A stretch of 22,252 nucleotides of DNA from sequence record DRR723986_4815; one strand, written 5' to 3'. The translations under genes were made by a program, and so were the position numbers. The stretch's first letter is position 1; each line of letters starts with the position of its first letter. A model generated the notes under the pieces. The model searched no databases and was not told the origin of the DNA. It saw only the letters and a list, made by a program, of their open reading frames with translations. This document shows positions 1-22,252 of the stretch, piece by piece.

Positions 1-561
1 GTTGGGAGGCTGGTGGAAATTCTGACCAAGTCCGTGACCAACGTACTCGCGGACAACTGAGAAGCCTCGCTTGTGCGCCTCTTCAACGATCGCATCTCCA
101 ATGGCGCTGACCGTGCAGCCCGGGTGCAAGGCATCGATGCCAAGATGCATGCAGTCAAATGCGGCTTGGGTTACCGCGCGAGCTTCATCGCTGACTTCGC
201 CAATCAAGAATGTTTCGGATTGGTCACCATGCCATCCGTCCACAACACTTGTAATATCAACGTTGACGATATCACCATCAACTAGCACGGTGTTGTCGGG
301 AATGCCGTGGCAGATGACTTCGTTGACACTCGTGCAGCAACTCTTTGTGAAGCCCAGGTAGCCGAGTGTGGCGGCGGTATGGCCGTGCGACTTCGTGTAC
401 TCAACCACCAAATCGTCGATCGACTGAGTCGTAATGCCCGGCCGAATATGCTCACGAATGTGGTCCATTAGGCTGGCATTGAACTTGCCCGCCGCTCGCA
501 TGCTCTCGCGACCGCTGTGGCCGAGCAGTAGTTTTCGGCTTTTCTTTTCTTTTTGCAGCAT
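1..561 (-). CDS. map: Methionine aminopeptidase type I (partial; 3' end runs off the window)
   Basis: Manual translation from ATG at 561 gives [33 protein letters not shown]...[22 protein letters not shown]...[24 protein letters not shown]...[19 protein letters not shown]. This carries the CxSVNExICHGIP, DIVNxD, GDxSxTF and GHGxG..H MetAP motifs. The frame is open to base 1, so it is absent from the ORF track. Confidence 0.96.
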
Positions 562-896
562 AGTCTTGGTCTTCTGTCGGCGGGGAAAGCCCTGCAAGCG
601 TTCGGTGCGGGCGTAACGTCGGATGCCACAGCAGTTTGAGGCGATTTCGATGCGGCCCTGCAGTATATCTCGGCACAGGACGTTTTGAAAACGCAAATCA
701 TTCCTTGGGTTTCGGTGGGAGGAGCGGCCTTTGGCACCGGTTGCATGGGGCTGGTGTGTGCGATGCGGGATTCACTGCACTGCGGTGGTAAAGCATGTCA
801 TGGGCAGCCAGGCGCTACGAGAAGCCGGCGGTGCTCAGGGCGGGAATGCTGCAAGAGTGGCAAAATTATTGTGAAAACGCGAAACTTCCGATTGGT

Positions 897-931
897 AACT
901 ATGTTTACTTTACGGTAGAGTAAAGTTAGTT
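897..931. promoter_or_regulatory. Imperfect 35-bp palindrome, probable TetR-family operator
   Basis: AACTA-TG-TTTACT-T-TAC-G-GTA-G-AGTAAA-GT-TAGTT, with 14 of 17 symmetric pairs about base 914. It is AT-rich and lies 54 bp upstream of the TetR start codon. Confidence 0.7.
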
Positions 932-984
932 GCTCGGTACGTCCGAACAATTGGCTTGAGAAACGGTCCTCGACAGGCAGGAAA

Positions 985-1707
985 ATGAACGACGCAAGGC
1001 GAGAAAAGGGCAAGGCGACGCGGCAGTTGATACTCCAACGGGCAATCGAGCTGTTTCTTAGCGAAGGTTACTCCACAACCAGTATCGACCGTGTCGCCGA
1101 GGCTGCTGGGGTGACGAAGCCGACCGTCTACAGTCATTTCCAATCCAAGACGGGGTTATTCAAGGCCGCCGTCAATGCAAGTGCTGAGCAACGTGCTGGC
1201 AAACTGGGAGAACTGTTGCGAGTCACTGATGACGCCGCGCACGACTTGGAGCGATTCGGCGAGAAGTTTCTCGGGATCGTTTTGAGTCCGGAAGCAGACT
1301 CGTGGGACCGGATCGCAGCCGCCGAAGCTCGGACGCACCCCGAGGTTGGGCGGATGTTCTACGACGCTGGGCCGAGGCGGGTAAATGAAGCACTTGCTAA
1401 CTATATGAAGCAGCAAACTGAAGCAGGGTTGTTGTCCGTCGAATCACATCAGGAGGCTGCTGAGCTATTCATTGGGATGCTTCTGGGAATCGATCTGCTA
1501 AGAACCCGCATCGGTGCGCCGCCTCCCAACAAGTCGCAGATTCAACGGAAGTGCAAGACGGCGGTTGCAGCGTTTCTCGCGGCCTTTGGTCCGGCGGCTA
1601 GTTCGCCATCTCGATCCGCCCGTCTCGGTGCAGCAGGCAGTGAAGTAAACAGTGCAGCAGACAGCGCCAACTCGAAGAAGACCACAGACGAGGAGCACAA
1701 GCAATGA
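985..1707 (+). CDS. TetR/AcrR family transcriptional regulator
   Basis: N-terminal HTH ILQRAIELFLSEGYSTTSIDRVAEAAGVTKPTVYSHFQSKTGLF; C-terminal domain with AEARTHPEVGRMFYDAGP. Its stop overlaps the next start (ATGA, 1704-1707). Confidence 0.95.
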   Translation: MNDARREKGKATRQLILQRAIELFLSEGYSTTSIDRVAEAAGVTKPTVYSHFQSKTGLFKAAVNASAEQRAGKLGELLRVTDDAAHDLERFGEKFLGIVLSPEADSWDRIAAAEARTHPEVGRMFYDAGPRRVNEALANYMKQQTEAGLLSVESHQEAAELFIGMLLGIDLLRTRIGAPPPNKSQIQRKCKTAVAAFLAAFGPAASSPSRSARLGAAGSEVNSAADSANSKKTTDEEHKQ

Positions 1708-3011
1708 GCATGCGTTTGCAATTCCTGAGATCACGCCGCTTGCTCTGGTTGCCACCAGTCTTGGTCGGCGTGGGCGTTCTCGCTTTCTTCATCAGAGGTA
1801 AACGCGAGCTGCCAAGGAAAGAGATTCAAGAGGTCGCGGTACCAATTCGTGTGATCGAAATCAAGCCAAAGGACATTGTGCCGTCGGCAACGGGTTTCGG
1901 CTCGGCAAGCCCTTCTCGAAAGTGGAGTGCCGTAGCTGAGGTATCCGGAAGAGTTGTCGAAGTGAATCCCAGGTTGGAGTCGGGCAATGTCGTCCAGGCA
2001 GGTGAGCTGCTTTTTCGAATCGATCCGGATGACTACGCTTTGCAACTGAGTCAACGCGAAAGTGATCTTGCGGTTGCAAACGCTCAGTTGGCTGAAACCA
2101 TCGCCAGCGAAACGGCTGACCAGCGATCTCTCGAGATTGAAAAGAGCCTGTTGGCGGTCAGCCAGAAAGAGCTAGACCGCCAGCTTGGTTTGCGGGGGCA
2201 GCAGATTGTTTCGGACAGTGAGCTTGAGAACGCGAGAATGAACGTGCTAAAGCAGCAACAAGCGGTCCAACGCCTCAAGAATACTCTCAGTCTGTACGTA
2301 TCAAGGAAATCGTCAGCAGAGGCGCAGGTCAGGTTGGCCGAGAGTCGCGTCAAAGAAGCCCAACGCAACTTGGAGCGTACGCAGATTACGAGCCCCTACA
2401 CTGGGACGCTCGCGGGAGTTTCGGTCGAGTTGGGACAGGTCGTTGCACCGAACCAAAATCTCTTTGAATTGCACGATACAAGCACGGTTGAGGTGGAATC
2501 ACATTTTTCGATCTCGCAACTGCAGAGGTTGCTGCCCGACGGTAAGCACTACTCGGCCAATGACCAGCTCGCAAGCTGGCTACCGAAGCTGACGGCTGTA
2601 CTGACGACAGAAAGCGGTGGATCAAAGCAGGTTTTTCGAGGCCAGCCCATTCGCATCACCGAGTCTCTGGATACTCAGACTCGAACGCTGGGCGTTGTTG
2701 TGGCCGTGCAAAACTCATCGATGCAAGCTAACGCCGCGGATGTGCTGCGGGCAGGTACATTCTGCGAAGTAGAGTTGCGCTCTGAGAGTCGAGGTGGGCG
2801 GATTGCCGTGCCGCGATTGGCTCTCGATGGTGAGGCGGTCTATGAGGTGGACGAAGACAGTCGGTTGCATCGGCGACCCGTGTCGATCGAGAGTTTCATT
2901 GGTGACACGGCGGTGATTGCTTCTGGGTTGCAGGTTGGTCAGTGGATTGCCAGCCAGCCACCCGTGCCAGCAATCGAGGGAATGCTGGTTGCCCCCGAAG
3001 AGGCTCGATAG
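1704..3011 (+). CDS. RND efflux periplasmic adaptor (membrane fusion protein)
   Basis: N-terminal TM segment, lipoyl half-motifs (AEVSGRVVEV...GNVVQAGELLFRID and ITSPYTGTL...GQVV), long alpha-hairpin, DTQTRTL motif; directly upstream of an RND permease. Confidence 0.93.
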   Translation: MSMRLQFLRSRRLLWLPPVLVGVGVLAFFIRGKRELPRKEIQEVAVPIRVIEIKPKDIVPSATGFGSASPSRKWSAVAEVSGRVVEVNPRLESGNVVQAGELLFRIDPDDYALQLSQRESDLAVANAQLAETIASETADQRSLEIEKSLLAVSQKELDRQLGLRGQQIVSDSELENARMNVLKQQQAVQRLKNTLSLYVSRKSSAEAQVRLAESRVKEAQRNLERTQITSPYTGTLAGVSVELGQVVAPNQNLFELHDTSTVEVESHFSISQLQRLLPDGKHYSANDQLASWLPKLTAVLTTESGGSKQVFRGQPIRITESLDTQTRTLGVVVAVQNSSMQANAADVLRAGTFCEVELRSESRGGRIAVPRLALDGEAVYEVDEDSRLHRRPVSIESFIGDTAVIASGLQVGQWIASQPPVPAIEGMLVAPEEAR

Positions 3012-3044
3012 TCAATTTGCTGCTGGGTAGTCAATTTGCTGCTG
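3009..3044 (+). repeat. 17-bp tandem direct repeat TAGTCAATTTGCTGCTG (period 19)
   Basis: Exact copies at 3009-3025 and 3028-3044; the first copy begins with the TAG stop of the adaptor gene. Confidence 0.9.
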
Positions 3045-3101
3045 CAACAGCCCCAGAGCGATCGTTGCGTTTTGTCTTTCAACGTTCAATAGGAGCGTGC
3101 T

Positions 3102-6100
3102 GTGATTAGTTTCTTCGCTAAGCATCCGACCGCAGCAAATCTGCTGATGATCCTCATGCTCGCAGCAGGTCTTATGAGCGTTCGCTCACTACAGCGCGAG
3201 ACCTTCCCCGATGCCTTGCCGACAATCGTTCAAGTTCAGGTTGCTTTTCCTGGTGCAACCAGCAGTGAGGTTGAGGAGACCATTGTTCAGCGACTGGAGG
3301 ATGCACTCGACGGGGTCCAGTATCTGAAGGAACTCAAGAGCACAGCCGTTCAGTCCGTTGGTACGGTGACGCTAGAGATGGAGGATTCAGGTGACTACAA
3401 CGCTTTTCGCAACGAAATCGACAACGCAGTGGCGTCCATTGATGATTTCCCCGACGACTCCGAACCGCCCATAACGAGTCGACTGAACACGCGGCAGCCG
3501 GTCCTTGATGTTTTGGTTGTTGGCCCAATGACAAGCGTTAATCTGAAGGCTTACTGCGAAAGGCTGCGTGACAGGATGGTTGCGTTGCCCGACGTCAGCG
3601 AGGTCAACGTCGATGGCTTCTCGGATCACCTTCTGCGCGTCGAGCTATCTAGGGAAGCGATGCTGCGTTATGGCTTGAGCGCAACCGACGTCAGTACGGC
3701 GATTGCATCGCAGAGTCTCGATATGCCGGCTGGCAAGATTGATTCAGAACAATCCGTTTTGGTGCGAGTTCAAGAAAGCCGCAAGACTAGCAGGGCTTTG
3801 CGGGATCTAGTGGTGACCGGACGCCGCGGTGGAGCTGAGGTTCGACTCTCGGATATTGCCACGATCAAGGATGAGTTTGAGCTCGAGGAAGACAGGGTAT
3901 CCGTTGACGGCCAGCGAGCGGCAGTCCTGCGTGTTCGCAAAACTAAGCAAGAAGACACGATTCGCGTTGCAGATGCGGTCAAGCAAGTCGTCGAGGAAGA
4001 ACGTCTGCGACAACCACAGGTGCAGCTAAGCGTGATCAACGATCAGTCGTCGTTGGTGAGAGACCGCATATCCCTTTTGCTCAAGAACGGGTGGCAAGGC
4101 TGTCTCTTGGTGTTTGCGACCATGTGGCTATTCTTCAACGCACGACTGTCTTTCTGGGTAGTCGTCAGTCTGCCCGTTTCTTTCCTTGCCGCGTTTGCGT
4201 TTGTGCCTGCCACCGGGCTGACGATCAACATGCTGACCATGATCGGCCTGCTAATGGCCTTGGGGCTGTTGATGGACGACGGGATCGTCATTGCAGAGAA
4301 CATCGCGACGCGTCGTAGCCGGGGTGAGCCGGCTATGCAGGCAGCCGTCGAGGGAGTTCGCGAGGTTGGAAGTGGCGTCTTCAGTTCATTCCTGACAACA
4401 TGTAGCGTGCTGGGACCGCTCATTTTCTTAAACGGTGACATCGGGAAAGTGCTGAGGGTGTTGCCGATGATGCTGCTGCTTGTTCTGGCAACCAGTCTGG
4501 TCGAAGCGTTCTTGATCCTGCCTTCACACCTCGGGCATTCGCTCTCCGGTGATCCAAACAAACGTTCGCGGCTGAGGCTAGCTTGTGAAGCAGTCATTGA
4601 TCGTGGCCGGGACGCTTTGACGTACGTGGTAAGAATCGCAATCCGCCTACGTTACTTGACACTTGGCACCGTCGTGATGGTCTTCATGTGCACGATTGGC
4701 CTGATCGCAGGTGGCTTCGTTCGTTTTCAGGTCTTTCCGTCTCTTGAAGGTGACACCGTCGTGTCGCGTATCCTCTTGCCGCCTGGCACGCCACTTGAAC
4801 AAACACAAGAAGTGGTCGCTCGTGTCGAACAGGCTTTGCGGGAGACGAACGAGCACTTTCGCCCTCGGCAGCCCGATCAACAGGATTTAGTGAAGACAAC
4901 ATTCGTTCGCTATAACCAAAATACAGACGCCAACGAAGTAGGTAGCCATGTAGCTACCGTACAAGCTGACTTGCTTGGCACAGAACTGCGTGATGCATCG
5001 ATGGAAGAAGTCATCGGTTACTGGGAGAACGCAGTCGGGACGATTCCGAACGTTTTGAATCTAACTTTTGATGAGCCTTCAATTGGGCCCGCAGGAAGAG
5101 ATATTGAGCTCCTTCTGCAAGGGCTGCCGCTGGCGGAGTTAGATGAGGTAGCAGAGCAATTGAAAGGTTATTTCGCAACCTACGAGGGAATCTACAGTTT
5201 GACGGACGACCTCCGCAAAGGTCAGCTCGAGGTGCTGGTTTCCCTGCGAGCCGGCGCTGTGGGGCTGGGCATGACAGCCCAAGACCTGGGACGGCAACTA
5301 AGGGGCTCATTCCAAGGGCTGTTGAGTGATCAAATCCAAGTCGGTGATGAAGCCTACGATGTTGAAGTGAGATTCGAGGAAGCGGATCGCAATAGTATCA
5401 GTGACCTGGAGAACTATCGCGTGACGCTTCCCAGTGGCCTCGCTGTACCTCTGGGCGAGGTCGCGGTGCTTCAGCAGCGGCGCGGCTGGTCGCGCATTTC
5501 GAGAACAGATGGCAAACAGTCCGTGCTGGTCGTAGGCAACGTTGATTCGACAAAGTCAAACGCTGTTGCGGCGATCAATAATATGCGTCGAGAGTTGCTT
5601 CCAGAGCTCCGGCAAGAGTATCCTGGGCTCCAGGTCACGACGAAGGGTGCGAGCGAAACCGGTGCAGAGACGGGACGGTCCATGGGCACGGCCGCTTTGG
5701 TCGGATGTTTGGGTGTGTTCGTTATTCTGTCGTTTCAATTCCGGAGCTATGTCGAGCCCATTATTGTGATGGCGGCCATCCCGTTCGCATTTGTCGGAGT
5801 CGTTTGGGGGCACTTAGCCTATGGCATTAGTCTCAGCCTCCCGAGCATGATGGGCTATGCCTCGCTTGCAGGTATCGTGGTCAATGATTCGATTCTGTTG
5901 ATCTTGTTTTTGAAGTCGCAGGCGGACGAATCCGCGGACGTGGAACAGGCTGCCGCCGAAGCCAGTCGGCTGCGTTTCCGCGCGGTCATGATTACCTCGC
6001 TGACGACAATCGCAGGCCTGATGCCACTGCTGGCGGAGCAGAGTCTGCAAGCGCAAGTGTTGATTCCAATCGCCATCAGCATCTGTTTCGGTTTGATGGC

Positions 6101-6209
6101 GTCGACGGTGCTCGTGCTGGTCGTCCTTCCACCGATGTACGTACTGCTGAGCGATTTCGGTTTGACCAGCTTCCACCCTAAGGCGTCCGGGCAAAAAACT
6201 GCCGCCTAG
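3102..6209 (+). CDS. RND efflux transporter permease (AcrB/AcrD/AcrF family)
   Basis: 1035 aa, GTG start after AGGAG RBS. N-terminus MISFFAKHPTAANLLM...ETFP; TM4 GLLMDDGIVIAENI; C-terminal RFRAVMITSLTTIAGLMPL; two large periplasmic loops. Confidence 0.96.
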   Translation: MISFFAKHPTAANLLMILMLAAGLMSVRSLQRETFPDALPTIVQVQVAFPGATSSEVEETIVQRLEDALDGVQYLKELKSTAVQSVGTVTLEMEDSGDYNAFRNEIDNAVASIDDFPDDSEPPITSRLNTRQPVLDVLVVGPMTSVNLKAYCERLRDRMVALPDVSEVNVDGFSDHLLRVELSREAMLRYGLSATDVSTAIASQSLDMPAGKIDSEQSVLVRVQESRKTSRALRDLVVTGRRGGAEVRLSDIATIKDEFELEEDRVSVDGQRAAVLRVRKTKQEDTIRVADAVKQVVEEERLRQPQVQLSVINDQSSLVRDRISLLLKNGWQGCLLVFATMWLFFNARLSFWVVVSLPVSFLAAFAFVPATGLTINMLTMIGLLMALGLLMDDGIVIAENIATRRSRGEPAMQAAVEGVREVGSGVFSSFLTTCSVLGPLIFLNGDIGKVLRVLPMMLLLVLATSLVEAFLILPSHLGHSLSGDPNKRSRLRLACEAVIDRGRDALTYVVRIAIRLRYLTLGTVVMVFMCTIGLIAGGFVRFQVFPSLEGDTVVSRILLPPGTPLEQTQEVVARVEQALRETNEHFRPRQPDQQDLVKTTFVRYNQNTDANEVGSHVATVQADLLGTELRDASMEEVIGYWENAVGTIPNVLNLTFDEPSIGPAGRDIELLLQGLPLAELDEVAEQLKGYFATYEGIYSLTDDLRKGQLEVLVSLRAGAVGLGMTAQDLGRQLRGSFQGLLSDQIQVGDEAYDVEVRFEEADRNSISDLENYRVTLPSGLAVPLGEVAVLQQRRGWSRISRTDGKQSVLVVGNVDSTKSNAVAAINNMRRELLPELRQEYPGLQVTTKGASETGAETGRSMGTAALVGCLGVFVILSFQFRSYVEPIIVMAAIPFAFVGVVWGHLAYGISLSLPSMMGYASLAGIVVNDSILLILFLKSQADESADVEQAAAEASRLRFRAVMITSLTTIAGLMPLLAEQSLQAQVLIPIAISICFGLMASTVLVLVVLPPMYVLLSDFGLTSFHPKASGQKTAA

Positions 6210-6396
6210 GTTTCGGGTCGCGGTGACTAGGCGTTCGGGATTCCGAGCCCTGAGAGTGAGCATTCATCGTTGCCGTCGTGAAAATGGCCCTGGCACGTGC
6301 AATTGTCGCTTGTGTGGCCCAGAGGTCGGTATACGATTACCGCCTGAAGGGGCCCTCTTCGGGAGGGTGTGTTTCTCGGCTCAATAGGTTCTAACG

Positions 6397-6996
6397 ATGA
6401 TGTCACTCTGCAGCCTACGGTACGTGGTCTTCACAGGTCTGATCAGTCTTTTCGCTTTCAGTGGTTCAGCGATGGCTGATCCCATTATGATCGATTTTAC
6501 GCAGCACCTGGTTCGCAGGACGACGTCAACGACGATTGACCTCGGTGACGGCCTAACACTGACGATCGACAATCCGAGTGGTCTGGACCGTTTCAACGGG
6601 TTTCACATTATCAACGTGGGTTTGCGAATTGATGGCGGTCTGTCACCGCACATTGACCTAACGTTTTCGAAGCCCGTGCAGATCAACTCTTTTACGACCG
6701 GCGAAGTGACGGGGCGTAAAGTTGGTGACTCGTTCACGCTCTCGCAAGGGGGAATCACTTCAAGCAGTGGTTCGCTGCAAGCAGACCTTGGCACCTACAA
6801 CTTCAGCAATCCTAACGCCACGTTTGCAGCCGACACTCCAATCAATTGGACGACCGCCACGCCGACCCCCATAGGGACCTACGCACTTTCGGGCATGACC
6901 GTTTTAGCTGTGCCAGAACCGGCGTTACCCCTCGTTCTGTCGGCGCTGAGCCTAGGTTTTGTGCTGCGTAGAAAACGCTCGGCGACAACGCCTTAG
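6397..6996 (+). CDS. PEP-CTERM sorting domain-containing secreted protein
   Basis: Signal peptide ending ...FSGSAMA|DP, Thr/Ser/Gly-rich beta-type body, C-terminal VPEP followed by a hydrophobic helix (ALPLVLSALSLGFVL) and basic RRKR. Confidence 0.9.
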   Translation: MMSLCSLRYVVFTGLISLFAFSGSAMADPIMIDFTQHLVRRTTSTTIDLGDGLTLTIDNPSGLDRFNGFHIINVGLRIDGGLSPHIDLTFSKPVQINSFTTGEVTGRKVGDSFTLSQGGITSSSGSLQADLGTYNFSNPNATFAADTPINWTTATPTPIGTYALSGMTVLAVPEPALPLVLSALSLGFVLRRKRSATTP

Positions 6997-7031
6997 GTGA
7001 TCTGGCGAGTTCGGTGTCGGCCTCACGGTAG

Positions 7032-7922
7032 TCATGGGTTGGTAAGCAAGATACCGATCGCGGCCAGCATGACGAGCGCTCCGATCGTGCGGACTCGCAG
7101 CGTGCGGCGATCGAGCGAAGCATCTCCAATTCCCAACGCTGCACCGGTAATCGCAATTGCGAGCAAGCTCCACAGTCCACGAGTGCTGTAGACAACGTTT
7201 GCGGTTGCGGCTTTCTGCCAGAATGCCACGCTGGCCACAATTGCGAGTGCTTGGAGTGCGAAGAAGACACCGGCTCCCCAGACAGCGAGGCTCGCTTTCT
7301 TGTTCAGTTGGAAGAGTGACTTCTCGAACAGTGGGATAAAGCTGAGTGAGAGTGTCGTGCTCATGATGAACATGATCGGCAAGAAACCACCGTTGCCCCA
7401 GGAGTCACTCCACATCTGCACGCAGACGTCAAACATCGCAAACGCACCCGCGCCAGCAGCCGCAGCTCCTACCGAATAAAGCAACGATGCTTTGGAAGTC
7501 TTGTTACTGGAGTAATTCAGTAGTGCGACAGCGACAGCGGCGAGCACACATGCGAGCCAGATCGATTGTGGTAGTTTCTCGATTCCGAGGAAGGCGATAA
7601 ACAGCGGGACGAACAAAAGCTTGACTCCGAGAACGGGAGCTGCGATCGACACCTCCCCTTTCGTGAGCGAAAGCAGCGTCAGGACTTGACCGACAATGTA
7701 GAGCGCCGCAACAACGGCTGGTTGCCACCATAATTCGATCGGTGGCAATGGGCCTGCCATGAGCCAAAATGGCTGAAACGACAATGCCGTGACTAGATTG
7801 GAAACGAAGTTCGTTCGCCAGATATCGACCTTCTCCTTAGCGGCAACTCGAAGCGCAAGGGTTGCAATCGAAAATAGGATGGCGGCCAAGAGTGGGAGAC
7901 CGAAAACACCGAAGTAATCCAA
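7032..7922 (-). CDS. EamA/DMT family transporter
   Basis: 296 aa with about 10 hydrophobic segments in two repeats, and a GEVSIAAPVLGVKLLFV...LGIEKL DMT-type motif. The TTG start is uncertain. Confidence 0.8.
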   Translation of the reverse strand: MDYFGVFGLPLLAAILFSIATLALRVAAKEKVDIWRTNFVSNLVTALSFQPFWLMAGPLPPIELWWQPAVVAALYIVGQVLTLLSLTKGEVSIAAPVLGVKLLFVPLFIAFLGIEKLPQSIWLACVLAAVAVALLNYSSNKTSKASLLYSVGAAAAGAGAFAMFDVCVQMWSDSWGNGGFLPIMFIMSTTLSLSFIPLFEKSLFQLNKKASLAVWGAGVFFALQALAIVASVAFWQKAATANVVYSTRGLWSLLAIAITGAALGIGDASLDRRTLRVRTIGALVMLAAIGILLTNP

Positions 7923-8053
7923 TGTATTCTTTCGTCGAGAGAGAACAGTATTGCGGAGCGGTCTGTGCTACGTTGCGGGGCTGCGTTGCGAAGAGTCTGC
8001 GTTGGTTCAAAAGCAACTTCGGCGGATCACGGACACGCCGCCATCCAATGCTG

Positions 8054-8896
8054 TTAGTACAACGCCATAGAGAGTTTGCGGCGGTATTCACTGGTTAGCT
8101 CATGTCCGTCTGGCAGAACGCGAAAGACTTGGATCATGAACTCGCGTGCCTGCTCGCCGACACCTTTTCGGTCCAATTCAACGGTTTCCAGCGCCGCGAT
8201 CAGTGCTGGTTCATACTCTCCCTTGGCAGCCAAGGCTTTGGCAAGTTCAAGTTTGGCACCGCAGTCCGCGGGATCGGCCGCCACGATTGCTTTGAGCGCA
8301 TCGACGTCCTGAGTCGCAGCACCAGCAACCGCAATTTGAGCCTTCACTGCCTCGGCTTCTGGTTCAAGGAATCCACGCCGCTCAAGTTTCTCGATGATAC
8401 TGCTGGCTTCTTCGCCTTGGCCGTCTTCAACCAGCAGGCGTGCAAGCAAGATTGTCGCTTCAGGCTCGATCGACTCTCCGAGTTCACGCAACTGTGCAAT
8501 CGCTGCCGTTGGATCTTCAGTTGCCTGCCGCCTGACTGCCTGTAGTTCGGCCTTGCCAAGTAAATCGTCAAGCCACTTTCGGAGTGCGTCTTCGGGCAGG
8601 ACGCCCTGAAACGAATCGACGATTTCACCATCGATTACGGCGAAGACCGCTGGTATCCCGCTGACCGAAAACTCCGATGCAGATCGTTGGTTTTGGTCGG
8701 TATTTGCCTTTACAAGGACGAACTTCCCTGCGTACTCTTCGGCCATCGACTCAAGGACAGGGGCCAGCATTCGACACGGCGCGCACCACTCGGCCCAAAA
8801 GTCGACGACGACTGGCAGGTTCTTCGATCGCTCAAATACAGCGTCTTGAAAAGTGTCGTCAGTTGCTTCTTGGACAAAAGAACTCGGGCTGGTCAT
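8054..8896 (-). CDS. cnoX: Thioredoxin-TPR chaperedoxin (CnoX/YbbN family)
   Basis: Trx domain PVVVDFWAEWCAPC...VSGIPAVF, followed by TPR-like helices and the family C-terminus YRRKLSMALY. Confidence 0.88.
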   Translation of the reverse strand: MTSPSSFVQEATDDTFQDAVFERSKNLPVVVDFWAEWCAPCRMLAPVLESMAEEYAGKFVLVKANTDQNQRSASEFSVSGIPAVFAVIDGEIVDSFQGVLPEDALRKWLDDLLGKAELQAVRRQATEDPTAAIAQLRELGESIEPEATILLARLLVEDGQGEEASSIIEKLERRGFLEPEAEAVKAQIAVAGAATQDVDALKAIVAADPADCGAKLELAKALAAKGEYEPALIAALETVELDRKGVGEQAREFMIQVFRVLPDGHELTSEYRRKLSMALY

Positions 8897-8984
8897 TTCA
8901 GTCTAAATTCGCTGTAAAGAAAGCTGCACAGAAAATCGTGGCAAGAACATGGCTTAAACTGCACGCGAAGTCGCAGTGGGAATC

Positions 8985-10061
8985 CTAGAGCTGCAGCAGC
9001 CCAGTTCCCCACGCCAACCCGGAGCCAAAACCGCAAAGGATTGCACGTTCGCCGGCGCTGAGTTTGCCCGCTTGCATGGCTTCGTCGAGTGCAAGCGGGA
9101 TACTTGCCGCGCTGGTATTGCCGTAACGATCGAGGTTGACAAAGACTCGGTCTCGGTCGATCGCGAAATCGGACACTGCGGAGTCGATGATGCGGATGTT
9201 TGCTTGGTGCAAGATCATCGCTTGCACATCTTCGATCGGTACACCAGAGTGTTCGAGGCAGTCACGTGTGCTGTCAGCGACAACGCGAACGGCCCACTTG
9301 AAAACACTTCGTCCCTCCATGCGAAGAAAGTGCTGGCCCTGAGCGAGCGCGTCGGCGGTCAGCGGCATGCGGCTTCCACCGCTTGGAATGCAAAGCATTT
9401 CTCCCCCGCAGCCTTCGGCACCGAGCGTGTAGCTCACTAGACCCTTCTTTGCGGGAGCATCAGAGTGTTCTTTTTGTTCGGGCTGTAAGAGAACCGCGCC
9501 TGCCCCGTCGCCGAAGAGCGGGTACGTTTTCACGTCGGCCGGATCAATGGTTCGGCTCATGACTTCCGCACCGATCACCAATGCGTTTTGAGCCGATCCG
9601 GTGGCGACGAATTGCCCCGCGGTCACCAGCGCGTACATGAATCCAGCGCACGCCGCATTGACATCCATAGCGGGTGCGATGCAGCCAAGCTCTTTTTGCA
9701 AGTGACACGCCGTGGAGGGGGATGCGTGGTCAGGTGTGATGGTGGCAACCACAATCAAGTCGACATCTGCGGCGGACACGCCAGCCCGCTCGAGGCACTG
9801 TTTGGCCGCATGCAGAGCCAGGTCGCTGGTGGCCTGATTCTCGGCAGCCTTGCGACGTTCAAGAATCCCGGTCCGTTGCACAATCCAGTCACTGTCGCAG
9901 CCCAAAGCGGCCAAGTCGTCGTTAGCGACAATATGTTCCGGCACATAGCTGCCGGTTGCTGCGATTTCGAACCCCATCAAGCGGTTCATACGGCTTCGGC
10001 AAGAGAGCTTTTCTGAGATCCCGAGACCCTGCGCGGGGGAAGTCGCCATGATTGCTGCCAT
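8985..10061 (-). CDS. fabH: 3-oxoacyl-ACP synthase III
   Basis: Cys-His-Asn triad motifs DVNAACAGF, ILHQANIRII and YGNTSAASIP, plus LFGDGAGA and GFGSGLAWG. Start uncertain (ATG 10061 or 10049; the track uses TTG 10064). Confidence 0.93.
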   Translation of the reverse strand: MAAIMATSPAQGLGISEKLSCRSRMNRLMGFEIAATGSYVPEHIVANDDLAALGCDSDWIVQRTGILERRKAAENQATSDLALHAAKQCLERAGVSAADVDLIVVATITPDHASPSTACHLQKELGCIAPAMDVNAACAGFMYALVTAGQFVATGSAQNALVIGAEVMSRTIDPADVKTYPLFGDGAGAVLLQPEQKEHSDAPAKKGLVSYTLGAEGCGGEMLCIPSGGSRMPLTADALAQGQHFLRMEGRSVFKWAVRVVADSTRDCLEHSGVPIEDVQAMILHQANIRIIDSAVSDFAIDRDRVFVNLDRYGNTSAASIPLALDEAMQAGKLSAGERAILCGFGSGLAWGTGLLQL

Positions 10062-10331
10062 CAAAATTCGACAAGGAGTCTGTCAAGGTTCGCTAGCCTT
10101 TTGCCAGGCAGCGAAGGCCCCGCATCTTATCACAGCGATCCCCGTTCCGTAAGCGAAACTGAGCCGAGGGTGGTCATCATGCTGGTCGATTGAGGTAAGA
10201 TCAGCGAATTGGCGGCTCGCCGAGGCCAGCGACAACGCGGTTGAGCGGCGACTGGCCATCGAAAGCACTCGGCGCGCGGCGTTTTTCAGCCCTTTTGCTT
10301 AGCCAAATGGCGTGAATCGCAGGAAAGTTAT

Positions 10332-10814
10332 ATGAGTTTTTGGCTCTCGCTCGGCTCACTCGACGACACTCAGCGGCTGGCTGAAGCGCTGGCAAAGGCC
10401 GTCGAAAGGTGTGGATTACCACTCAGTGTCGCGTTGAACGGCACGCTTGGAGCGGGGAAAACACAGTTGGTCCGGTCCTTCGCGCAAGCCTCGGGCGTAC
10501 CCGCAGAGCAGGTCACCAGTCCAACCTATGTGCTACACCAGCAATACGTTGGGCAGTACCGAATCCATCACTTTGATTTTTATCGCCTGGAGAACGAAGC
10601 CCAAGTTTGGGATCTAGGCTTTGATGAAATCGTCGAATCCGATTCTGTGATCGTGGTCGAATGGGCAAGCAAGTTTCCGCAGTGCCTGCCGCAGGGATTG
10701 CTAAAAGTGAACCTGTCCGTTGATGATTCCGCAGGTCGCGTTGCCGAGCTTGTCGCCCAGGGGGAGCTGGCCGCAGAAGTTCTCGCATCCGTGCAGCGTA
10801 ATCTGCCCGCCTAA
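10332..10814 (+). CDS. tsaE: tRNA t6A37 threonylcarbamoyltransferase complex ATPase
   Basis: LNGTLGAGKT P-loop, VTSPTY, HFDFYRL and VVEW motifs; 160 aa; AGGA RBS. Confidence 0.96.
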   Translation: MSFWLSLGSLDDTQRLAEALAKAVERCGLPLSVALNGTLGAGKTQLVRSFAQASGVPAEQVTSPTYVLHQQYVGQYRIHHFDFYRLENEAQVWDLGFDEIVESDSVIVVEWASKFPQCLPQGLLKVNLSVDDSAGRVAELVAQGELAAEVLASVQRNLPA

Positions 10815-11035
10815 CAGGCGAGCTATGGACAATTCTATCACTTGTGGCAATGCTTTTACGCTACATGAGCGTCCGCGTCCGACAGTACATTCCAGGCGCA
10901 TAGGCTGCTTGAGTGCCGCCCAGACGCAATTGCCCACACTCGCTGAAAACTCCATTCAGGGTGTCAGCGAACTTGAGGGCCGATGCGACGCCATCACTCA
11001 AAAACCCAAAATGCTCCTTCAGTGAGATCAATCCA

Positions 11036-12226
11036 ATGCTCGAATCGCTAGCTGCCGCACCACCAGATCCAATTCTTGGGCTGTCAGAGGCCTTTCGGGC
11101 CGATTCGCGACCTGAGAAAATCAATCTGACGATTGGTGTCTACATGGACGAGACTGGCAAAACGCCAATCCTCGACTGTGTGAAGGAAGCCGAGGCGCGA
11201 TTGCTAAGCAGTGAAACCACTAAGGGCTACTTGGGTATCACCGGCTTACCGGCCTTTGCGAAGAGCGTCGCCGATCTGGTCATTGGAGACCTGTATGACC
11301 ACAGTCGAGTGACTGTGTCGCAAACACCCGGGGGCACCGGAGGGTTGCGGGTGGCAGGTGACTTCCTGGCGAGTGTTTTGCCAGGAGCAAGGATCTGGCT
11401 GTCGACACCCACTTGGCCCAACCACCCCAGTATCTTTTCCCAAACTGGTTTGGAGGTGGTCAACTATCCGTATCTGTCAGACGATCGTCGCAGCTTGGAC
11501 TTCGCCGCGATGATGGAGCACTTGGAAGTCAACGCGCGGGCCGGCGATATCATTTGCTTGCACGCGTGCTGTCACAACCCAACCGGTGTAGATCCAACCG
11601 CGGCGCAGTGGGAGGATCTGGCGGAGCTCACTGCTCAGCGAGGCATGCTGCCACTGGTCGATTTTGCGTACCACGGTTTTGGTGAATCGCTTGACGAAGA
11701 TCGCAAAGGACTCGTTGCACTTGCGAAGCAGCACGATGAGCTACTGATTTGCAGCTCCTATTCAAAAAACTTCGGTCTCTACGGAGAACGTATCGGCGCA
11801 CTGACCACGGTCTCGAGTACTTCGGACTCAAGCAGCACGATCGCCAGCAGGGTCAAGCAGGTGATTCGATCCAACTACAGCAATCCGCCTCGCCATGGCG
11901 GATCGATCGTTGCAACAATTCTTGGCGACGCCGAACTGCGAACCCAGTGGGAAGGTGAACTGGGCGAGATGCGATCCCGTATCCACTCTATGCGTTCTGA
12001 TTTTGTTGCCGCGATGCAAGAAACCGGCTGCGAAACAGATTTCGGCTTCTTGCTGGACCAACGAGGGATGTTCTCTTTTAGCGGACTGACGCCGATGCAG
12101 GTTGATTGGCTGAAGGCGGAGAAGGGAATCTACATTGTGGGCAGCGGAAGAATTAACGTCGCCGGCATCACTCCCGAGAATTTGCCCCGATTGGCGGCCG
12201 CTATTGCTGAAGCGCTCAAGGCTTAA
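11036..12226 (+). CDS. aspC: Aspartate/aromatic amino acid aminotransferase (class I, AspC/TyrB)
   Basis: From ATG 11036 it is 396 aa: MLESLAAAPPDPILGL...KINLTIGVY, QTPGGTGGL, HACCHNPTGVD, DFAYHGF, PLP-lysine motif SYSKNFGLYGERIG, GRINVAG. AspC versus TyrB specificity cannot be resolved from the motifs. Confidence 0.9.
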   Translation: MLESLAAAPPDPILGLSEAFRADSRPEKINLTIGVYMDETGKTPILDCVKEAEARLLSSETTKGYLGITGLPAFAKSVADLVIGDLYDHSRVTVSQTPGGTGGLRVAGDFLASVLPGARIWLSTPTWPNHPSIFSQTGLEVVNYPYLSDDRRSLDFAAMMEHLEVNARAGDIICLHACCHNPTGVDPTAAQWEDLAELTAQRGMLPLVDFAYHGFGESLDEDRKGLVALAKQHDELLICSSYSKNFGLYGERIGALTTVSSTSDSSSTIASRVKQVIRSNYSNPPRHGGSIVATILGDAELRTQWEGELGEMRSRIHSMRSDFVAAMQETGCETDFGFLLDQRGMFSFSGLTPMQVDWLKAEKGIYIVGSGRINVAGITPENLPRLAAAIAEALKA

Positions 12227-12336
12227 CACCAGGGCTTAGAGCTCAAGAGCCAAGCAATCGGTTTGTGGTCCCGCAGCACGTGGATCGCAATTGCCAGTTC
12301 CTTTTCATTGCCAGACTAGTCTAACTCCGGAGCACT

Positions 12337-13305
12337 ATGGTGCATTATCTGATCACTGGTGGCTGCGGTTTTATCGGCTCTCATCTGGCGGAATTGCTGC
12401 TCGACGCTGGGCATAGCGTGACGCTGTTGGACGATTTGTCGACTGGTTCGGTCGACAATGTTCTTCACCTGGAAAGTAACAGCCGCCTGACTTTGCGGAT
12501 TGGCAGCGTTACCGATGAAGGTTTGGTGCAAGAAGTCGTTCGGGGCTGCGATGCGGTGTTCCACTTGGCATCTGCGGTCGGCGTGAAGCTGATTATGGAC
12601 CGTCCTGTGGAGACGATTGATACGATCGTTACTGGGACAAAAGTTGTCCTCGAGCAAGCCAATCGCTACCGAAAGCGAGTCTTGCTGACGTCCACCAGTG
12701 AGGTGTACGGAAAGAGCACAACGGTGCCCTTTGAAGAGGACGGAGATCGACTGGCCGGACCAACTACCAAGCATCGGTGGGCGTATGCGTGCGCCAAAGC
12801 CCTCGATGAATTTCTTGCGATGGCCTACTGGAAATCGAGCAAGTTGCCGGTCGTTGTTACGCGTCTGTTCAATACCGTCGGTCCACGACAAACCGGGCGT
12901 TACGGCATGGTGATTCCTAACTTTGTCGCCGCGGCACAGCGGGGTGAGGCCATTCGCGTGTTTGGAGATGGCAAACAATCGAGGTGTTTTTGCCACGTCA
13001 GCGATGTTGCCTCTGGTTTGGCCGACTTGATCGAATGCCCAGAAGCCTACGGTCAGGTCGTCAATCTCGGCTCAACCGAAGAGGTGAGTATTATCGAACT
13101 GGCGAAGAGAATTATTGCTTCGGTCGATAGCCAGTCTGAAGTAGAATTTGTTTCCTACGAGGAGGTGTTCGGGGCAGGATTTGAAGACATGCAGCGCCGC
13201 GTACCCTCGATTCACAAAGTGAACAAGCTAATCGGCTGGGAGCCGAAGAAATCGCTCGACAACATCGTCAGTGATGTCGCCAACGACCTGAAAGGCGCGT
13301 CGTAA
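12337..13305 (+). CDS. NAD-dependent sugar-nucleotide epimerase/dehydratase/decarboxylase (extended SDR)
   Basis: TGGCGFIGSH Rossmann motif, STSEVYGK, YxxxK (YACAK), RLFNTVGPRQ, GDGKQSRCF; GGAG RBS. Confidence 0.92.
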   Translation: MVHYLITGGCGFIGSHLAELLLDAGHSVTLLDDLSTGSVDNVLHLESNSRLTLRIGSVTDEGLVQEVVRGCDAVFHLASAVGVKLIMDRPVETIDTIVTGTKVVLEQANRYRKRVLLTSTSEVYGKSTTVPFEEDGDRLAGPTTKHRWAYACAKALDEFLAMAYWKSSKLPVVVTRLFNTVGPRQTGRYGMVIPNFVAAAQRGEAIRVFGDGKQSRCFCHVSDVASGLADLIECPEAYGQVVNLGSTEEVSIIELAKRIIASVDSQSEVEFVSYEEVFGAGFEDMQRRVPSIHKVNKLIGWEPKKSLDNIVSDVANDLKGAS

Positions 13306-13312
13306 CCGCACC

Positions 13313-14050
13313 ATGAACCACCAGCCCGAGGCTAACGACTCCGAACGAGTTCTCATACTGCTTTGCACCTACAACGAGGCGGGAAACCTGCCGCGAATGT
13401 TTGAGCTGCTTTCCCAGCACGTGCCCAACGCAGATATTCTCGTGGTCGACGATAGCTCTCCAGACGGTACTGCGAAGATCGTCGAGCAGCACGCCGCCAA
13501 TGATCCTCGATACAACCTGCTCCTTCGGCCCGGCAAAGAAGGGCTTGGGACGGCAACTCGCAGCGGCCTCCAGTGGGGCGTTGATCGAGAGTACGACCTG
13601 ATCGTAAACCTCGATGCTGATCTCAGCCACCAACCAGTCGTGATTCCCAGTTTTCTTGACGCCTGCCGCCAAGGTGCGGATGTTGCCGTTGGCTCGCGGT
13701 ACATCAAGGGCGGTGGACTGGAAGGGCTCTCGCCTCACCGGCGTCTGATTAGCCGCGTTCTCAACGGCTATGCAACCCGGCTTCTGCGATTGCCGATCAC
13801 TGATTGCAGCGGTTCGTTTCGCTGCTATCGATTGTCCGCGCTCAAGAGTATTGATCTAGGGGCACTGAAGTGCTCTGGATACGGCTTCTTGGAAGAGATC
13901 TTGGTCGCGCTCATGCGCAGCGGAGCAAAGTTCGCTGAGGTCCCGATCCGCTTCGATATGCGGTTCCATGGGAAGAGCAAGCTGTCGATGAAAGATGCAC
14001 TAGGTGCAATCAAGGTCATTCACCGGTTGGCGATAACCAAGTCTAATTGA
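13313..14050 (+). CDS. Polyprenol-phosphate glycosyltransferase, GT2 (Dpm1/Ppm1-like)
   Basis: TYNEAGNL, VVDDSSPDGT, GKEGLG, DADLSH (DxD), GSRY..GG, EVPIRF..R.HGKSKLS; starts 7 bp after the SDR stop. Confidence 0.92.
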   Translation: MNHQPEANDSERVLILLCTYNEAGNLPRMFELLSQHVPNADILVVDDSSPDGTAKIVEQHAANDPRYNLLLRPGKEGLGTATRSGLQWGVDREYDLIVNLDADLSHQPVVIPSFLDACRQGADVAVGSRYIKGGGLEGLSPHRRLISRVLNGYATRLLRLPITDCSGSFRCYRLSALKSIDLGALKCSGYGFLEEILVALMRSGAKFAEVPIRFDMRFHGKSKLSMKDALGAIKVIHRLAITKSN

Positions 14051-14099
14051 GCTCCGGTTTAGCAGAACCGAGGTAGCGGGTTGGCTGAATCGGCACTGC

Positions 14100-15233
14100 T
14101 TACTCGGGCAGTTCGACCAGAATCAAGACGGTCGAAATCTCTTGTGAGCCAGGAGCAGCCATCGTCGGAATCATCGGGGGCTCGCGTTGCTGCTTCGCAA
14201 CTAGCTTTTCCTGAGCCTGAAAGCGGGGGAGCTTTTCGACGATGCGACCATCTTCTGAGATCGCAAGCGGAGCTGCGAAGCTGTCCGATGCTGCAAAGCG
14301 TTTTCCGGTTGAACGAGCAACCTTCTCCATCAACCGCGTCTGAGGGTTGTCGACCGCAAAATTGTACTGGGCCTCGGGGAAGTTCTCGACGTCCGCGAAG
14401 ATTCGCTGGAAGGCAGTGTCGATTGCCATCGATGGAGCGCGAACAAAATACAAGCTGCTGCGGCTGGTTGGTGCGTCCGTTACGATGTACTCACTGTCCT
14501 GCAGTGCTTCTTCTACATCGCCACTGGCAACAATGGGTTGTTCGGCCTGAATGCCCGCATCGCCCAAAATCTGTTGAAGTACCCCAGACTCAAGTGCAGC
14601 GTCTGTGGGCTTAACGTGCAGAACCATGACCATCGAAATGGTCCATTGCAATTCACTGACGTAAGTCGTCTCTTTGGGTACCTCTGGCAATTCGGGTGCC
14701 TCTGGCAAGACGTCAATAACGGACGGATCAACCTCAGGCGTCCCATCTGACGAGTCTGCCAGCATCCCTTGGTCGATATCGCCAATAGGATCTGTACTTG
14801 AGGCGTCGGGGTCGACGACAGCAATGTCGCCGCCGCCAGTATCTTGTGTTTCAGGCAGTAAAAAGACGGCGATCGCCAAGCAAGCTGCCAGAGCAGCAAT
14901 GGCCGCGGCAACCTTTTTCCACGAGCCATTTGCCGCTTGAGAGCTAGAGTCGTCGATGATCACCGACGCTACTGGCTTATCAGATTCCGAGATCTCATCC
15001 AGCAATTGGAGCGTAAAGTCCGAGGAGAGAGCGGATCTTGAGGAAGTGACATCCTTCAGCTCGCCTAGCAATTCCTGGCCGTGCCGCAGCGCAGCAAGGT
15101 AATCTCTGGCTTCGCTACCGGCGGAATCCTGTTGGGAGAGCAGCGCTTCCACCGCGACGGACTCATGCTCATCGAGCATCCCATCGAGGTAGCCGCTAAG
15201 CAGCTCTTCAAGTTTTTCGCCATCGAGTGGCAT
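14100..15233 (-). CDS. Anti-sigma-factor-like single-pass membrane protein
   Basis: From ATG 15233 (GGGAG upstream) it is 377 aa. N-terminal EELLSGYLDGMLDEHESVAVEALL resembles the ASD/zf-HC2 first helices without HxxxCxxC; then TM WKKVAAAIAALAACLAIAVFLL, an acidic Pro-rich linker and a C-terminal extracytoplasmic domain. Confidence 0.7.
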   Translation of the reverse strand: MPLDGEKLEELLSGYLDGMLDEHESVAVEALLSQQDSAGSEARDYLAALRHGQELLGELKDVTSSRSALSSDFTLQLLDEISESDKPVASVIIDDSSSQAANGSWKKVAAAIAALAACLAIAVFLLPETQDTGGGDIAVVDPDASSTDPIGDIDQGMLADSSDGTPEVDPSVIDVLPEAPELPEVPKETTYVSELQWTISMVMVLHVKPTDAALESGVLQQILGDAGIQAEQPIVASGDVEEALQDSEYIVTDAPTSRSSLYFVRAPSMAIDTAFQRIFADVENFPEAQYNFAVDNPQTRLMEKVARSTGKRFAASDSFAAPLAISEDGRIVEKLPRFQAQEKLVAKQQREPPMIPTMAAPGSQEISTVLILVELPE

Positions 15234-15346
15234 TCCCAAACTCCCGTTCGCCGAAGTCACAATGCATATGAGGTTGCATTGTGAAGGTGCTGGCCATGCT
15301 TGCCGCCCGTGTGCAGCAATTAAATCATGGATTCGAAGCACGCTGT

Positions 15347-15375
15347 TCAGATGATACGCAACTTGGCGAAGTTCC
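15347..15375 (-). promoter_or_regulatory. Candidate ECF sigma factor promoter (GGAACTT-N17-TCTGA)
   Basis: The minus strand reads GGAACTT cgccaagttgcgtatca TCTGA, about 115 bp upstream of the anti-sigma-like ATG. It resembles the sigmaE-type GAACTT-N16-TCTGA pattern with a spacer one base longer. Confidence 0.45.
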
Positions 15376-15647
15376 CGAAACATCTACTTTAGCGGATTAT
15401 TTTGAGAACTTTGCACCAAAACGAGAGTACTTTGCGTGACAACGGCTCTCAAGCCGCCCCTGAAGACGATTCGTGACGTTCTGTCGCCATAAGATTTTGC
15501 GCAAGCCCGCACAAATGTGAGGTACTGATTGCCTCTGTGGAGGGGGCTCGATGGCTAAGAGAGCCACGGCTCGCCGGCAATCATTGGATTCGCTCGGTAC
15601 TGGCGAGTCCAACTTCGGCACAACTCTGCCAGTGAGCCAAGAGAGGG

Positions 15648-15763
15648 CTGGAACCCACGTTGGGTCCCAGGCATGGAGAGCTCCAGCCATGGAGAGCCAT
15701 GGAGTCTGCTGAACTCATCCAGAGTTCAGCCTAGAGATGGTCCGCAAAAAAGATGGTCCGCAA
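15648..15763. repeat. Cluster of hairpins and short direct repeats downstream of the FHA-EAL gene (possible terminator region)
   Basis: CTGGAACCCA-CGT-TGGGTCCCAG (15648-15670, 1 mismatch); CATGGAG three times (15672-15704); perfect GCTGAACTC-ATCCA-GAGTTCAGC (15708-15730); AGATGGTCCGCAA twice (15735-15747, 15751-15763). Confidence 0.7.
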
Positions 15764-15776
15764 GCTCGGAATGCAG

Positions 15777-16919
15777 CTATACGATTTTGTCGACGGGCTC
15801 GGGATGTCCAAACGCGTATCCCTGAGCGGTTAGGAAGCCTAGTTCTTTGCATACTTCAGCTTCCTCTGGTCGTTCGACTCCCTCGGCCAGAGCGTTGATG
15901 CCGAGGTCGAGGGCCATTTGCAGCAACGACTTAATCATCTTCTGGCGGCTCTCGGTCGCTTTATCGATGCCGCGAACCAACGAAATGTCGAACTTGAGGA
16001 AGTCCGGTGGAGCGGCGACGAGTTCGGAAAGTCGGGCTTGCCCTGCACCGAAATCGTCGTAGGCCAAGAGGATCTGCAGGTCCGTTAGGCTAGACTTCAA
16101 TCGCTGCATTTCACTGGGTTCAGTGATAGCAGCCTCGTGCACCTCGAGCACAATGGGACGCTCCGGAGCGAGGTCGCGCAGCGTTGTGAGAGATTCTATT
16201 AGACCTTCTTGCCGTACTTCCAACGGATGCGTGTTCACAAACATCAGATTGCTTGACGGGATCTGAGCAGCTTGACGGACGCCTTCCCAGCGTAGCATTC
16301 GGCTGAGCTGCACTTCCATATTTAGCCGTGAAGCGGCGCTGAACATCGCGCGAGGCGATTCTAAGCCAAAGAGGCGGCTACGGGCCAAAACCTCATAGCC
16401 CAGCAGCTCCGAATTCTGCAGGTCGACGACAGGTTGATAGTTTGGACAAACGAGGCGATCAACCATCAAGCGGTCAAATTGCATGAGAGCGTAGGCGGAA
16501 TCGCAAACGTCTTCCGCCATCGTCGCGCAAGTTTTTACCAACGGCTCGCAGTGCACCCGATAGACATCGTCGGCAAACTGAACGAGATCGGTCTCCTTGA
16601 GCTGGACCGGTTGGCTGATACGGACGCCGTTTACAAAGGTGCCGTTGGTGCTCTCTAAATCGCGGATCCAAAGAGCATCGCGATGGACACGGAGTTCGGC
16701 GTGGACACCTGAGATCGTCTTTCGGTTGATCTGCAGCGCGCAACCGGCTTTGCGTCCAACCGTAAACGGCATGGACGCCGCCAGTTCGACTTCGGATTGG
16801 TCGGCGCACGCGATCAGCAGCCAGTTTAGCGATTCTGCCTTAGCGGGCTGCTGTTCGTCTATCTCATTGGACAAAGGTGATTGCATTGGATATGGCGTTC
16901 CCCGCGTCGGCGGAGACAC
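15777..16919 (-). CDS. FHA domain + EAL domain c-di-GMP phosphodiesterase
   Basis: FHA: FTVGR...ISGVHAEL...IRDLESTNGTFVNG. EAL: YQPVV, YEVLAR, FVN, LEVHE, DDFGAG, LKFD, AEGVE, QGYAFGHP. Start is GTG 16919 (GAGGA upstream) or ATG 16886. Confidence 0.92.
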   Translation of the reverse strand: MSPPTRGTPYPMQSPLSNEIDEQQPAKAESLNWLLIACADQSEVELAASMPFTVGRKAGCALQINRKTISGVHAELRVHRDALWIRDLESTNGTFVNGVRISQPVQLKETDLVQFADDVYRVHCEPLVKTCATMAEDVCDSAYALMQFDRLMVDRLVCPNYQPVVDLQNSELLGYEVLARSRLFGLESPRAMFSAASRLNMEVQLSRMLRWEGVRQAAQIPSSNLMFVNTHPLEVRQEGLIESLTTLRDLAPERPIVLEVHEAAITEPSEMQRLKSSLTDLQILLAYDDFGAGQARLSELVAAPPDFLKFDISLVRGIDKATESRQKMIKSLLQMALDLGINALAEGVERPEEAEVCKELGFLTAQGYAFGHPEPVDKIV

Positions 16920-17119
16920 GCTTCCTCATCTGTTTCGAGTTCATGAGCTACTGCCCAGCTCGGGTGCACTTTGACGCATTCGAAGTCTCCGTCCACCTGC
17001 GCTGCCACGCAGGGTAAGACATCTTTGCGACTTATCAAACTCATTCAGATGCGTTGATTGGGAAGTTAATTTCCGGCACACAACGCATCGCAGGAAGTCT
17101 AGGTCACGTTTCAGGCTCC

Positions 17120-17143
17120 GGCGAACAATTGCGCAAGTTCGCC
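17120..17143. promoter_or_regulatory. Imperfect palindrome in the divergent promoter region
   Basis: GGCGAAC-AA-TTGCGCAA-GTTCGCC: 7-bp arms around a self-complementary TTGCGCAA, roughly midway between the divergent starts. Confidence 0.35.
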
Positions 17144-17374
17144 AAATTGGTTCCTTTGGTGGTCGGCTGAGGTCAAAGGGGTAGTCAGCAGATCGGATAA
17201 CCGGAACAGGCGGCGCAATCCTGGCAATCGCGACTGTCTTCACGGCTAGCCGTTGTCGCGGTGGTTTCGACGCAGCTCATTTTCCCCTGTAGCGTTTTCG
17301 AATCCTAAGTTTTGTTGCGAGTTTCTCTAATCTTAGAAGCACTTTTCCCGACGCCACGCGACCAAGAGCAGCCT

Positions 17375-18889
17375 ATGACTGGTCTACTGCCGAATTCATC
17401 CGCCAACGTACAGACCTCGGACGTACCCGCGTTCTTGGGGGAAGATCAGTACTGGCCTGATGAACCACGAAGCATTGACGACACCGGATTGAGTCCTACT
17501 CTCGTCGATTCGATCATTTGTCAGATCTTGAGCGCACGAGGAAACTTGCCTGGGCGGTCATTGGCTGATGCGGTTGGCCTACCATTCGGAATCGTCGAAA
17601 TCCGCTTGAGTGATTTGCGAAGCCGACAGATCCTTACCCACACTCGTAGTGCGCCGCTAAACGATTTTTACTACGGTCTAACTGAAGCAGGCCACAATCG
17701 AACGCTTCAGCTTCAGAAGTCAATGATCTACACCGGGCCTGCTCCGGTTCCACTAGCAGACTATCTTGTCAGCGTCGAAGCTCAAGCGAGTCAGTACGAT
17801 CCGATCGAGCGATCCGACTTGGTGGATGCTCTCAACGGCATTTCCTACGATCCGGCTTGGCTTGATTTTCTCGGCCCCGCAGTGAACTCGACCGGCGGCA
17901 TCTTTCTGTACGGAGCTCCTGGTAACGGGAAAACCACTCTAGCGAAGTGCCTAACGGCCTTGAAGGGCAAGCACATCTGGATTCCTCATGCTGTTATCGA
18001 CGACGGCAACATTATCAAGGTCTTCGACGCTGCTTATCATACTCCCGCATCCGAGGATGCTGGCGACAGTCTGGTGGATTCAAGTAACGTTGATCGACGA
18101 TGGATCCGCGTCGAACGCCCAACCGTAATCGTTGGTGGAGAGCTTACGCTCGACAATTTAGAGATTCGGCATGACGCGCGAAGCAATACCTGCGAAGCAC
18201 CCCTGCAAGTCAAAAGCAACTGCGGCAGCCTGCTCGTCGATGACTTTGGGCGTCAGCGAGTTGCACCGGAAGACCTGCTGAATCGATGGATTATTCCACT
18301 GGAAAATCGGCTCGACTACCTGACACTCCCAACAGGTAAAAAGATCAGCGTGCCCTTTGAGCAGACGGTGATATTCTCGACAAACCTCCTACCGCAAGAC
18401 CTTGTGGATGAGGCGTTCTTGCGGCGAGTTCCATTCAAGATTGAAATTGCCGATCCGTCGCCTCAGGAGTTCATGGTCATCTTCCAGCGTGCTTGTTCGC
18501 AGATGGGATTTCCTTGGCGGCCTGACGTCGTCAAGCAATTGATTGCTGGGTTCTTCCTCGGTAGGAAACGCCCACTTCGAAGGTGCTATGCACGGGACCT
18601 ACTCAAGCAGGTCAAAGCGTACTGCGTTTATCAAGGCGAACCCTGCGATTTACGCATTGAGTATCTGCAACATGCCTGCAGAAACTACTTTGGCACACTC
18701 GAGATTGAAACAGCGACAGCGCCGATGCAGTCTGCTACGCCGGTTCAACCCCCTGCTCCGCCAAAACCTCAACCAGTTCCTCAGGTTGCTCCAGCGGCGT
18801 CACCCGCCCAGAACGCCGCCGCAGTTGTGCCACCAGGGTCCGGGAATGCTGATCAGCCACCCCCATCCGGAACAGTCGTACTCCAATAA
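17375..18889 (+). CDS. AAA+ ATPase with N-terminal winged-helix-like region and Pro/Ala/Gln-rich tail
   Basis: From ATG 17375 it is 504 aa: Walker A GAPGNGKT (17912-17935), Walker B LLVDDFG, LLNRWIIPLE, pre-sensor-1 hairpin YLTLPTGKKISVPF, sensor-1 IFSTN, Arg finger AFLRRVP. The N-terminal GRSLADAVGLPFGIVEIRLSDL...YGLTEAG resembles a wHTH. Confidence 0.88.
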   Translation: MTGLLPNSSANVQTSDVPAFLGEDQYWPDEPRSIDDTGLSPTLVDSIICQILSARGNLPGRSLADAVGLPFGIVEIRLSDLRSRQILTHTRSAPLNDFYYGLTEAGHNRTLQLQKSMIYTGPAPVPLADYLVSVEAQASQYDPIERSDLVDALNGISYDPAWLDFLGPAVNSTGGIFLYGAPGNGKTTLAKCLTALKGKHIWIPHAVIDDGNIIKVFDAAYHTPASEDAGDSLVDSSNVDRRWIRVERPTVIVGGELTLDNLEIRHDARSNTCEAPLQVKSNCGSLLVDDFGRQRVAPEDLLNRWIIPLENRLDYLTLPTGKKISVPFEQTVIFSTNLLPQDLVDEAFLRRVPFKIEIADPSPQEFMVIFQRACSQMGFPWRPDVVKQLIAGFFLGRKRPLRRCYARDLLKQVKAYCVYQGEPCDLRIEYLQHACRNYFGTLEIETATAPMQSATPVQPPAPPKPQPVPQVAPAASPAQNAAAVVPPGSGNADQPPPSGTVVLQ

Positions 18890-18961
18890 TCCAGTTTGCC
18901 GCTCAGCGACTCACAGAGTTGTGACCTGAGCTGGCAAGAATGCAGATGCCGAGAATAGAAG

Positions 18962-21900
18962 ATGTTAGAACCAGGCCACGAACCTATCACTGGATATCGC
19001 CTCCGCAGCCGTTTGGGAGCTGGTGGCTACGGGGAAGTTTGGTTGTGCGATGCGCCTGGAGGTTTGCAGAAAGCGATTAAATTCATCTTTGGAGCGGTCA
19101 CGGGCCCGCAGGCAACCAAAGAGCTGCGCAGCTTGGAGAGGATTTCTAAGGTCAATCATCCGTTCCTGCTTTCCATCGAGCGTGTTGAAGTCGTTGGTGA
19201 CCAACTGCTCATCGTTACCGAACTGGCCGAACATAGTTTGGAAGACCAATTGGCTGCGTGTCGCAAAGCCGGTAGGAGTGGACTGCCCAGACGCGACCTT
19301 CTGCAATATATGCGCGACGCTGCAGAAGCACTCGACTTCTTGGCTACGGAGCACTCTCTCCAGCATTTGGATGTTAAGCCAGCGAACCTGCTTGTTCTTT
19401 CCAAACGGATTAAGGTTGCGGACTTCGGGCTTTTGAAGGATCTGCAAGCGGTTCAGCAGTCTTGCATTGGTGGGATGACGCCAGCGTACACGGCTCCGGA
19501 AGTATTTGACGGCTGCCCTGACGTCAGGTCCGATCAATACTCGTTAGCCATCACATACATCGAACTTCTCACGGGCGGCCTGCCCTTTTCGGGATCAACA
19601 CTGGCCGCTCTTGCCAAACAGCACTTGAACGAAGCACCCAACCTGGACATGCTCCCACCGGGCGATCGTGACATCGTTGCTCGTGCGATGTTGAAGCATC
19701 CATTGGATCGCTTTGCGAATTGTCGTCAGTTCATTGATCAACTGATGAACGTTAAAGCGACATTGATGCCCGTTTCGTTGGATCCGCAGACCAATAGTGA
19801 AACTTCGAGCGAAGCGACAACAACGGCAGTCACGGCGGATAGCAACGATTTGTTCCAGCCTGTTGTCGCTGTTGGTCGTGAGTTTCAAATTGCCGATGAA
19901 GTAGCTGTGCCGACGCTTACGATCGGAGTTGGCGGTGTTGGCGGCAGTGCACTGTCCGACCTTAGGCTTCGCCAAATCGACGCTTCAAGGTCGCAGTTCT
20001 TGTATATCGATACCGATCTAGACGACATCAAACGCTATACATCAAATCTTGACGAAGATGATCCGCGGCGAATCCCAGAAGATGACGTGCTGCATCTGCG
20101 GCTTGGCACGCCAGACGAATATCGTAGGCTTGCACCGGAAAGATTTAAGAGCATTTCGCGGCGCTGGCTTTACAACGTCCCTCGCAGTGGACGCACCGAA
20201 GGAATTCGACCGCTAGCGCTGTTGTCACTTTTGCACTTTCAAGACTCCGTTGCGAGACGCATTCAGGAGAGTCTTGTCCGCCTTCAGTCGGTGGCAAACG
20301 GGCAGACTCTTCGCGTGCAGTTGTTATCGTCTCTGCACGGCGCGACCGGTGGTGGAACGTTGGCAGCTCTAGCGTTGCTCATTCAGGACGTCGCTGAAGC
20401 AAGTGGCGTTACCGTTGAGGTTGAAGCCTTGGTGACGGCCGCTGAATCCTCGCACAGCGGGCCCGCAAAAATGGCTCCCGCAGCGGCACTATCCACACTG
20501 GCTGAGTTGAGCACCTACTTCGATTCCCAGACGGTGCATCCGCCGTTGTTCAGCGTGCTCCCACAGTCGGCCACTCGTCCCGCGCGAGCTAGTTCACCGC
20601 TAAGTCGAGTTGTTGCGGCACACGGGGGCTGTCTGGGTGACGCGACCGACCTGCATCGCGCAGCGGAAAAGCTCGCCGATTTGGCTGAGTTTCGATTGCA
20701 GTATCCAGCATGGAATAGCGATAGCGATCCCAACCAGTGGTTCACAACCGCCGAACGCATCAAGCTTGAATTGCCGAGTCAGCACTCGTCGACCAGCCTA
20801 GCAGTGCTGTGCGTTCTCCGCGGTCTCGCTCAGTTCCGCGACTCGCTTACAGGCAAATCGCAGCCGTCACCTGAGGCATCCGAGCAGATCGTACAAGCGC
20901 TCAAGGGTCGTCTCTATCCAACGCTGGCTCTAGGCGGTGACGATGCTGAATCCGCCGACACGCTAAGGCGGCTGATCGAAGCAAACAATGTGCCCGATGG
21001 CGTCCAGGAGCAGTCTGCACTGATCGGTGAAGCCGTCGAGAAGTCGCATGCGATTGTCTATGAAGCTCTGTTGAGCAATCGTGCAACCTGGTCCCAGGTG
21101 CAGGAAACGCTCGATCAAGTCGTGCAAGAACTTTCTATTGCATCAGTATCACCGGACAGCACTTTGGAGTCTCTTCGCGCCTTTGAGGAATACGCTGCAG
21201 ATGATGCCCTAACCGCCGTCAGGGAGAAAGCTTCGCAACGACTTGCTGCGCTCTCTGAAGCTGTCGAAGAACACAGCCAGGTTTTCCGCTCCACTGGGAG
21301 TGAGTATGCCAGCCGAGTTGGTGAGTGTGGCAAGCAGATTGCGAGCAAGATCCCAGCCAAGCAAGGCCGGGCGCTCTCGGCTTCGGTAGCGGAAAGCCGC
21401 CCGCTGAGTGAAATGGTGACGATCGTTGCCGAGCATTTGCAAAGCGTGCTGACGCAGTCGTTGCCTATTTCGGCGGCAGCCGGAGCAATTGAAACGACCC
21501 AGCGGACCGTGCAGCCGCTGCGAGAATTCAATGTCTCCGGGCTTCTGAGTGAAGCTGTTGTGCAGATCAAAAAGCTGAGTGGGAGATTTGAGATAACGCT
21601 GAATGACTCCGACGCACAGGCGACCAGTCACGCAGCCAAGATCGTTGAAAAGCTTGATTTAGCCATTCCACCGCTGGCACGCTGCGGCGGTAAAGTAACT
21701 CGGCAGGTTGCCGGACGCAGTCGAGAGATTGTGCGGCTAAAGCAACTGATCGAAAACGGCGGTGGCAAGCACGTTAGCAAGAGCACCAGCTTCGTGCATT
21801 GGGAGCATCACCTGTGCAAGAATTCAAACTGGATTCTTACTCAAGCAACAGAGCTACCTCTTGAGTTACTCGTACGGAACCTGTGGCGGCCAGCGGCGGA

Positions 21901-22099
21901 TACGCTGAAGTTGGCCGAGAAACTGCGATCGCGCGTGGACATACGCTGGCCAAGTATCGACGAGATGCTCACGCGGCAACCAGACCGTCAAGACTCAAGT
22001 GAATCTGCTGCTCAGTCGACGGACAACTCAGCCGCAATAAGCCCGTTTCCGCCAGTAGCCGTGGAGCTAAGTCAAACCGTTGTACCGGCAAGCCAATAG
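18962..22099 (+). CDS. Ser/Thr protein kinase fused to a tubulin/FtsZ-like (Tubulin_2-type) domain
   Basis: Kinase (aa ~1-262): LGAGGYGEVW, KAIK, HLDVKPANLL, DFG, YTAPE, SDQYSL. Tubulin-like part: TIGVGGVGG (T1, 19919-19945), YIDTD (T2, ~20003-20017), RTEGIRPLA (T3 region), SLHGATGGG (T4, 20330-20356). A long helical C-terminus follows. Confidence 0.85.
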   Translation: MLEPGHEPITGYRLRSRLGAGGYGEVWLCDAPGGLQKAIKFIFGAVTGPQATKELRSLERISKVNHPFLLSIERVEVVGDQLLIVTELAEHSLEDQLAACRKAGRSGLPRRDLLQYMRDAAEALDFLATEHSLQHLDVKPANLLVLSKRIKVADFGLLKDLQAVQQSCIGGMTPAYTAPEVFDGCPDVRSDQYSLAITYIELLTGGLPFSGSTLAALAKQHLNEAPNLDMLPPGDRDIVARAMLKHPLDRFANCRQFIDQLMNVKATLMPVSLDPQTNSETSSEATTTAVTADSNDLFQPVVAVGREFQIADEVAVPTLTIGVGGVGGSALSDLRLRQIDASRSQFLYIDTDLDDIKRYTSNLDEDDPRRIPEDDVLHLRLGTPDEYRRLAPERFKSISRRWLYNVPRSGRTEGIRPLALLSLLHFQDSVARRIQESLVRLQSVANGQTLRVQLLSSLHGATGGGTLAALALLIQDVAEASGVTVEVEALVTAAESSHSGPAKMAPAAALSTLAELSTYFDSQTVHPPLFSVLPQSATRPARASSPLSRVVAAHGGCLGDATDLHRAAEKLADLAEFRLQYPAWNSDSDPNQWFTTAERIKLELPSQHSSTSLAVLCVLRGLAQFRDSLTGKSQPSPEASEQIVQALKGRLYPTLALGGDDAESADTLRRLIEANNVPDGVQEQSALIGEAVEKSHAIVYEALLSNRATWSQVQETLDQVVQELSIASVSPDSTLESLRAFEEYAADDALTAVREKASQRLAALSEAVEEHSQVFRSTGSEYASRVGECGKQIASKIPAKQGRALSASVAESRPLSEMVTIVAEHLQSVLTQSLPISAAAGAIETTQRTVQPLREFNVSGLLSEAVVQIKKLSGRFEITLNDSDAQATSHAAKIVEKLDLAIPPLARCGGKVTRQVAGRSREIVRLKQLIENGGGKHVSKSTSFVHWEHHLCKNSNWILTQATELPLELLVRNLWRPAADTLKLAEKLRSRVDIRWPSIDEMLTRQPDRQDSSESAAQSTDNSAAISPFPPVAVELSQTVVPASQ

Positions 22100-22145
22100 G
22101 TTTTGAGCGCTTGGCTGCATCGGCTTCATAGTAGTAGGCGCATAT

Positions 22146-22250
22146 AGTAGTAGGCACACTCCGTGTGTCGTAACGCCCTCCGCATCCCGTAACGCCTGAA
22201 GAGCCGAGCTTTGAGGGCGTGCAGACGGCACACGGAGTGTGCCTACTACT
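22146..22250. repeat. REP doublet / REPIN-like inverted repeat (GTAG type)
   Basis: Arms AGTAGTAGGCACACTCCGTGTGTCGT (22146-22171) and ACGGCACACGGAGTGTGCCTACTACT (22225-22250) are 25/26 complementary. Each is GTAG plus an internal hairpin GGCACAC-TCC-GTGTG(C/T)C. Inner inverted pair ACGCCCTC (22173-22180) / GAGGGCGT (22213-22220). Confidence 0.85.
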
Positions 22251-22252
22251 TT

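Follow-up and report, generated by a model that had tools for sequence, protein, structure and literature searches.

A conserved gene cluster of Pirellulales encoding a kinase-tubulin fusion protein, an FHA-EAL protein, and a winged-helix AAA+ ATPase

Three genes in a 22,252-nucleotide stretch of DNA (the window), encoding an FHA-EAL protein, a winged helix-turn-helix (wHTH)-AAA+ ATPase, and a Ser/Thr kinase fused to a tubulin-like domain, form a conserved cluster that has been kept together and has co-diverged in dozens of genomes. We see about an even chance that the three proteins act as one functional module of the Pirellulales on a cytoplasmic FtsZl1 scaffold, in which the FHA domain would provide docking and the EAL domain the output. 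The kinase-tubulin fusion has already been published; what is added here is its conserved module with the FHA-EAL protein and the wHTH-AAA+ ATPase, and no description of this three-gene module was found in the literature. Through the cluster, this tubulin-like family becomes accessible to functional tests.

Gene layout and domain architecture

The first-pass annotation had described an FHA-EAL gene divergent from an ATPase gene and a kinase-tubulin fusion gene, and the ORFs lie as it stated, with Pfam identifying FHA, EAL, Pkinase, and Tubulin_2 domains (Table 1). The 72 bp that it gave between the ATPase stop (18889) and the kinase-tubulin start (18962) were likewise found, and these two genes, being on the same strand and so close, are probably co-transcribed. 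The region between the FHA-EAL and ATPase genes measures 392 bp by the longest ORFs and ∼488 bp by the first ATG of each gene, so that the earlier figure of ∼455 bp falls within start-codon uncertainty. Sigma-70-like sites and terminators in this region were not above shuffle expectation, and no k-mer was common to more than three of the intergenic regions of eight comparable loci. The G+C content of the three genes (0.53 to 0.58) is like that of the remainder of the window, and they are situated among housekeeping genes. No 19-residue Kyte-Doolittle window exceeded 1.6 in any of the three proteins and no hydrophobic segment was detected, so all three appear to be cytoplasmic.

Table 1. Features of the gene cluster (positions in the window)
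Feature	Position	Strand	Basis
FHA-EAL gene, 380 aa	15777-16919	-	ORF call, translation, Pfam FHA and EAL
EAL domain, residues 156-373, catalytic residues intact	15801-16454	-	Pfam and position check
FHA domain, residues 53-115	16575-16763	-	Pfam
Divergent intergenic region, FHA-EAL gene/ATPase gene	16920-17311		ORF call
wHTH-AAA+ ATPase gene, 525 aa	17312-18889	+	ORF call, motifs (49 homologues), AF2 model
MarR-like winged helix-turn-helix, residues 61-139	17492-17728	+	AF2 model, VIA-align
AAA+ core, residues 171-462	17822-18697	+	Motifs in 49 sequences, fold matches
Pro-rich tail, predicted disordered, residues 465-525	18704-18886	+	pLDDT mostly <50
Ser/Thr kinase-FtsZl1 (Tubulin_2) fusion gene, 1045 aa	18962-22099	+	ORF call, Pfam
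Hanks-type kinase domain, non-RD (H-L-D), residues 12-264	18995-19753	+	Pfam
Ser/Thr-rich linker, 53 residues, 12 S/T, 7 T	19754-19912	+	Comparison with 25 orthologues
Tubulin/FtsZ-like GTPase domain	19904-20851	+	Pfam Tubulin_2, AF2 model, fold matches
Long helical region, model residues 337-600	20870-21661	+	Secondary structure of model
C-terminal alpha/beta domain, invariant G, A, R, D, W positions	21671-21976	+	Alignment and model

The FHA and EAL domains scored 71 bits (cut-off 20.7) and 143.9 bits (cut-off 31.3), respectively. FHA domains bind phospho-threonine produced by Hanks kinases, and the phospho-threonine pocket (R, S, H, N) is present in the window protein and kept in 41 of 42 proteins. 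The NCBIfam FhaB/FipA model matches the FHA domain below its cut-off (E 7e-14), and the TagH/VI_FHA model matches the protein far below its own (E 2e-7). The window EAL domain has all ten positions checked (E, R, N, E, E, D, D, K, E, Q), which we take to be the catalytic ones from the EAL literature.

In the fusion protein, Pfam recognizes Pkinase (96.7 bits) and, at residues 319 to 522, Tubulin_2 (44.7 bits; cut-off 27). The G-loop, catalytic Lys, alpha-C Glu, HLD..N, and APE motifs of the kinase occur in all 25 orthologues, and DFG in 24, with DYG in the remaining one; non-RD kinases are usually independent of activation-loop phosphorylation. All 25 orthologues have a Ser/Thr-rich linker (53 to 134 residues, with 12 to 25 S/T each), and members of a clade share Thr-containing motifs. 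The T1 and T4 glycine motifs of the tubulin-like domain are conserved, the window T4 motif departing from the usual G-G-T-G-S-G by an Ala at the second position. The AF2 model of the tubulin-like part (pLDDT 81.4; Foldseek E 2e-4) resembles CetZ (3zid_B, Z 24.0, 288 residues aligned) and tubulins, TubZ, and FtsZ (Z 17 to 21), and the long helical region found weak helical matches only (Z 8 to 9). Since tubulin-family alignments span model residue 15 to 684-715, with only about 290 to 335 residues aligned, the C-terminal alpha/beta domain seems, in the model, to stand in for the tubulin C-terminal domain. Among the cytoplasmic Ser/Thr kinases of Planctomycetota, the commonest partner domain is described as tubulin-like (PMC11032199).

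For the ATPase, Pfam alone gave weak, sub-cut-off P-loop matches (AAA_16, 19.8 bits; AAA, 17.7 bits), but conserved motifs in 49 homologues (Walker A and B, sensor 1, an Arg pair, and sensor 2), together with the predicted fold, show that it is an AAA+ protein, as first annotated. The motif positions (Walker A 201-208, Walker B DD 310-311, sensor 1 N358, R371/R372, and R428) are invariant or nearly so in the 49 sequences, and a conserved beta-rich insert (about 221 to 300) lies between Walker A and Walker B. In the model, a MarR-like winged helix precedes an AAA+ core whose nearest folds are of the LonB type. The winged helix, conserved across the 49 homologues and modelled with a pLDDT of >90, superposes on the MarR-operator complex 5h3r_A (Z 12.9, rmsd 2.5, 77 residues) and on HpaR 7el2_A (Z 12.6, rmsd 0.8, 67 residues). 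The core matches 8p49_A (Z 17.1) and LonB 4zpx_B (Z 16.6), with Foldseek E values of 1e-12 to 1e-9, and the top fold types were an uncharacterised archaeal hexamer, LonB, ClpB, and bacterial enhancer-binding proteins (bEBPs). The first-pass annotation had inferred that the ATPase remodels the kinase-tubulin protein, as AAA+ ATPases do with tubulin/FtsZ polymers in other systems. A specific likeness to tubulin-severing AAA proteins was not supported: the sequence match to spastin comprises Walker A and a short stretch (E 0.0025), and spastin ranks 44th in Foldseek. Given this, the folds above, and the winged helix, polymer remodelling is just one option. Paralogous ATPases end near residue 463, and the Pro-rich tail is unaligned there.

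Conservation and co-divergence of the cluster

The analysis covered 45 kinase-tubulin loci, most of them in other genomes of the Pirellulales (the window, L001, L002, L035, L036, L152-L171, and L172-L191), in a non-random sample: 24 "tubulin-domain-only" matches were chosen mainly for long contigs, and 40 of the ∼313 order-search matches were included. An FHA-containing gene adjoins the kinase-tubulin gene in 44 of the 45 loci and an ATPase orthologue in 42. Linkage in other genomes, the check that the first-pass annotation had set for its reading, was therefore found, with differing flanks and congruent trees. Two loci with intact surroundings (L168 and L176) have no adjacent ATPase, so this protein is not strictly required in cis. 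Gene order follows five arrangements, and only the module families and a REC-GGDEF-CBS-like gene recur across clades; flanking genes vary from locus to locus, those of the window recurring only in its close relative L001. In types I (the window's arrangement) and III (same-strand), the kinase-tubulin gene directly follows that of the ATPase. A tblastn search of ∼50 paralogous ATPase loci and 12 canonical unfused Tubulin_2 loci gave no kinase-tubulin, FHA, or EAL match, indicating that the association is specific to the orthologues.

The same groups emerge from the trees of the ATPase (IQ-TREE) and of the kinase-tubulin and FHA proteins (both FastTree). Supports are 100/100 (ATPase), 100 (kinase-tubulin), and 98 (FHA, 7 rows) for the clade of 8 that includes the window, and 91/90, 100, and 99, respectively, for a clade of 9 same-strand loci; this congruence may partly reflect species phylogeny. 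In a sample of 401 genomes from the order to which G001 belongs, the tubulin-part profile matches 186 (∼180 at E <1e-37), often twice per genome. The ATPase is 89% identical in L001 and 65 to 67% in L002, compared with 68% and 34% for the kinase-tubulin protein, and each genome has 2 to 3 ATPase paralogues unlinked to the module, which together suggest that the ATPase has further duties outside it. These paralogues adjoin TPR proteins or other kinases rather than tubulin-like genes, and a Ser/Thr kinase lies ∼3 kb away in seven paralogue loci.

The ten EAL positions are intact in all 18 loci without a REC-GGDEF-CBS-like neighbour, including the window, and degenerate in all 24 loci with one, and the GGDEF signature of the neighbour is degenerate in 16 of 16 checked. 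With the EAL domain degenerate in 24 of the 42 loci checked, c-di-GMP turnover cannot be a family-wide function. The first-pass combination of kinase, phospho-threonine reader, and c-di-GMP eraser thus fits the window, where the residues are intact, but hydrolysis is not a theme conserved across the family.

A proposed module and its alternatives

The window sequence retains an intact kinase, FHA pocket, and EAL active site, together with intact tubulin-type glycine and AAA+ motifs. In the module that we propose, nucleotide-dependent self-association of the tubulin-like domain would bring the non-RD kinase domains together, and these would phosphorylate threonines of the linker or of a partner protein. 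The FHA domain of the divergently transcribed protein could then dock on the phospho-threonines, thereby positioning an active c-di-GMP phosphodiesterase at the tubulin-like scaffold or switching it on there. The ATPase would be an obligate third partner, with scaffold assembly/disassembly or DNA tethering via its MarR-like domain as candidate jobs. Recruitment of the phosphodiesterase by the kinase-tubulin protein, remodelling by the ATPase, and a local fall in c-di-GMP, all put forward at first pass, are candidate steps. Sister clades combine a degenerate EAL domain with an added, degenerate REC-GGDEF-CBS protein, pointing to kinase, FHA docking on the scaffold, and ATPase as the invariant logic; we infer that only clades like the window's use c-di-GMP hydrolysis as their output.

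Some adjacency is expected in planctomycete genomes, which are rich in kinases and signalling proteins, but a chance juxtaposition of three unrelated signalling genes is refuted by adjacency in 44/45 (FHA) and 42/45 (ATPase) loci despite differing flanks and rearranged order. An anti-phage or other conflict system made of a kinase and an NTPase is very improbable. The kinase domain does match the defence kinase models mad6 (133.6 bits) and PD-T4-6 (129.7 bits) and NCBIfam MAD6 (E 2e-20), and the ATPase gives short P-loop matches to the IetA and IteA models; the kinase matches, however, are confined to the generic kinase domain, those of the ATPase span ∼20 to 25 residues at Walker A and include 0 significant stretches, and the FHA-EAL protein has no PADLOC match. 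The module is also common, evolves congruently like a vertically inherited unit, and has housekeeping surroundings and local G+C.

Two further readings, each of which we consider unlikely, start from the winged helix of the ATPase, which superposes on MarR-family DNA-binding domains and is conserved across the 49 homologues. It might bind the chromosome or a specific site and, by analogy with TubR-TubZ, couple DNA to tubulin-like polymers for DNA positioning or bud-directed transport in budding, FtsZ-less bacteria, with the kinase, FHA, and EAL domains as regulators. TubZ and PhuZ match the tubulin-like part about as closely as FtsZ does (Z 17 to 19), the ATPase gene directly precedes the kinase-tubulin gene in types I and III, and FtsZ is reported as absent in Planctomycetota (PMC11032199). 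Alternatively, the wHTH-AAA+ protein might be a DNA-binding transcription regulator set by kinase phosphorylation and c-di-GMP, with the tubulin-like domain serving nucleotide sensing or oligomerisation rather than forming a cytoskeletal polymer; its core resembles bEBPs, including the c-di-GMP-binding FleQ and VpsR (Z 13.5 to 14.5), the divergence of its gene from FHA-EAL in the window is a layout often seen in autoregulated pairs, and the seven paralogue loci have a kinase nearby. Against both, the intergenic regions yielded no conserved DNA or operator-like motif, with no k-mer in more than three of the eight loci compared. As to DNA coupling, a common fold does not prove DNA binding, the unlinked paralogues do not adjoin tubulin-like genes, and presence in just 186/401 genomes argues against a universal segregation or division device. 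As to transcription control, many other AAA+ clades matched at least as well as the bEBPs (rows tied within ∼1 Z), Pfam gave no significant sigma-54 interaction family, and the divergent layout is limited to the window's arrangement.

Comparison with known systems

The window protein belongs to FtsZl1 (Tubulin_2, PF13809; Pfam above cut-off), of which four planctomycete members with an N-terminal protein kinase domain have been described (Makarova and Koonin 2010, PMC2875224); a reviewer's comment there mentions a diguanylate phosphodiesterase adjoining the Pirellula staleyi FtsZl1 gene. The FtsZl1 operons of that paper are built around vWA, OmpA-like, GTPase, and membrane proteins, with a predicted role in membrane remodelling, and these partners are all absent here. 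Its main text names kinases, GTPases, vWA, and OmpA proteins with FtsZl loci, but not the FHA proteins that the first-pass annotation had listed as an established association: "FHA" has 0 occurrences in the main text, which also makes no mention of the wHTH-AAA+ ATPase and the REC-GGDEF-CBS partner. The 12 canonical Tubulin_2 loci checked in Planctomycetota have no kinase, FHA, EAL, or module ATPase.

In mycobacterial division control, a Hanks kinase (PknA/PknB), a tubulin-superfamily GTPase (FtsZ), and a phospho-threonine-reading FHA protein (FipA, FhaB) act together, as their counterparts would here. Unlike that system, the kinase and tubulin-like parts form one polypeptide here, an EAL domain sits on the FHA protein, a wHTH-AAA+ ATPase belongs to the unit, and the organism group has no FtsZ. 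The type VI secretion threonine phosphorylation pathway, in which phospho-threonine docking triggers machine assembly, likewise has a kinase (PpkA), an FHA protein (Fha1), and an AAA+ ATPase (ClpV) encoded together; here there are no secretion genes, the output is a c-di-GMP enzyme, and the ATPase, unlike ClpV, is a single AAA+ with a wHTH. In TubZ-TubR-tubC plasmid partition, a divergent tubulin-like GTPase is encoded beside a winged-helix protein, and TubZ structures match our model with Z 17.9 to 19.2. Here, in contrast, a single protein combines the winged helix with an AAA+ ATPase, the tubulin-like protein bears a kinase, a search revealed no centromere-like repeats, and the locus is chromosomal and widespread. 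The ATPase core has its top structural matches in the uncharacterised Pyrococcus furiosus Q8U0N8 (8p49; Foldseek E 1e-12) and archaeal LonB (4zpx; E 6e-10), at 12 to 15% sequence identity, and has in common with both an insertion between Walker A and Walker B. Unlike LonB, it has no protease domain, and its insert is a conserved, soluble beta-rich domain rather than a membrane anchor.

The three-gene region and its proteins

The first-pass annotation had described, at 15777-22099, an FHA-EAL gene divergent from a AAA+ ATPase gene and a gene fusing a Ser/Thr kinase to a tubulin-like domain. ORF positions and Pfam domains in this region agree with that description, and the observation is therefore correct. 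The gene for the kinase-tubulin fusion (Tubulin_2, FtsZl1 family) starts 72 bp past the ATPase stop, and the divergent spacer between the FHA-EAL and ATPase genes is 392 bp when measured between the longest ORFs. No membrane-spanning hydrophobic segment was found in any of the three proteins. The remaining window carries ordinary genes, namely an efflux operon and genes for TsaE, an aminotransferase, an epimerase, a GT2 glycosyltransferase, a KAS III enzyme, a thioredoxin-TPR protein, EamA, and an M24 peptidase, and the G+C content is even across the whole window.

Features of the window and of loci fetched from other genomes (L numbers)
Feature	Coordinates	Strand	Description
Efflux operon	985-6209	+	Ordinary; TetR-family regulator, HlyD-type membrane fusion protein, AcrB-type RND pump
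97-aa ORF and 427-aa protein gene	14100-15690	-	Weak zf-HC2 (anti-sigma-like) match in the 427-aa protein; 3' of FHA-EAL, gaps 86 and 13 bp
FHA-EAL gene	15777-16919	-	380 aa; FHA residues 53-115, EAL residues 156-373 (Pfam)
Intergenic ORF	16941-17243	-	Taken as spurious
ATPase gene	17312-18889	+	525 aa; model: disordered N-terminus 1-44, winged helix ~61-139, AAA+ core 171-462, disordered Pro-rich tail
ATPase N-terminal end	17312-17440		Start codon uncertain
ATPase Pro-rich tail	18704-18886		Predicted disordered
Kinase-tubulin gene	18962-22099	+	1045 aa; kinase 12-264, Tubulin_2 319-522 (Pfam)
Modeled tubulin part	19862-22096		Residues 301-1045
REC-GGDEF-CBS-like gene	e.g., L036:9740-11239	-	In many loci, lies between the genes for the ATPase and the FHA protein: L035, L036, L152-L163, L167, L168, L173, L175, L176, L178-L180, L183, L186, L188
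231-aa and TPR genes	e.g., L081:7073-7768 and L081:9584-10549		Flanks of an ATPase paralogue subfamily
552-aa Ser/Thr kinase gene	L068:10953-12611		~3 kb from an unlinked ATPase paralogue; six other loci

The kinase domain of the fusion protein scored 96.7 bits (Pfam Pkinase), and its G-loop, catalytic Lys, alpha-C Glu, catalytic Asp and Asn, and APE motif are present in 25/25 orthologues, with DFG in 24 of them and DYG in one. With H-L-D as the catalytic-loop sequence of all 25, this is a non-RD kinase. The linker that follows is 53 to 134 residues long in these orthologues, with 12 to 25 Ser/Thr residues each, and contains Thr-containing motifs common to members within clades. The tubulin part matched PF13809 (Tubulin_2) at 44.7 bits (cut-off, 27; orthologues, 47.5 to 88.4 bits), and the glycine-rich nucleotide-binding loops T1 (GxGGxG) and T4 (the tubulin signature) are kept in 25/25 orthologues, the second position of T4 being Ala in the window and in its close relative L001. 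An AF2 model of this part (pLDDT 81.4) matched CetZ (3zid_B) at Z 24.0 with an rmsd of 3.4 over 288 residues, and tubulins, BtubA, FtsZ, TubZ, and PhuZ at Z 16.8 to 21.2, the next unrelated rows lying at Z 8 to 9; Foldseek agreed (E values of 2e-4 and weaker over about 305 to 370 columns). By its profile match and the two-domain tubulin fold of the model, the protein is an FtsZl1 member, with GTP-dependent polymerization and a T7-loop-activated GTPase as putative activities.

In the model, the core helix is followed by roughly 270 residues of helical structure. The VIA alignments span model residues 15 to 684-715, yet only about 290 to 335 residues are aligned, suggesting, from alignment ranges alone, a helical insertion of ~270 residues after the tubulin core helix and a conserved C-terminal alpha/beta domain (model residues 604-705) in place of the tubulin C-terminal domain.

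For the ATPase, all Pfam and NCBIfam matches fell below their cut-offs and were confined to the P-loop, and its homologues in a large database carry no Pfam domain and are named "AAA family ATPase" by their sources. When 49 orthologues and paralogues were aligned, the Walker A and Walker B motifs, sensor 1, a pair of Arg residues, and sensor 2 proved invariant or nearly so. In the AF2 model (pLDDT 82.5), the Walker A and Walker B motifs of the core are separated by a conserved beta-rich insert, and more than 40 AAA+ structures matched the model at Z 12.3 to 17.1 with a Foldseek probability of 1.00; the best folds were the uncharacterized Pyrococcus furiosus protein 8p49 (Z 17.1, 280 residues aligned) and LonB (Z 16.6), followed by many AAA+ clades at Z 12 to 15. 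These motifs, with the modeled alpha-beta-alpha plus lid fold, identify it as a predicted AAA+ protein. Its residues 61-139 matched 5h3r_A (Z 12.9, rmsd 2.5, 77 aligned), 7el2_A (Z 12.6, rmsd 0.8, 67 aligned), 5hsm_A (Z 12.6, rmsd 1.4, 71 aligned), and 2rdp_A (Z 12.6, rmsd 1.8, 74 aligned), and in the model they form a MarR-type winged helix-turn-helix fold, a putative DNA-binding domain.

A spastin-like reading of the ATPase is not favored. The phmmer match to spastin (E 0.0025) covers Walker A and a 60-residue stretch, spastin ranks 44th in Foldseek, and the fold score of Vps4 is Z 12.5, compared with Z 17.1 for the best structure. In phmmer, Foldseek, and fold scores, no preference was seen for the microtubule-severing, meiotic clade (spastin, katanin, Vps4). 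The ATPase family is large, with at least 7,995 of the best 8,000 candidates scored at E ≤ 1e-5; Aureliella helgolandensis encodes a homologue of 66% identity. Its start codon in the window is uncertain (TTG versus ATG at codon 22), the Pro-rich tail is missing from the paralogues (relatives unlinked to a kinase-tubulin gene), and look-alike ATPase clusters seen in other phyla in a protein atlas are a lead only.

Conservation of the module in other genomes

The neighborhood comparison was drawn from relatives' genomes throughout. When species-representative genomes were scanned for the kinase-tubulin protein, two loci emerged, L001 in a Pirellulaceae MAG (G001; the record's family belongs to the order Pirellulales) and L002 in a Planctomycetales MAG (G002). 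Both have the three genes in the window's arrangement, and the flanks of L002 differ. The ATPase is better conserved than its kinase-tubulin neighbor (89% versus 68% identity in G001 and 65% versus 34% in G002). A search of 401 genomes sampled across the phylum found the ATPase family in 29 genomes (27 strongly, 1 to 3 scored copies each). When 8 kb on either side of 54 ATPase matches was fetched and searched by tblastn with parts of the three window proteins, only the ATPases of L035 and L036 (45 to 54% identical), the closest two beyond the loci already named, adjoined kinase-tubulin and FHA genes, and the ~50 paralogue loci (26 to 46% identical) had no kinase-tubulin or FHA neighbor within these flanks. 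A paralogue subfamily in 12 to 13 loci (L074-L085) always has a same-strand 231-aa gene upstream and a TPR gene downstream, which would be a second conserved context of the ATPase family. The Ser/Thr kinase gene ~3 kb from unlinked paralogues in seven loci hints that the family is tied to such kinases more generally.

PF13809 was above its cut-off in 15 of the 401 phylum genomes, and only three members in that sample were kinase fused (tblastn); in 12 canonical unfused Tubulin_2 loci from the same sample, nothing matched the kinase, FHA, EAL, or ATPase. Because PF13809 had caught so few kinase-fused members, a profile of the tubulin and C-terminal part was needed, and it was built from five fused proteins (A1). 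A1 gave matches in 186 of 401 sampled genomes of the order to which G001 belongs (~180 at E < 1e-37), most of them with at least two matches, of which the best two per genome were scored. Phylum wide, strong A1 matches occurred in 3/401 genomes only, and the module is therefore seen in the order-level sample only; the two samples were drawn differently, so that 186/401 and 3/401 are not comparable as fractions. All 16 further full-length A1 matches were fetched, then 4 plus 20 matches to the tubulin domain only, these 24 being picked mainly for long contigs, so that the order-search matches examined were 40 of about 313. Together with the window, L001, L002, L035, and L036, 45 loci were compared.

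Every one of the 45 tubulin-like genes encodes an N-terminal kinase. In 44/45 loci an FHA gene lies next to it, the sole exception (L165) lying on a contig that begins 540 bp before the ATPase gene. An orthologous, module-type ATPase is adjacent in 42/45; among the other three, the contig ends in L167, whose genome encodes a module-type ATPase elsewhere, on a separate contig, and none lies within the fetched DNA in L168 and L176, the L168 genome having one 165 kb off. Three gene orders predominate: the window's (type I, FHA-EAL divergent from ATPase and kinase-tubulin); ATPase, an opposite-strand REC-GGDEF-CBS-like gene, an FHA-x gene, and kinase-tubulin (type II); and ATPase, kinase-tubulin, and FHA-EAL on one strand (type III). 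Two rarer orders were also found. ORF clustering over the 45 loci showed that only the kinase-tubulin, FHA, ATPase, and REC-GGDEF-CBS-like families recur across clades; the window's other neighbor genes recur in L001 only. The ATPase tree (IQ-TREE) gave the same groups as the kinase-tubulin and FHA trees (FastTree), including the window's clade of eight, with the frameshifted-looking rows L172, L176, and L191 left out; part of this congruence may come from species phylogeny. The genes that the first-pass annotation had placed in one system are thus linked in other genomes under varied orders and flanks, and conservation of the three-gene linkage is strongly supported.

Two genes downstream of FHA-EAL were considered as members, one for the 427-aa zf-HC2-like protein and the other the 97-aa ORF; they are probably outside the module, since L001, a close relative, is the only locus where they recur. 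The intergenic ORF was taken as spurious, as it had no Pfam match and tblastn matched it in none of 44 loci. Scanning the divergent region for promoters and terminators gave no site, counts being at or below shuffle expectation, and its repeats amount to one 12-nt pair of each kind, taken as chance. Among the FHA-ATPase intergenic regions of the eight loci with the window's gene order, no k-mer was common to more than three loci, and the comparison gave no candidate operator. A search of sequencing runs listed ten DNA-type runs, the best with 0.43 of the query words, and no RNA run.

In L172, L176, L180, and L191, module genes are split over several frames, as frameshifts, pseudogenes, or assembly errors. 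One genome (G680) carries two modules of differing arrangement, L180 and L181. The ATPase and kinase-tubulin proteins of L181 group with the degenerate-EAL clade and its FHA-EAL protein groups with the catalytically intact clades, suggesting that the FHA-EAL gene was swapped between modules.

Two c-di-GMP states of the FHA-EAL protein

The FHA domain of the window protein scored 71 bits (PF00498) and the EAL domain 143.9 bits (PF00563). Residues were counted in the 42 proteins of at least 300 aa, L165 (no gene) and the fragments L172 and L176 being dropped. The phospho-threonine pocket of the FHA domain, which we take to be Arg, Ser, His, and Asn, is present in 41/42, including the window's. 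The ten EAL positions scored, presumably those for metal, substrate, and the general base (ExLxR, N, ExxE, DD, K, E, and Q), are all intact in 18 of the 42. These 18 are exactly the loci without a REC-GGDEF-CBS-like neighbor (18/18, window included), whereas at least four of the ten positions are replaced in every locus that has this neighbor (24/24); L181 was set by hand to the group without it, since its only match was a weak one to an unrelated 865-aa protein. The window's FHA-EAL protein, with its catalytic residues intact, is accordingly a predicted c-di-GMP phosphodiesterase. The REC-GGDEF-CBS-like neighbor itself has no GG[DE]EF signature in any of the 16 sequences aligned, and the pair of degenerate EAL and degenerate GGDEF proteins looks like former enzymes turned sensors or scaffolds. 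The split between active EAL and the degenerate pair is a natural experiment in the passage from c-di-GMP enzyme to sensor or scaffold.

Proposed mechanism, rival readings, and known systems

Three proteins make up the conserved core of the module: the kinase-tubulin fusion, an FHA protein that carries an EAL fold, and the winged-helix AAA+ ATPase. The most economical mechanism, which is partly supported, would be phospho-threonine docking: the kinase-tubulin scaffold would phosphorylate itself, and the FHA protein would dock on the resulting phospho-threonine. The output would be an active phosphodiesterase in the window's clade and a degenerate c-di-GMP-type pair in the sister clades. The ATPase itself could be a remodeler of the scaffold, its tether to DNA, or a regulator, and the data favor none of these over the others. 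Two rival readings of the module are a partition-like system and a means of transcription control. A third, anti-phage defense, is not borne out: PADLOC returned generic kinase-domain matches only, ATPase matches with 0 significant stretches, and no match for FHA-EAL, thus nothing specific to a known defense system beyond a generic kinase domain or P-loop.

A bolder scheme is conceivable, which we consider improbable. In FtsZ-less budding Pirellulales, the kinase-tubulin protein would be a true GTP-driven polymer or polar organizer. Phospho-threonine would record its assembly state, FHA-EAL (or the degenerate relatives, as sensors of c-di-GMP) would read that record, and a winged-helix AAA+ motor would link the assembly state to DNA. 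If true, a unit the size of an operon would bring together the cytoskeleton, Ser/Thr phosphorylation, c-di-GMP, and the chromosome, as a tubulin-based switch for the cell cycle, the bud site, or the change from swimmer to sessile cell.

The module bears on the question of how Planctomycetota divide and set polarity without FtsZ. It is compact and widespread (186/401 sampled genomes of the order), and the partners of its tubulin-like protein are known signaling parts. Kinase, FHA, EAL, and AAA+ proteins each have a clear biochemical assay, which opens to direct experiment an orphan family, FtsZl1/Tubulin_2, that has had no assigned function since its description in 2010.

In that description (Makarova and Koonin, PMC2875224), FtsZl1 is defined, four planctomycete members with an N-terminal kinase are reported, vWA, OmpA, GTPase, and kinase genes are given as contexts, and a reviewer remarks on a diguanylate phosphodiesterase beside the Pirellula staleyi FtsZl1 gene. 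PMC9871819 and PMC11032199 repeat the kinase-tubulin fusion, and the closest structural match of the ATPase (Q8U0N8/8P49) appeared, in the literature searched, in a homo-oligomer atlas preprint only. On the module, that literature gave the fusion and the one phosphodiesterase remark only; it yielded no account of the ATPase, a link to FHA, a GGDEF-like partner, or how prevalent the module is, and supplementary tables may list neighbors. The kinase-tubulin fusion had thus been reported before, and the module, with its two c-di-GMP states, seems to be undescribed so far.

Follow-up and report, generated by a model that had tools for sequence, protein, structure and literature searches.

A protein kinase fused to a tubulin-like FtsZl1 domain in a Pirellulaceae-like planctomycete and its conserved three-gene module

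Fusions of a protein kinase to the FtsZ-like domain FtsZl1 were described in Planctomycetes by Makarova and Koonin (PMC2875224) and also appear in papers from 2023 and 2024 (PMC9871819 and PMC11032199), so this architecture has been in print since 2010. A first-pass annotation of the gene discussed here had stated that such fusions were noted bioinformatically, and that is correct. The 2010 description gives the signature of FtsZl1 as a T1 loop and a T4 GTP-binding signature of the GGGTG(S/T)G type (PMC2875224). Our literature searches found no experimental study of FtsZl1. For the GAP1-N2 biological-conflict systems, too, proteins are described in which a tubulin domain is joined to a coiled-coil or alpha-helical tail (Kaur et al. 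2020, PMC7159879). These systems are built around TRAFAC GTPases, include vWA and FNIII proteins, and are reported there from Firmicutes and Actinobacteria.

We analyzed a window of 22,252 nucleotides (the whole stretch of DNA from record DRR723986_4815), whose source is a Pirellulaceae-like planctomycete. Within the FtsZl1 (Pfam Tubulin_2) family there is a kinase-fused clade, typical of Planctomycetia/Pirellulales, and our gene is an ordinary orthologue that belongs to it. Like the clade described in 2010, it has an N-terminal kinase, an FtsZ-like GTP-binding domain in which inserts separate the T1 and T4 loops, and a long, presumed helical region (the clade has a coiled-coil and alpha-helical C-terminus), and it comes from the same phylum (PMC2875224). 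Nothing essential differs, but the T4 loop of our protein is GATGGG instead of GGTGSG. The features of the locus are listed in Table 1.

Table 1. Features of the kinase-FtsZl1 gene and its neighbors (positions in the window)
Feature	Position	Strand	Basis or details
FHA + EAL gene, 380 aa	15777..16919	-	Pfam EAL 143.9 bits, FHA 71 bits; motifs
P-loop AAA-like ATPase, upstream partner	17312..18889	+	525 aa from TTG, or 504 aa from ATG at 17375
Whole ORF, 1045 aa	18962..22099	+	Kinase, linker, FtsZl1 (Tubulin_2) domain, presumed helical region, conserved block at the C-terminus
Hanks-type protein kinase domain, aa 12-264	18995..19753	+	Pfam Pkinase (PF00069) 96.7 bits, cut-off 31.7; motifs
Thr/Ser/Ala-rich linker, ~50 aa (about aa 265-314)	19754..19903	+	Composition; low pLDDT at the modeled end
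Tubulin/FtsZ-fold GTPase-like domain, aa ~315-602	19904..20767	+	PF13809; AF2 model; Foldseek and VIA matches; conservation
Region of low conservation, rich in A/S/L/E, aa ~603-902; presumed helical or coiled-coil	20768..21667	+	Model to aa 660; composition; weak matches
Conserved C-terminal block, aa 903-996	21668..21949	+	P.L...GG..R ... LA.RL..R.D..W

The reading frame lies exactly where the first-pass annotation had placed it, with an ATG at 18962 and a TAG that ends at 22099. The Ser/Thr kinase that it had claimed has the full set of catalytic motifs (GAGGYG at 19, AIK at 38-40 with K40, HLDVKPAN at 135, DFG at 154, and APE at 178), and we predict that this Hanks-type kinase is catalytically intact. 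The catalytic loop, HLDVKPAN, is of the non-RD type. The same annotation saw no transmembrane segment, and we also found no segment of transmembrane-grade hydrophobicity in the 1045 amino acids: the best 19-residue Kyte-Doolittle mean is only 1.52, and it lies within the tubulin-like domain. The protein is thus predicted to be cytoplasmic. The linker that follows the kinase is 15% threonine and 9% serine. Serine and threonine are enriched in the linkers of 110 of 124 family members, though modestly (18% vs. 13%), and enrichment of this degree is typical of any disordered linker.

The tubulin-like domain is recognized by the Tubulin_2/FtsZl1 profile (PF13809; gathering cut-off of 27 bits), which matches aa 319-522 with 44.7 bits (E = 1.5e-11) if the whole protein is searched and with 48.1 bits if the tubulin-like segment is searched alone. 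The Tubulin profile (PF00091) stays below its cut-off of 33 bits, with 16.7 bits for the whole protein and 20.4 bits for the segment, and a Pfam scan of the protein gave no match to FtsZ_C or Tubulin_C. The four tubulin-superfamily motifs named in the first-pass annotation are all present at the residues it gave: IGVGGVG at 321-327 (the T1 loop), IDTD at 349-352, TEGIRPLA at 412-419, and SLHGATGGG at 457-465. They fall in columns that are conserved when 74 family members are aligned, the consensus being LFIGxGGxG, IDTD, SRRWLYNIPRSxxTEGxRP, and SxxGGTGSG. (In our protein, the family signature SRRWLYNVPRS..TEGIRP corresponds to aa 399-417 and the T4 signature HGATGGG to aa 459-465.) At the sequence level, the resemblance to the tubulin loops is far beyond chance.

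Structure prediction gives the same picture. The AF2 model of aa 305-660 has a pLDDT of 89.1 and a pTM of 0.85. In a Foldseek search with this model, 111 chains had E ≤ 1e-3, and all 44 of the matches listed were CetZ, FtsZ, PhuZ, or TubZ (best E = 1e-6). With VIA-align, all 50 of the matches listed belong to the tubulin superfamily; FtsZ, CetZ, TubZ, and tubulin align over 200-235 residues at about 3 A with Z of 18-20, and the scores include Z = 20.2 for CetZ (3zid_B; 222 residues, 3.0 A) and Z = 19.7 for FtsZ (2vxy). Since the Tubulin_2 profile matches and the predicted fold is that of tubulin and FtsZ, the domain does not look like a non-tubulin Rossmann fold, which was the outcome that would have spoken against the first-pass annotation. 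The model also shows S6 and an H7-like helix, two elements that had escaped alignment in the sequence analysis of 2010 (PMC2875224).

The domain shares the GTPase fold and the T1 and T4 nucleotide loops with FtsZ, CetZ, TubZ, and tubulin, but it differs from FtsZ and tubulin in several ways besides the sub-threshold match to PF00091. Past residue 276 of the model, DSSP assigns only helices and one 3-residue strand, so the C-terminal beta-domain (S7-S10) is absent from the model. The 74-member alignment has no conserved D/E column after the H7-like helix, where the acidic T7 residue would be. The only near-invariant residue at the end of that helix is R578 (67 of 74 sequences), and the nearest acidic column (aa 573, D/E in 61%) lies inside the helix. 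There are large family-specific inserts between T1 and T4, including SRRWLYNIPRS, and the kinase and a tail of ~440 aa are fused to the domain. When we compared a profile of the kinase-less family members to PDB sequences, no FtsZ or tubulin chains were found at E ≤ 1. We conclude from the model that aa ~315-602 form a predicted tubulin/FtsZ-fold domain that has kept the T1 and T4 loops and has lost the acidic T7 residue and the C-terminal beta-domain.

These losses raise the question of whether the domain still uses GTP. It might be a pseudo-GTPase, that is, a tubulin fold that no longer binds or hydrolyzes GTP and whose only role is to dimerize or localize a non-RD kinase that is constitutively active. 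The fast divergence of the domain, its weak match to PF00091, and the lack of a conserved T7 catalytic residue would all fit. So would the T4 loop, which is GATGGG/GATGSG in our protein and its nearest relative, with alanine at the second position (our protein and P0002 both have alanine for the second T4 glycine); nucleotide binding could be altered because of this change. However, T1 (GxGGxG) and T4 (GGTGSG) are conserved across the 74 diverse members, G460 is invariant, T462 is found in 90% or more of the sequences, and TEGxRP, at the expected position of T3, is near-invariant. This conservation points to selection on the nucleotide pocket, and we consider a pseudo-GTPase rather unlikely. 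A homodimer prediction for aa 305-660 with GTP, which was made without an alignment, gave scores of 0.30, 0.32, and 0.29, against a mark of 0.32, which speaks neither for nor against a dimer.

Beyond the tubulin-like domain, the first-pass annotation had expected about 450 aa of helical sequence. This holds for aa ~610 to 660, where the AF2 model is helical up to its end (model residues 306-350). Past aa 660, what we have is a composition rich in A, L, E, and S and weak matches to helical bundles. (The weak matches, to helical bundles and apolipoproteins, come from the comparison of the profile of kinase-less family members to PDB sequences.) In the ESM Atlas, the best scores for the tail (aa 640-1045) were 0.80-0.81, which is under the meaningful level; the top clusters carry Tubulin_2, which is no more than a lead. 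The C-terminal block stands out within the tail, with columns that are conserved at 60-95% across 73 relatives.

The family has 676 representatives at E ≤ 1e-3, and the kinase is present in 132 of the 153 family proteins that we examined, including ours. According to reviews, no planctomycete has kept ftsZ (PMC12673574 and PMC10632474), and the first-pass annotation had suggested an FtsZ-less lineage. Our searches bear this out. Canonical FtsZ (PF00091 above its cut-off) was found in just 1 of the 151 genomes sampled from the bacterial family and in none of the genomes of four close relatives, as compared to 13 of 14 control genomes. Each of the four close relatives has one match to Tubulin_2, so FtsZl1 is the sole tubulin-superfamily member that we found in them.

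Given this, could FtsZl1 have replaced FtsZ? A polymerizing tubulin-like domain might organize how cells bud or divide now that FtsZ is gone from the lineage, with the kinase regulating this cytoskeleton. Besides the absence of FtsZ, the fold of the GTPase domain is as expected for such a role, and the gene is present in 98 of the 151 family genomes (many of which are incomplete MAGs) and is single-copy in 97 of those 98. But the conserved acidic T7 residue and the C-terminal domain, which serve filament contacts and GTPase activation in FtsZ (PMC2875224), are both absent. Within the module described below, conservation is lowest in the tubulin-like part, with a median identity of 31% (58% for the kinase), which is not what we would expect for a core division protein. 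Across the phylum, Tubulin_2 was matched in only some genomes (at least 12 of 301), even though all planctomycetes are reported to be without FtsZ (PMC12673574), and elsewhere FtsZl1 coexists with FtsZ (PMC2875224). Finally, the main text of an essential-gene study in P. limnophila mentions neither a tubulin nor a kinase. Overall, we think it very unlikely that FtsZl1 substitutes for FtsZ.

The kinase-FtsZl1 gene, a gene for an AAA-like ATPase, and a gene for an FHA-EAL protein form a tightly conserved three-gene module. The ATPase gene is directly upstream and on the same strand in all 67 informative loci. In our window, the gap between the two genes is just 72 nt and the scanned region has no terminator-like site on the + strand, so they are probably co-transcribed. 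The linkage is not universal, as in some family genomes (G317, G332, and G338) the best match to the ATPase is far from the FtsZl1 gene, and the ATPase family has 2-5 paralogues per genome. The ATPase has a Walker A motif (GAPGNGKT), a Walker B-like motif (LLVDDFG), FSTN, and EAFLRR. It does not pass the cut-off of any curated AAA family in Pfam: its match to PF00004 scores 17.7 bits (cut-off 21.2) and covers the Walker A region only. A profile of the ATPase matched p97, NSF, Msp1, and spastin in PDB over only ~28-39 residues, and its AF2 model is poor (pLDDT of 52.7). The FHA-EAL gene, which encodes a c-di-GMP phosphodiesterase, is present and divergently oriented in 54 of the 55 loci with enough flanking sequence. 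Its EAL active-site motifs (EVL at 176, DDFG at 288, and EGVE at 346) and the phosphothreonine-binding residues of its FHA domain (GR at 55-56, S70..H73, and N92-G93) are present. Every other flanking gene appears in fewer than 8 of the 80 loci. The main text of the 2010 study does not mention this neighborhood of an AAA-like ATPase and FHA-EAL (PMC2875224).

The tubulin-like domain and the tail change much faster than the kinase and the ATPase, and such a pattern could be explained by a role in biological conflict. As in the GAP1-N2 systems (PMC7159879), a tubulin-superfamily domain is followed by a region that is coiled-coil or alpha-helical (presumed so in our protein) and there are NTPase partners; here, the fast-evolving tubulin-like and helical parts would sense invasion and trigger the kinase and the ATPase. 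Two kinase models from PADLOC-DB 2.0 (mad6 and PD-T4-6) do match our protein, but these matches stay within aa 7-326, in the kinase region at the N-terminus; the ATPase is matched at the Walker A region alone and FHA-EAL has no match. Unlike the GAP1-N2 systems, the only conserved neighbors are the AAA-like ATPase and FHA-EAL, and across the 80 loci the neighborhood has no conserved gene for a GTPase, vWA, FNIII, or effector protein. (A Pfam scan found no vWA, TRAFAC GTPase, FNIII, or OmpA-like neighbors in our window.) Within one bacterial family, the gene is widespread, syntenic, and usually present in a single copy; the 2010 tree indicates vertical inheritance in Planctomycetes (PMC2875224), and the flanks in our window consist of housekeeping genes and have no marks of mobile elements. 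We consider a conflict or defense role quite unlikely and rejected it as the main explanation.

Hanks kinases and FHA-domain proteins can form signaling pairs, and mycobacterial PknB with its FHA proteins is an example of such a pair. Our locus has a kinase with a threonine-rich linker and a neighboring gene whose FHA domain has intact phosphothreonine-binding residues. The differences from those pairs are that this kinase is predicted to be cytoplasmic, that a tubulin-like domain takes the place of the transmembrane/PASTA sensor, and that the FHA domain is fused to EAL.

We lean, by a small amount, towards the view that kinase-FtsZl1 is a nucleotide-gated scaffold or signaling kinase that acts on the turnover of c-di-GMP, rather than a replacement for FtsZ; the mechanism is inferred. 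The first-pass annotation had suggested that the tubulin fold might regulate the kinase or act as its scaffold. In our proposal, GTP bound by the tubulin-like domain would control how the protein associates with itself, using that domain together with the helical tail. The resulting clusters might then promote trans-autophosphorylation by the kinase, plausibly on threonines in the linker. The phosphothreonines could recruit the FHA domain of the neighboring EAL phosphodiesterase, which would lower c-di-GMP locally, and the AAA-like ATPase may remodel the kinase-FtsZl1 assembly or take it apart. A more specific proposal is that the trio forms one machine, in which the polymer state of a GTP-gated, non-canonical assembly of the tubulin superfamily is written as phosphothreonine marks that FHA-EAL reads and converts to c-di-GMP turnover. 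This is speculative and seems unlikely to be right as stated.

The fusion itself is by now textbook-level bioinformatics. To this we add the wide and usually single-copy presence of the gene in the family, the three-gene module, a kinase whose conservation far exceeds that of the tubulin-like part, and a confident AF2 model that shows which elements of tubulin were retained and which were lost. The conserved linkage to FHA-EAL and an AAA-like ATPase gives a concrete and testable hypothesis about signaling. If the three proteins do work as one machine, then a cytoskeleton-like element would be coupled directly to the turnover of c-di-GMP.

The open frame that the first-pass annotation described as a kinase joined to a tubulin-like domain runs from ATG to TAG, and the four tubulin-type motifs that it named match the claimed residues exactly. 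Pfam assigns aa 12-264 to a protein kinase domain (96.7 bits). Its catalytic motifs are complete (GAGGYG, AIK, HLDVKPAN, DFG, and APE), and the HLDVKPAN motif makes this a non-RD kinase. The annotation suggested a check against Tubulin_2 (PF13809), and aa 319-522 score 44.7 bits against this model (curated cut-off 27); the excised tubulin-like segment alone reaches 48.1 bits. The canonical Tubulin/FtsZ model (PF00091) remained sub-threshold (16.7 and 20.4 bits vs. a cut-off of 33), and the only NCBIfam matches were partial kinase matches, all far under cut-off. As had been suggested, we found no hydrophobic stretch of transmembrane grade. The original observation is confirmed, and its reading as a fusion of a kinase and a tubulin-like (FtsZl1) domain is supported.

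Modeling aa 305-660 with AlphaFold2 (alignment of the query and 73 relatives) gave a mean pLDDT of 89.1 and a pTM of 0.85. The annotation proposed comparing such a model with FtsZ, TubZ, and CetZ. When we compared it to PDB with Foldseek, the best match had E = 1e-6, 111 chains were at E ≤ 1e-3, and all 44 rows listed were from the tubulin superfamily (CetZ, FtsZ, PhuZ, or TubZ). A second structural aligner gave Z = 20.2 to CetZ (3zid_B; 222 residues, 3.0 Å) and Z = 19.7 to B. subtilis FtsZ; its 50 rows contain only FtsZ, CetZ, or tubulins. The match spans S1 to an H7-like helix (model 11-298 corresponds to FtsZ 11-229). Past this helix, the model contains only helices and a single three-residue strand, so the C-terminal beta-domain that is present in FtsZ and tubulin is absent. 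Makarova and Koonin (2010; PMC2875224) state that T6-H7 and the C-terminal domain could not be identified.

The T1 loop, IDTD, and the T4 signature are conserved among the 74 aligned sequences, as is a family-specific block (SRRWLYNIPRS..TEG.RP). At T4, the window's protein and its nearest relative have GATGGG/GATGSG, vs. GGTGSG in the family. No acidic residue is conserved in this alignment at the expected position of the T7 loop, and the sole near-invariant residue nearby is R578 (67/74 sequences). The domain might be a pseudo-GTPase that acts as a scaffold, but we rank this below the GTP-binding scaffold that we propose below. A profile of kinase-less family members did not reach any FtsZ chain among PDB sequences, so the link to the superfamily is based on the Pfam model and on the fold.

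With the closest locus (L001) left out of the related loci, the kinase has a median identity of 57.7% to the window's protein, against only 31.1% for the tubulin-like part. The tail could be detected in 25 of the remaining 79 loci, with a median of 28.4%. This gradient is unusually steep for a fused protein. Within L002-L080, the kinase ranges over 52-63% identity and the tubulin-like domain over 27-40%; for the most part, the tail could not be detected. A conserved block closes the otherwise variable tail (see table). The C-terminal peptide of FtsZ is a docking element, and by analogy this block could be one as well.

The kinase-FtsZl1 gene lies 72 nt downstream of an ATPase gene on the same strand, and we found no terminator-like site on the + strand in the region scanned (16800-22252). 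In all 67 loci with over 1600 nt of upstream sequence, the ATPase precedes the kinase-FtsZl1 gene on the same strand, and a divergent FHA-EAL gene is present in 54 of the 55 loci with over 3400 nt. Of the loci with ample upstream sequence, L046 (5851-6810) alone lacks it; the ATPase match at L046 is also shorter than at other loci. No further ORF from the window, L001, or another related locus (L058) recurs in at least 8 of the 80 loci, shadow frames aside. The ATPase and FHA-EAL have median identities to the window of 59.0% and 52.6%, respectively (L001 excluded). Judging by its sequence, the FHA-EAL protein retains the phosphothreonine-binding residues of FHA and the active-site motifs of EAL. 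The ATPase resembles classical AAA proteins (p97, NSF, Msp1, spastin) around Walker A only, its scores stay below every curated cut-off in Pfam and NCBIfam, and its AlphaFold2 model was too poor for use. It belongs to a paralogous family that is present in 134 of 151 Pirellulaceae genomes, most often with 2-5 copies each, and in some of these genomes the best match is not beside the FtsZl1 gene. Many matches to this ATPase family in the searched genomes (G001-G452) contain a single in-frame stop, which probably arises where the match overruns the gene's end into a Pro/Ala-rich tail.

Features of the window
Feature	Coordinates	Strand	Details
Efflux operon	985-6209	+	TetR-family regulator, HlyD-type membrane-fusion protein, AcrB-type RND transporter
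ORF, 199 aa	6397-6996	+	no Pfam family at E ≤ 1e-3
ORF, 427 aa	14100-15383	-	no Pfam family at E ≤ 1e-3
FHA-EAL protein, 380 aa	15777-16919	-	upstream of and divergent from the ATPase
P-loop ATPase, 525 aa	17312-18889	+	GAPGNGKT, LLVDDFG, FSTN, EAFLRR motifs
Kinase-FtsZl1 ORF, 1045 aa	18962-22099	+	ATG start, TAG stop
Conserved C-terminal block	21668-21949	+	P.L...GG..R ... LA.RL..R.D..W; column conservation up to 95%

The window's other genes are ordinary (the TetR/RND efflux operon, EamA, thioredoxin-TPR, FabH, TsaE, an aminotransferase, an epimerase, and a GT2 glycosyltransferase). Among the related loci, the 427-aa ORF has a homologue in L001 alone.

An exhaustive HMMER search of representative proteins with aa 300-1045 found 676 at E ≤ 1e-3, 388 at 1e-10, and 21 at 1e-30. 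With the window protein's own kinase as the probe, a kinase domain was detectable in 132 of 153 family proteins (counting the query) and not in the other 21. Scanning one genome per prokaryotic species for SRRW[LIV]YN[IV]P yielded 494 matches, and 491 of them were confirmed. The best 80 loci all belong to Planctomycetota, predominantly to Pirellulaceae or Pirellula, and the closest one comes from a Pirellulaceae MAG (62% identity in the tubulin-like part).

According to two reviews (PMC12673574, PMC10632474), ftsZ was lost from all planctomycetes. PF00091 had no match in four relatives' genomes (including two complete chromosomes and one chromosome-level MAG; control 13/14), and each of the four has exactly one Tubulin_2 match, within an open frame 1063-1151 aa long. 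In the Pirellulaceae family sample, 98 of the 151 genomes matched the tubulin-like domain at E ≤ 1e-8, with a single match in 97 of the 98, and PF00091 was over its cut-off in one of the 151 (G354). That match (C30:935-1561, - strand, 220.8 bits) lies in a 482-aa open frame near a contig end, and reflects either contamination of the MAG or a genuine exception to the loss of FtsZ. No FtsZl1-domain match from G354 is among those listed for the family sample. In an evenly drawn sample of the phylum, at least 12 of 301 genomes have Tubulin_2 at E ≤ 1e-5; this is a minimum, since the Pfam model gives the kinase-FtsZl1 clade weak scores. The protein might substitute for FtsZ, which we consider a less favored explanation than scaffold signaling.

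The kinase-FtsZl1 architecture is already in print, so its novelty is low. Makarova and Koonin report an extra N-terminal kinase domain in four such proteins from Planctomycetes, with vertical inheritance there; Santana-Molina et al. (2023; PMC9871819) state the N-terminal kinase on Planctomycetes Tubulin_2 proteins again; and a 2024 survey of planctomycete kinases (PMC11032199) gives the tubulin-like domain as the commonest partner of purely cytoplasmic kinases. No experimental work on FtsZl1 turned up in our literature searches. Kaur et al. (2020; PMC7159879) assign tubulin-plus-coiled-coil proteins of Firmicutes and Actinobacteria to GTPase-centred conflict systems; a similar role for kinase-FtsZl1 also ranks below scaffold signaling. 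The available text of the cited papers does not mention the ATPase/FHA-EAL context, which their supplements might.

The analysis establishes the domain identities, the fold, the conservation of the motifs, the synteny, and the distribution. From these, we infer that kinase-FtsZl1 acts in scaffold signaling. A GTP-binding tubulin-fold module and the helical tail would control self-association, which would favor trans-autophosphorylation of the Ser/Thr-rich linker. (This enrichment is found in 110 of 124 family members, but it is modest.) Phosphothreonines in the linker would dock the FHA-EAL phosphodiesterase, and the AAA-like ATPase may remodel the assembly. Three points are new here: the three genes form a tight module, the model reveals the anatomy of the tubulin-like domain, and the parts of the protein differ in how well they are conserved. 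Together, they make a long-neglected protein directly testable.
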